40,431 bases of DNA from a virus. The notes under the pieces are model-generated. The model ran no database searches, had not been told where the DNA came from, and saw only the letters and a list, made by a program, of their open reading frames with translations. The translations under genes were made by a program, and so were the position numbers. Shown here piece after piece: positions 1 to 40,431 of this stretch (positions are counted from its first letter, which is position 1; every line of letters starts with the position of its first letter). The stretch is taken from the IMG/VR virus record IMGVR_UViG_3300045988_107224; one strand, written 5' to 3'.

Positions 1-55
1 TGCTGTAAGATTTGAGTTTAAGCGAGCTTTGCCCTCACATATCAAGCCGATAGTC
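1..55. repeat. terminal direct repeat, left copy (identical to 40377-40431)
   Basis: 55/55 identity on reading both ends. Confidence 0.95.
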
Positions 56-109
56 GAACGCATTGAGGCGGAGCGAAAACGCAAAGCGGAGAGCGATAAG
101 TCCGAATAA
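2..109 (+). CDS. C-terminal 35 codons of the wrap-around holin-like membrane protein (continuation of 39982..40431 across the circular junction)
   Basis: The reading frame of 39982.. reaches the window end at codon GTC (40429-40431 = 53-55). It continues in the same frame to TAA at 107-109. Confidence 0.6.
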   Translation, partial: AVRFEFKRALPSHIKPIVERIEAERKRKAESDKSE

Positions 110-127
110 TTTATTAAATTTGCAGTC

Positions 128-184
128 GCTAACGTTCTTTTGTAATATTCCATGAGGCGCACTTTTGCGAGTGCGTCTTTTTTT
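128..184 (+). ncRNA. mini-cassette 1: candidate ~55 nt small RNA
   Basis: A TAAATTTG box lies at 115-122. A 9 bp hairpin (155-163 pairs with 170-178) is followed by T7 at 178-184. No ORF. Confidence 0.35.
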
Positions 185-198
185 GTACCTTTGCATTG

Positions 199-263
199 GG
201 TATAGTAATTTTTTTTCTTTCATGAGTTTTCCCGTTCGGTCCTTTGTGCTGAACGGTTTTTTT
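199..263 (+). ncRNA. mini-cassette 2: candidate ~65 nt small RNA
   Basis: TTTG at 164-167 and TACCTTTG at 186-193. The CCGTTC/GAACGG hairpin (232-237 pairs with 251-256) is followed by T7 at 257-263. Confidence 0.4.
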
Positions 264-278
264 GTTACATTTGCAGCG

Positions 279-348
279 TGATTGTCATACATAGATTGAT
301 TTGTTTAGTTAGATTTTGGATTAAGCACCCCTTATCGGGTGCTTTTTT
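279..348 (+). ncRNA. mini-cassette 3: candidate ~70 nt small RNA
   Basis: TTTG at 243-246 and TACATTTG at 266-273. An 8 bp hairpin (323-330 pairs with 337-344) has a T6 run at 343-348, whose first two T lie in the 3' arm. Confidence 0.4.
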
Positions 349-350
349 CG

Positions 351-358
351 TATATTTG
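351..358 (+). promoter_or_regulatory. -7 box (TATATTTG) upstream of the endolysin gene
   Basis: Matches the Bacteroides TAnnTTTG consensus, 23 nt upstream of the ATG at 381. No well-spaced -33 TTTG. Confidence 0.4.
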
Positions 359-380
359 CGGAAACTAATTATGTAAAAAT

Positions 381-962
381 ATGGTAATAATTTTAGACAA
401 TGGCCACGGCTCAGAAACGTGCGGCAAGCGTTCCCCGAAATGGGCTGATGGCAAACAGCTATTTGAGTACGAATTTAACCGAGATATTGTAAAACGCATT
501 GCGCGGAAGCTCAACGCGGTAGGCATCCCTTATTTCGTATTAGTTCCAGAAATTAACGACGTGTCGCTTTGCGAAAGACGAAGGCGAGCGAACGAGTATG
601 TGAACAAACATGGCGATTGCTTGCTTATTAGCATCCACGCAAATGCAGGAGGCGGCACTGGATTTGAAGCATACACGTACCACGGCAACAGCAAGGCGGA
701 TAAATTTGCCGAAATGCTGTACGAGGAGGCAGAAAAGACGCTTAAATGCTTTAAGGTACGCAAAGACCTAAGCGATGGCGATGCAGACAAAGAAAGCAAT
801 TTCTACATTTTGAAACACACAAAGTGCCCAGCTGTGTTGTCTGAAAACCTTTTCATGGATACAGAGCGCGATTGTCGTTTTCTTTTGTCAGACGAGGGGC
901 GAGAAGCAATAGCAACATTACATTTTAACGCAATTAAACGATATTACAACAATGGACAGTAA
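381..962 (+). CDS. N-acetylmuramoyl-L-alanine amidase (Amidase_3 / MurNAc-LAA type endolysin)
   Basis: LDNGHG near the N-terminus, SIHANAGGG and downstream acidic residues match the Zn-amidase pattern. A TATATTTG box lies at 351-358. Confidence 0.88.
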   Translation: MVIILDNGHGSETCGKRSPKWADGKQLFEYEFNRDIVKRIARKLNAVGIPYFVLVPEINDVSLCERRRRANEYVNKHGDCLLISIHANAGGGTGFEAYTYHGNSKADKFAEMLYEEAEKTLKCFKVRKDLSDGDADKESNFYILKHTKCPAVLSENLFMDTERDCRFLLSDEGREAIATLHFNAIKRYYNNGQ

Positions 963-1434
963 AAAAGATTTTTTGAGCTACATTAGTAAGTGCATCAAAC
1001 AACAAGGAAGCTACGCAGCAGCAGCGGTGGCGCCGCTGCTCGACAAATTAGTTGAAAAAGTATTTAAAAATACAGAAGCCATCGAAAAACTTGCTCAAAG
1101 CGGTGCAAATGGGGGGGGTAAAAATATGCAGTTTGTCGCTAAATTAGGCGAGATAAGAAACCCGGAAGTAAGTACCGGTTACATGGTATGGTCGCTTGCA
1201 AATACGCAGGGCGAAATAGATGAATTCTTAAACAAGATAAAAGGCGAACAAACGGTTTTTCCATCAGTTGTAGTGCAATATCAAGGAGGTAGTTGTATGC
1301 TATATGTATGGATTAAATCAAACGATGTTCTAGGCACTCCAGATACATTCTACTGTGTTTCCGCTTTAAAAAAACTAACGATATTATATCTAAGCCAAAA
1401 AGAGGGAGAGTCTCGTTTTGAACAAGAAATATAA
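952..1434 (+). CDS. hypothetical protein with a fibre-type N-terminal motif; contains a G8 tract
   Basis: ATG overlaps the amidase stop. The N-terminal ~40 aa are paralogous to the next ORF and resemble the N-terminus of 37413..39989. Confidence 0.65.
   Translation: MDSKKDFLSYISKCIKQQGSYAAAAVAPLLDKLVEKVFKNTEAIEKLAQSGANGGGKNMQFVAKLGEIRNPEVSTGYMVWSLANTQGEIDEFLNKIKGEQTVFPSVVVQYQGGSCMLYVWIKSNDVLGTPDTFYCVSALKKLTILYLSQKEGESRFEQEI
1111..1118 (+). repeat. G8 homopolymer inside CDS 952..1434
   Basis: aaat-gggggggg-ta, read directly from the sequence. Confidence 0.95.
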
Positions 1435-1437
1435 AAA

Positions 1438-2517
1438 ATGAAGAATGAACAAGAGATGCTCGATTATATTGAGCGATATATCACGCAGCAGGGGAACGAG
1501 GGCGCGATGAAGATTTCACCGCTTTTAATTGCGATGGTAGAAAGGCTTTTTGCGGAACCAGTTACGGGAGTTGCGCCAATCGTTGTAAACATAGACAAGC
1601 AAGGCAAGGTAGAGGGCACGCGAACAACTTACGAAATCACAACGCCACAAACGCAGATAAGCAGTTATATAGACTATGCTAACGAGGAGCGCGAGCGGTC
1701 GCGTGTATTCATTCATGACGGCTCGGCTTTGCTCGGGTTTCCGTACCTTGAATTTGACGAAAACAGCATTTCTGGGCGCGTTGAGGTAAACGATGGCGAG
1801 TGCGGTTTGTATTTATCAAAAATCAGCGGAAACTCCTACTTTTACCACGAGGATACAACAGCAGCTATCCCCGAAGTAACAAATGCAGATATCCAAACAT
1901 ATAAAGACGTATTCGGGGCGACTTACGACAAGGTAAACAACAAGTTCATGATTTTGTTTGGCGCAACTGAATTCCGACTTTCGCCCTCTGAAATGATGAT
2001 TGTAAACGCGGAGTTTAACAAGGTTTCTACGAGTGGCGATTACACCGCGATGTGGTCAAACACTATTGCGAAGATGGTTCACGTTGCACCATTGTACGAG
2101 GGCTTTAGCGAGTTTAATTTGCACGCAGCCTTTGCCAACGCAAAAAACCTTATTATCGTAGATTTAGCAACGGAAGAATTAAAAGTTAACGATATTAACC
2201 TTGCTTTTTCTGGTTGTGAAAGATTGGAACAAGTTGCAGGGGTTATGAGCGTTGACGAGGGAACTCCGCTTTCTTTGGCTTTTAAAGGTTGCAAAGTTCT
2301 TAACACCTTTAAAATTAAGGGATTAAACTCTAATATTGATTTATCTGATTGCCCGATGCTGTCGCGCGAAACCATTGAGTATGTCGTTAAAAATAGCGGT
2401 GCGAAACCCTTTACAATTATGCTGCATTCGGAAGTACGCAACAATATAAACAACGATAATCTCTGGGCGGATGTTAAGGAGTTAATTAAAACGAAATCAA
2501 ACATTACAATAGCATGA
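1438..2517 (+). CDS. BspA-type leucine-rich-repeat protein with a fibre-type N-terminal motif
   Basis: The C-terminal half carries repeated F..C..L / L..V.I units (FANAKNLIIVDL, AFSGCERLEQV, AFKGCKVLNTFKI, LSDCPMLS) typical of LRR_5/BspA repeats. The N-terminus is paralogous to 952..1434. Confidence 0.7.
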   Translation: MKNEQEMLDYIERYITQQGNEGAMKISPLLIAMVERLFAEPVTGVAPIVVNIDKQGKVEGTRTTYEITTPQTQISSYIDYANEERERSRVFIHDGSALLGFPYLEFDENSISGRVEVNDGECGLYLSKISGNSYFYHEDTTAAIPEVTNADIQTYKDVFGATYDKVNNKFMILFGATEFRLSPSEMMIVNAEFNKVSTSGDYTAMWSNTIAKMVHVAPLYEGFSEFNLHAAFANAKNLIIVDLATEELKVNDINLAFSGCERLEQVAGVMSVDEGTPLSLAFKGCKVLNTFKIKGLNSNIDLSDCPMLSRETIEYVVKNSGAKPFTIMLHSEVRNNINNDNLWADVKELIKTKSNITIA

Positions 2518-3134
2518 GCAGATTTATAATGTACGCTGTCTGTTGCGTACTTACATTCGCAACGATGCTTTTTGCCAAGGAGCAAGAGCACAAGAGGCAT
2601 ATACAAGAGCTAGAGCGCAACCAGCAAGTATTGCTCGGGGAACTAACGCTTTTTAAAGCCGCAGACAGCCTCAACGCGGTTGAGATGGGCGTACTATCAC
2701 TCACACTAAGAGAGTACGAGAAAACGCACGAAAATGACCTTAAAACGATTAAGGATTTACGGATTAAAGCTAACGGCTTAGCGTCCGTAAATAAAATGCA
2801 GTTGCAAACTATTACCCGGATAGGAGGGCGCGTGGTTGATACAGTCTACCTGCACTTAGATACGCTTACCAATACCACAACGGCAGATACAGCGCGGTGC
2901 GTAAAAAGCCGCTCGAAGTGGCTCGATTTCGATTTGTGCGTGTACAACAGCGGAGCGTATAGCGGTTCTGTGACTTCGCGCGATAGTATTATCATAGCCG
3001 AAGAGGTTAAATACAAGCGTTTTCTCGGCTTTCTTTGGCGAACAAATGCTGTAAAAGAACGTAACGTAAAAGTGACGTCAAAAAACCCTAATACAAAAAT
3101 AATAGGCTTTGAATTTGTTCGAATAAAAAAATAG
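2514..3134 (+). CDS. N-terminally membrane-anchored coiled-coil protein (possible spanin-like lysis accessory; function uncertain)
   Basis: Hydrophobic N-terminus (FIMYAVCCVLTFATMLF) followed by a heptad-like charged segment. It lies downstream of the lysis genes. Confidence 0.55.
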   Translation: MSRFIMYAVCCVLTFATMLFAKEQEHKRHIQELERNQQVLLGELTLFKAADSLNAVEMGVLSLTLREYEKTHENDLKTIKDLRIKANGLASVNKMQLQTITRIGGRVVDTVYLHLDTLTNTTTADTARCVKSRSKWLDFDLCVYNSGAYSGSVTSRDSIIIAEEVKYKRFLGFLWRTNAVKERNVKVTSKNPNTKIIGFEFVRIKK

Positions 3135-3150
3135 CGTTACTTTTGCAGCG

Positions 3151-3303
3151 ATGTTTAACCCCATAACGGCATCGGGTGATAAGAATTGGGAATAGATTTT
3201 CGTGAGTGGGCATTAAGTTGCTCACTCTCTTTTGTTAGCACATCCTTTCATATTACTTTTATAATACACAGCAGAGCCGCCACTCAGAGGAGTGGCTTTT
3301 TTT
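3151..3303 (+). ncRNA. mini-cassette 4: candidate ~150 nt small RNA
   Basis: TTTG at 3114-3117 and TACTTTTG at 3138-3145. An internal hairpin lies at 3204-3227. The terminator GCCACTC-AGAG-GAGTGGC (3279-3296) is followed by T7. Confidence 0.4.
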
Positions 3304-3376
3304 GTACACTAAAGTTATTTATTTCTTATTTTCGATTTAACGGCACATCACCGCCTAAGTGGTAATTTCCACACAT

Positions 3377-3457
3377 GGCAAATAAAACGCGCTAAAACGG
3401 CAAATAAATGGCTTTGTGCGGAATATAGGCTACAAAGTGGCAAGTATGGTAAATACG
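3377..3457 (+). repeat. second iteron-like set (GGCAAATAAA family)
   Basis: GGCAAATAAA at 3377-3386 and 3399-3408 (22 bp spacing). GGCAAGTATG at 3439-3448 and GGTAAATACG at 3448-3457. Confidence 0.45.
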
Positions 3458-3545
3458 TGTATGCTATATATGCTTGCAAGTACCGTGTATAAGCTGACGC
3501 AAAACAATTATTACATGATGTAGTACATTTATTTTGTTTCAAATT

Positions 3546-3700
3546 TCTAAAACGTGGATTTATTTCCAGCAAACGGAGGAAATTTCTACAAAACTCGGAT
3601 TTTTTTGCAAAAAAACTCTGAAAAAATTTCCGACAAATAATATATATAATAATAGATAATATATATAATATATAAAGAGTACGCGAAAAAGATTTTTCGC
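3546..3700 (+). repeat. origin-like module, copy A (intergenic): 3 iteron-like sites, a 43 bp AT block and a palindrome
   Basis: Iteron-like sites lie at 3549-3567, 3571-3589 and 3616-3634. ACAAATAATATATATAA lies at 3633-3649, the AT block at 3635-3677, and GCGAAAAA-GA-TTTTTCGC at 3683-3700. Confidence 0.6.
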
Positions 3701-3741
3701 TACATACCCTATAAAATAAATGAAAAGTTTTTGCACAAATA

Positions 3742-3773
3742 TTTGGTGCATTAAAATAAAAGTACTATCTTTG
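3742..3773 (+). promoter_or_regulatory. Bacteroides-type promoter for 3815..4321
   Basis: TTTG, 20 nt spacer, TATCTTTG. The imperfect palindrome TGCACAAATATTTGGTGCA (3732-3750) overlaps the -33 element. Confidence 0.6.
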
Positions 3774-3814
3774 CACTATCAATAATAACAAATAACAATC
3801 TAACAACAACAATC

Positions 3815-4321
3815 ATGAATAAGAAAGAATTTAACAAAATCGTAAAGGCAACAGGTAAGAACGTAGAAGTTGTAAAAGCTCTCAACGGCGAAACATACTT
3901 TCTGTACGTAGATGGTGAGCTTGCATTCTCGGATACGGCTTGCGAAGAAATCTACAATTACGAAACGGCACTTTGCTTTTATGCAGACTTATTGCTTGAT
4001 AAGTATGTGCACGAAGAAAAAAAGATATACAATGTTGACCGATGGGAGCTTAAGCCGATAGTTAAGGTTAACGGTATTAAGAAAGCCGTTAGCGAACTAA
4101 AGGGCTACAAGTACGGCAAAGCGTTCTTAAATCTTGACAACGGCAAAATTGAAGTTGTTGAAACCGCCTCTTACTCAGACTACGCGACAATAAACGGTGG
4201 TAATTGCCTATTAGTACTTACGCATTCAAAATACCTTAACCCTGCAACGATGCAACGCTTTCACGAAGCATTAGAAGATTTGGCAGAAGATTACGCGTAT
4301 GACGTTATTATCAAGTTCTAA
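3815..4321 (+). CDS. hypothetical early protein
   Basis: ATG 42 nt downstream of a canonical promoter (TTTG 3742-3745, TATCTTTG 3766-3773) with an A-rich leader. Confidence 0.75.
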   Translation: MNKKEFNKIVKATGKNVEVVKALNGETYFLYVDGELAFSDTACEEIYNYETALCFYADLLLDKYVHEEKKIYNVDRWELKPIVKVNGIKKAVSELKGYKYGKAFLNLDNGKIEVVETASYSDYATINGGNCLLVLTHSKYLNPATMQRFHEALEDLAEDYAYDVIIKF

Positions 4322-4396
4322 AGAGGTGTGCAGCCCGATGTAAAAGTCGGGCGCACAAAAAAAATACACATTCGACAAAAAAAAGTATTACAAAAA

Positions 4397-4428
4397 TTTG
4401 GAAGATAAAAAAATAAGTAGTATCTTTG
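4397..4428 (+). promoter_or_regulatory. Bacteroides-type promoter for the 4465.. operon
   Basis: TTTG, 20 nt spacer, TATCTTTG. Confidence 0.6.
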
Positions 4429-4464
4429 CATCGTAATTAAGAAACAAGTTAAAACAAAAACAAC

Positions 4465-4671
4465 ATGAAATACAGATTAGAAACAAGGCAAGAATACTTT
4501 GATAAGATATATCAATATTTTGCAATAGTATTCAGCGAAACAAACCAACTCTTCTACGCGGATATGAACCTTAGCGGAATTGTAGCTTTTTGCAAGTTGC
4601 ATGGGCTTACAGAAGATTTAGAATTTGCAAACAAGGAAATCGAACAACTCTTTAACACACAAGCAAAATGA
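4465..4671 (+). CDS. hypothetical early protein
   Basis: ATG downstream of the promoter TTTG 4397-4400 / TATCTTTG 4421-4428. Confidence 0.7.
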   Translation: MKYRLETRQEYFDKIYQYFAIVFSETNQLFYADMNLSGIVAFCKLHGLTEDLEFANKEIEQLFNTQAK

Positions 4672-5081
4672 AAATAAAACACGACTCATCGTTAGACAAC
4701 TTTGCAAAGTGTATCGAACTCAGCATCTCAGAAGCCGAAGAAAAGGTGCTGAAACGGCTTGGGCGCATCGTTGAAGATGACCCAGAGAACTACGGCAAAA
4801 AGATTTGCGAAATCTATGACTTTTGCGACTTAAAAGTCGTTGATGTTGTAAGCGCGATAAACGTTGAAAACCTCACTACCGCGATTTTCGAAGCTTACTG
4901 CAACCTTACAATTTTTGGCGATGGCGATTGTTCATGCTGTGGTGCTAAGATGGAGGAAGTCGCAATGGATTACGATTTGATTGAAAGCAACGGAATAACC
5001 CCCAATGAACACACCAACGTGTTTGTAACAAAAGAGTGCCCGGTATGTGGCGAAATCATTACTGAAAGATATGAAGATTAA
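4668..5081 (+). CDS. hypothetical protein with a Cys-rich zinc-ribbon-like C-terminus
   Basis: ATGA overlap with the previous gene. Contains CSCCG ... CPVCG cysteine pairs. Confidence 0.7.
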   Translation: MKIKHDSSLDNFAKCIELSISEAEEKVLKRLGRIVEDDPENYGKKICEIYDFCDLKVVDVVSAINVENLTTAIFEAYCNLTIFGDGDCSCCGAKMEEVAMDYDLIESNGITPNEHTNVFVTKECPVCGEIITERYED

Positions 5082-5352
5082 AATCGAAGAAGCCTTAGAA
5101 CTTGCCCGACTTTCGGGAAAGAACGTTTCAAAGGTGGGATTAGCCGAAAGGCTTTTTCCCGAAGCAAACCCAAACTTGCGAAACACTAACTTGAAGAACA
5201 TGATTACGGGGCGCACGTTGCGAGTAGAGCCTCAGCAGTGCATCGAAATATGCAAGTATTGCGGCTGCTCCCTCAATTTTTTGTTCGGATTGGAGGAATA
5301 CGAATTAACAACAGAAACAACAATAACAAGCGTAAAAAAATACACATTATGA
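5071..5352 (+). CDS. XRE-family helix-turn-helix transcriptional regulator
   Basis: VSKVGLAERLF ... NMITGR ... ICKYCGCSLNFLFGL fits the HTH_3 pattern. The ATG at 5071 is preferred to the GTG at 5047. Confidence 0.65.
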   Translation: MKIKIEEALELARLSGKNVSKVGLAERLFPEANPNLRNTNLKNMITGRTLRVEPQQCIEICKYCGCSLNFLFGLEEYELTTETTITSVKKYTL

Positions 5353-5480
5353 AAGAGAAGTTCAACAAATTAGCAGACTACGTATTTACAGAGGATTTTC
5401 AAGACAAGGCGGTGCGATATGGTTTTATTTCATTCGCGATTTTAGAAGTTGTAGCCGTACTTTACTACTACATTTTTTAA
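5349..5480 (+). CDS. small protein (43 aa) with a C-terminal transmembrane segment
   Basis: ATGA overlap with the stop of 5071..5352. The C-terminus FISFAILEVVAVLYYYIF is hydrophobic. The longer 5238 start lies inside the previous gene. Confidence 0.5.
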   Translation: MKEKFNKLADYVFTEDFQDKAVRYGFISFAILEVVAVLYYYIF

Positions 5481-5484
5481 CAAC

Positions 5485-6450
5485 ATGGAAGCAAAGAACG
5501 AAGTATTTAAGCAAGCAGAGGGCGCGTTTGAAATTGCGCAAGGCATCACAGCCGAGGAAATGAGAGCGTTATTTTTTGACAAAGACGCGCTACGGGAGCC
5601 ATCTTACAGAGTATTCCAGCTTAATAGCAAGGATAAGCGGTATTATTATACGATTGAGAACGGAAAGCCAACCTTTTACCCGTCTGTTACAACTATCATT
5701 CGTAACACTGTCCCAACTTCGCCTTTCTTGGAAAAGTGGAAAGCGGATTTAGGTTCGGAGAAAGCAGCGGCATACATGGAAGAGCGCGCAGCATACGGAA
5801 CATTTATGCACGCGCAATTTGAACGGCTACTTATCGAGAAAACGTATGACTTAGACAAGTTAAAAGGTTATCTACGTGACTACATGGAGGACAACAAATT
5901 GCCCGATAGTTTTATCCACTATGCTGACGAATTAAAAAAAGATATATTATCATTTGCTCAATTTGTGATAGATTACAAGGTGCAGCCTATTGCGATAGAG
6001 GTTGCTCTTGTACACCCGACAGGCTACGCAGGTATGATTGATTTGCCTTGCACGATGTTGAAGAAGATAGGCGGAGAAGAAAGAGTTGCAACAATCATAG
6101 ATTTTAAAAGCGGTCGCAAGGGATTTTACGAAGACCACGAAATCCAGCTCGGGCTGTACCGAGAAATGTGGAATGTTAATTTTCAAGACTTGCAAATCGA
6201 GCGCATCGCGAATTTTTCGCCGAAGGAGTGGCGCAAGAAGCCAACGTACAATTTTAAAGACCAAACAAAGGCAAAGTCGTTGGCGAAAATCCCTTACATA
6301 CTTGCGCTCAGCCGATTAGACGAGGGCGAGAAAGACGAATTTACAGCCGTTTCGGGAATCGTAACTTTGAACGATGAAACGGATTTTGAAAACAACATCA
6401 CGCGCATCACGTTGAGTGACCTTGTAACGAGCAAGACAAAGCAAAAATAA
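5485..6450 (+). CDS. PD-(D/E)XK (RecB/Cas4-like) nuclease
   Basis: GMIDLP ... IIDFKSG ... HEIQLGLY matches the D / (D/E)xK / QxxxY motif order. Confidence 0.7.
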   Translation: MEAKNEVFKQAEGAFEIAQGITAEEMRALFFDKDALREPSYRVFQLNSKDKRYYYTIENGKPTFYPSVTTIIRNTVPTSPFLEKWKADLGSEKAAAYMEERAAYGTFMHAQFERLLIEKTYDLDKLKGYLRDYMEDNKLPDSFIHYADELKKDILSFAQFVIDYKVQPIAIEVALVHPTGYAGMIDLPCTMLKKIGGEERVATIIDFKSGRKGFYEDHEIQLGLYREMWNVNFQDLQIERIANFSPKEWRKKPTYNFKDQTKAKSLAKIPYILALSRLDEGEKDEFTAVSGIVTLNDETDFENNITRITLSDLVTSKTKQK

Positions 6451-6498
6451 TTATCGAATAAGTTTGTGGTTTAATAAATTATTGGTACCTTTGCGGTG

Positions 6499-6641
6499 CT
6501 TAAGAAACTACAAATGAGGACTTATTAGATTGTAATTTGCTAATATATTAGCGGTGTCGTACCCCCGTGGAAATCTGTAATGGAAATCCAGCCTTTTGTT
6601 TGTAGTAGGCTAAGCAGCGGGACAGGCGGCACCGCTTTTTT
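6499..6641 (+). ncRNA. structured 5' leader / attenuator-like RNA upstream of the antirepressor gene
   Basis: TTTG at 6463-6466 and TACCTTTG at 6486-6493. The 3' strand 6627-6636 precedes T6 (6636-6641) and has three alternative 5' partners (6493-6499, 6551-6559, 6616-6620). Confidence 0.45.
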
Positions 6642-6671
6642 GTTGCCTATAATCTTATAAAATATACAAAA

Positions 6672-7514
6672 ATGGAAGAAATCAAAATCTTTGAAAATGC
6701 TCAGTTTGGGCAAATCCGTACAGCAGTAACCGAAAAAGGCGAACCTTTATTTTGCCTTTCGGATTTGTGCAAGATTTTAGGATTGGGGAACCCAAGCCAA
6801 GCAAAAAAGACCTTACGCAAAGAGGGGGTCATTACTAATGAGGTAGGGGTGACTACAGGTACTAAGGCAAATGGAGAACCCGCTGAACAGGTCATTTCAA
6901 TGAATTTTATCACAGAACCAAATCTTTACAAGTGCATTTTCCAAAGCCGAAAGGAGGTTGCAGAACAGTTCCAAGACTGGGTTTGCGGTGAAGTCTTGCC
7001 GAGCATTCGCAAATCGGGTGGCTACATGGTTGCTAAGGCTGACGAAACGCCCGAACAGCTGATGGCGCGAGCGTTAGAAGTTGCTCACGAAACACTTGCA
7101 AAACGTGATGCAGCCTTACAGCAAGCCGAAACAAAGAATTTTGAATTGCAGTGTGAAAATGAACAGCTAAAGCCTGGAGCAACGTTTGCCAAAGCAGTTG
7201 AAACGTCTAAGCACTCTATATTGGTTGGAGAGCTTGCAAAGATTATCCGACAAAATGGAGTGGAGATTGGGCAAAATAGGCTTTTCGAAGTACTCCGCGA
7301 AAAGGGCTACTTATGCAAAAAGGGCGAAATGTACAACCAGCCCACGCAAAAAGCGCTTGATTTGAAGCTTTTTGAAATTAAGAAGACCGTCATTCAGAAG
7401 CCGAGCGGTGAAACGATTGTTACTACTACAACTAAGGTGACAGGCAAAGGACAGATTTACTTTGTAAACAAGTTTCTCCGCGAACAGCGGAAAAGCCAAA
7501 ATAAGCGCATTTAA
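6672..7514 (+). CDS. Bro-N / KilAC (ANT) antirepressor-family protein
   Basis: The N-terminus IFENAQFGQIRT..GEPLFCLSDLCKILGL is a Bro-N signature. The C-terminus LVGELAKIIRQNGVEIGQNRLFEVLREKGYL is KilAC-like. Confidence 0.85.
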   Translation: MEEIKIFENAQFGQIRTAVTEKGEPLFCLSDLCKILGLGNPSQAKKTLRKEGVITNEVGVTTGTKANGEPAEQVISMNFITEPNLYKCIFQSRKEVAEQFQDWVCGEVLPSIRKSGGYMVAKADETPEQLMARALEVAHETLAKRDAALQQAETKNFELQCENEQLKPGATFAKAVETSKHSILVGELAKIIRQNGVEIGQNRLFEVLREKGYLCKKGEMYNQPTQKALDLKLFEIKKTVIQKPSGETIVTTTTKVTGKGQIYFVNKFLREQRKSQNKRI

Positions 7515-7599
7515 GCGAACCTACAAAAATAAAGGAATAGTTGTCCACTTAGTCGGATAACGTGCCTCAAACGTAAAATCAAGCCAAAATAAAAGCATC

Positions 7600-8316
7600 A
7601 TGAAAGGAAGAATCAAAAGAACACAAGAAGTTAGCCGTGTCGTTTTACCTGTTATTGGGAAAATTAAGGTTGGCATCAAGGAAAAAAGTAGAAACGGAAC
7701 AGAATATCCGAAAAGCGTGGATTACTTTGTAGCAAGTGGAAAGTATGCAGCATTATTCAACGAAGCCTACGGAGATAAGCCTCAAACAATTCAAATCGTT
7801 TTTCCCGACGATAGTCCCGAAAATGTATGCAGTGAGCGTTACGAGTACCGCGATGACAAAGGAGCGTTAATTGCTAGCGGTGATGGCGAAACTTTTAACG
7901 TATGGGACGGCACAAAGTACGTAACGTTGCTTGCCTCTGATTATCCTAACTTGATGCAATCCATACAGCAGCGTTACCCGAGGAGGCACGGCAGACAAGA
8001 TGGCGATAATTGGGACATCGTACTAACAATTACTTTTATCATCCCTTTTGTTCGCGGAGTTGGTGGAGTATGGCAGTTTACCACAAAGGGCGCGGCATCA
8101 ACAATCCCAAACATAAGAGATACATTTGACGCAATGCTGGAACAGCGAGGAAAGGTCCGAGGAGTTATATTTGATTTAAGCGTGCAGTTCGCAAAATCTC
8201 AAAAGCCCGGCACAAACAGCCGTTATCCAGTTGTAACTATTGTTCCTAACGAGAGAGAGGAGAATTTAAAAAAGATTAAAGAAGCGTTTCAGCCTATCAA
8301 ATTAGAAAATAAATAG
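7600..8316 (+). CDS. hypothetical protein (from memory, weak resemblance to the phiC31 gp3-like family found in phage replication modules)
   Basis: Long ORF with good coding character. The pattern IGKIKVG..(N)..P.S.DYF....(N)..YGDKP..I.I.FP is only a recollection, not a search result. Confidence 0.7.
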   Translation: MKGRIKRTQEVSRVVLPVIGKIKVGIKEKSRNGTEYPKSVDYFVASGKYAALFNEAYGDKPQTIQIVFPDDSPENVCSERYEYRDDKGALIASGDGETFNVWDGTKYVTLLASDYPNLMQSIQQRYPRRHGRQDGDNWDIVLTITFIIPFVRGVGGVWQFTTKGAASTIPNIRDTFDAMLEQRGKVRGVIFDLSVQFAKSQKPGTNSRYPVVTIVPNEREENLKKIKEAFQPIKLENK

Positions 8317-8329
8317 TACATTTGCATAC

Positions 8330-8416
8330 GTGATTTGTAAGAAAATAGTTTCATCCATATATCTGAATTCTTAACCTATGCCGCATTGTCGTGATGATAA
8401 CGCGGCATATTTTTTT
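8330..8416 (+). ncRNA. mini-cassette 5 (family A copy 1): candidate ~85 nt small RNA
   Basis: TACATTTG at 8317-8324. An extended hairpin at 8378-8408 has loop GTGAT and is followed by T7 at 8410-8416. Confidence 0.4.
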
Positions 8417-8449
8417 GTTATTACGCGGTATATTATTATATTTGCACAA

Positions 8450-8537
8450 TTCATCAATGGATATTCGATTTTTAAGTTTTGCTTTTTTTGAATTACACTA
8501 ACTGAGCCGCATTGTCGTGATGATAACGCGGTTTTTT
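8450..8537 (+). ncRNA. mini-cassette 6 (family A copy 2): candidate ~85 nt small RNA
   Basis: TTTG at 8414-8417 and TATATTTG at 8437-8444. The hairpin at 8507-8531 is identical over 25 nt to 8381-8405 and is followed by T6. Confidence 0.4.
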
Positions 8538-8583
8538 GATAAGCGTAATTTATATTCCGTAATGCCTACGGAGATTTGGTTAT

Positions 8584-8633
8584 TTCATGGTTGATTGTTA
8601 GCCGCCTTTTCAGTGATGATAGGGCGGTTTTTT
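8584..8633 (+). ncRNA. mini-cassette 7 (family A, diverged copy): candidate small RNA with an unclear promoter
   Basis: The hairpin at 8602-8627 (CCGCC...GTGATGAT...GGCGG) is followed by T6. The only upstream box is the weak GAGATTTG at 8571-8578. Confidence 0.25.
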
Positions 8634-8679
8634 GTATTAAAATTTGAATTGAAAAGGAAATATTACTATCTTCGCAGCG

Positions 8680-8745
8680 TGTAACAAAGAAGTAGTGTTT
8701 TTGTTTTAGCTTGGCGCACAGCCCAAAGGACTGCGCGTTTTTTTT
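8680..8745 (+). ncRNA. mini-cassette 8: candidate ~65 nt small RNA
   Basis: TTTG at 8643-8646 and TATCTTCG at 8667-8674. An imperfect GC hairpin at 8714-8736 is followed by T8. Confidence 0.3.
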
Positions 8746-8791
8746 GTTTGTTGTTGGCTGAAATTAAAAAATAATACGTATCTTTGCAATC

Positions 8792-8849
8792 GATTTATGC
8801 TTAATGTAGTAGCGTTGTCCCATGAGAGTGGGGCAGCGCATTTTTTTTT
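8792..8849 (+). ncRNA. mini-cassette 9: candidate ~60 nt small RNA
   Basis: TATCTTTG at 8779-8786. An 11 bp hairpin (8812-8822 pairs with 8829-8839) is followed by T9 at 8841-8849. Confidence 0.35.
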
Positions 8850-8869
8850 GAAAAAATATTCGCAAATCC

Positions 8870-8900
8870 TTTGTTATATTATGAAAAATTACTACTTTTG
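8870..8900 (+). promoter_or_regulatory. Bacteroides-type promoter for the replication genes (8931..)
   Basis: TTTG, 19 nt spacer, TACTTTTG. Confidence 0.55.
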
Positions 8901-8930
8901 CAGTATCACAAAAAAATAAAACAACAGCCT

Positions 8931-9215
8931 ATGGAAAAAGGATTTATATTGCGCATTGACTTCGTAGAGAAGTTTGGTTTTTCAGGTACGACATTAGTAT
9001 TGGTGTCGTTGCTCGTAGATGCATTGCAGAAAGGCGACGGTTGGCTTACGATGCAACAGGATGAAATAGCTAAAATGCTTGGCATTTCATCAGCCCGTGT
9101 AAATCAAATCTTTCGAATATTGAAAAGAGGAGGGTTTCTCCTGCAAAAGAAAGCAACAGGAAGAAAATATAGAAATAGAAAAGAATACAAGTTTAACGAA
9201 GAAAAATTAAAGTAA
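8931..9215 (+). CDS. winged-helix / HTH DNA-binding protein
   Basis: DEIAKMLGISSARVNQIFRILKRGGFL. The ATG at 8931 is preferred because a promoter (8870-8873 / 8893-8900) lies inside the TTG-extended ORF 8871. Confidence 0.6.
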   Translation: MEKGFILRIDFVEKFGFSGTTLVLVSLLVDALQKGDGWLTMQQDEIAKMLGISSARVNQIFRILKRGGFLLQKKATGRKYRNRKEYKFNEEKLK

Positions 9216-9216
9216 T

Positions 9217-10092
9217 ATGAAGTACTATATTAACATAAATCAGAAATTCTCCGTAGAACACGGCTTAAATACGTCTGAATCGATTGTTTTTGCATGGCTG
9301 TACGAGTTGCCGTCATGGGCAGAAAGCATCTTAATAGGCAATAAAACATACTATTTCGGCAGCCGCAACAAGGCGGCGGCAGAGTTGCCACTTATAAGCG
9401 ACAAGCCGAATACGTTTCAGAAACTTTACAAGAAGTTAGAGGCAAAAGGGCTTATTGAGATTATCAAGATTGGCAAGGCTGAATACATAGCAATAACAGA
9501 CCTCGGAAAGGGGTGGTATTTATCCAGCGGAGAGCCAAAAAAGGAAGCACCAAAAAGCGAGAAAAAAATCCAAAACGAGGAAAATTTTCCACAAACGGCA
9601 GAAAAATCCTCAGAAATCGGGAAAAATTTCTCAAAAAACGAGGAAAATTTTCCTACAAATAATATATATAAGAATAATATAAATAATAATATAATATATA
9701 GAAGTCGCGAAAAAGAATTTTCGCAACACTCTCAACAAAATGGAGAGGTTGTGGAGTCTGAAATTATTGAGACTAAAGAGCTGAAAGGCGAGGGCGCAAA
9801 AAGGTTGTTTCGAAGTTTTTTTGCTGAAATAGATAAAGGCACTTATGACGAGCTTAACGCTCTGTTTAATGCCGAAGAGTATGCCGATATAAACTTAGTG
9901 TATTATTACCATGCTGTTGCAGACTGGAGCGACAGCGCAAACAAAAAGAGGACAAAGCGAGGATGGATTGCCACGATTAGAAACTTTATAAAATCAGACA
10001 AGGAAAAGGGTAAACTGCACACTATAAGTGCGGAACTATTTAAAGAGCAAATCAAAGTCAAACCAGAAGACTACTTAACATTAGACCTATGA
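9217..10092 (+). CDS. putative replication initiator / replisome organiser (N-terminal winged helix) carrying an internal iteron plus AT-rich module
   Basis: N-terminal wHTH-like domain. The low-complexity linker NEENFP..NEENFPTNNIYKNNINNNIIY is encoded by iterons and an AT block (9568-9724), a lambda O-like arrangement. Confidence 0.55.
   Translation: MKYYININQKFSVEHGLNTSESIVFAWLYELPSWAESILIGNKTYYFGSRNKAAAELPLISDKPNTFQKLYKKLEAKGLIEIIKIGKAEYIAITDLGKGWYLSSGEPKKEAPKSEKKIQNEENFPQTAEKSSEIGKNFSKNEENFPTNNIYKNNINNNIIYRSREKEFSQHSQQNGEVVESEIIETKELKGEGAKRLFRSFFAEIDKGTYDELNALFNAEEYADINLVYYYHAVADWSDSANKKRTKRGWIATIRNFIKSDKEKGKLHTISAELFKEQIKVKPEDYLTLDL
9568..9724 (+). repeat. origin-like module, copy B (inside CDS 9217..10092)
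   Basis: AAAACGAGGAAAATTTTCC occurs at 9572-9590 and 9635-9653 (63 bp apart), with a degenerate site at 9619-9632. ACAAATAATATATATAA lies at 9655-9671, followed by an AT block and GCGAAAAAGAATTTTCGC at 9707-9724. Confidence 0.6.
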
Positions 10093-11000
10093 GCTACGAT
10101 ATAATGACAAAAGGAAATACTGCTGTATCAGTTGTAACAACGCAAAAAGCCGTAGACGTGCGTAGAAATATGGTGCAGCGTAAAGAAATATTAGGCGCTC
10201 TTTGTGTAGCTGATAGGAGGATTTTAGCAGCGTCGGCAAAAAAGCTAATTAGCGAAATGAATGACGAAGAGCTGATAAATGCTATTGCAAGTGTATTTAG
10301 ACTTGTTGCTGCTGATGTTGGCTATAAGATTACAGACAAGGAACTATGGCAGCAGACGTTGTCTCGAATATACACGATGCTTAAAGCGTATTACCAGCAG
10401 CTAAGCATGACGGATATAAGTCTTGCTTTTGAGTTGTTCGTCGTCGGGAAGCTTGATAAATACCTTCCACAGCGTAATGGAGAGGTAGACAAAAACCACT
10501 ATCAACAATTTAGCCCGATGTATGTTAATACTGTCCTCAATGCTTACGTACAACGGCAGCGTGACGCATTGGCTAATGCTTACGAGGTCAAAGTGGATGA
10601 GCTACAGGAGCCAACCGAGGAGCGAGAAAAGAAAGGGCGAAACTACATTCGGGCAAAATTTATCAATGCTTTTTTGTATTACAAGTACCACGGCAAAATA
10701 ATATTCGATGGCGCAGACGATATGTTTTATTACAGCCTTGCACGCAAGTTGGGCTACGCAGATAAAGTCGTTGAGACTGATGCGGACAAACAAAAGGCTT
10801 TCGGCATATACATGAGCCGTTATTACAGGGGGCTTGTAAATAGGTTCGATGCATATAACGTACGCAAGGAGGGCGCAAAAAGTGACAGGATAGCCCACTT
10901 GGCTACAATAGAGGCGCGGAAAGCAGAAGTAAAACGAGCGTTCGCGCGTATGGTTGGAAACGGAGTAATAATAACAAATATAGTACGCTATGAATTTTAA
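10089..11000 (+). CDS. hypothetical protein (replication module)
   Basis: ATGA overlap with the upstream gene. 303 aa ORF with no recognised motif. Confidence 0.75.
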   Translation: MSYDIMTKGNTAVSVVTTQKAVDVRRNMVQRKEILGALCVADRRILAASAKKLISEMNDEELINAIASVFRLVAADVGYKITDKELWQQTLSRIYTMLKAYYQQLSMTDISLAFELFVVGKLDKYLPQRNGEVDKNHYQQFSPMYVNTVLNAYVQRQRDALANAYEVKVDELQEPTEEREKKGRNYIRAKFINAFLYYKYHGKIIFDGADDMFYYSLARKLGYADKVVETDADKQKAFGIYMSRYYRGLVNRFDAYNVRKEGAKSDRIAHLATIEARKAEVKRAFARMVGNGVIITNIVRYEF

Positions 11001-11589
11001 AAAAATTGGATGTATAAAGACCTATGTTGGCATAGACCCGGGAGCCAATGGAGGAATTGCTATAAATAGGGGCGGGGAAATTTTTTTACATAAAATGCCG
11101 AAAACCACGTTAGAGTTTGCGGACCTCTTGAAAGCCTTGCACGTTGGCAGTACTTTGGTGGTTATTGAAAAGGTAGGAGTGCGCCCCGATGATGTAGCCG
11201 TGGCAGATGGCGCGGTTAATTTCGGCAAGCTGTACCGCGTGCAGAAAATGGTGGCGAACTTTGAAGCGCTGAAAACCGCGTTAGACCTTTCTGGGCTTGC
11301 ATACGTCACAGCACACCCGATGAAATGGCAGAGTTTTTTAAGCGTGAGGATAAAGGGCATGGAAAAGGCAACACGCAAAAGACACTTTAAGGAGATAGCG
11401 CAAAGTTTGTATCCACAAACAAAGCAAACATTGTGGTCGGCTGATGCAACGCTAATAATGCACTTCGGCATGATGGCAGCCGAACGCAATTTGCAGTATT
11501 TTCGCTCAAAAATGCCTAAGGAGAAGTTCGGAATGCTATTTAGAGCCGATTTAAGCGCGTTTGAGGGCGTTTCTCGCGCTAAATGGTAA
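10990..11589 (+). CDS. RuvC-like Holliday junction resolvase
   Basis: YVGIDPGANGGIAI ... VVIEKV ... SADATLIM matches the acidic catalytic motif order of the RuvC/RNase H fold. Confidence 0.72.
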   Translation: MNFKKIGCIKTYVGIDPGANGGIAINRGGEIFLHKMPKTTLEFADLLKALHVGSTLVVIEKVGVRPDDVAVADGAVNFGKLYRVQKMVANFEALKTALDLSGLAYVTAHPMKWQSFLSVRIKGMEKATRKRHFKEIAQSLYPQTKQTLWSADATLIMHFGMMAAERNLQYFRSKMPKEKFGMLFRADLSAFEGVSRAKW

Positions 11590-11821
11590 ACTATAAAGGT
11601 AAGTGCAAAATAAGCCGTTAGAGCCAAAATAACGAAGGAAGAAGAATATCTTTGTTTATTATGGTCCGAAGGCTTGTTTTGTATATAGACAAACTTTCGC
11701 GGTCGTTGCGTACTGAGCTAAGATTGGGAATAAAATAAAGTTGTGTTTGCAAGGTGGGAGATTACAAAACGCGATGAAAGCGAAAATAATTACAGAAAAA
11801 CAACAAAAAAGCACACAAAAA

Positions 11822-11853
11822 TTTGATTGGAACAAAATAAAGTACTACCTTTG
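11822..11853 (+). promoter_or_regulatory. Bacteroides-type promoter for 11903.., near-identical to the 3742-3773 promoter
   Basis: TTTG, 20 nt spacer, TACCTTTG. The flanks AAAATAAAGTACTAYCTTTGCACTATCAA are shared with 3753-3781. Confidence 0.6.
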
Positions 11854-11902
11854 CACTATCAAAAATAAAACAAAACAACAAAACAAACAAAAACCTACAA
11901 TT

Positions 11903-12325
11903 ATGGCAAAGTACACAGTTAAATTCGCTTGCGGTCACGAAGAAGTAATTAACCTCTACGGCTCACACGCTGAAAGAGAACGCAAGATTGCTTACTATCA
12001 AGAGCATGGCAAATGCTCAGAATGCTACAAGGCAGATAAAAAAGCCGAAAAGGTAGCAGAAGTATCAAAAATTGAAGATATGCCCGAATTGCAAGGCACT
12101 GAAAAACAAGTTTCATTGGCTAAAGATATCCGCAATAAGATGGCAGCAGAAGTTGTTGAGTATATCGAAAGCAAGACAAAAACGAACGTTAAGACGTTTG
12201 CGGCTGCTTTTGCGGCATTCAGCGAAGAGCAGAAAGCGTTGGCTGTAAGAAATTCCGAAGTTATTGCCAAATACGTAACTCTGATAACTGAAACGAGCGC
12301 AAAGTATTACATTGAAAATCGATAA
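11903..12325 (+). CDS. hypothetical protein with an N-terminal CGH..(N)..CSEC zinc-binding-like motif
   Basis: The ATG at 11903 follows the promoter 11822-11825 / 11846-11853. The 11741 extension would include that promoter. Confidence 0.65.
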   Translation: MAKYTVKFACGHEEVINLYGSHAERERKIAYYQEHGKCSECYKADKKAEKVAEVSKIEDMPELQGTEKQVSLAKDIRNKMAAEVVEYIESKTKTNVKTFAAAFAAFSEEQKALAVRNSEVIAKYVTLITETSAKYYIENR

Positions 12326-12329
12326 AATC

Positions 12330-12758
12330 ATGAAACAGAAATATCAAACAGTTGGTGCGATTGATAACGATGGGCGCCTAAAGTGTTACAAGCAAGAAAT
12401 GAACGACTTTTTTAGACAGCATAAGTGTGAAAAGGTTGTTATAAAGTTTGAAGTGTTGGGCGATGAACCAAGCGCAAATCTAAAAGCGTATTACTACAAG
12501 GTTGTAGTACCAACATTTGTACAAGCGTTGTGGGAGCGCGGGACACGGAAAACTCAAGAAGATGTAGAGTATATGCTTCGCACGTTTTCTCCAATCATGA
12601 TAGCAGAGGAGTTTGATAAAGATGGGAGTGTAAGTACGCGAATAAGAAAAATTACAGAGGTGACGCACGAAGAACTCTGCGAACATATTGAAACTATCAA
12701 ACAATTTGCGGCAGAAGATTTTGGCATCTACATAGAGGACCCACGAACGTTGAAGTAA
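12330..12758 (+). CDS. hypothetical protein
   Basis: First ATG after the upstream stop at 12325. A TTG alternative exists at 12312. Confidence 0.65.
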   Translation: MKQKYQTVGAIDNDGRLKCYKQEMNDFFRQHKCEKVVIKFEVLGDEPSANLKAYYYKVVVPTFVQALWERGTRKTQEDVEYMLRTFSPIMIAEEFDKDGSVSTRIRKITEVTHEELCEHIETIKQFAAEDFGIYIEDPRTLK

Positions 12759-12795
12759 AAAAACAACAACAAACAAGCAAAAAAGTATCAAATAA

Positions 12796-12826
12796 TTTGC
12801 TACAATAAAAATATTTGCTACTTTTG
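12796..12826 (+). promoter_or_regulatory. Bacteroides-type promoter for 12853..
   Basis: TTTG, 19 nt spacer, TACTTTTG. ATTTGCTAC occurs twice (12795-12803 and 12813-12821). Confidence 0.55.
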
Positions 12827-12852
12827 CAGCGTTGAACAAATAAAACAAAAAC

Positions 12853-13089
12853 ATGGAATTAAGTAGTTATCTTATTGACGTTTACGCTTATAGAAAGCGA
12901 CCCGACGGAGTTATTTGGCTCTATGCAAATATGCCAAAATACTCAGAAATTTTTGAGGATTATATTGATAGTTCAGTTATCGGAGTGCTAAAAGAGGGTG
13001 ACCTTGAAGCGTTAGGGCTTACACCCGAAATGGTAACAGGAAAGCCTTGTTTGGTAAGTGGTACGAAAATTAAAATATCATTCGAATGA
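12853..13089 (+). CDS. hypothetical protein
   Basis: ATG downstream of the promoter 12796-12799 / 12819-12826. Confidence 0.6.
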   Translation: MELSSYLIDVYAYRKRPDGVIWLYANMPKYSEIFEDYIDSSVIGVLKEGDLEALGLTPEMVTGKPCLVSGTKIKISFE

Positions 13090-13631
13090 AACGAGTAAAA
13101 TTATACTATAAAGGCCAAGAAATTGGAGTTTATGACAATAAAAAAGACGCGCAATGTGTCGTTGTCTTGCGTATGAATGAAAACCCCGATGTATCGGTAT
13201 TTGCTTTCGGTATCGAGTATGTAGAATTTCCTCTAACGGTCCGAGAGGCAAAAGAGGTATTAGGGACAAGCGAAAAGACATGTTACTTACTTTCGGGCAA
13301 TGGCGGTGTAACTGTGTCGCGAACGAAATTGCAAGCCCTTTGCAATGAGGCAGACGCAAGCAGCCTAAACGCTTTACTTGCGTTTAATAAGTTGATGACT
13401 CTTGCAAAAGCATGGGACAAGATAGACAACTTTAAACCTTCTTACGAGAGCGGAGTAGAAATGTTTATCCCTTGTTCCGAAGCGTTTGGAGGTGATTTCA
13501 AACTGATATGCGTTTCGCAAGCGTTGAAAGCCGCTATTAAATACCCGGCTGAAATGTGCTTTAAAACGGCTGAAAGTGCCGCGCGTTTTGGCAAATTGTT
13601 TGAGGAGGATTATAAAAAGCTATTGTTGTAA
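13086..13631 (+). CDS. hypothetical protein
   Basis: ATGA overlap with the previous gene. 181 aa. Confidence 0.7.
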   Translation: MKRVKLYYKGQEIGVYDNKKDAQCVVVLRMNENPDVSVFAFGIEYVEFPLTVREAKEVLGTSEKTCYLLSGNGGVTVSRTKLQALCNEADASSLNALLAFNKLMTLAKAWDKIDNFKPSYESGVEMFIPCSEAFGGDFKLICVSQALKAAIKYPAEMCFKTAESAARFGKLFEEDYKKLLL

Positions 13632-13680
13632 ATATTGCAGCCCTTGCAATATCCGTGAGGGCTGCACAAACAAAAAAACT

Positions 13681-13899
13681 ATGTGGAAACCAAAAGACGA
13701 TGAAATTGTATTTTCGCTAAAAGTTACAAAAGATTTTCGCTTTACCTCTACTAAGATAGAATGGGCGAACAATGACAAAGTTCTGCAAAGAGCGTTCGAG
13801 CAGGGAGTTATATTTAAATACGCAGACGATGCGCTTGAACTTTGCAGAAAGATAAACTATTTAATTGAAAATTTTAAAAATTCTGAAAATGGAAAATGA
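13681..13899 (+). CDS. hypothetical protein (72 aa)
   Basis: The ATG at 13681 follows a 9 bp hairpin (13636-13666). The longer 13576 start lies inside the previous gene. Confidence 0.55.
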   Translation: MWKPKDDEIVFSLKVTKDFRFTSTKIEWANNDKVLQRAFEQGVIFKYADDALELCRKINYLIENFKNSENGK

Positions 13900-14692
13900 A
13901 TTTGAATTAAAGCCTTTTGACAAAGTGCGTGTACGCGATGATGATAATGATGTGTGGCAAATAGATTTTTTTGAAAAACAGGAAGAACCCTTGTATTTTG
14001 AAATAAACTATGTGTGTCTTATGTCAACATGGAAACAATGTATACCATACGAAGGCAACGAACATTTGCTTGGCACAACTGACAGCCCTCAAGAAGAGTG
14101 CCAGAAAGAAGAAAGTGGAAAGCAAGATGAAGCAAGTAATAATTACGGATACCCAGTAGAATACTTCAAACGAAACGATATAGTATTATGCCGAGATAAT
14201 AAAGATTCGTATTGGCGTATAGATGTATTTTTGTACAAAAATGGCTCTGCTCCATTCCCATTCCGATGTAATAACTCTATTTGGATGGAGTGCATTCCCT
14301 ACGAAGGTAACGAGCATTTGATGGGGACAACAGACAAGCCCGAAAGATGCGATACAAACAAAAATACACTTTTCGGTATCAAAATAAAGCCTGGCTATAT
14401 TTTAGAACTTGAGTATGGGAAGGTGGGTGTCATATTCCCGATACGCGAAATCGGTTCCACAAAAAAGGAGAAACTCGCGCTAATATACACGAGTGGTTCG
14501 TGGGTGCCGTTTGAATATATTGAAGTATCTAAAGTAATTGCAATAAGAGGTCGCGCTTTTGGTAGTCTACTTACGAATGGTGGGTTATTGTGGAAAAGAG
14601 CGCAAAAACAATCACTTACAAAGGCGGAAATTGCCGAAAGGCTTGGCATGAGAGCGAAAGACTTTGTAATCATTGACGAAGATAACGAATAA
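13889..14692 (+). CDS. hypothetical protein with an internally duplicated ~65 aa domain
   Basis: Two copies of a module ending in CIPYEGNEHL(L/M)GTTD. The ATG at 13889 is preferred to the TTG at 13865. Confidence 0.7.
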   Translation: MENEFELKPFDKVRVRDDDNDVWQIDFFEKQEEPLYFEINYVCLMSTWKQCIPYEGNEHLLGTTDSPQEECQKEESGKQDEASNNYGYPVEYFKRNDIVLCRDNKDSYWRIDVFLYKNGSAPFPFRCNNSIWMECIPYEGNEHLMGTTDKPERCDTNKNTLFGIKIKPGYILELEYGKVGVIFPIREIGSTKKEKLALIYTSGSWVPFEYIEVSKVIAIRGRAFGSLLTNGGLLWKRAQKQSLTKAEIAERLGMRAKDFVIIDEDNE

Positions 14693-14693
14693 T

Positions 14694-14876
14694 ATGAAAA
14701 TAACAGACCTAAGAATTGGCGACATTGTTTGCAACAAGCGCACAAAATACCCTATGAAAGTTGTAGGCATCTACGAAGACGGCACGGTCTATTTGGATTT
14801 TGATGGCAACGAGGGCGATGTATTCGAGGAAAATTGCAAAGACCTTGAATTTGTCGAAACACGGAAGAAGCCCTAA
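14694..14876 (+). CDS. hypothetical small protein (SH3/Tudor-like beta-rich sequence)
   Basis: The ATG at 14694 lies 2 nt after the upstream stop. Confidence 0.6.
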   Translation: MKITDLRIGDIVCNKRTKYPMKVVGIYEDGTVYLDFDGNEGDVFEENCKDLEFVETRKKP

Positions 14877-14886
14877 AAAGTGAAAT

Positions 14887-15180
14887 ATGACAAGTGCTTT
14901 TATAACGATGGCACTGGCGGAGTTGAATTTAAAGACAAAAGAATGTGTTAATATGGAAAATGAATTTAATTTTGAATACGAATACGAAATAATAGACAAC
15001 GGCGTTATTTTGAGTGACCCCAATTTTGAAACAAAGATTGCTTGCGTTTCACAAAATGGCGATGATTGCGAAGTCGTTAAGAACATCGGGATGTGGCTGA
15101 ACGAAGACATTAAGGATGTTTCGAATGAATGTACGTGCAACAAACTTAGAATTAGCATTAAAATTGAACCTATTGAATAA
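14887..15180 (+). CDS. hypothetical acidic small protein
   Basis: D/E-rich ORF. Alternative ATG at 14953. Confidence 0.55.
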   Translation: MTSAFITMALAELNLKTKECVNMENEFNFEYEYEIIDNGVILSDPNFETKIACVSQNGDDCEVVKNIGMWLNEDIKDVSNECTCNKLRISIKIEPIE

Positions 15181-15210
15181 CAGAAGCGTATATCACTAAT
15201 ATTGAATAGT

Positions 15211-15651
15211 ATGAAAGCAATATCAAAAGATAAGCAGTTCGAATTAAAGAAACTCAAGATGGCGAAATTTGGGCTGCAAATTGAATTTAACATAATTCGT
15301 GAGAGTTACGGAGTAGAAGAGGCGGTAAAAAATAAGTTGGATTTGCCTTTTTGTGCGAACGCTGAGTTGTCTATGGCATTAGATTCACTTGTTCGAAAAT
15401 TCGCGAGTGTAGTTCTTAACTATGATATTAACTGCTTGCACGAAGGCCGCGAAATTAGCCTTAAATGCTTATCAATTTCTAACAATGGCATTTCGTTGCA
15501 GTTATCAGAAGTCAGAGAACATGGTGAATTTGTGATAAAAAGCCCGAAAATTGACAAGCAACCGTACGAGGCAGTATTAGACAAAATCGAAAACGCTGTA
15601 TACGATTTCCTAAGCAACGAAAATGGCGAGCATCTCGAAGAATTATTTTGA
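15211..15651 (+). CDS. hypothetical protein
   Basis: The ATG at 15211 is preferred to the TTG at 15202. Confidence 0.65.
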   Translation: MKAISKDKQFELKKLKMAKFGLQIEFNIIRESYGVEEAVKNKLDLPFCANAELSMALDSLVRKFASVVLNYDINCLHEGREISLKCLSISNNGISLQLSEVREHGEFVIKSPKIDKQPYEAVLDKIENAVYDFLSNENGEHLEELF

Positions 15652-16099
15652 AACGTATTTAATAACAACAACGGCAGAGTATGATTACTGCGTTAAGCAT
15701 GGGTACGAGCCGTTGCTGTTTGATAAATTCTTTCGGATGGACATATTTCTACGCGTTGAAATCCAAAAGCGTCTGTTCGGTCATTGCGCGATAGGGCGCG
15801 GTAACATACCGCAAGCAAATGAGCGTTTTTACAGGTGGTGCTGGGAGCATCTTCCACACCGATGCGAAGAAACCTTACGACCGCTAACGGCATACTCCGC
15901 TTGCTATGTATCCCACATATTGGCGCGTGGAGCGTACCCCGAAATTGCTCACGACCCACGGAATGTAAATATACTATCTTACGCGATGCACGCTAAATGG
16001 GAAAATGGCAACCGCGGGGAAATGAGGATTTATAAGGCGAACGCTGAAAGGATTGAAATACTAAAATCTGAATACAATGCCTACACGAAAGGAAATTAA
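15623..16099 (+). CDS. hypothetical protein, possible HNH/NinG-like nuclease fold
   Basis: HRCEE ... VSHILARGAYPEIAHDPRNVNILSYAMHAKWENG has H..N..H spacing reminiscent of beta-beta-alpha-Me nucleases. Low confidence in the function. Confidence 0.55.
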   Translation: MASISKNYFETYLITTTAEYDYCVKHGYEPLLFDKFFRMDIFLRVEIQKRLFGHCAIGRGNIPQANERFYRWCWEHLPHRCEETLRPLTAYSACYVSHILARGAYPEIAHDPRNVNILSYAMHAKWENGNRGEMRIYKANAERIEILKSEYNAYTKGN

Positions 16100-16334
16100 A
16101 AGCGTGATTCACGAATTTTGCGACCTACCACAAGGCACGCCGCTATATGCTAACATATTTGATGCCACAGACCCCGAATATAATTGCACGTTGTTTGCTT
16201 GCAATGATGCAAAGATTACGGTGGTTTACAAGGGAGTTAAATACACGTTTAACGAGTGCGGAAAGATTGGCGAGAGTGTAAAAAGAAATTTATACATTAA
16301 GAAGCCGAAGACCGCACGCAAAACAAAGAGATAA
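16077..16334 (+). CDS. hypothetical protein
   Basis: 85 aa ORF overlapping the upstream gene end. Confidence 0.6.
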   Translation: MPTRKEIKSVIHEFCDLPQGTPLYANIFDATDPEYNCTLFACNDAKITVVYKGVKYTFNECGKIGESVKRNLYIKKPKTARKTKR

Positions 16335-16336
16335 TA

Positions 16337-16609
16337 ATGATTGAAGAAATAAAAAGCATACTTGAAGCGATTAGGGCGGAGATGCAGAAGAATGGCGAAC
16401 GGCTTGATAGCTTACAAAAATTGCTTTCGTCGTCAGCCTCGAAAAACGTCATGACGGTTGCAGATGTAGCACGCTATCTTAACATAACAGAGTACACCGT
16501 CTACAAAATGACGAGAAACGGGAAAATACCGTTTAAGAAGCTTGAAAACGGCAAGCGTGTGTACTTTTTGCGCGATGATATTGACAAGTGGATTAAACAG
16601 CAAAAATGA
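16337..16609 (+). CDS. MerR/excisionase-family (HTH_17-like) DNA-binding protein
   Basis: MTVADVARYLNITEYTVYKMTRNGKIPFKKL..GKRVYFLRDDIDKWI. Confidence 0.8.
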   Translation: MIEEIKSILEAIRAEMQKNGERLDSLQKLLSSSASKNVMTVADVARYLNITEYTVYKMTRNGKIPFKKLENGKRVYFLRDDIDKWIKQQK

Positions 16610-16716
16610 TGAAAGCAAAGCACGGCTATAAAATTGTATTTTGGGCATTTGTGGCGATTACGATAATTAGCTACATCAACCTATTGGCTAACATATTACA
16701 CTTCGCCTTAAACTAA
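16606..16716 (+). CDS. possible 36 aa single-pass membrane micro-protein (below the ORF-track cutoff)
   Basis: ATG overlaps the upstream TGA (ATGATGA). It encodes MMKAKHGYKIVFWAFVAITIISYINLLANILHFALN. Confidence 0.3.
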   Translation: MMKAKHGYKIVFWAFVAITIISYINLLANILHFALN

Positions 16717-16738
16717 TGAGCGTAAAACTATTTAACTA

Positions 16739-17128
16739 ATGAGCGTAAATAAAGTAATTTTGCTGGGGCACCTTTGCGGAGACCCTAAAATTAAAACATT
16801 CAGCGATGGCAGTAAGGCGGCACGTTTTTCACTTGCGACAAACGAGCGTTACAAAGATGGCAACGAGTACAAGGAGCACGCGGAGTTTCATAATATCGTG
16901 ATGCGTGGGAGAAACGCGGAGATTGCCGAACAATACCTTAAAAAGGGCGATAGAATTTATTTAGACGGCAAGCTAAGATTCGTCAAATGGGAAAAAGACG
17001 GACAGCAACGGCAGCAGGTAGACATCGTGGTCAACACTTTTGTAATGTTAACCCCGAAGCAACAGCAAAGCAAAAAGCAAGAAGAAGATGCACAGCCGAT
17101 TGAGCCAACAGATAATTTACCCTTTTAG
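16739..17128 (+). CDS. ssb: single-stranded DNA-binding protein
   Basis: The OB-fold N-terminus NKVILLGHLCGDPKIK...RFSLATNE...HNIVMRG plus a Q-rich linker and the acidic tip DNLPF. Confidence 0.9.
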   Translation: MSVNKVILLGHLCGDPKIKTFSDGSKAARFSLATNERYKDGNEYKEHAEFHNIVMRGRNAEIAEQYLKKGDRIYLDGKLRFVKWEKDGQQRQQVDIVVNTFVMLTPKQQQSKKQEEDAQPIEPTDNLPF

Positions 17129-17130
17129 CG

Positions 17131-17580
17131 ATGCAAATAGAAAAACGCAATATAACATATAACAACAAAGGGAACTTTGACAGGTTTAAAGCATTGGGAG
17201 TTAAGCAGCCCTTTGCAAATGACCTAATCAGCGGAGCAAAATCAGTGGAGATAAGAAACCACCGAACAAAGTACCGCGGTGATGTTCTGATTTGCTCCTA
17301 TAAGTTCCCGAAAATGGCAGGGTACGAGAGCGGAACAACATTGGGATTTGCTGAGCTTTACGACATTAAGCGAGTCGGGGATTTTACTGATGAGGATTGG
17401 GAGCAAACAAGAGTGCCTAAGGAGCAGCGAAAAAATATAAAACGCGGCTTTGGGTGGTTCTTCAAAAATCCGCGTAGCGTTGTAGAGTTCCCAATTAACT
17501 GCAAGTTGGGTTTGTTTGATTTGTTTTACACAAAAGGCATGGTGATTGAGTACCCAAAATATGTTAAATATGACATCTGA
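17131..17580 (+). CDS. ASCH (PUA-like) domain protein
   Basis: LGVKQPFANDLISGAKSVEIRNHRTKYRGDVLI resembles the ASCH N-terminal motif. Confidence 0.55.
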   Translation: MQIEKRNITYNNKGNFDRFKALGVKQPFANDLISGAKSVEIRNHRTKYRGDVLICSYKFPKMAGYESGTTLGFAELYDIKRVGDFTDEDWEQTRVPKEQRKNIKRGFGWFFKNPRSVVEFPINCKLGLFDLFYTKGMVIEYPKYVKYDI

Positions 17581-17872
17581 TTTACCTTATAGTGAAATGA
17601 GCGAGCGTTACGGAACAGACCTTGCAAAACGCGTTGTTAAACTCCACGAGGAGGTGTACGAATTGGGCAAGGTGCTAACCGATGAAGCGCTAACAGAGTA
17701 CGATTACAACCGTATGCTTATAGACGAGTTATCCGATGTTAACGCAGTGGTTGCACATATTGCGCACTTAGTAGGATTTACGCAAGAGGAGTTGCGCAAG
17801 GTGGCAGCGGACAAAATTCTGAATAGGTTTAAAGACAAAAATTACAAAAGAGAGCATCAACACTACAAGTAA
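17561..17872 (+). CDS. MazG-like nucleotide pyrophosphohydrolase
   Basis: KLHEEVYELGK ... ELSDVNAVVAHIAH is an EExxE...ExxD pattern. The start is uncertain (TTG 17546, ATG 17561 or ATG 17570). Confidence 0.65.
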   Translation: MLNMTSDLPYSEMSERYGTDLAKRVVKLHEEVYELGKVLTDEALTEYDYNRMLIDELSDVNAVVAHIAHLVGFTQEELRKVAADKILNRFKDKNYKREHQHYK

Positions 17873-17955
17873 GGGCAAATAATTCTTACAAACAAAAAAG
17901 CCCACGCAAGCGCGTAGGCACAACACGAACCGAGAATTAGTAAATAAATAAAATT

Positions 17956-18726
17956 ATGAATAACGATGCAAATTTAGCGGAAAAATCCGAAGACACAAAA
18001 ATCAAGATGCGCTTAGCGTCATTCTATACGAGCGCAGCGTACCTCACGTTAGATGTTGCTTACTCGTTCGCGTGCGATTGTGATGTGATTTTAAGCACGC
18101 TGCACAAAGCCTTTGGACAAGACGACAAGCGCAAGATTAAGCAGGCGCGCGATTGTGGCGACAGGTTGCGACACTCGTTGCGGAACGCTTTGGAGCGATA
18201 CAAAGACATACTAAGCAATGGCAGAGCAGCAGACGACAGCGAATTTACATACAACGTGTTAAAACTCGTCTTTGACAGAACAAGCGACACCGAAGAGGGC
18301 AAGCAAGCCGTAATAGACAAAATACGAGAGTTGCCCAGTATTATGGGCATGGAACAAGAATTGTACATTGACTACACAGCCGACTTGCAAGACATTGGCG
18401 AAACGGATTTGCAAAAGCAATTAAATCGTGTGCAATCTGAGTACGATAAGATAGCCGGTAAGTACAAAATAGCTATGGATGAAGCAAAGAAAGTTGCTGT
18501 ATCACGGCTTTTGCTTGATAGCTACGCAAACGGCACAATCAAAGTCGCGTATAAGGAACACGGCATCGACAAACACAGCATCGGCTTTTATGGAGGCTGC
18601 AAAGTTCTGGACGGAAGTAACAACATATACTTACTCTTGTACGATACAACAAAAAGCGGACAGCCCTCACGGAGAAGCCCGAAGCATATAAAAGTAACTG
18701 ACATCTTAAGTATAAATAAAGAATAA
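17956..18726 (+). CDS. hypothetical protein
   Basis: 256 aa ORF, last gene before the terminator at 18735-18761. Confidence 0.75.
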   Translation: MNNDANLAEKSEDTKIKMRLASFYTSAAYLTLDVAYSFACDCDVILSTLHKAFGQDDKRKIKQARDCGDRLRHSLRNALERYKDILSNGRAADDSEFTYNVLKLVFDRTSDTEEGKQAVIDKIRELPSIMGMEQELYIDYTADLQDIGETDLQKQLNRVQSEYDKIAGKYKIAMDEAKKVAVSRLLLDSYANGTIKVAYKEHGIDKHSIGFYGGCKVLDGSNNIYLLLYDTTKSGQPSRRSPKHIKVTDILSINKE

Positions 18727-18734
18727 AATACAGA

Positions 18735-18761
18735 AGCACCCTATTAAAGTGGGGTGCTTTT
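18735..18761 (+). terminator. intrinsic terminator closing the early/middle region
   Basis: AGCACCC / GGGTGCT stem (7-8 bp) followed by TTTT. Confidence 0.55.
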
Positions 18762-18790
18762 GGTTGTATTTACAAAAAGCCGTAAATTTG
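18759..18790 (+). promoter_or_regulatory. Bacteroides-type promoter at the head of the packaging/structural operon
   Basis: TTTG, 20 nt spacer, TAAATTTG, immediately after the terminator at 18735-18761. Confidence 0.5.
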
Positions 18791-18880
18791 CGGTATGAGG
18801 CATTTTGTTGAAATGTGGGGTAACACACCACAAAGACAAAAAAGCCGTTTTAGAACGGAAAACGGATTAAAATAACTAAT

Positions 18881-19714
18881 ATGGAAGTAATTTACAGAAA
18901 GTTGTCAGACATCAAGCCTTTGGACAATAACCCAAGGAAGATTACAAAAGAACAGTTGGAAACGTTGAAAAAATCAATCAGCGAAAATCCCGAATACTTC
19001 GAGGCTCGCCCAATTATCCTATCGGATAGAACAGGGGAACTCGTGATAATTGCAGGAAATCAGCGTTACAGGGCTTGTAAGGAGTTAAAATTTAAAGAAG
19101 TTCCCACTATTTTGCTGAGCGGATTAACGGAAGCTAAAGAACGAGAAATAATTATCCGAGATAACGTAAACAATGGCGAGTGGGACGATGAGCTTTTGGG
19201 TGATTGGAATGCCGACGAGCTGGAAGAATGGGGTGTTGAAATTCATGATACGTCAGAAGATGATGCTTGTGGGGGGCGGTTGAAAGAGACGGAAAGACTC
19301 AGCGAATTAATCTTTGATACACCGTATTACCAACCAGAAGAAATTCCGAATATAAAACTATCAGAGTGTGTAGACCTTGAAAAGTTCAAAGCCAAAATAA
19401 AAGTGATTGAAGATTCACCGCTAACAAATGAACAAAAAGAAACATTGAAACTATTTGCATACAGATTTATACGGATAGATTTCGAAAATGTGGCAAATTA
19501 CTATGCGTTTAACGCCAGTGAAGAGGAGCAAAAAATTATGCAGAGGTTGAGGCTCGTGTTAGTAGATGGCGGTGTGTTAATGAGTGAACGCATGGCAGCA
19601 GAACGCATGGCAGCAGAACGCATGGCAGCAGAACGTTACGAACTAAGCGAGCGAGAAAAGGAAATTGTAAAAATATTAGGAGAACAAAGCGAACATGGTA
19701 AAATATTGCGATGA
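18881..19714 (+). CDS. ParB-like nuclease (ParB/Srx) domain protein with an (ERMAA)x3 repeat
   Basis: LSDIKPLDNNPRKI ... IIAGNQRYRACKEL are the ParB N-terminal domain motifs. It is the first gene after the promoter 18759-18790. Confidence 0.85.
   Translation: MEVIYRKLSDIKPLDNNPRKITKEQLETLKKSISENPEYFEARPIILSDRTGELVIIAGNQRYRACKELKFKEVPTILLSGLTEAKEREIIIRDNVNNGEWDDELLGDWNADELEEWGVEIHDTSEDDACGGRLKETERLSELIFDTPYYQPEEIPNIKLSECVDLEKFKAKIKVIEDSPLTNEQKETLKLFAYRFIRIDFENVANYYAFNASEEEQKIMQRLRLVLVDGGVLMSERMAAERMAAERMAAERYELSEREKEIVKILGEQSEHGKILR
19586..19635 (+). repeat. 15 bp tandem repeat (GAACGCATGGCAGCA) x3.3 in the ParB-like gene
   Basis: Perfect units at 19586-19600, 19601-19615 and 19616-19630, then a partial unit. 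Confidence 0.95.
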
Positions 19715-20252
19715 GGTTGTAAATGAGATTTGCGCGCATATAAGGAGCGGAAGCACGCAGAGAGAGGCACACAAAAAGGCTGGCATAGGTCATGACGCTT
19801 TTTACACATGGCTAAAGACCAAAGCGGACTTTGCCGAAAAGGTTAAAAAAGCAAAAGAGGAATTTCTGAGAAGTCGAGTTGAAGAGCTGGAAAAATCTCT
19901 CTTTAAGCGAGCATTGGGGTTTGAGTACACCGAGAAAGAAACGGAGTATGTAAGTGATGCAGATGGGTCTCCAAGGATTAAGAGCCAAAAGCAGAAACAG
20001 AAGTACTTTGTGCCCGATGTTGGTGCGCTCGTTTTTGCATTAACAAACCTTGCGCCCGAACGTTGGAAAAACAAAATGACGCGAGAAAGCAATATTAGCG
20101 GAAATGTAACAACGAGCGTAAAATCAGACTTCGACATATCAGCAATACCCGACGAGGAACTATTTAAAATAGCCGACATCTTGCAAAACGATAAGAAGAA
20201 GCGACAAGAAAAAGAAAAAAATGGCGAGAAAAAAGGCGGCATGGTTAGATAG
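19695..20252 (+). CDS. putative terminase small subunit
   Basis: N-terminal HTH (ICAHIRSGSTQREAHKKAGIGHDAFYTWL), a coiled-coil and a basic tail. It lies immediately upstream of TerL. Confidence 0.55.
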   Translation: MVKYCDEVVNEICAHIRSGSTQREAHKKAGIGHDAFYTWLKTKADFAEKVKKAKEEFLRSRVEELEKSLFKRALGFEYTEKETEYVSDADGSPRIKSQKQKQKYFVPDVGALVFALTNLAPERWKNKMTRESNISGNVTTSVKSDFDISAIPDEELFKIADILQNDKKKRQEKEKNGEKKGGMVR

Positions 20253-20406
20253 CTTAAGGACGTGCGGAGAGTGCGCCCACGGAAGCCCGATAAACGAGCA
20301 TTGGAACACAGCGTTAGACGGCACGCTTATTTGTGTGCGCTGTCCTTACTCCAAGAGAGCGCAGATACGTAACGAAAAGCAGTGCGAAAATTTTAAACCG
20401 AAATGA
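20221..20406 (+). CDS. small Cys-rich (zinc-ribbon-like) protein
   Basis: CGEC ... CVRC cysteine pairs. It overlaps both the TerS end and the TerL start (ATGA). Confidence 0.5.
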   Translation: MARKKAAWLDSLRTCGECAHGSPINEHWNTALDGTLICVRCPYSKRAQIRNEKQCENFKPK

Positions 20407-21917
20407 AAATAAACCCCGATGAGATAGTACAAGCGGCAGCACGTAAGCGGTTGACAAACTTCGCGAAGTATGTAAAAGGCGATTTGAACTTTGCGCCATT
20501 CCATGAGGTGTATTATACACTTTTGGACCTCTTTGCACATGGAGTTATAAAAAAGATGATTGTGCAAATACCAGCGCAGCACGGGAAATCAGAGGGCTCA
20601 AGCCGTCTTTTACCTTCATTTATGTTAGGGCTGGACCCAGACTTAAAGATTTGTATTGGTTCTTATGCCGCAACTATTGCGCAAGACTTCAACCGCGATG
20701 TACAGAAAATTATAGACGCGCCCGAGTATCAAGACATATTTCACGAAACATTTCTAAATAGCTCAAACGTGGTGACTATGGCAAACACATCACTAAAAAA
20801 TTCCACCGTCATTGAAATGGTTGGGCACAAAGGTTCTTTGCGTGTGGTTGGCCGCGGTGGTTCGCTGACGAGTAAAACGGTAGACATCATGATAATGGAC
20901 GACATTTACAAGGACTACCAAGAGGCAAATTCACCAATAGTTAGAGAAGCCGCGTGGAAGTGGTACACGACCGTAGTAAAGACGCGTCTTCATAACAATT
21001 CGCAAGAGCTGATTGTTTTTACGCGATGGCACGAGGACGACTTAATAGGCAGAATAGAACGGAGTGAAGAAGTTGTTGACTTTACGAGTTGGGAGGACCT
21101 TAAACACATAGACAACTCAAAGTGGTTGCGTATCAATTTCGAAGCCTTAAAGACGACACCGCCAAATGATATAGACCCGAGAGAGGTAGGCGAAGCCCTT
21201 TGGGAGGAGCGTCATTCTCGGAAACGACTCGAAGCGATGAGGGCATTAGACCCTGTGCAATTTGAATGCTTGCAACAAGGCAATCCGAGAAGCGCGGAGG
21301 GTAGGCTTTACACGACCTTTAAGACGTATGTAGACCAAAGCGAGTACGGCAAATTAGTAAGAAAGGGCTGTTATGTAGATGTAGCTGATGAGGGCGACGA
21401 CTACCTAAGCGCGGCAACATACGATATATACGTAAGTCCACACGAAGCCTACAACGAGCGGAAACAGCGGTTTGAGCCTATCGTTTACGCGCTTATTACA
21501 GATATTGAGTTTACGCAAGCAAATACAGACGTAACGACCCTAACCGTGCCAAACATGATAAACCGAAACGGCACGCAAAAAGCGTGGATAGAAAGTAATA
21601 ACGGAGGTTCGGGATTTGAAAAGGTTGTGCGGAAGAAAGTCAAGGCTTTAACGTACCCCTTCCATCAGACCAACAACAAGGAAAGCCGAATTGTTTCAAA
21701 GGCTGCCTTCGTGAACGCGCAAATAGTTTTTCCTTTTGGTTGGGAAACGCGTTTTGCTACTTTCTACGACCACATTTCAAGATTTTTGCGTAATTTCGGG
21801 GCGAATAAACACGATGATGCAGCGGATATGCTCACGGGTATCTATGAAAAAGAGATTGAGAACGGAAACTTCGGAAAATACAAAGAAAATAGCGGAGGTA
21901 TAACTTATTATAACTAA
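20403..21917 (+). CDS. terL: terminase large subunit
   Basis: Walker A-like PAQHGKSE, Walker B IMIMDDIY, TRWHEDDL, and nuclease-domain acidic motifs VDVADEGDDY and HDDAADM. Confidence 0.9.
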   Translation: MKINPDEIVQAAARKRLTNFAKYVKGDLNFAPFHEVYYTLLDLFAHGVIKKMIVQIPAQHGKSEGSSRLLPSFMLGLDPDLKICIGSYAATIAQDFNRDVQKIIDAPEYQDIFHETFLNSSNVVTMANTSLKNSTVIEMVGHKGSLRVVGRGGSLTSKTVDIMIMDDIYKDYQEANSPIVREAAWKWYTTVVKTRLHNNSQELIVFTRWHEDDLIGRIERSEEVVDFTSWEDLKHIDNSKWLRINFEALKTTPPNDIDPREVGEALWEERHSRKRLEAMRALDPVQFECLQQGNPRSAEGRLYTTFKTYVDQSEYGKLVRKGCYVDVADEGDDYLSAATYDIYVSPHEAYNERKQRFEPIVYALITDIEFTQANTDVTTLTVPNMINRNGTQKAWIESNNGGSGFEKVVRKKVKALTYPFHQTNNKESRIVSKAAFVNAQIVFPFGWETRFATFYDHISRFLRNFGANKHDDAADMLTGIYEKEIENGNFGKYKENSGGITYYN

Positions 21918-21983
21918 TTTTGTGACGGCCAAAATGTAAGGGTGCGTTTTGGTAGATTGTTTAACACTTTAATACTTTAATTT

Positions 21984-22622
21984 ATGTTGTGTTCTTGTCC
22001 TAAAAAAGCGGCACTCACTTCTATTAAGACGGTAGTTTGCCCCGAGAAATTTGGTCAGATTCAGAAAGCCGCGTTTGTGCGATTGACGAACGGCACTGGC
22101 GTAAAAAACGGCTTTGTTAAAGCAACTGCTGATATCACGAAAAAGGCATCGTGGACTAAGCTCATCACTGCTGAAGATGATACGAAAGTCGTTGTGTCCC
22201 CCTACATCGAAGCCCCGAGCGGAGAAGCAGGCGAAGCCCGAACCTTTGGCGGTGGTAACGAAACGTTGGGTGGTATTGAGCGTATTATCGGGCGTAACCC
22301 GTCAACGTTTACGGGAGTGTTCCGCGAGGTTCCGCAGGAGATTATTAAAGCTATCAAGGAGTTGCAGTGCGAAGACGGCAACCTTGGTGTATATCTATTT
22401 GACCAGTACGGACATGTAGAAGCGTTGGCAGGTGATGCTAAGGGTGACGCGCTGCCCATCCCTATTCGTTCGTTCTTTGTCTCGGACAAAAACCACGGCA
22501 ACCTCGAAAGCCCCGATAGCAACAATGTGCAGTGGGCTTTTGCGCCTAATTATTCGGACAATCTTAAAATCTTTGTGCCGACTGACTTCAATCCCCTAAC
22601 CGATTTAGTAGTTTCAGAGTAA
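21984..22622 (+). CDS. hypothetical structural-module protein
   Basis: 212 aa ORF between TerL and the portal. No motif recognised. Confidence 0.7.
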   Translation: MLCSCPKKAALTSIKTVVCPEKFGQIQKAAFVRLTNGTGVKNGFVKATADITKKASWTKLITAEDDTKVVVSPYIEAPSGEAGEARTFGGGNETLGGIERIIGRNPSTFTGVFREVPQEIIKAIKELQCEDGNLGVYLFDQYGHVEALAGDAKGDALPIPIRSFFVSDKNHGNLESPDSNNVQWAFAPNYSDNLKIFVPTDFNPLTDLVVSE

Positions 22623-22813
22623 TGGACGCAAAACAAACCAAGGTGGAATTATTTTGCACCCCGAGCGGACATACCGAAGCGTTAGGATTTGACCACGCGG
22701 AAAGACTGCTCCGAATGCCGAACAATGGCGGTTGGGAGTTGCCGAAAGATTCGCCTTTTGAATTTACAGAAAATGCCTTACGATTTAAACGAGGCGCGAA
22801 AAGCGGTAAGTGA
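22622..22813 (+). CDS. hypothetical small protein
   Basis: 63 aa ORF whose ATG overlaps the upstream stop. Confidence 0.45.
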   Translation: MDAKQTKVELFCTPSGHTEALGFDHAERLLRMPNNGGWELPKDSPFEFTENALRFKRGAKSGK

Positions 22814-24476
22814 GCGCGGTAAGAAAGCAGCTATTGCAAAAGCGTTAGAGCATCAAAACCGCGTTAAATTCCACGCGCAAACCGCGCTGAACCAAAGCGT
22901 AATTTCAGCCTATCCGTCATTCTTCGCGTTTGTCAAAAACTTGATTCCAGCAGACAAGTACAAAGTGTTCATGGGGCTGTTTCGTTATCCAATTAAAACA
23001 AACGAAATTGTTGATGTTTGCTTTAACAAACTGGCGCGAGTATTTGACGGACGAAACCCGGTATATGACTTCAATATGTTGTATGCTGATGATTTAGACG
23101 ATTGGCTTTGGTATCGAAAAGATGTGCTTAACGAGCCTAAGGTTTGGAGCAATACAGGCTGGGAGTACTTTAAGACGGAGTTTAATTCATTTTTGGTGGT
23201 TGACTTGCCAACCGAGCAGCGCGGAGAGCGCCCCGAGCCTTACTTCTATTGGCTACCGATTGACCGGGTAATTACGTACGGACTTAAAGACGATGGCAGT
23301 GTCGACTTTATTGCATTCTATCAGCAGAGTGACGGGGCTAAAAAAGTCGTATTTATTGACGATGCAAGCTACCGAACCTTTGCCGAAAAAGACGGCAACA
23401 TCGGAGCACTGCTTTCGGAAAATGCTCACGGATTAGGGTTTTGCCCCGTTCGTTTCTTCGTGACTGAGCCAATTTCAATCCGCGAGCCCGACGTAAAGAA
23501 ATCCGTTCTTACGAATGAGTTAAGCAGCCTTGATTGGTATCTATTCTTTCACACTTCGAAAAAGCATCTCGACCTATTCGGAAGCTACCCGATTTTGTCG
23601 GGCTATGAGCGTAACTGCAACTACATAGATGAGCATGACAATACTTGCGACCACGGATTTTTGAAAAACCGAAGCGGAGTATTTTTGCACGATGCAGCAG
23701 GCAACCTCATGGAGTGTCCTAAGTGCGGAAGCAAACGAATTGTTGGAGCAGGCACGTTTGTTGAAATACCTGTTCCAGATGATGAAAACAAGGCAGACTT
23801 GCGTAACCCCGTGCAGATGCTAACAGTTGACCGCAACAGCCTGGACTACAACGTGACGGAAGAAGAGCGTTTAAAAAACGAGATTATTAAGTCGGTTGTA
23901 GGCGGGAGCGAGGAAGTAAGCCCAAAGCAAGCCGTAAACGAGATGCAGATTCAAGCCACCTTTGAAAGCCAATCCGCTATTTTGAAGGAAATTAAAAAAA
24001 CCTTTGAGAGCGCAATGGAGTTCGTCGATAGCACGATTTGCAAACTACGTTATGGAGAAAGCTTTGTTTCAGCGCACGTAAATTTGGGCACAGAATTTTA
24101 TATTTACAGCCCTACGGAGTTGCGAGAGAAATACAAGTCGGCAAAAGAGGCAGGAGCAAGCGAAACAGAGTTAGACGCGCTACAAACGCAGATAATCGAA
24201 ACCGAGTACCGCAACAACCCCAATCAATTACAGCGAATGCAGACTTTAGCAGACTTAGAGCCGTTCAGACATCTGACGCGCGCGGAATGCTTAACGCTGT
24301 TTGATAAGGGTATTATTTCGGCGGACGAGTTAAAATTAAAACTTAACTTCGGCTCGTTGATTAACCGCTTTGAGCGCGAAAATACAAATGTAGTAGAGTT
24401 CGGCACGGCAGTGCCTTACGCTCAAAAAATTAACACGATAACGGAAAAATTAAAAGAATATGCAAGAAGCGTATAA
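22773..24476 (+). CDS. putative portal protein
   Basis: About 567 aa, positioned between terminase and scaffold/capsid. The call rests on size and synteny only. The ATG at 22773 is preferred to the TTG-extended 22689. Confidence 0.55.
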   Translation: MPYDLNEARKAVSERGKKAAIAKALEHQNRVKFHAQTALNQSVISAYPSFFAFVKNLIPADKYKVFMGLFRYPIKTNEIVDVCFNKLARVFDGRNPVYDFNMLYADDLDDWLWYRKDVLNEPKVWSNTGWEYFKTEFNSFLVVDLPTEQRGERPEPYFYWLPIDRVITYGLKDDGSVDFIAFYQQSDGAKKVVFIDDASYRTFAEKDGNIGALLSENAHGLGFCPVRFFVTEPISIREPDVKKSVLTNELSSLDWYLFFHTSKKHLDLFGSYPILSGYERNCNYIDEHDNTCDHGFLKNRSGVFLHDAAGNLMECPKCGSKRIVGAGTFVEIPVPDDENKADLRNPVQMLTVDRNSLDYNVTEEERLKNEIIKSVVGGSEEVSPKQAVNEMQIQATFESQSAILKEIKKTFESAMEFVDSTICKLRYGESFVSAHVNLGTEFYIYSPTELREKYKSAKEAGASETELDALQTQIIETEYRNNPNQLQRMQTLADLEPFRHLTRAECLTLFDKGIISADELKLKLNFGSLINRFERENTNVVEFGTAVPYAQKINTITEKLKEYARSV

Positions 24477-24861
24477 AGTTCCCAAGGGCGAGGAAAAATA
24501 CTATCATTGCTTGATGGAAATTAAGGCATACCGCCTTTCGCAGTACGGAGAGCCCGTGAAGATTTCTAGCCCTTTCATTCAAAAGTTTGAACCGAAGTGG
24601 TTTAAATCAGTCGGGTATCACGAACTCAAACAGCAAGGGTACAGCATTGAAATTCTGCATGACCCATACGAGTATGAGGCAAAAGCAGAAGCGGAAGCCA
24701 AAGCCGAAGCGGAAGCCAAGGCAAAAGCGGAAGCCGATGCAATGATGCAGCAGCTACGCGATGATATTGAGCGCGAAGTTCGTGCAGAGATGGCAGCGGA
24801 AGCAGCCAAAGAACCCGAAGCAAAGCGCGGACGAAAGCCCAAGGAGGAAACTAAAGAGTAA
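24460..24861 (+). CDS. hypothetical head-module protein with an (EAKAEA)n low-complexity region
   Basis: ORF overlapping the portal end. 18 bp imperfect repeats lie at 24688-24741. Confidence 0.6.
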   Translation: MQEAYKVPKGEEKYYHCLMEIKAYRLSQYGEPVKISSPFIQKFEPKWFKSVGYHELKQQGYSIEILHDPYEYEAKAEAEAKAEAEAKAKAEADAMMQQLRDDIEREVRAEMAAEAAKEPEAKRGRKPKEETKE

Positions 24862-24877
24862 CTTTAACATTAAAAAA

Positions 24878-25150
24878 ATGGCACAGATTGCACAGCAGGA
24901 CCACTTGTTTGTGGTTGACGATGTTAACGCGATTGCAGCATTAGGCGCAGCGCAGAAAGCAAAGATTAAGGCGTGCATTGTTGGAGGCACTATATTTGAC
25001 GTAGTACTCAAGACAAAGCAAGCGGAAAACAAATACAATTACAGCCGTATTGTTGCCTATTATGTAGACCAAACCAACAAGAAAAACCCTACTTATACTG
25101 TGAGCGTTGTTAATTCGGAAGACGGCACGGCGGCAACCATCGAACTTTAA
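24878..25150 (+). CDS. hypothetical small head-module protein
   Basis: The ATG at 24878 comes after the upstream stop. The 24761 extension overlaps the previous gene. Confidence 0.6.
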   Translation: MAQIAQQDHLFVVDDVNAIAALGAAQKAKIKACIVGGTIFDVVLKTKQAENKYNYSRIVAYYVDQTNKKNPTYTVSVVNSEDGTAATIEL

Positions 25151-25155
25151 TTTTT

Positions 25156-26091
25156 ATGGCATTAACAAGGGATTTACTAACTGCAAATGCAGTGTTAGCA
25201 GCGTTGACCGAAGAGCAAGTTAACGCTATCGTCAACCTTTCGGCAAATGACGAAAATAGCGTAATCGCTAAGAGGATTGGCGAGATTTACAGCGCGTTAG
25301 ACGCTGATGTTTTTTCGGTTACGGGCATTGCCAAAAATGGCACTGAAAAAACATACGACTACACTAAGAGAGTATTAGGCGAGTACAAACAGCAGATTTC
25401 TGACGCGGAAAGCCTTAACAAGCAAATTGCCACGCTGACAAAAGAAAAAGAAAAATTGGAGAAGCAAGTGGCGAATGGTATTTCAGACGAGGAAACGCAG
25501 AAGCGACTTAAACGAGCCGAAAGTGACCTTACCAACATCACTAAGCAGTATAACGAACTCAACGACAAGTACCAAGCAGCCGAAACGGAGCACGCTAAGG
25601 CGATGTTTGATTACAAGCTCGACAACGAACTGCAAGCAGCGAGCAGTGGCATCAAGTTTAAGGCTGGCTTGCCCGAAGCGGTTACAAAGGTGCTTTTGCA
25701 GCAAGCATACGACAAAGTTAAGGGTTTCGGTGCAGAATACATTGAGGACGGCAAGGGCGGTAAAATGTTGGTGTTTAAGGATGGTGACGGCATTAAACGC
25801 AACCCTTCAAATCAAATGTACCCATACACGGCAGCCGAACTCGTGGCAGAGGAACTCCAACGAATGGACGTGTTGCAGCCCAAGCAGATTACTGGCGGCA
25901 GCGGTTCGAGCGGTGGCTTTGGCGGTGGCGGAAACTCGTTATCATTCAGCGCGAGAACGCAGTGCGAGGCATCGGATATGATTGCAAAATCATTGATGGA
26001 ACGCGGACTTGTGCAAGGCTCGGAGGAATACCAGAAAGAATTTAGTGCAGCGTGGGAGGCTAATAATGTAAAGTCCTTGCCTATTCAGTAA
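25156..26091 (+). CDS. putative scaffolding protein
   Basis: Long coiled-coil (KEKEKLEKQ..., NELNDKYQAAETEHAK) and a G/S-rich linker, directly upstream of the capsid-sized gene. Confidence 0.6.
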   Translation: MALTRDLLTANAVLAALTEEQVNAIVNLSANDENSVIAKRIGEIYSALDADVFSVTGIAKNGTEKTYDYTKRVLGEYKQQISDAESLNKQIATLTKEKEKLEKQVANGISDEETQKRLKRAESDLTNITKQYNELNDKYQAAETEHAKAMFDYKLDNELQAASSGIKFKAGLPEAVTKVLLQQAYDKVKGFGAEYIEDGKGGKMLVFKDGDGIKRNPSNQMYPYTAAELVAEELQRMDVLQPKQITGGSGSSGGFGGGGNSLSFSARTQCEASDMIAKSLMERGLVQGSEEYQKEFSAAWEANNVKSLPIQ

Positions 26092-26112
26092 CCACCTTTA
26101 AAAAAATAGTAT

Positions 26113-27210
26113 ATGAGTTTAGTAGCAACAAGATTGCAGAATTGGAGAGTATCAAACCCCGAACTCGACCGAAACAGCACGCGCCCTTGCGAATATGGCG
26201 CGCTTAACTTCTTCGTGCGCGAAACCAATTCGCCGATTTCGATTATTAGCCAAAACCTTAAAGACAAGGCTTTCGCGTCGATTGGCAACACATTGCAAGT
26301 GCCCGTAATTGACACCGATGGCGAGGTGAACGTAGCAAGCACGCGAACTTGCACCATTGCTGACGATGATAATACGTCGTCGCTGTATACCGTTGTTTGG
26401 CAGACTCTGCAAGTTGGCTTTACGATGGTTCCCGCCTCTTATTCTAACAACGAAATTGGCTACCAACATGACTACAACCGCAAAATGGAAAAGGTTTGCC
26501 GCGCGTTGGCAAACAAACTTGACGAAAAGGCGGTTGCAGCCCTTGAAGCCGCGAAGACGCAAGTGCTTAAAGACAAACTTAACTACAAATTTGCCGCAAA
26601 TGTAGTTAAGGCAAAACGCGAGATGGCTGGCGACCTTTTAGGCGATTTGGGCACGATGATGCGTTCGAACTGCTTTTACCGTCAGATTAACGTGATTGGT
26701 AACGGTGGCATTGATAGCCTTGTGCGCAAGTTGGCACAGCATGGAGTTTACAACGACACCAACAAGCAAAACGAGTACATGGATAAAGTTTTCCACTTTA
26801 CCAACAACGTAACAAACGAAGTAGGCCAAAACGGCACTTTGTTCGCGGTTGAAAGTGGTAACGTCGGTGTGCTCACTCGTGTAGACCGAGAAGCACTTCG
26901 CGGAGCTAAATCCAATGGCCACGAATGGGGTGTAACGCGTTTGCCCTACATTGATTTGCCCGTTGGTTATCACTATTATACAGCAGTAGGTGACCAATCT
27001 TCAACCAATGGCGATGCTACGGCAGACCTCGTTTGCGGTGTAAAAGAGTACTTCGGCTTTTCTATGGACGTCGCGTTTGTCATTGCGCACAACAGCGCGC
27101 CCGCGACTTACGCAAACCCGATTATCAAGGCGCAGATTGCAGCAGCTGCAAAAAATCAGCCCTTTGCAACCCCTGTATTTGTCGTAAACGGAGGCGGTGT
27201 AGGCGCGTAA
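26113..27210 (+). CDS. putative major capsid protein
   Basis: 365 aa, follows the scaffold gene and is followed by a strong terminator (27232-27266). Positional inference only. Confidence 0.6.
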   Translation: MSLVATRLQNWRVSNPELDRNSTRPCEYGALNFFVRETNSPISIISQNLKDKAFASIGNTLQVPVIDTDGEVNVASTRTCTIADDDNTSSLYTVVWQTLQVGFTMVPASYSNNEIGYQHDYNRKMEKVCRALANKLDEKAVAALEAAKTQVLKDKLNYKFAANVVKAKREMAGDLLGDLGTMMRSNCFYRQINVIGNGGIDSLVRKLAQHGVYNDTNKQNEYMDKVFHFTNNVTNEVGQNGTLFAVESGNVGVLTRVDREALRGAKSNGHEWGVTRLPYIDLPVGYHYYTAVGDQSSTNGDATADLVCGVKEYFGFSMDVAFVIAHNSAPATYANPIIKAQIAAAAKNQPFATPVFVVNGGGVGA

Positions 27211-27231
27211 GTTAAATTAACTCGTTAAATT

Positions 27232-27266
27232 GGGGAGTTGGGATAAATTCCCGACCCCCTTTTTTT
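27232..27266 (+). terminator. intrinsic terminator after the putative major capsid gene
   Basis: 11 bp stem with one bulge (27232-27243 pairs with 27249-27259) followed by T7. Confidence 0.65.
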
Positions 27267-27275
27267 GTTATAGAT

Positions 27276-28604
27276 ATGTATCGTATTAAAGACATTCAAA
27301 AAGCCCTCTCTAACGTAGTAGGGTGGCAGCAGAGTTACGACCCGACAAACGCGATTGAAACCGAGTTAACAAAGAGCGAAAGCGGATTAACATTTCAAGC
27401 AGCGCACCCACTTTTGACGCTGAAAAATATCCGCGCAATAATGCCCGATGACTTCGGGTTGCAGTTCGCAGAATGGAACATGGTTACCTATTACTATGTA
27501 GGCGATATCGTAAGGCATGACGGTATTCTTTGGATTTGTAAAAAGCCACATTCAGACCAACAGCCAAGCGCGAGCGACTTTAACGACGACTATTCGCGCG
27601 ACGATTACGGCAACCCGTTTTGGAAGCCTTACAACCCACTTTCGGAGTATTTGCGCACACTTACACGTGACGGCATTACGGAAGCCGTTCAGCGTTTTGC
27701 GCGTGAAAAGCAAATCGAAAAGCAAAGCAAATCGTTACTAGAACGAAAGACTTTTTTCGATGGAGCAGGGCGGTTGGCTAATGTAGTGCAGAATAAAGGC
27801 AACATAGTTGGCTTTGAAATTGTACCTTTGCGCTCGATGGGGGTAACCGTCAAAATAGAGCGCGTAGGCTTGCAATTCGCTGGAGCAAAAGGAGCCATTA
27901 AACTCTATTTATACCACTCTTCGCAGTCCGAACCCATCAAAACGTTTGAGTTAGAGTTCGACGGCAAAGACGGCACATTTAAATGGTTTGATTTGTCTGA
28001 TTGTTATTTGCCCTACATTGGCGCAAATACTGATTCGGGCGGCTCTTACTACCTTTGCTACAAGCAAGACGAGTTGCCGTTTGGCGCGGAAGCGATTAAC
28101 GTTTCAAAAGATTGGAGCAGAGAGCCGTGCGGTAGCTGCAACGTTGGCAGCGTGGAGGATTGGCGAGAGCTAACGCGCTACATTCAAATATCGCCTTTCA
28201 AAACGGCAGCAGTTGAGGGCGGTGGTTTGTGGGATATTTCGCAAAACATCTACACTAATACCTCGAACTATGGCTTAAATTGTTGCGTTTCTGTTTGTTG
28301 TGATTTGACTGATTTTATCATTTCGCAGCGCAGCATCTTTGCAGAGGTCATTCAGAAGCAAGTAGCTGTTATGGCATTGCGCACGATGGCACTAAACCCA
28401 GAAGTCCGAGTAAACCGAAACCAAATCAACGCGGAACGCGCTGAACTGCTGTACGAAATTGACGGGAACACAAACGGATATAGGCCAAACGGATTAGGCG
28501 CGGTGTTGGCTAATTGTTATAAAGCTCTCAACATTGACACACAAGGCATCGACCGAATTTGTTTAGCTTGCCAAAATAAGGGAGTAAGGTACAAGAGCGT
28601 ATGA
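27276..28604 (+). CDS. hypothetical virion-module protein (Cys-rich C-terminal half)
   Basis: 442 aa ORF. Confidence 0.75.
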   Translation: MYRIKDIQKALSNVVGWQQSYDPTNAIETELTKSESGLTFQAAHPLLTLKNIRAIMPDDFGLQFAEWNMVTYYYVGDIVRHDGILWICKKPHSDQQPSASDFNDDYSRDDYGNPFWKPYNPLSEYLRTLTRDGITEAVQRFAREKQIEKQSKSLLERKTFFDGAGRLANVVQNKGNIVGFEIVPLRSMGVTVKIERVGLQFAGAKGAIKLYLYHSSQSEPIKTFELEFDGKDGTFKWFDLSDCYLPYIGANTDSGGSYYLCYKQDELPFGAEAINVSKDWSREPCGSCNVGSVEDWRELTRYIQISPFKTAAVEGGGLWDISQNIYTNTSNYGLNCCVSVCCDLTDFIISQRSIFAEVIQKQVAVMALRTMALNPEVRVNRNQINAERAELLYEIDGNTNGYRPNGLGAVLANCYKALNIDTQGIDRICLACQNKGVRYKSV

Positions 28605-29050
28605 CACTAAAAGAGCTAACAGAGCGAGCAGAAAGGCTTAATGCAATGCTTTCTGGCGGCAGTCTGATGCAAACCGCTATCAGCGATTTAGGCAGCGTAA
28701 TTACAAGCCTAAACAAGCAAAATCAGTTGTACGAAAAAGGTATTAACGCGGAGGGTGTATCTATATGGAGTTACAGACCATATAGGCAATACACGATACG
28801 CGAAAAGCAACGCAAGGGACAGCCGCACAACCGCGTGACGTTGAAAGACACGGGAGATTTTTACGGCTCGTTTAACGTGATGGCGGACAGAAGTCAGTTT
28901 GAAGTATTTGCCACAGACCCAAAGACGGCAGATTTACGAGCCAAATACGGCAGCATCTTCGGGTTAACGCAAGAAAATAAGCAAATCCTTATTGACGATT
29001 ATCTCCGCGACAAAATAGCAACATTAGTTAAATCTATAATTTATGGGTAA
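28601..29050 (+). CDS. hypothetical head-tail joining module protein
   Basis: ATGA overlap with the upstream gene. Confidence 0.7.
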   Translation: MTLKELTERAERLNAMLSGGSLMQTAISDLGSVITSLNKQNQLYEKGINAEGVSIWSYRPYRQYTIREKQRKGQPHNRVTLKDTGDFYGSFNVMADRSQFEVFATDPKTADLRAKYGSIFGLTQENKQILIDDYLRDKIATLVKSIIYG

Positions 29051-29624
29051 GATTATCTCAAACAATTCAGCCGAATTACTTGACGGCATCATCTACGATA
29101 TTCAGAAAGGGCTGCAAGCCAACATCGGGTGGCTTGATAGCATTTTCGGCAGGGCTGAGCGTGTTATCAGATTGAGCAACGACGGCACTAACAGAATTTA
29201 TACACCTTGTTTTTACGCGCCCGAAAAAGCCGCAAACGATTATACGGACTTATTCCCCGACAGCAACAACGGAAACTTTTGTTTCTTTTGGGTGGACGAC
29301 CCACAGGAGGTAACATGGCTTTCGCGTATTACGTTCGCGTTGAAAGTCCGTGTTTCGATTATCTTTTGGTTTGACTTCCGAACTATTTACAACGAGCGGA
29401 GCAAGCGCGACAAAGAGAGTATAAAAAAAGAGATTTTAGACACGATTAACTTGCACCTTAACTTACGACAAGGTAGCATCGAAATTGTAAATATCTACGA
29501 GTTGTCCGAAAACATCTATAAGGGCTTTTCGATTGATGAGGTGCAAAACCAATTCTTAACGCACCCCTACGGCGGCTTTAGATTGGAGGGTGTTATATCA
29601 GTTCGCGAAACTTGTAAAAATTAA
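29043..29624 (+). CDS. hypothetical head-tail / tail module protein
   Basis: Overlapping start. 193 aa. Confidence 0.7.
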   Translation: MGKIISNNSAELLDGIIYDIQKGLQANIGWLDSIFGRAERVIRLSNDGTNRIYTPCFYAPEKAANDYTDLFPDSNNGNFCFFWVDDPQEVTWLSRITFALKVRVSIIFWFDFRTIYNERSKRDKESIKKEILDTINLHLNLRQGSIEIVNIYELSENIYKGFSIDEVQNQFLTHPYGGFRLEGVISVRETCKN

Positions 29625-29629
29625 AGACT

Positions 29630-29887
29630 ATGACGTTTTATTTTGTAACGATGGTTTTTGTTGCATTGGCAGCAGCCTTTATTATTCTCACGTTGGCAAA
29701 GTGGGGTGTTATTGAGTATATGCAAGTACACGGAAGTAAGTTGGTTTCGGAGCTATTTTCATGTTACTTATGCCTTTCGTTTTGGACTTGCGTTATTTTG
29801 TGTTGCTTTGTTGCGCTCGTTTCGCGCGATTGGCTTGTGATGTTCATCCCGATTTTTTCAGCTGTTATAACTCGGAAAATGTTATGA
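29630..29887 (+). CDS. small integral membrane protein (about 3 TM segments, CxxC..W motif)
   Basis: FVTMVFVALAAAFIILTL, CYLCLSFWTCVILCCFVALV and LVMFIPIFSAVI are hydrophobic segments. Confidence 0.6.
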   Translation: MTFYFVTMVFVALAAAFIILTLAKWGVIEYMQVHGSKLVSELFSCYLCLSFWTCVILCCFVALVSRDWLVMFIPIFSAVITRKML

Positions 29888-30648
29888 AGAAAATCAAGTT
29901 AGGAGGCAAGGAAGTAGAGATTTACGACAGCATCGAGGAGTTACCTATTACGCGTTTCCACTCTTACAATAAAATGTTGCTCGTTGATGCTGGCATCGGC
30001 TCTGATTTGTCAGATGTTGACAACCATATCAGCCGCGCGGTGGGTTTTATGCAAGATGGCAAGGCAGATATGGCAGAGCGCGAGTTAGATAACCTACGGC
30101 AGTGTATTTACTTCGCGCAGTCGGAGATTTCGCCTCGCTGTATGGCTTTCGCTGCATTAGTTAAAAGAATTGACGGAGTGGAGTATAACGGAGTTTGCAC
30201 GGATTCTTTAAAAGAAGTCGTTGAAAAATTAGGCGGTTCAAAGGTTGGCGAGTTATTCGAAAACCTTTTGACCGTCAAAAAAAAAATAGACGAGGAGCTA
30301 ACGCTGTATTTTCCACACGAGTTTGAGGATGCAAAAAGCAAAGAGTATTTCGACAAACTACGGCAAAAGGCACTCTTAACGCTTGATTCCGTAATAAATG
30401 ATGATGAAGACGACAGCAAACTAAAGGCGATAACGCGCGAAGTACTTACATACTTTAAGCCGCAAGTCTTCGAGGGTACGGAAAGCGTAGAAGTGCAGCA
30501 CGACAAACAATTCGATAAAATGTGCATTGCACTAAGTAAAAGCCTACACATTCAGCCCAAAAAGCTAACCACGTTAGAGTTTTACAATGCGTTCGAATAC
30601 CTCAAAGAACAAATCAAGGCCGAAGAAAAAGCGTTAAAGCGAAAATAA
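29884..30648 (+). CDS. hypothetical protein upstream of the tape measure gene (possible tail assembly chaperone, by position only)
   Basis: ATGA overlap with 29630..29887. Contains an A10 tract at 30277-30286. Confidence 0.7.
   Translation: MKKIKLGGKEVEIYDSIEELPITRFHSYNKMLLVDAGIGSDLSDVDNHISRAVGFMQDGKADMAERELDNLRQCIYFAQSEISPRCMAFAALVKRIDGVEYNGVCTDSLKEVVEKLGGSKVGELFENLLTVKKKIDEELTLYFPHEFEDAKSKEYFDKLRQKALLTLDSVINDDEDDSKLKAITREVLTYFKPQVFEGTESVEVQHDKQFDKMCIALSKSLHIQPKKLTTLEFYNAFEYLKEQIKAEEKALKRK
30277..30286 (+). repeat. A10 homopolymer inside CDS 29884..30648
   Basis: gtc-aaaaaaaaaa-tag, read directly. Encodes KKK. Confidence 0.95.
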
Positions 30649-30741
30649 GGCGATTTAAGCGCGTTTTTGCAGTGATGCTGTACAAATTACCACGCGGATA
30701 AAGAAAGCGGCTTAGAAACGAAATTTAAAGACTTTAATTTT

Positions 30742-33700
30742 ATGGCAGATAACAACCCGATTAAGTATTCGGATTTAATTTCGCCCGATGATAGTATTAC
30801 TAAGCTTATAGCACAGCTAAAAGAGCTACAAGAAACGTATGCAAAAAGTATTGCGAACATCAAAGCGGAAGCCGAGGAGCTTAGAAACAGCCTTAAAGGA
30901 GTATCGGGCGCCACGGAAGAGGGGCGAAGAAAAACCCAACAGGCAGCCACGGAAGCAGACAGACTTGCCAAGGCTCAACGAGATTTGCAGTTTGCGCAAT
31001 CAGAAACGGCAAAGGAACTGCAACGGCTTAATCAAGCCAAAGCCGAAGCTAACAAACTAAACAAACTTACTGTTAGGCTTAATAGTTCAGCGGAGGGCAG
31101 TTACAACGCGTTAGCAGCGCAATACGCGCTTAACAAAGTGCGTATAAACGGCATGACGCAAGAGGAACGCGATGCAGCCGAAGCAACGGAGGGACTAATT
31201 TCAAAAACTCGTGAATTGTACGAGCGTATGAAAGAAATGAACGAGGAAACGGGGCAATATCAACTCAACGTGGGTAACTACGAAAACGCAATAAAAGAAG
31301 CGGTAGGCATTAACGGAGAGTTGGGGGATGGTCTTTTGGCTTTGGGTCGTGGCGGAGACGATGCAAAAAAAGCATTTACCGCAATGGGTGACGGTGCAAA
31401 AGCATTAGGCAAAACGCTTTTAGGACTACTTAACAACCCTGTTTTTTTGGGCATTGCTGGTGTTGCAGCAGTCGGCAGCACATTTAAGTTTTGGTACGAT
31501 TATAACGCTGGATTAGTCGAAGCCACGCGGCTTACAAATCAATTTACAGGCAAATCGGGCGAAGACTTAAAGCAGTACCGCAACAACGTGCAAGCATTAG
31601 CAGATTCGTACGGGGTAGACTTTCAAGAGGTGCTCGTTGCAACAAACGCGCTTGCAAAGCAATTCGGTGTAAGCTTTGAGGACGCGCTCAAACTGATGCA
31701 AGATGGCTTTGTTTCTGGCGCAAATGCAAATGGCGAGTTCCTCGATAGCGTGAAAGAGTACCCGGCATACCTCAAGGAGGCAGGAGTGACCGCAGAGGGA
31801 TTTGTCGCTATTTTGGCGCAGACAAACAAAGCGGGTATTTTCAGCGATAAAGGCATCGATACAATAAAAGAGGGCAATTTGCGCTTGCGCGAAATGACTA
31901 CTGCAACGGCAGCAGCATTGGAGGGTATAGGCATTTCAGCGGAACAAGTTCAAAAGGATTTGCAAAGCGGAAGCAAAACCACCTTTGAAGTAATGCAGGA
32001 AATTTCTGCAAGGCTAAACGAGTTGCCCGACAGCGCAAGCGCGGTCGGTACAGCGATAGCAGATATATTTGGCGGCCCGGGCGAGGATGCAGGCTTGCAA
32101 TATTTGCGCACGCTCAAAGATATTTCTGTCAACATCGACGAAGTAAAGGGCAAGTCGGGCGAGTTGGGTAAACTCCAAGAGGAACAGCTCAAAAGCCAAA
32201 TGGAGTTGCAAAACGCGCTCTCGTCGTTGTTTGATTTGACGGGTGGCTCCTTTGAGGATATGGAAACGAGCGTAAAAGTATTTGTAAATGGTGCTTTGGT
32301 TAGTCTAATTAAGGGTGTTATTAGTCTGATTAACTATTTTGCAGAGCTCTATAACAATTCGCTTTTTTTCCGCGTTCTGTGGGGTAACATGGTGTTTAAC
32401 TTTAAAAACGCGTTAGATGAAATAGGCAATGTCTTTAAATATTTGGTAGATGTTGTAACCTCATTCGGGCATATATTAAAGGGTGCATTTACGCTTGACT
32501 GGGATGAGTTTAAAAGAGGTGTCGCAAGATACGCAAACGCTGCGCCGAATTTGTTTAAAAATATAAAGGCTGATATTTCGCAAAACTTTAAAGAAGGTTT
32601 GACGGCTATAAGTGGGAAAATTAAGCCTATCAAAATCCCGGCAGAGGTAATAAGCGGAAGCAGTCCAAGCGCACCACAGCGAGTAACAGCCACACCGAAA
32701 GCCACGCAAGCGAACGCACCGAAAAGCACGCGAAAGAGCGTAGTTTCAAAGGTTGAAAACGTTGAGGCTGCATACAAGCATAACCTCGAAATTAAGCGAA
32801 AGTACGAAGATGAGTTGTTGAAATTAGAAACAGACTCGTGGAAAGCACGGACGAAAAAGACGGAATACAATTACACGCGACAAATTGAGGATTTGCGCCA
32901 CCAACTGACAACGGAAAAGGGGCTAACAGCTAACGAACGAACGTCAATAAATCAAACAATTTCGGCACTCGAAAAACAGCAAACGGAAGAACTTCTAAAA
33001 ATCGAAAACGAGCGACAAATCTACCTATTGGAAGCAAGGAAAAAGGGAATTGAATTGCAATTACAAGCGGTAGAAGAGGGCAGCGAAGCGGAACGGCAGC
33101 TAAAATTAAAACAGATTGAAACAGACAAGGAACTTGCACTATTACAAAACGTGCAGCAGCCAAGGGAGCAGCAGCAAAGCACGGAAGTCATAGAGCAAGT
33201 GTACGTTAAGCAAGCGCAATCCGTTAACGATGCCTACCTACAACAGCAGCTCGAAACATTTGACAAGGAGCAAGCACTCAAGCAAAGCGAGTTTGATTTA
33301 CTCAAAGCCACGGAGGGCGAAAAGACGCGTTATAGACTTAAAGCCGAACGCGATAGGCTTAAAAAAGTGCTCGAAATCAATAAGCAAGCAAGTAAGCAAC
33401 TTAGCGATGTAGAGGTCCAGACGATGCAAAACAGCATCGAACGGCTTAACAGCGAAATAGAAGCGAGCGAGAAAGACGAACGAACGCAAGATATTTACGG
33501 CTTATTTGGGTTGAAATTGAATGACGAGCAAAAAGAAGCGATTGCTACGTCTATATCGTACGCAGTGGGGGCTTTGAATACATTTATGCAAGCCAAGGTT
33601 GACGCAGCTAACAAAGCTGTAGAAGCATCAAACAAAGAAGTAGAACGCGCACAGACTGCTTTGGATATAGAAAAGACGGCTGCTGCAAATGGGTACGCAG

Positions 33701-34356
33701 CAGACGTTAAAAACGCGCAAAAAAGGCTCGATTTGGCGAAGAAAAACCAAGACAAAGCAATCAAGGAACAGCAAAAGGCACAACGGCAGCAGCAAGCAAT
33801 TAACGCAGTAGAACAAGCAGGAAACATGGTTGCAGCGAGTGCGCTAATTTGGCGGCAGTTGGGTTTTCCGTGGGCTATACCTGCAATAGCAGTAATGTGG
33901 GCAAGCTTTGCAGCATCAAAAATAAAGGCGGCACAAATTGCCAAGTCCGCAGCTACTGAAAGCTATGGCGAAGGTACTGTTGAGTTGCTTAACGGCGGAA
34001 GCCACCAAAGCGGACGCGATATTGATTTGGGTACAAAACCAGACGGAACAAAACGCAGAGCGGAGGGAGGAGAATTCTTCGCAGTGATTAACAAACGCAA
34101 TTCGCGGAGGTTTAGAAAAATAATTCCAAGTGTAATAAACTCGTTAAACGATGGCACATTTGCATCGAAATACATGGGAGCGTATGACGGTGCTAACAGC
34201 CTTAAAGTAAGCATTGCAGACAAGGGCAACAGCGAAATGCGCGAGCTAAACGACAACGTTCGGGAAATTCGCGACCTAAACCGCAGACGTGCGTACATGG
34301 ATGCCAACGGCAACATGGTAGAGGAGTATAAAAACCTTAAAAGAGTTTACAAATGA
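30742..34356 (+). CDS. tail tape measure protein
   Basis: 1204 aa with extensive coiled-coil and central and C-terminal hydrophobic segments. It is the largest gene in the tail module. Confidence 0.85.
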   Translation: MADNNPIKYSDLISPDDSITKLIAQLKELQETYAKSIANIKAEAEELRNSLKGVSGATEEGRRKTQQAATEADRLAKAQRDLQFAQSETAKELQRLNQAKAEANKLNKLTVRLNSSAEGSYNALAAQYALNKVRINGMTQEERDAAEATEGLISKTRELYERMKEMNEETGQYQLNVGNYENAIKEAVGINGELGDGLLALGRGGDDAKKAFTAMGDGAKALGKTLLGLLNNPVFLGIAGVAAVGSTFKFWYDYNAGLVEATRLTNQFTGKSGEDLKQYRNNVQALADSYGVDFQEVLVATNALAKQFGVSFEDALKLMQDGFVSGANANGEFLDSVKEYPAYLKEAGVTAEGFVAILAQTNKAGIFSDKGIDTIKEGNLRLREMTTATAAALEGIGISAEQVQKDLQSGSKTTFEVMQEISARLNELPDSASAVGTAIADIFGGPGEDAGLQYLRTLKDISVNIDEVKGKSGELGKLQEEQLKSQMELQNALSSLFDLTGGSFEDMETSVKVFVNGALVSLIKGVISLINYFAELYNNSLFFRVLWGNMVFNFKNALDEIGNVFKYLVDVVTSFGHILKGAFTLDWDEFKRGVARYANAAPNLFKNIKADISQNFKEGLTAISGKIKPIKIPAEVISGSSPSAPQRVTATPKATQANAPKSTRKSVVSKVENVEAAYKHNLEIKRKYEDELLKLETDSWKARTKKTEYNYTRQIEDLRHQLTTEKGLTANERTSINQTISALEKQQTEELLKIENERQIYLLEARKKGIELQLQAVEEGSEAERQLKLKQIETDKELALLQNVQQPREQQQSTEVIEQVYVKQAQSVNDAYLQQQLETFDKEQALKQSEFDLLKATEGEKTRYRLKAERDRLKKVLEINKQASKQLSDVEVQTMQNSIERLNSEIEASEKDERTQDIYGLFGLKLNDEQKEAIATSISYAVGALNTFMQAKVDAANKAVEASNKEVERAQTALDIEKTAAANGYAADVKNAQKRLDLAKKNQDKAIKEQQKAQRQQQAINAVEQAGNMVAASALIWRQLGFPWAIPAIAVMWASFAASKIKAAQIAKSAATESYGEGTVELLNGGSHQSGRDIDLGTKPDGTKRRAEGGEFFAVINKRNSRRFRKIIPSVINSLNDGTFASKYMGAYDGANSLKVSIADKGNSEMRELNDNVREIRDLNRRRAYMDANGNMVEEYKNLKRVYK

Positions 34357-36539
34357 AAAAAGAGCAATATCGGTGGTTTCTGCAAGCGGATGAAAACCCA
34401 AAAATCCCTTTTTCACCTATCTATGGTGACGGCATGGCGGTGGAGTGGGCGCGCGAAACAAACCAACGATTCTATCGCTGCAAACTATCTGATAAAATAA
34501 CGATATTGGGTCCTTTGTATACGCAAATCGTAAACGGGAACATAGAAACAAAATATACTGTATATGTAGAGCAGTTCGTCGGTGGTAGTTGGCTACCTCT
34601 TTGCCAAGGTCGATTTTATAAAACAAATTGCACGATTGATTACGAAGAGCGGACAATAACGGTGCAGCCCGATTACTCCGACGCGTATAACGATGTATTA
34701 GACTGCTTAGACAAAGAATTTGACGTACTATCTAAGCCAATGCCAAACAGCGAGGTGTGGATTACAAAGCGACCTATGTTGCAGCTATACGCGATGGGTG
34801 ACAACGTTGTTTCATGCTATTGCGGAGGTAGTTACTATGAGCAAGACGTGCAAGACGCAGTAAGGAGCAAAACGGACCTTGTACACAAGTACTTTTTTGC
34901 GCCTATTGCCAAGCTTGTTGAGCTGAACTTCGAGGGGCAAAACGAGATTTTAGCAGGATTAGACGGCACTTACATCGGACAAATCCAACTAAACGACGAG
35001 GAGGAGTTAGAGTACTTTGGCGAACTTGAGCGTTATCCGCCTAACAGCGTATTACTTATTGAGATGCAGCACACAGCGCTGCCGAATAATCCAGCGGAGC
35101 AAAAAAAGCCAACAATAACAATCCGTAGGAGAGGCACGGCAGAGGTATTGTACAAAGCCGTATCATACATACCGCAAGATGCCACTTCGGTTGAACTGAC
35201 GTTTATCAACGAGAAAAGCCCGAGCCAAGCAGCGATTAAAGGCACTATAATTATGCGCAATATGTTCGCGCGTTACATGGTTGACGTGGAGGAGTTGAAC
35301 GGCTTAAAAACAAACGTATTGCCACCCGATGACATAGTGCTAAATAACGCTAATTACCGCTACGCGATAGGCTACAAAATAAACATTGCTGTAATTTCAG
35401 CGCGGACGAGTGACGAGCCTACGGAGTGGGGCCTTAACTTTGCAAACAAGTATTACGCGCCACCCTATGGGCTTGATTATAGTTATTATCCTTTGGGGCG
35501 TTCAACATGGCGATGGGCATCTTGTTGGTATTACTTTCCGTTGGAGGCTGAAGGCCTTGAAGTAAAAGCGCGGAAGCAGTACGCAATGCGCGATGCTTAC
35601 GATATTTCGGTAATTATCGACAGCTTTCTAAAAGAATTCGCGCCCAACGTAACGCACGAAAACTCCATGGAGTGCAGTATGTTTTTGTATGGCGGTATTG
35701 GCGGAGTTAGCTTGTTTCTGACGCAAAAATCAAACCTTTTAAGCGGCGAATATACGCAAGCAGCGCGCAAGGCAAAAACTACGTTGGGGCAAATATTTGA
35801 TATGCTAAAAAATTGCTTTCAGTGTTATTGGTTCATCGATGGTAACAAATTAAAGATAGAGCATATAAGATACTTCAAAAATGGCGGTTCGTACTTTGGC
35901 GATATAAAAACAATAGGGAGCGACCTAACGACCGCAGAATGCGTAAAAAACGGCAAGAAATGGGCTTTTAAGCAGTCTGAAGTTACTTACGATATGGAAG
36001 CAATGCCGCAGCGTTACGAATTTTCATGGATGGACGAAGTAAGCAAGGGTTTCGAGGGTTATCCACTTGAAATTATTTCGCGATACGTTGAGGACGGCAA
36101 AGTCGAAGATATAACAATCGGCGGTTTTACTTCTGATGTCGATTTTATGCTAATGAATGCAAATGAAATTTCAAAAGAAGGCTTTGCTTTGCTTGATACG
36201 CAGATAAAAGACGGCAAGCGCGTTGTCCCTTTTGTTAAAATGACGGTAGACGGGCAGAGGTACGATATGCAGAATGGTAATTTATCATTTATGAACATAC
36301 AAAAGTCGTATTGGCTTGACGACTTGCCCGCATGGAGTATAAAGGTAAACAACGAGATAGCAGCGGCATTAGGAATTTCGCGAAATAAGGTAAGCAATGT
36401 TACAATACCTTTAAACGGAGTTGTGTTTGACCCAAAACAGCTAATTAAAACAAATGTTGGAGAGGGGGAAATAGAGAAAATTTCAATAAATTTGCAAACA
36501 AAGTTCGGCAAAGCAACATTACGATATGAAACAAAATAA
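34353..36539 (+). CDS. tail tip / distal tail protein
   Basis: 728 aa ORF with an ATGA overlap with the tape measure gene. Call is by position. Confidence 0.75.
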   Translation: MKKEQYRWFLQADENPKIPFSPIYGDGMAVEWARETNQRFYRCKLSDKITILGPLYTQIVNGNIETKYTVYVEQFVGGSWLPLCQGRFYKTNCTIDYEERTITVQPDYSDAYNDVLDCLDKEFDVLSKPMPNSEVWITKRPMLQLYAMGDNVVSCYCGGSYYEQDVQDAVRSKTDLVHKYFFAPIAKLVELNFEGQNEILAGLDGTYIGQIQLNDEEELEYFGELERYPPNSVLLIEMQHTALPNNPAEQKKPTITIRRRGTAEVLYKAVSYIPQDATSVELTFINEKSPSQAAIKGTIIMRNMFARYMVDVEELNGLKTNVLPPDDIVLNNANYRYAIGYKINIAVISARTSDEPTEWGLNFANKYYAPPYGLDYSYYPLGRSTWRWASCWYYFPLEAEGLEVKARKQYAMRDAYDISVIIDSFLKEFAPNVTHENSMECSMFLYGGIGGVSLFLTQKSNLLSGEYTQAARKAKTTLGQIFDMLKNCFQCYWFIDGNKLKIEHIRYFKNGGSYFGDIKTIGSDLTTAECVKNGKKWAFKQSEVTYDMEAMPQRYEFSWMDEVSKGFEGYPLEIISRYVEDGKVEDITIGGFTSDVDFMLMNANEISKEGFALLDTQIKDGKRVVPFVKMTVDGQRYDMQNGNLSFMNIQKSYWLDDLPAWSIKVNNEIAAALGISRNKVSNVTIPLNGVVFDPKQLIKTNVGEGEIEKISINLQTKFGKATLRYETK

Positions 36540-37407
36540 CAATTTTTCACCTTTACCATTTTATGACGATGTTAGGCTGCAAAACCATCGGCAGAGTTAT
36601 GCGTATGGGGCTATTTATCCGCTCGTGATGCCGTCAAATTTTATTATCCCGTTTCAGTTGTTGGTGGAGCGCAAGGGGAGCGAGCCGACAAAGGTTAAAG
36701 ATATAAATATAATTGACGCAACAGGCGACGAAGAAGCTGTCTATATCATTACTGATGATATAGAGCGCTCGGGGCTTGAAATTGTAGAAAACGTTAGCGA
36801 AAACGTTGACGCAGTGGTTTATAAGGGTTATTTGCCGCTGTCTTTCCCGATGGAAGTTGGCTGCTATTATATGCAGATTGACACGAATAACGGAACGTTT
36901 TATTCTGATGTTTTTTGCGTCAAAAAAGAAACTGAAAATCTCCTAAAAATTGAGTGGTGGGACGATGAAAACTTTGAAATGGACGCAGGTACAATAGTCT
37001 ACGAAAATGGGTATCGTAATAGGCTGTACTTTTGTGCCGAAATAGGTAAGCCCGAATACCAATTCGAAGAAGAAGTTGAAAAGCGTGATGGGTACGTTTT
37101 CCCAATTAAGCAAATCAGTGAAAAGACGTATAAGTTTGTTATACTTGCCCCCGAATACCTGCTCGACGCAATGCGGTTTATCCGTATGTCTGATTACGTG
37201 GTAATTACAGACAAGTTCGGCAGGGTATATCATTGCGACACATTCCTTCTCACAGCAAAGTGGCAGACGCAAGGCGACTTGGCGAGTGTAGAGATAGAAT
37301 TTGAAACGGATACGGTCGCAAAAAAGATTGGTCGTCAACTAGTTAGGAGGGTTGCAAGCGCAGGAGATTACAACAAAGACTTTAACAACGATTACAACAA
37401 TAACTAA
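36526..37407 (+). CDS. tail tip / baseplate-associated protein
   Basis: 293 aa ORF overlapping the upstream end. Call is by position. Confidence 0.7.
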   Translation: MKQNNNFSPLPFYDDVRLQNHRQSYAYGAIYPLVMPSNFIIPFQLLVERKGSEPTKVKDINIIDATGDEEAVYIITDDIERSGLEIVENVSENVDAVVYKGYLPLSFPMEVGCYYMQIDTNNGTFYSDVFCVKKETENLLKIEWWDDENFEMDAGTIVYENGYRNRLYFCAEIGKPEYQFEEEVEKRDGYVFPIKQISEKTYKFVILAPEYLLDAMRFIRMSDYVVITDKFGRVYHCDTFLLTAKWQTQGDLASVEIEFETDTVAKKIGRQLVRRVASAGDYNKDFNNDYNNN

Positions 37408-37412
37408 GGCAC

Positions 37413-39989
37413 ATGGATTACAAAAATCTTAAAGACGCGATTAAAGCCGTAATAAAGAAAAACGGCGCGCAAGAAATTACAGGTCAAATAATGCAGGATA
37501 CGTTGCTTTCTATCGTTTCTAAACTTGGTGGCAACAAGACGTTTGCAGGTGTTGCAAGCCCGACAACCGTACCCGACACGACAGACGCAAACATTTTCTA
37601 CATTGCTGGAGAAAACGGCACGTACGTAAACTTTGGCGGTGCGAAAGTGGAAAACGAAGCAGCCGTATTTGTGCAAGTCAGTGGCGGAACGTGGCGCACT
37701 ATCTACACAGGCATTCAGACGTCGCACGGAGTTAACAATCAGCTCCAACAGGAGCATGAGTATTTCGAGACAGAGATAGACAAGGTTTCGGCAGACCTCA
37801 CGCAGTTTCAGCAGACGGAGTTCTCGAATGTTAAAGAAGATGTTGAAAGACACACGACCGAAATTGCAAAAAATAAGTCTGATATTACAAAGATAAATGG
37901 CGAAATTGCGACACTCAACGAAGCTTCAAACACGGCAGCCGATGAACTCGTTCGTATTGAAGGTAAGGTAGACGCAAACCTCAAAGACGCGGTTGTTGTA
38001 TTTCTACCGTCAACGAATACAGGAGATTACAAAGGTGCTGATATTCTAAGCTTTACAAACGATACTCCAAAGAGCACGGTTACGGCTTATATGTCGCAAT
38101 ATTGGGATAAGCTTGTAAAATTAGCGAGTGGCAAGATTTCCGGAAGCGTGTACGCTGAAAGCAACAATGCAAACTGCACTGGCGGCTATTGCATTGGCGG
38201 CACTCAGTTTGGGTATTTAAAAATCGAAATTGAGGACTATCAAAAAAGCGGATTAGCATTAGCAGGCGAGGTGTTGGTGCTTAGTTTTGACAGTGGCGTG
38301 GAGCGAAAGGAAATGAAATTTTCTAAAAGCGGAAGTAATATATCTGCAAAAGTTAATACGTACAAAAATGCGAAAGGGATAGACAATTATATTGTAGATT
38401 GCAGTAAGTGTAATTTAGCTGAGGGTAATTTTTGGACGGAAAACGCAACATTATTCCCCGAATCTGTATATGACTCAATCGCAGTAGATGTTGTTGGCGT
38501 AAAAAAGATTGTAGTAAGAGCATATATTAGCGGGAACGCAAGAATTCTTTTGGTTGACAGAGGCTCCAAAGTTCTCAATACGTACAACTACTTTAATAAC
38601 AAATGTGCAGAGCGCGAGATTGACCTAACATATTATAAAAAAACAGCGTATAAGCTTTTGATTTGTAACAACTGGGTGTTATGCAGTAATTTTAAAGCGG
38701 TAATTACAGAATTCCATGAAGAATACAACAACATTATACGCAGCGCAGCGGCTGAAATCTATAATATTGACGCGGTAGCAAAAGAAAATGCAGGAGGCTA
38801 TAATATTGACGGTACGAGAAATAATAATCTACCCGGATTTTTCAAACATGTTTATGCTTGCAAAAGTGTTAAGTCGTTTTTCGTTAACTCAGTGATGGAC
38901 AGCCCAGAAGTTGCATCTATCGTCGGAATCTCCAACCCTTTAGCAGAAAGTGGGGTTGTTATTGAACGAGGAGTTGTAGGCGGAGCAAGAATCGTTAATA
39001 TACCCGAAGAATATAACTATGTAGCAATAACGTTTAAGTCGCTGGCGCAGTTCTCGATATTCGAACCGCGCGGAGATGTATACACACTCCTATCTGAACT
39101 GATGAATAATAAAGGGTCGCTTGCCTTGTTAGGCGATGGTTTATCGTCGCGTAATAATATAGCATATTATAAACTTAATAGCGGAGAAATTAAAGGTGTC
39201 GGTGAATATATTGCAGAACGCTACAAGCTTAATGTAAGTAACGAAAATTACGACTTCGCCACGCTGACAGACTGCAAAACAAAGTCAGCACCCGATTTGA
39301 ATTGCGTATTAACAGACGATGCAATCATTTCAATGAGTGACAAAAAGCCGAACTACATTCTGATTTGGTACGGAATAAACGATGTTACGTACGGTCCTAT
39401 CATGCAGCGCGAATTGTGGTTTAAAGACAAATACAAAGCAGATATTGCCTACCCAATGCAAGAAAGCGAAATTGGCAAAGATGGCTACGCAACAGCCGAA
39501 CAAAAAGCCGAAGTAGATAAAGTAGTCGGCAGAGTTGGAGAAGTTGACTACGACAACGCAGACAGCTATTTCTTTGCTAAATTCGTCGGCACTGAAAACG
39601 ATGAGGGGCTAACAACGTGGTGCGGCGCACTTAATTACGCATTCCCGTTGCTCATGTCCGAATACCCCGAAGCAAAGATTTTGATAATTTGCCCCGACCA
39701 CGAGAAACACGGAAAGCTGATACGCGAGGCAACAATCAAGATGGCAGAGAAATGGGGAGTCTTGTACTTTGATTTAAACTCTTTGCCTTATTGGTACGGC
39801 AGCGAGAAGACAAAATTCGAAAATACACAACACGAGGGAATGTCATGGTTGCTTGCATCGGGCGAAACGGCAGCGCCAACCGTTGAAGGCTTTAATAAAA
39901 GCCGTTACAACTACGATGGTATTAGACCTTCGGATTTGGGTCACAAGGTAATTTCGTTTCCTATTGGTAATAAGTTAATAAATGGATAA
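37413..39989 (+). CDS. tail fibre / spike protein with a C-terminal SGNH/GDSL-like esterase domain
   Basis: The N-terminus NGAQEITGQIMQDTLLSIVSKLG is a fibre-type motif. The C-terminal ~290 aa carry LLGDGLSS, YGINDV (GxND) and SDLGH (DxxH). Confidence 0.8.
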   Translation: MDYKNLKDAIKAVIKKNGAQEITGQIMQDTLLSIVSKLGGNKTFAGVASPTTVPDTTDANIFYIAGENGTYVNFGGAKVENEAAVFVQVSGGTWRTIYTGIQTSHGVNNQLQQEHEYFETEIDKVSADLTQFQQTEFSNVKEDVERHTTEIAKNKSDITKINGEIATLNEASNTAADELVRIEGKVDANLKDAVVVFLPSTNTGDYKGADILSFTNDTPKSTVTAYMSQYWDKLVKLASGKISGSVYAESNNANCTGGYCIGGTQFGYLKIEIEDYQKSGLALAGEVLVLSFDSGVERKEMKFSKSGSNISAKVNTYKNAKGIDNYIVDCSKCNLAEGNFWTENATLFPESVYDSIAVDVVGVKKIVVRAYISGNARILLVDRGSKVLNTYNYFNNKCAEREIDLTYYKKTAYKLLICNNWVLCSNFKAVITEFHEEYNNIIRSAAAEIYNIDAVAKENAGGYNIDGTRNNNLPGFFKHVYACKSVKSFFVNSVMDSPEVASIVGISNPLAESGVVIERGVVGGARIVNIPEEYNYVAITFKSLAQFSIFEPRGDVYTLLSELMNNKGSLALLGDGLSSRNNIAYYKLNSGEIKGVGEYIAERYKLNVSNENYDFATLTDCKTKSAPDLNCVLTDDAIISMSDKKPNYILIWYGINDVTYGPIMQRELWFKDKYKADIAYPMQESEIGKDGYATAEQKAEVDKVVGRVGEVDYDNADSYFFAKFVGTENDEGLTTWCGALNYAFPLLMSEYPEAKILIICPDHEKHGKLIREATIKMAEKWGVLYFDLNSLPYWYGSEKTKFENTQHEGMSWLLASGETAAPTVEGFNKSRYNYDGIRPSDLGHKVISFPIGNKLING

Positions 39990-40431
39990 ATTCAACATAG
40001 AACAGATACGCATTATTGCGGTAACTATGATTACAACGGTATTAGGTTACATATCCCCAACAAATGGGTATGTGATTAGCCTAATTATAATGTTTGCGCT
40101 AAACATATTCGCAGGCATGAGGGCGGACGGAGTTTCGATTGTTAAATGCAAAAACTTTTCGTTTCGAAAATTCAAAAATTCGCTCGTTGAGTTTCTTTTG
40201 TACTTGCTAATCATCGAAACAATTTTCGCCGTCATGCACTCGTGCGGAGATGGTGCCGCAGCACTAATAGCCGTAAAGTCGGTAACGTATGTGTTTGTGT
40301 ACGTGTACGCTCAGAACGCGCTAAAAAACCTTATCTACGCTTACCCCGATATAATTGCCTTGCGCATATTGTATCATGCTGTAAGATTTGAGTTTAAGCG
40401 AGCTTTGCCCTCACATATCAAGCCGATAGTC
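39982..40431 (+). CDS. holin-like multi-pass membrane protein, 5' part (continues at 2..109; 167 aa in total)
   Basis: The ATG at 39982 overlaps the fibre stop (AATGGATAA). The frame is open to the window end. It has about 4 hydrophobic segments and sits immediately upstream of the endolysin on the circular map. Confidence 0.6.
   Translation, partial: MDKFNIEQIRIIAVTMITTVLGYISPTNGYVISLIIMFALNIFAGMRADGVSIVKCKNFSFRKFKNSLVEFLLYLLIIETIFAVMHSCGDGAAALIAVKSVTYVFVYVYAQNALKNLIYAYPDIIALRILYHAVRFEFKRALPSHIKPIV
40377..40431. repeat. terminal direct repeat, right copy (identical to 1-55)
   Basis: 55/55 identity. The length is typical of a k-mer overlap in a circular assembly. Confidence 0.95.

Follow-up and report, generated by a model that had tools for sequence, protein, structure and literature searches.

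The window analysed here is a 40,431-nt stretch of viral DNA read on one strand, and the locus under study occupies positions 8317-8849 within it. The stop codon of a Gp3-like gene (8314-8316) directly precedes the array. On its other side lies a gene for a 94-aa winged-helix/RepL-like (HTH) protein (8931-9215, + strand), which is restricted to the clade and is always found directly 3' of the array. The longest open reading frame (ORF) wholly within the block, on either strand, encodes 37 aa, in keeping with the initial annotation, which had reported no ORF of 60 aa or more in this region. Two further ORFs straddle the 3' end of the block, one of 40 aa (8797-8919) and one of 33 aa on the - strand (8764-8865). 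The short-ORF frames in the block are disrupted among relatives by 1-nt indels; these fall in T-runs and shift all candidate frames, and for this reason a small-ORF reading was rejected. A search for tRNA and tmRNA genes found none.

Terminators, promoters and cassettes

Five hairpins followed by T-runs are present on the + strand where the initial annotation had placed them. These are terminator 1 (8377-8416; ΔG -16.8, 7 T), terminator 2 (8507-8537; ΔG -9.4, 6 T), terminator 3 (8602-8633; ΔG -13.7, 6 T), which has an invariant GUGA-capped inner stem, terminator 4 (8715-8745; ΔG -8.7, 8 T), whose sequence varies among relatives with its pairing kept, and terminator 5 (8812-8849; ΔG -22.1, 9 T), with a stem of 12 bp. 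A terminator scan recovered three of the five, and gave 5 sites in 7500-9500 compared with 1.8 ± 1.6 in shuffles. By a uniform criterion the whole 40.4-kb genome contains ten strong + strand terminators, half of them within these 533 nt, where an even spread would put about 0.13. Nine of the ten close short ORF-free cassettes. The same architecture occurs twice more, as an array of three at 108-350 and as a single cassette at 3138-3303; cassettes of this kind are found, among other places, before the endolysin gene.

All four of the Bacteroides-type -7 boxes previously annotated were located, each on the + strand. The P1 box (TACATTTG, 8317-8324) stands right behind the stop codon of the Gp3-like gene; it reads TAyyTTTG in most of the relatives that carry cassette 1, and CACCTTTG in one of them (L013). 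P2 (8414-8444) combines a -33 TTTG (8414-8417), a 19-nt spacer and the -7 box TATATTTG (8437-8444), and P4 (8643-8674) combines a -33 TTTG (8643-8646), a 20-nt spacer and the -7 box TATCTTCG (8667-8674). The P4 box is one base off consensus (TTCG) and is kept in this form in most relatives, two of which have TACCTTTG. P5 is represented by its -7 box TATCTTTG (8779-8786). The right-hand border of the cluster is formed by the promoter of the HTH gene (8870-8900), with a -33 TTTG at 8870-8873 and the -7 box TACTTTTG at 8893-8900. A -33 TTTG thereby lies 19-20 nt 5' of three boxes, those of P2, P4 and the HTH gene. No -7 box precedes cassette 3 in any relative examined. Genome-wide, 26 copies of the extended motif TAnnTTTGC were counted, where 15.6 ± 3.6 would be expected. 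The + strand has 22 of them and the - strand 4, and intergenic DNA, roughly 10% of the genome, accounts for 13 of the + strand copies.

With transcription start sites placed from the positions of the -7 boxes, these elements would delimit four short RNAs, all on the + strand. Cassette 1 would yield an RNA of ~88 nt (8329-8416) consisting of an unstructured 5' part and terminator 1, and cassette 2 an RNA of ~89 nt (8449-8537) whose hairpin matches the cassette 1 hairpin exactly. The candidate RNAs of cassette 4 (~67 nt, 8679-8745), with a 5' body at 8679-8714, and of cassette 5 (~59 nt, 8791-8849), with a short 5' part ahead of its terminator, each comprise an open 5' region and a terminator behind a σABfr-type promoter. 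All candidate RNAs are predicted to fold as an open 5' part followed by the terminator hairpin. Cassette 3 (8538-8633, + strand) is a promoterless segment containing a small conserved hairpin (8555-8573) ahead of terminator 3. The U-tract of terminator 2 is interrupted in 9 of the 15 relatives bearing that terminator, which is probably leaky. Because no relative has a promoter for cassette 3, and because of this interrupted U-tract, we regard cassette 3 as probably an extension of cassette 2, forming the 3' part of a read-through RNA of ~185 nt. The five independent transcripts of 50-90 nt proposed initially are thus probably four. Likewise, the description of the locus as a tandem array of five holds for the terminators and fails for the promoter of cassette 3, and the cassettes are not repeats of one another in sequence: TRF detected no tandem repetition between 8200 and 9000. 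Over 26 nt hairpin 2 is a perfect copy of hairpin 1, and hairpin 3 has 65% identity to them, but paralogy is confined to these terminators of cassettes 1-3, and cassettes 4 and 5 share no repeat with the others.

Five serial terminators, placed in the direction of transcription just before the replication module, could constitute a cis-acting barrier that insulates the left operon from the replication genes, with a phage antiterminator needed for passage and the short RNAs arising as by-products. The weakness of terminator 2 in many relatives is compatible with such an arrangement, as is a helix, proposed by RNAalifold, that would join the P4 region to the body of cassette 4 and could form in a read-through transcript only. 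This helix shows no compensatory changes, however, and was rejected as probably reflecting only the A-rich composition of one partner and the U-rich composition of the other. Four of the five terminators are followed by a new conserved promoter, one of these directly before the downstream gene, and the HTH and replication genes own a full -33/-7 promoter. The stretches from promoter to terminator are conserved above the level of coding DNA, which an insulator would not need, and the same cassettes stand before the endolysin gene and elsewhere. Pfam and PHROG scans of the eight flanking genes found no antiterminator, and neither a gene for one nor an RNA element of the nut, qut or put kind came to light. 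We therefore do not favour the processive-antitermination barrier suggested in the initial annotation, and consider it improbable.

Conservation and RNA-level constraint

The block is present at the same position in all 20 related contigs, which represent 17 distinct versions of the array and come from samples that include SRR22185783 and ERZ27247561. In every one of the 20 the gap is free of ORFs, measures 413-697 nt and is built of the same units, and the HTH protein is 68-100% identical. Cassettes 3, 4 and 5 occur in all 17 versions; the copy number of cassettes 1 and 2 differs between versions, the module of hairpins 1-3 being present in 1 to 4 copies among close relatives. The cassette 1 slot is absent from three relatives (L004, L009 and L010), holds another body in three (L007, L011 and L017) and is duplicated in L011. 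We propose that cassettes 1-3 have one terminator module in common, at which recombination adds, removes or swaps 5' bodies. In more distant relatives the block is missing, with the Gp3-like and initiator genes immediately adjoining each other, and whole-genome scans of the distant isolates PDS1 and BKO1-3 revealed no such cassettes. The HTH protein and two invariant DNA probes had no match in IMG/VR, an HTH profile and the cassette 4 probe had none in 185,579 GTDB representative genomes, and the cassette 4 probe had none in JGI metagenomes; the GTDB result therefore yields no prophage copy, host homologue or host assignment.

The strongest constraint is seen in the 5' segments. The 36-nt body of cassette 4 (8679-8714) is 100% identical in 9/9 relatives, and its 20-nt core, AAGTAGTGTTTTTGTTTTAG, is identical in 16/16 sequences; in cassette 3 a 28-nt block, GGAGATTTGGTTATTTCATGGTTGATTG (8570-8597), is invariant in 15 of 16. 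Third codon positions (synonymous sites) in the flanking genes, by comparison, are only 61-85% identical. Immediately beside the cassette 4 body the hairpin is 74-77% and the promoter region 61-97% identical, and since these neighbours diverge, a recent sweep cannot explain the invariance of the body. Judged from this pattern of conservation, selection is acting on the nucleotide sequence of the block. It could still be argued that the units are functionless or vestigial, either 'RNA morons' or remnants of decayed genes that persist by linkage, given that more distant relatives lack the block and that cassette 1 is dispensable in several members of the clade. The invariance of 36 nt beside diverging flanks, the retention of cassettes 3-5 in all 17 distinct versions and the compensatory changes in the stems (described next) speak against this, and we find it the hardest of the alternatives to credit.

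Across relatives, 97.7% of the cells in the hairpin alignment are paired. Double compensatory changes are found at 3 pairs, a number matched by 1 of 500 shuffles, although the covariation is drawn from only 16-17 fairly close sequences and its power is limited. The stem of terminator 5 includes four pairs of the U·G type and, at one position, a compensatory change from C-G to U-A, and RNAalifold independently recovers three of the terminators. Many of the U·G pairs correspond to A·C mismatches on the opposite strand, from which it follows that the hairpins are constrained as + strand RNA. On the evidence of the alignment, the stems keep their pairing through compensatory and G·U changes and so act as + strand RNA.

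The loops differ in their behaviour. Hairpin 3 shows no variation in its inner stem and GUGA loop across 16/16 sequences, and in hairpins 4 and 5 the loops differ freely between relatives. A K-turn or C-box reading of the GUGAUGA motif in hairpins 1-3 was rejected, as cassettes 1 and 2 of relatives have GAGA, GCGA and GUGA loops without UGAUGA. The loops of hairpins 1-3 fit a GNRA-type loop on a terminator stem.

An alternative at the level of DNA would make the block a replication origin or an operator, in which the neighbouring HTH or Rep proteins would use the repeated hairpin sequence as an iteron. The block is A+T-rich, contains three copies of the 26-nt repeat and is followed directly by the HTH/RepL-like and initiator-like genes, all of which would suit such an element. 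Yet the copies are spaced 126 and 96 nt apart, unlike helical-phase iterons, cassettes 4 and 5 lack a shared repeat, and GC skew is uniformly positive, with no origin signal. In addition, the dependence of the hairpins on U·G pairs and the restriction of the T-runs to one strand place the constraint on RNA and not on duplex DNA, and we regard this alternative as very unlikely.

Known RNA families and predicted targets

No match to Rfam was found in the whole window at gathering thresholds, and in none of the three cassette regions did permissive Rfam scans produce anything beyond sub-threshold matches at the level of chance; no cassette was thus assigned to any Rfam family. The best score for the Bacteroides family RF04319 (FopS/GibS) was 20.6 bits, for cassette 5, against a gathering threshold of 56 bits, and the other cassettes had no match at E ≤ 10 (8250-8950) or at E ≤ 5 (array A and cassette B, the two other regions). 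Local alignments to the FopS consensus had z-scores of 3.4 or lower. The R1/R1' 5' seed of FopS/GibS (consensus GUGUUUUUCAUGGUAUUAGAU) was rejected as a component of these RNAs, being resembled only by the short fragments GUGUUUUU in cassette 4 and UUUCAUGG in cassette 3.

Two classes of RNA mimic were also considered and found no support. For a CRISPR-repeat mimic or RNA anti-CRISPR, the sole match among the CRISPR repeats of Rfam was CRISPR-DR26, which scored 15.7 bits where 39 are required and fell in a spacer on the opposite strand. For a mimic of a type III antitoxin (pseudo-ToxI), TRF found no head-to-tail repeats of ~34-36 nt in 8200-9000. More generally, the transcripts might titrate a component of a defence system, or an RNA-binding protein of the host such as RbpB, an RRM protein, without any pairing to mRNA. 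FopS-type sRNAs are ligands of RbpB (PMC11697453). A terminator alone would not need the invariance of the hairpin 3 inner stem and GUGA loop in 16/16 sequences, and variation from 1 to 4 copies of the hairpin 1-3 module in close relatives is what would be expected of a dosage or arms-race trait. Set against this, the block bears no likeness to CRISPR repeats or known decoy RNAs and is without ToxI-like head-to-tail repeats, and its strongest conservation lies in unstructured 5' segments, a better fit to seeds than to protein-binding structures. On balance we consider titration, and with it the decoy RNAs raised in the initial annotation, possible but unlikely.

By prediction, the invariant seed of cassette 4, UGUUUUUGUUUUA, would pair across the sites of translation initiation in two small genes of the phage. 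The first site (4445-4462, + strand) contains a 13-nt perfect match within an 18-bp duplex (ΔG -22.2) and lies in the translation-initiation region of a 68-aa gene (ATG 4465). The second, a 13-nt perfect complement at 12841-12853 (+ strand), is invariant in all relatives and overlaps the start codon of a 78-aa gene (ATG 12853). Two 13-nt matches were seen in none of 2000 dinucleotide shuffles (mean 0.008 matches per shuffle), but both matches are one shared 13-mer and not independent, and the P value for a single match is ~0.06 after correction for eight seeds. We treat both sites as leads only. The predicted sites are kept in most relatives, two of which have a substitution inside the first site with the seed unchanged. 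When the eight seeds were compared by RNAduplex with ~50 translation-initiation regions of the phage, most results were not significant; cassette 4 gave P ~0.1, and the lowest value, P = 0.02 for cassette 1 of array A, is uncorrected for eight tests. Tests of the longest match were likewise not significant save, marginally, for cassette 4 and array-A cassette 1. These target tests covered initiation regions of the phage.

Interpretation and comparison with known systems

The conserved promoters, the conserved single-stranded bodies, the strand-specific compensated hairpins and the lack of coding potential favour small regulatory RNA loci among the possibilities raised by the initial annotation. 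We accordingly think it fairly probable, from sequence, that 8317-8849 is a compact, clade-specific cluster of four or five small non-coding RNA genes in a gut Bacteroidales siphophage. In such a cluster, the RNA polymerase of the host, carrying its σABfr-type housekeeping sigma factor, would initiate at the TAnnTTTG -7 boxes, transcribe 20-60 nt of largely unstructured RNA and stop at the G+C-rich hairpin and U-tract. The products would be RNAs of ~88, 89, 67 and 59 nt, together with the ~185-nt read-through isoform of cassettes 2-3. By analogy with GibS and FopS of Bacteroides, their single-stranded 5' seeds may act in trans, pairing with A/C-rich translation-initiation regions of phage mRNAs, host mRNAs or both and blocking the loading of ribosomes.

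A more ambitious reading, which we offer only as a long shot, is that some nine sRNAs in three clusters form a modular arsenal with the terminator as its handle, which reprogrammes host translation or disarms a defence or an RNA-binding protein. Were this true, the GNRA-capped terminator module would let the 5' seeds of the main cluster be swapped, duplicated and lost between co-circulating phages, copy-number variation at cassettes 1-2 would record an ongoing arms race, and the phage would provide the first description, among Bacteroidales phages, of a host take-over system based on sRNA.

Our literature search found no such sRNA cluster described for Bacteroidales phages, and nothing on RNA-based regulators in these phages, which are abundant in the gut. 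For Bacteroidota, post-transcriptional control has itself become accessible only recently, through GibS, FopS and RbpB. If the cassettes are expressed, ~2% of a 40-kb genome is given over to about nine small RNAs in three clusters, an sRNA density far above that of the phage examples in PMC12197685. Gene callers leave such stretches blank. The conserved 20-36-nt seed of cassette 4 could reveal how the phage controls its own early genes or host translation, the variable cassette 1/2 slot could be used as a strain marker, and each unit offers a compact promoter-terminator part for Bacteroides with clear limits.

The closest parallel is with GibS and FopS, which repress translation at start codons (PMC11697453) and belong to multi-copy families whose U/G-rich seeds pair at A-rich start-codon regions (PMC11697453, PMC7366714). 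Like them, with their length of ~65-70 nt (PMC11697453), cassettes 4 (67 nt) and 5 (59 nt) are predicted to have a σABfr promoter (TAnnTTTG), an open 5' seed and a terminator hairpin. A FopS sequence has also been reported in one Caudovirales metagenome-assembled genome (PMC11697453, PMC7366714). The cassettes are not homologous to RF04319, however, and whereas FopS genes are dispersed in bacterial chromosomes, the cassettes are packed head-to-tail in a phage.

Phage and prophage sRNAs such as lambda OOP, DicF, AgvB/AsxR, IsrK and STnc6030 (PMC12197685) are autonomous promoter-sRNA-terminator units, as the cassettes are predicted to be. They are single genes, mostly of temperate enterobacterial phages, and often antisense or Hfq-dependent, in contrast to the four or five sense-oriented tandem units found here, about nine per genome. 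Some of theirs also adjoin replication or immunity genes, lambda OOP lying between cII and O. To our knowledge, Bacteroidales hosts lack Hfq.

Tandem sibling sRNAs, such as LhrC1-5 of Listeria, OmrA/B and PrrF1/2, are adjoining genes with their own promoters and terminators that arose partly by duplication, and they have seeds in common. OmrA/B are cited in PMC11697453. The locus resembles these in setting several promoter- and terminator-equipped units side by side, but here it is the terminator (hairpins 1-3) that is common and the 5' bodies that are unrelated. A last comparison is with the morons of lambdoid phages, which are autonomous promoter-gene-terminator insertions. Like a moron, the block is an insertion separating two genes that adjoin each other in relatives, and it comes equipped with promoters and terminators; unlike a moron, it would carry as its cargo not a protein gene but non-coding RNA, multiplied in tandem.

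Anatomy of the block between 8317 and 8849

Direct inspection of positions 7500-9300 placed the stop codon of the Gp3-like gene (recombination-directionality-factor-like, PF18897) at 8316, and the start of the first real gene downstream, which encodes a 94-aa winged-helix/RepL-like protein, at 8931. No ORF of more than 40 aa lies between 8316 and 8931 on either strand, in agreement with the initial annotation, which had described this block as ORF-free. A coding reading of the few short ORFs within it is ruled out by 1-nt indels that break them between relatives. A uniform scan for runs of at least five T preceded by a single stable hairpin recovered all five proposed terminators to within one base, at 8377-8416, 8507-8537, 8602-8633, 8715-8745 and 8812-8849 (terminators 1-5, + strand). 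Under a stricter criterion the genome contains ten strong + strand terminators, half of which fall in the 1.3% of the sequence occupied by this array.

The predicted -7 boxes P1, P2, P4 and P5 were found at the positions assigned to them (8317, 8437, 8667 and 8779), with the box at 8667 (TATCTTCG) differing from the TAnnTTTG consensus by one base. A -33 TTTG, described in the initial annotation for two of the boxes, lies 19-20 nt 5' of P2, of P4 and of the downstream-gene promoter. The motif TAnnTTTGC occurs 26 times genome-wide, against 15.6 ± 3.6 in shuffled sequence; the + strand, where almost every gene lies, has 22 copies and the - strand 4. Thirteen of the 22 + strand copies lie in intergenic DNA, which makes up about 10% of the genome. 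Given this excess and the strand and intergenic biases, the boxes behave, as a sequence motif, like real Bacteroides σABfr-type promoters.

Five independent transcripts had been proposed for these elements. No TAnnTTTG box for cassette 3 (8538-8633) is present in any sequence of the relatives set, and, of the 15 relatives with terminator 2, 9 have an interrupted U-tract there (UUUAUUUG, UUUUGCAAA or UAUUUUG). The simplest reading of the sequence retains four promoters and leaves cassette 3 without its own; P2 would produce a short RNA of ~89 nt and, by read-through, one of ~185 nt bearing an invariant block of cassette 3.

Conservation and RNA-level constraint

The 94-aa HTH protein has homologues at 68-100% identity in 21 clusters, through which 19 contigs were obtained from Logan and ENA assemblies. 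Together with GenBank scaffold MT836526 these form a set of 20 contigs carrying 17 distinct array versions. In every related contig the two flanking genes are separated by an ORF-free gap of 413-697 nt containing the same units; protein-coding genes at this position in related phages, named in the initial annotation as evidence against its reading, were found in none of the relatives fetched. Cassettes 3, 4 and 5 are retained in all relatives. Cassette 1 (8329-8416) is missing from MT836526, L009 and L010, leaving a promoter-to-promoter junction, and its slot is filled by another 5' body in L007, L011 and L017 (twice in L011). L019 lacks cassettes 2-3 and has the body of cassette 1 joined to hairpin 3. 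Hairpins 1 and 2 share an identical 26-nt sequence, and hairpin 3 has 65% identity to both. Since the left-hand three terminators are paralogous (z = 7-15) while the 5' bodies of cassettes 1-3 are unrelated to one another, their common terminator appears to serve as a recombination handle.

Nine relatives match the window at every position of the 36-nt cassette 4 body (8679-8714), and their flanking genes are 61-85% identical at third codon positions and 82-99% at first and second positions. The 20-nt core of this body, AAGTAGTGTTTTTGTTTTAG, shows no variation in a 16-sequence alignment. The adjacent hairpin (74-77% identity) and promoter region (61-97%) diverge, so the invariance is not accounted for by a recent sweep. 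A 28-nt block of cassette 3 (8570-8597) is similarly invariant in 15 of the 16 sequences. This nucleotide-level conservation of the transcribed bodies, together with the placement of promoters after terminators, disfavours the alternative offered in the initial annotation, an antitermination barrier upstream of the replication genes.

The hairpins also show constraint at the level of RNA pairing. When the alignment was scored on a structure that we specified, 97.7% of cells contained standard pairs, and both partners had changed in three pairs, one in each of three hairpins (hairpin 3, U-A to C-G; hairpin 4, U·G to A-U; hairpin 5, C-G to U-A). The observed pairing and both-sided changes were reached in only 1 of 500 shuffles, and when the partner columns were displaced by 1-3 positions as a control, only 32-54% of cells paired. 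Hairpins 3, 4 and 5 were recovered as the same three terminators by RNAalifold run unguided, and every candidate is predicted to fold as an open 5' region followed by a terminator hairpin. RNAalifold also proposed that the A-rich P4 promoter region pairs with the U-rich seed of cassette 4 in a helix of ~21 bp (8641-8714; alignment A5 columns 137-192). This helix is possible only in a transcript that reads through terminator 3; it shows no compensatory changes and is probably compositional.

Hairpin 5 includes four U·G pairs; on the opposite strand these would become A·C mismatches, which places the constraint on the + strand transcript. A replication origin or iteron region is disfavoured by this strand-specific pairing constraint on RNA, by the irregular spacing of the repeats and by the lack of shared repeats in cassettes 4 and 5. 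As the site of an origin, a DNA-unwinding element or a regulatory hub, the array is a poorer candidate than the ORF-poor, A+T-rich gap at 3304-3814, which contains about four copies of an A/T-only repeat (ATAATATAT) at 3637-3675 and a promoter at 3766. The cassette RNAs may instead bind a protein or act as decoys; the observations most in keeping with such a role are the invariance of the GUGA-capped inner stem of hairpin 3 and the varying copy number of the module to which this hairpin belongs. Comparative genomics (conserved bodies, RNA pairing, no coding) favours the small-RNA-gene reading, and the assignment of the array as a putative cluster of small RNA genes is well supported at the sequence level.

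Genomic setting and further cassettes

Bases 1-53 of the window are identical to 40379-40431, so this is a complete genome of ~40.4 kb, circularly permuted or terminally redundant, in which one gene spans the junction of the ends. Its terminase is ~68% identical to those of Parabacteroides, Bacteroides and Alistipes siphophages and ~55% to those of Bacteroides fragilis siphophages. In the more distant phages PDS1 and BKO1-3 and one IMG/VR contig, the replication-initiator gene follows almost directly after the Gp3-like gene; because the two nearly abut there, gene order indicates that the array and small HTH gene are a clade-specific insertion. The HTH gene (8931-9215), whose product has weak matches to RepL, DnaD_N and HTH_Crp_2, is confined to this clade and always lies immediately 3' of the RNA cluster. 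No relative of the protein was found in IMG/VR, and none of the 185,579 GTDB representative genomes gave a match to the HTH profile or the cassette 4 probe. The protein may regulate the cluster or replication.

The initial observation holds as a whole, and the same architecture reaches well past the array. Three promoter/short RNA/terminator cassettes (array A) occupy 108-350, with -7 boxes starting at 115, 186 and 266 and + strand terminators at 156-184, 232-263 and 325-348. They directly precede the endolysin gene (381-962) and follow the end of the gene spanning the contig junction, have 94% column identity across eight clade sequences and match nothing in Rfam. Three of the eight short cassettes contain the hexamer CATGAG (150-155, 222-227 and 8822-8827): two copies stand just 5' of a terminator stem and the third is in the hairpin 5 loop; the copy in the first cassette is not kept by all relatives. 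A single ORF-free unit of ~150 nt at 3138-3303 (cassette B; box TACTTTTG at 3138, terminator 3279-3303) has an invariant internal hairpin, GTGAGTGGGCATTAAGTTGCTCACTC, is kept in all relatives examined and is a candidate larger structured non-coding RNA.

All but one of the genome's ten strong + strand terminators close such short ORF-free units. The tenth (27232-27266, +, dG -18.8) directly follows gene 26113-27210, by position probably the major capsid gene. The same scan of the whole genomes of Parabacteroides phage PDS1 and Bacteroides phage BKO1-3 found no short cassettes; both carry TAnnTTTG boxes in similar number to the window but hardly any strong intrinsic terminators. Compared with these isolates, the sRNA-like units are confined to the clade of the window.

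Predicted targets and comparison with Bacteroides sRNAs

The Bacteroides sRNAs GibS and FopS are transcribed from a σABfr promoter as RNAs of ~65-70 nt, whose single-stranded 5' seed blocks translation by pairing at the start-codon region; RbpB binds these sRNAs (PMC11697453). The array cassettes have the architecture of such trans-acting sRNAs. By analogy, and with one modest target lead, the cassette RNAs would act in the same way, the 5' seed pairing at the start-codon region to block translation.

Little stood out when seeds were compared with phage translation-initiation regions by duplex energy: the lowest P was 0.02 (cassette 1 of array A, uncorrected, with eight seeds tested), and cassette 4 gave P of about 0.1. 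For the seed of cassette 4 there are two perfect 13-nt complements (TAAAACAAAAACA), both within phage initiation regions. The first spans -15 to -3 relative to the start of a 68-aa gene (ATG 4465), where the extended duplex is 18 bp (dG -22.2), and the second overlaps the ATG (12853) of a 78-aa gene; no known function was found for either gene. Dinucleotide shuffles of the seed had a mean of 0.008 such matches, and none of 2000 had two. A 14-nt match is conserved in most relatives, with a substitution in the first site in two. Because both sites contain the same 13-mer and the comparison covered eight seeds, we treat these matches only as a target lead, not as evidence of regulation.

The Rfam scan, a check proposed with the initial annotation, assigned no family to any cassette, none attaining the threshold of any family. 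The best sub-threshold matches, both of cassette 5, were to FopS (20.6 bits, threshold 56) and BTnc049 (20.4 bits, threshold 81.9) and rest on the terminator and U-tract. By analogy the cassettes would resemble GibS and FopS in mode of action, but they fall outside that family. A FopS sequence has been reported in one Caudovirales metagenome-assembled genome (PMC11697453), and phages of this host group can therefore carry sRNA genes. Bacteroides phages and tandem clusters are both absent from a 2025 review of sRNAs derived from phages (PMC12197685). The cassettes would represent new sRNA families, in a host-phage group in which none had been characterised before.

What the first reader, a model, noticed from the sequence alone, without database searches (positions are those of the whole stretch)
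9568..9724. Iteron / AT-rich / palindrome module inside the putative initiator gene, duplicated 6 kb upstream in non-coding DNA
Inside CDS 9217..10092, the 19-mer AAAACGAGGAAAATTTTCC occurs twice exactly 63 bp apart (9572-9590 and 9635-9653). Its core GGAAAATTTTCC is a perfect palindrome, and a degenerate copy lies between the two (9619-9632). A ~45 bp almost pure A/T block follows, then the inverted repeat GCGAAAAAGAATTTTCGC (9707-9724).

The block is translated as a low-complexity linker (NEENFP...NEENFPTNNIYKNNINNNIIY) between an N-terminal winged-helix domain and the C-terminal domain. This is the architecture of lambda ori inside gene O.

A collinear ~155 bp paralogue lies at 3546-3700 in a gene-free region. 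It shares the identical 17-mer ACAAATAATATATATAA (3633-3649 versus 9655-9671), its own AT block, and GCGAAAAAGATTTTTCGC at 3683-3700.

Two origin-like modules on one small phage could mean two origins. Alternatively one copy could titrate the initiator, as P1 incA does by handcuffing.
Basis: partly seen in the sequence, partly recalled or inferred. Interest (0 to 1): 0.66.

Follow-up and report, generated by a model that had tools for sequence, protein, structure and literature searches.

The report
Two replication-origin modules in gut phage
A 40-kb gut phage carries a lambda-style replication origin inside its own initiator gene plus a conserved second copy in non-coding DNA 6 kb away. This layout was previously worked out only for Bacillus phage SPP1, so it is a sound but not unprecedented find.

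Summary

**Module B (9572-9724)** lies in the disordered linker of a 291-aa winged-helix initiator (9217..10092). It has:
- four about 21-bp dyad iterons (core GGA-W6-TCC);
- a 49-bp AT block;
- the palindrome GCGAAAA-AGAA-TTTTCGC.

**Module A (3549-3700)** is a collinear non-coding copy. It sits 42 bp upstream of the first early promoter.

**Main evidence**
- A/B similarity is far beyond chance (z = 21).
- The two AT blocks are the two least stable stretches of the genome.
- Both modules are present in every relative that covers both sites.
- Nucleotide-level constraint is seen in both. Third-codon diversity collapses in B. The AT block of A has pi 0.02, against 0.27 at neighbouring synonymous sites.
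- Distant homologues of the initiator (Flavobacterium phage FCL-2, Parabacteroides phage, IMG/VR contigs) all carry iterons plus an AT block inside the gene, and most also a palindrome. None shows a second copy.

**Reading**
- B is the ancestral in-gene origin, of the lambda O, SPP1 gene 38 and pSK41 RepA type.
- A is a retained duplicate, analogous to SPP1 oriR. It could be a second origin, a fork barrier, or both.
- Binding and firing are untested.
- This is a new member of a known kind, of moderate interest.

The parts
9217..10092 (+). Initiator gene (291 aa). It has an N-terminal winged-helix domain (residues 1-101), a disordered linker (103-196) and a helical C-terminal domain (197-291).
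   Evidence: - ORF listed.
- AlphaFold model: N-terminal domain pLDDT about 88, linker about 33.
- Matches phrog_11527.
- tblastn hits are annotated as replication proteins in F116-like phages.
- Foldseek top hits are the RepA_N initiator N-terminal domains 4pql and 4pt7.
- In locus L014 the homologue is followed by a Toprim plus DnaB_C primase-helicase.
9572..9653 (+). Module B iteron array: four units of about 21 bp, starting near 9572, 9593, 9614 and 9635. The consensus is AAAAC-NN-GGA-W6-TYC, with dyad core GGAAAATTTTCC.
   Evidence: Sequence. Tandem Repeats Finder gives period 21, 3.8 copies. Codon positions 1, 2 and 3 are equally variable here, so there is no coding periodicity.
9655..9703 (+). 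Module B AT block, the candidate DNA unwinding element. It begins with the invariant ACAAATAATATATATAA.
   Evidence: It holds the least stable 46-bp stretch of the genome: dG -38.1, against a genome mean of -60.5 +/- 4.5. It is near-invariant in all A and B copies. Third-position diversity is depressed to 0.11-0.20.
9707..9724 (.). Module B palindrome GCGAAAA-AGAA-TTTTCGC.
   Evidence: Third-codon diversity is 0.02 across 9697-9726. In 9 of 11 modules from different lineages the best inverted repeat lies 37-49 nt after the last iteron, with mostly unrelated sequences.
3549..3631 (+). Module A iteron array: four units, starting at 3549, 3571, 3590 and 3612. It includes the perfect dyad GGATTTATTTCC at 3556.
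   Evidence: Conserved in L003, L004, L005, L006, L008 and L009. Diversity pi is 0.185, against 0.267 at neighbouring synonymous sites.
3633..3681 (+). Module A AT block, the candidate DNA unwinding element. It carries the same 17-mer as module B.
   Evidence: It holds the second least stable 46-bp stretch of the genome, dG -38.4. Diversity pi is 0.020 among six relatives, the lowest of the whole intergenic region.
3683..3700 (.). Module A palindrome GCGAAAAA-GA-TTTTTCGC.
   Evidence: It is conserved in relatives.
3742..3773 (+). First early promoter of Bacteroidota type (-33 TTTG, -7 TATCTTTG). It lies 42 bp downstream of module A.
   Evidence: Pattern scan. It belongs to promoter repeat family D1 and is conserved in relatives.
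10089..11000 (+). A 303-aa all-helical protein of unknown family, translationally coupled to the initiator gene. It is a candidate partner or helicase loader, by position only.
   Evidence: Homologues follow the initiator gene in L166, L015 and PD482P1. The family has 383 representative clusters. No Pfam, PDB, NCBIfam or Foldseek identity was found.
8931..9215 (+). A 94-aa winged-helix protein upstream of the initiator gene. It is specific to this phage family and its role is unknown.
   Evidence: Weak hits to HTH_Crp_2, RepL and DnaD_N. It is present in all close relatives but absent from distant ones.
5485..6450 (+). PD-(D/E)XK exonuclease, part of the recombination kit relevant to an SPP1-type replication switch.
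   Evidence: PF12705 and phrog_298.
10990..11589 (+). Holliday junction resolvase.
   Evidence: phrog_1770.
16739..17128 (+). Single-strand DNA binding protein.
   Evidence: phrog_44. PF00436 is recorded in relatives.

Best explanation
**Module B: the ancestral origin**
- Module B is the phage's ancestral replication origin. It is embedded in the linker-coding part of its own initiator gene.
- Dimers of the initiator's N-terminal winged-helix domain bind the four dyad iterons.
- The resulting nucleoprotein complex opens the adjacent, sequence-conserved AT block.
- The C-terminal domain, probably with the co-transcribed 303-aa partner, recruits the host helicase and primase. The phage encodes none of its own.

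**Module A: a retained duplicate**
- Module A is an old duplicate of the complete origin cassette: iterons, unwinding block and palindrome.
- This phage family has retained it in the main intergenic region, just upstream of the first early promoter.
- It most likely works as a second initiator-loaded origin-type site, like oriR of phage SPP1.
- It would be able to open and fire. Alternatively, or additionally, it would hold bound initiator as a barrier that helps convert circle-to-circle replication into concatemer synthesis for headful packaging.

**Shown versus inferred**
- Shown: architecture, duplication, conservation, nucleotide-level selection and the family-wide in-gene layout.
- Inferred: who binds, strand opening, helicase recruitment, and what the second copy does.
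For: **The two modules are true paralogues**
- A and B are collinear, with z = 21 against shuffles.
- Tandem Repeats Finder gives period 21, 3.8 copies in B.
- The strict dyad occurs only in the two modules.
- Their AT blocks are the two least stable stretches of the 40-kb genome.

**Conservation and selection**
- B is present in all nine related loci. A is present in all six that span the site.
- Third-codon diversity falls from 0.2-0.46 in the protein domains to 0.02-0.2 over the AT block and palindrome of B. The iteron part shows no codon periodicity.
- The AT block of A has pi 0.020, against 0.267 at synonymous sites next door.

**The protein**
- The linker encoded by B is predicted to be disordered.
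- The N-terminal domain best matches the N-terminal domains of RepA_N plasmid initiators.

**The wider initiator family**
- Distant initiators all have 3-4 iterons plus an AT block inside the gene, and most have a palindrome at a fixed offset.
- A homologue with a different N-terminal domain has different iterons but the same layout.
- One homologue is followed by a primase-helicase.

**Precedents**
- SPP1 oriL lies in gene 38 and oriR is intergenic. Both are bound by gp38, and oriR is a proposed fork barrier (PMC6316719, PMC3485210).
- Lambda ori lies in gene O (PMC7466680, PMC6022878).
- The pSK41 ori lies in rep (PMC5703833).
- The window has an exonuclease, a Holliday junction resolvase, an SSB and an Sf6-type terminase.
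Against: - No binding, unwinding or initiation data exist.
- The window family's iterons are degenerate relative to the CTCGGAAAWAAATCCGA consensus of distant relatives. They score poorly with a matrix built from that consensus.
- A/B iteron co-variation is weak. The window combines a clade-1 initiator and module B with a module A typical of clade-2 genomes.
- Two complete genomes of distant relatives manage with one module, so a second copy is not generally required.
- The whole 680-bp intergenic region is conserved, not module A alone.
- Cumulative GC skew is monotonic and gives no origin signal.
- No single-strand annealing protein was identified.
- The 303-aa partner has no recognisable fold.
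Confidence: 0.6

Rival explanations
1. Module A never fires. It is only a tight initiator-binding roadblock. It stalls forks started at module B and triggers the recombination-dependent switch to concatemer (sigma) replication, as proposed for SPP1 oriR.
For: - The SPP1 model is described in PMC3485210 and PMC6316719.
- The window encodes an exonuclease, a Holliday junction resolvase and an SSB.
- It packages by headful, with an Sf6-type small terminase in relatives.
- The module lies in the intergenic region, as oriR does.
Against: - A pure barrier needs iterons only. Yet the AT block of module A is its most constrained part: pi 0.02, against 0.185 for the iterons.
- No annealing recombinase was found.
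- Distant relatives with similar recombination genes lack a second module.
Confidence: 0.25
2. Module A is a negative-control or pairing site. Initiator bound there titrates the protein or handcuffs module B, looping the 6-kb early region and limiting or timing initiation. This is the P1 incA, R6K or RepA_N tetramer type.
For: - The iterons of A and B are in direct orientation.
- The N-terminal domain resembles RepA_N domains, which form tetramers (PMC5703833).
- Handcuffing is common in iteron replicons (own knowledge; PMC5397158).
Against: - Control loci such as incA consist of iterons without an unwinding element (own knowledge). Module A keeps the AT block and palindrome under the strongest constraint.
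- A phage with no integrase, repressor or ParA detected has no evident need for copy-number control.
Confidence: 0.15
3. Module A is mainly a transcriptional element. It would be an operator or upstream element through which the initiator, or the 94-aa winged-helix protein, regulates the early promoter 42 bp downstream.
For: - The position is immediately upstream of the -33/-7 promoter at 3742-3773.
- The entire intergenic region is conserved.
- Lambda O contacts RNA polymerase, and transcription activates ori (PMC3017604).
Against: - An operator would not need collinearity with the complete 150-bp origin cassette.
- It would not need to be the genome's second weakest duplex.
- The other two copies of the same promoter family (4389, 11814) have no such module.
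Confidence: 0.1
4. There is no DNA-level function. The repeats in the gene are just a low-complexity peptide repeat, and module A is a decaying fragment of an old initiator gene.
For: - The linker translates as NEENFP...NEENFPTNNIY.
- A peptide motif of the SExNPT-NN type is seen family-wide.
Against: - Third-codon diversity collapses over the AT block and palindrome.
- Module A is non-coding, has frame-breaking indels, and yet has pi 0.02 in its AT block.
- A decaying fragment would not be retained in every relative.
- The linker is predicted disordered, and such linkers are dispensable in pSK41 Rep (PMC5703833).
Confidence: 0.04

Closest known systems
Bacillus phage SPP1 oriL (inside gene 38) plus oriR (intergenic), bound by initiator gp38
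   Same: - One origin copy lies inside the initiator gene. A second, similarly organised copy (direct repeats plus an AT-rich unwinding element) lies in a long intergenic region kilobases away on the same genome.
- The genome is transcribed from one strand.
- Packaging is by headful.
- The phage encodes an exonuclease, a Holliday junction resolvase and an SSB (PMC6316719, PMC3485210).
   Different: - The host phylum differs (Bacteroidota-type promoters here).
- No sequence family is shared with gp38 at Pfam level.
- SPP1 encodes its own helicase and loader. This phage has neither recognisable.
- The spacing is 6 kb rather than 12-13 kb.
- The SPP1 repeats are not described as dyad iterons followed by a palindrome.
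Bacteriophage lambda ori inside gene O (lambdoid phages)
   Same: - Four iterons with internal dyad symmetry, followed by a roughly 40-bp AT-rich block.
- The origin lies in the flexible linker between the DNA-binding N-terminal domain and the partner-binding C-terminal domain (PMC7466680, PMC6022878).
- A palindrome lies to the right of the AT block (own knowledge).
- Iteron type changes with the N-terminal domain while the rest of the cassette stays.
- A downstream co-transcribed partner gene is present.
   Different: - There is no detectable homology to O or P.
- Lambda has a single ori and no intergenic duplicate.
RepA_N plasmid initiators of Firmicutes (pSK41 Rep)
   Same: - Four Rep boxes lie centrally within rep.
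- The central part of the protein is a dispensable linker encoded by ori.
- The N-terminal domain is a winged helix. The C-terminal domain is host-specific and recruits a host factor (PMC5703833).
- These N-terminal domains are the best structural matches of the model.
   Different: - The structural match is weak (E 3.5e-3, TM 0.5), and Pfam RepA_N does not hit.
- This is a plasmid, not a phage.
- There is no second origin copy.
Phage P4 ori plus crr, and P1 oriR plus incA (distal iteron sites acting in cis)
   Same: A second cluster of initiator-binding repeats lies kilobases from the origin. It is required for replication (P4 crr) or controls it (P1 incA). This is from own knowledge and was not verified in the library.
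   Different: Those distal sites are repeat arrays without a copy of the unwinding block and palindrome. Module A is a copy of the whole cassette.

Membership tests
Lambda-type in-gene iteron origin | The origin lies inside the initiator gene, in the linker between the DNA-binding and partner-binding domains. | tested here: met
   Module B encodes residues 119-170, which fall within the disordered stretch 103-196.
Lambda-type in-gene iteron origin | Three or more tandem iterons with internal dyad symmetry, next to an AT-rich unwinding block of about 40 bp. | tested here: met
   There are four units with period 21. The dyad is GGA-W6-TCC. The AT block is the least stable site in the genome.
Lambda-type in-gene iteron origin | The initiator is homologous to lambda O (Pfam Phage_rep_O). 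| tested here: not met
   The Pfam scan at E <= 0.01 gives only a weak winged-helix hit.
Lambda-type in-gene iteron origin | The initiator binds the iterons and replication starts there. | not testable with these tools
   This needs EMSA or footprinting and replication mapping.
SPP1-type dual origin (oriL/oriR) | One copy lies inside the initiator gene and a second, similarly organised copy lies in intergenic DNA of the same genome. | tested here: met
   The arrangement is conserved in six loci (five distinct genomes).
SPP1-type dual origin (oriL/oriR) | The initiator binds both copies with high affinity. | not testable with these tools
   Only shared dyad motifs are shown.
SPP1-type dual origin (oriL/oriR) | The initiator is homologous to gp38 (replisome organiser family). 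| tested here: not met
   There is no Pfam replisome-organiser hit. Only the neighbouring 94-aa protein gives a weak DnaD_N hit.
SPP1-type dual origin (oriL/oriR) | A recombination kit for the theta-to-sigma switch (exonuclease, annealing protein, Holliday junction resolvase, SSB), with headful packaging. | tested here: inconclusive
   An exonuclease, a resolvase, an SSB and an Sf6-type terminase are present. No annealing protein was recognised.
RepA_N initiators (pSK41 type) | RepA_N N-terminal domain, by Pfam PF06970 or by fold. | tested here: inconclusive
   There is no Pfam hit. The Foldseek top hits are 4pql and 4pt7, but at E 3.5e-3 and TM 0.5.
RepA_N initiators (pSK41 type) | The origin boxes lie centrally within rep, encoding a dispensable linker. 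| tested here: met
   The layout is met. Dispensability was not tested.
Iteron control locus (P1 incA type) | An array of initiator-binding repeats without an unwinding element, on a replicon that needs copy control. | tested here: not met
   Module A keeps the AT block and palindrome under the strongest constraint. No partition, integrase or repressor genes were found.

The most novel reading that the evidence does not exclude
The intergenic copy is a family-specific innovation with a job of its own. It would act as a programmed initiator-bound fork barrier or pairing partner that times the switch from circle replication to concatemer synthesis. It could also couple replication to the early promoter beside it. 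This would be the second natural case after SPP1 and the first in Bacteroidota phages. Sister lineages carry only the in-gene origin, so they offer a natural with/without comparison for testing the long-proposed but unproven oriR barrier model.
Probability: 0.3. Interest if true: 0.62.

Novelty: new member of a known kind. Interest (0 to 1): 0.45.

Why it matters
- It gives a concrete, testable origin of replication and an initiator-iteron code for a large, unannotated initiator family. The family occurs in phages of Bacteroidota: gut Bacteroidales phages and Flavobacterium phage FCL-2, with more distant homologues of the N-terminal domain in F116-like Pseudomonas phages. No origin for these phages is described in the searched literature.
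- The iteron / AT block / palindrome cassette and its position in the linker could be used to annotate origins and initiators automatically in metagenomic phage genomes.
- The conserved two-module layout is an independent natural replicate of the SPP1 oriL/oriR arrangement.
- Close outgroups lack the second copy. This makes the proposed role of a second origin in the theta-to-sigma switch testable by comparison.

Tried and rejected
- **GC skew.** Cumulative skew is monotonic because all genes are on one strand. It gives no origin signal.
- **Rfam.** There are no hits in the window.
- **Exact-pattern scans for the palindrome.** There are no hits in IMG/VR. The 29 genome-contig hits appear to be chance: they are scattered across unrelated phyla, and the one Bacteroides hit (L162) was checked by blast and is unrelated. 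No host was found.
- **First search for related loci.** It returned one distant locus only.
- **Identity of the 303-aa partner.** All of these were negative: Pfam, PHROGs function, NCBIfam, a PDB profile, an AlphaFold model (pLDDT 58) with Foldseek, and Pfam scans of 42 diverse family members.
- **Position weight matrix.** A matrix built from distant relatives' iterons does not score the window's iterons above background.
- **A/B iteron co-variation across genomes.** It is weak and not decisive.
- **MT836526.1 seemed to lack module A.** This is a truncation artefact. Its end matches the extra 82-aa gene that lies between module A and the next promoter in relatives.
- **Palindrome as a terminator.** Rejected, because no T run follows on the coding strand.
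- **Module A as a pac or cos site.** Rejected, on own knowledge that headful phages of this type place pac in or near the small terminase gene; the Sf6-type terminase genes here lie near 19.7-21.9 kb.
- **P4 crr literature.** It could not be verified in the library.

Full report
**Context.** The window is a circular assembly: bases 1-55 repeat at 40377-40431. It is a phage genome of about 40.4 kb.
- Essentially all genes are on the + strand.
- Promoters are of the Bacteroidota type, TTTG...TAnnTTTG.
- The nearest public record is an unannotated human-faecal phage contig, MT836526.1, at 85-90% identity.
- Lysis genes end at 3134. A 680-bp intergenic region follows. Early genes start at 3815.

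The array inside ORF 9217..10092 is better described as four iterons with a 21-bp period:
- They start near 9572, 9593, 9614 and 9635. Tandem Repeats Finder gives period 21, 3.8 copies.
- The outer two are perfect, with dyad core GGAAAATTTTCC.
- A 49-bp AT block follows (9655-9703), then the palindrome GCGAAAA-AGAA-TTTTCGC (9707-9724).

The region 3549-3700 is collinear with it:
- It has four units, starting at 3549, 3571, 3590 and 3612.
- It has the identical 17-mer ACAAATAATATATATAA, an AT block, and GCGAAAAA-GA-TTTTTCGC.

The similarity is not a composition artefact:
- The local score is 65, against 14.3 +/- 2.4 in 2000 dinucleotide shuffles. No third copy exists.
- The strict motif GGA-W6-TCC occurs only at 3556, 9579 and 9642, with 0.2 expected.

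**The gene.** An AlphaFold model built on 28 homologues shows three parts:
- a confident winged-helix N-terminal domain (residues 1-101, pLDDT about 88);
- a disordered stretch (103-196, pLDDT about 33);
- a helical C-terminal domain.

Module B encodes residues 119-170, so it lies inside the linker.

Evidence on what the protein is:
- The best structural matches of the N-terminal domain are the N-terminal domains of staphylococcal RepA_N plasmid initiators (4pql, 4pt7). The match is weak (E 3.5e-3, TM 0.5). MarR-like regulators follow.
- There is no curated family hit.
- Distant tblastn hits are annotated as replication proteins in F116-like Pseudomonas phages.
- One homologue is directly followed by a Toprim plus DnaB_C primase-helicase.
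- The protein is modular. The N-terminal domain is shared with Flavobacterium phage FCL-2 and others. The C-terminal motif WSDSANKKRT..RGW is shared with Bacteroides and Parabacteroides phage proteins.

**Selection acts at the DNA level in both modules.**

Among nine initiator genes (75-94% protein identity):
- Third-codon diversity is 0.2-0.46 in the folded domains.
- It falls to 0.11, 0.20 and 0.02 over the AT block and palindrome.
- The iteron part shows equal diversity at all three codon positions.

Module A is non-coding: relatives differ there by indels and share no ORF. Among six loci:
- its AT block has pi 0.020;
- its iterons have pi 0.185;
- synonymous sites of the neighbouring gene have pi 0.267.

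The two AT blocks are by a wide margin the two least stable 46-bp stretches of the genome. Their dG values are -38.1 and -38.4. The next value is -45.8, and the genome mean is -60.5 +/- 4.5.

**Both modules are conserved.**
- Module B is present in all nine related loci.
- Module A is present in all six that reach the intergenic region: L003, L004, L005, L006, L008 and L009.
- The apparent absence from MT836526.1 is a truncation.
- The A copies cluster together and the B copies cluster together. The duplication therefore predates the radiation of this family.

**The in-gene origin is family-wide. The second copy is not.**

These distant homologues each carry 3-4 near-perfect dyad iterons (CTCGGAAAWAAATCCGA, period 21-22) followed by CAAATAATAATA..., all inside the linker-coding part of the gene:
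- FCL-2 gp54;
- Parabacteroides phage PD482P1;
- three Logan contigs;
- seven IMG/VR contigs.

A homologue with a different N-terminal domain but the same C-terminal domain (L166) has different iterons (GTACAAGAAACTTGTAC) in the same layout. This parallels the domain and iteron swaps of lambdoid phages.

In 9 of 11 modules the best inverted repeat lies 37-49 nt after the last iteron, with mostly unrelated sequences. The cassette of iterons, a roughly 45-bp AT block and a palindrome is therefore conserved as architecture.

None of these relatives shows a second cluster in the DNA held. That includes two complete genomes.

**Mechanism.**
- Shown: the anatomy, the duplication, the conservation and the constraint described above.
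- Inferred: the N-terminal domain binds the iterons, because the two always co-occur. The 94-aa neighbour does not always co-occur with them.
- Inferred: binding opens the AT block.
- Inferred: the C-terminal domain recruits host helicase and primase, possibly with the co-transcribed 303-aa protein. No helicase, primase or polymerase is encoded.
- The 303-aa protein follows the initiator in several lineages. It has no recognisable family or fold.

For module A, retention of the unwinding block and palindrome under the strongest constraint argues for a complete origin-type site rather than a bare binding array. Its position 42 bp upstream of the first early promoter would place it in the negatively supercoiled wake of transcription. 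That point rests on own knowledge. Compare lambda transcriptional activation of ori (PMC3017604).

**Comparison with known systems.**
- **SPP1 is the closest.** Its oriL lies within initiator gene 38 and oriR lies in a long intergenic region 12-13 kb away. Both have direct repeats plus an AT-rich unwinding element, and both are bound by gp38 at nanomolar affinity. oriR is proposed to stall forks and trigger the theta-to-sigma switch, with an exonuclease, a Holliday junction resolvase, a recombinase and an SSB (PMC6316719, PMC3485210). The window has an exonuclease, a resolvase, an SSB and a headful-type terminase. No recognised annealing protein was found.
- **Lambda.** It has four dyad iterons plus a 39-bp AT-rich block in the linker of gene O (PMC7466680, PMC6022878).
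- **pSK41 Rep.** It has four boxes centrally within rep, a dispensable linker and a host-specific C-terminal domain (PMC5703833).
- No sequence-level membership in the O, gp38 or RepA_N families could be shown.
- No paper on iterons in Bacteroides phages was found in the library.

**Verdict.**
- The feature is a new member of a known kind.
- It is valuable for annotation and as a second natural dual-origin system.
- It is not a new principle.

Noticed in passing
window 8317-8930: The intergenic region upstream of the initiator operon holds a row of short units, each a promoter followed by a hairpin terminator. The -7 boxes lie near 8317, 8437, 8665 and 8779. The GC hairpins with T runs are at 8380-8417, 8506-8538, 8601-8634, 8712-8746 and 8812-8850. 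Two of the hairpins share an identical 26-mer. This looks like a battery of small RNAs. There is no Rfam match.
   Followed up: partly
window 3114-3300: A near-invariant mini-unit sits just after the lysis genes. It has a Bacteroidota-type promoter (3114-3145), a 14-codon ORF (3149..3193, MFNPITASGDKNWE) and two intrinsic terminators (3204-3227 and 3279-3296). It is conserved in all six loci compared (window, L003, L004, L006, L008, L009), with pi 0.05.
   Followed up: partly
window 10089-11000: The 303-aa all-helical protein belongs to a family of 383 representative clusters with no annotation, no Pfam or PDB match and no structural neighbour. It repeatedly sits directly after initiator genes, even ones with different N-terminal domains. 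It is a candidate new helicase-loader-like partner.
   Followed up: partly
window 3549-3700 versus 9217-9724: The window is a mosaic. Its initiator and module B belong to clade 1 (with L003 and L004). Its module A is 87-93% identical in the iteron part to that of clade-2 genomes (L006, L008, L009). This implies recombination between the two sites.
   Followed up: partly
L009 9114-10846; L010 209-1357: Relatives carry IS200/IS605-type insertions in the early region. These comprise a Y1 transposase plus a TnpB/Cas12f-like gene.
   Followed up: no
window 7600-8316: A Gp3-like recombination directionality factor gene (E 4e-36) and an Ant antirepressor gene (6672..7514) are conserved. No integrase or repressor was detected in the genome.
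   Followed up: no
window 19586-19635: A perfect 15-bp tandem repeat in three copies (GAACGCATGGCAGCA) lies inside the ParB-like protein gene 18881..19714.
   Followed up: no
window 3734-3806, 4389-4461, 11814-11886: Three copies of a 73-nt extended early-promoter cassette are present, at 66-75% identity. Only the first has an origin module next to it.
   Followed up: no
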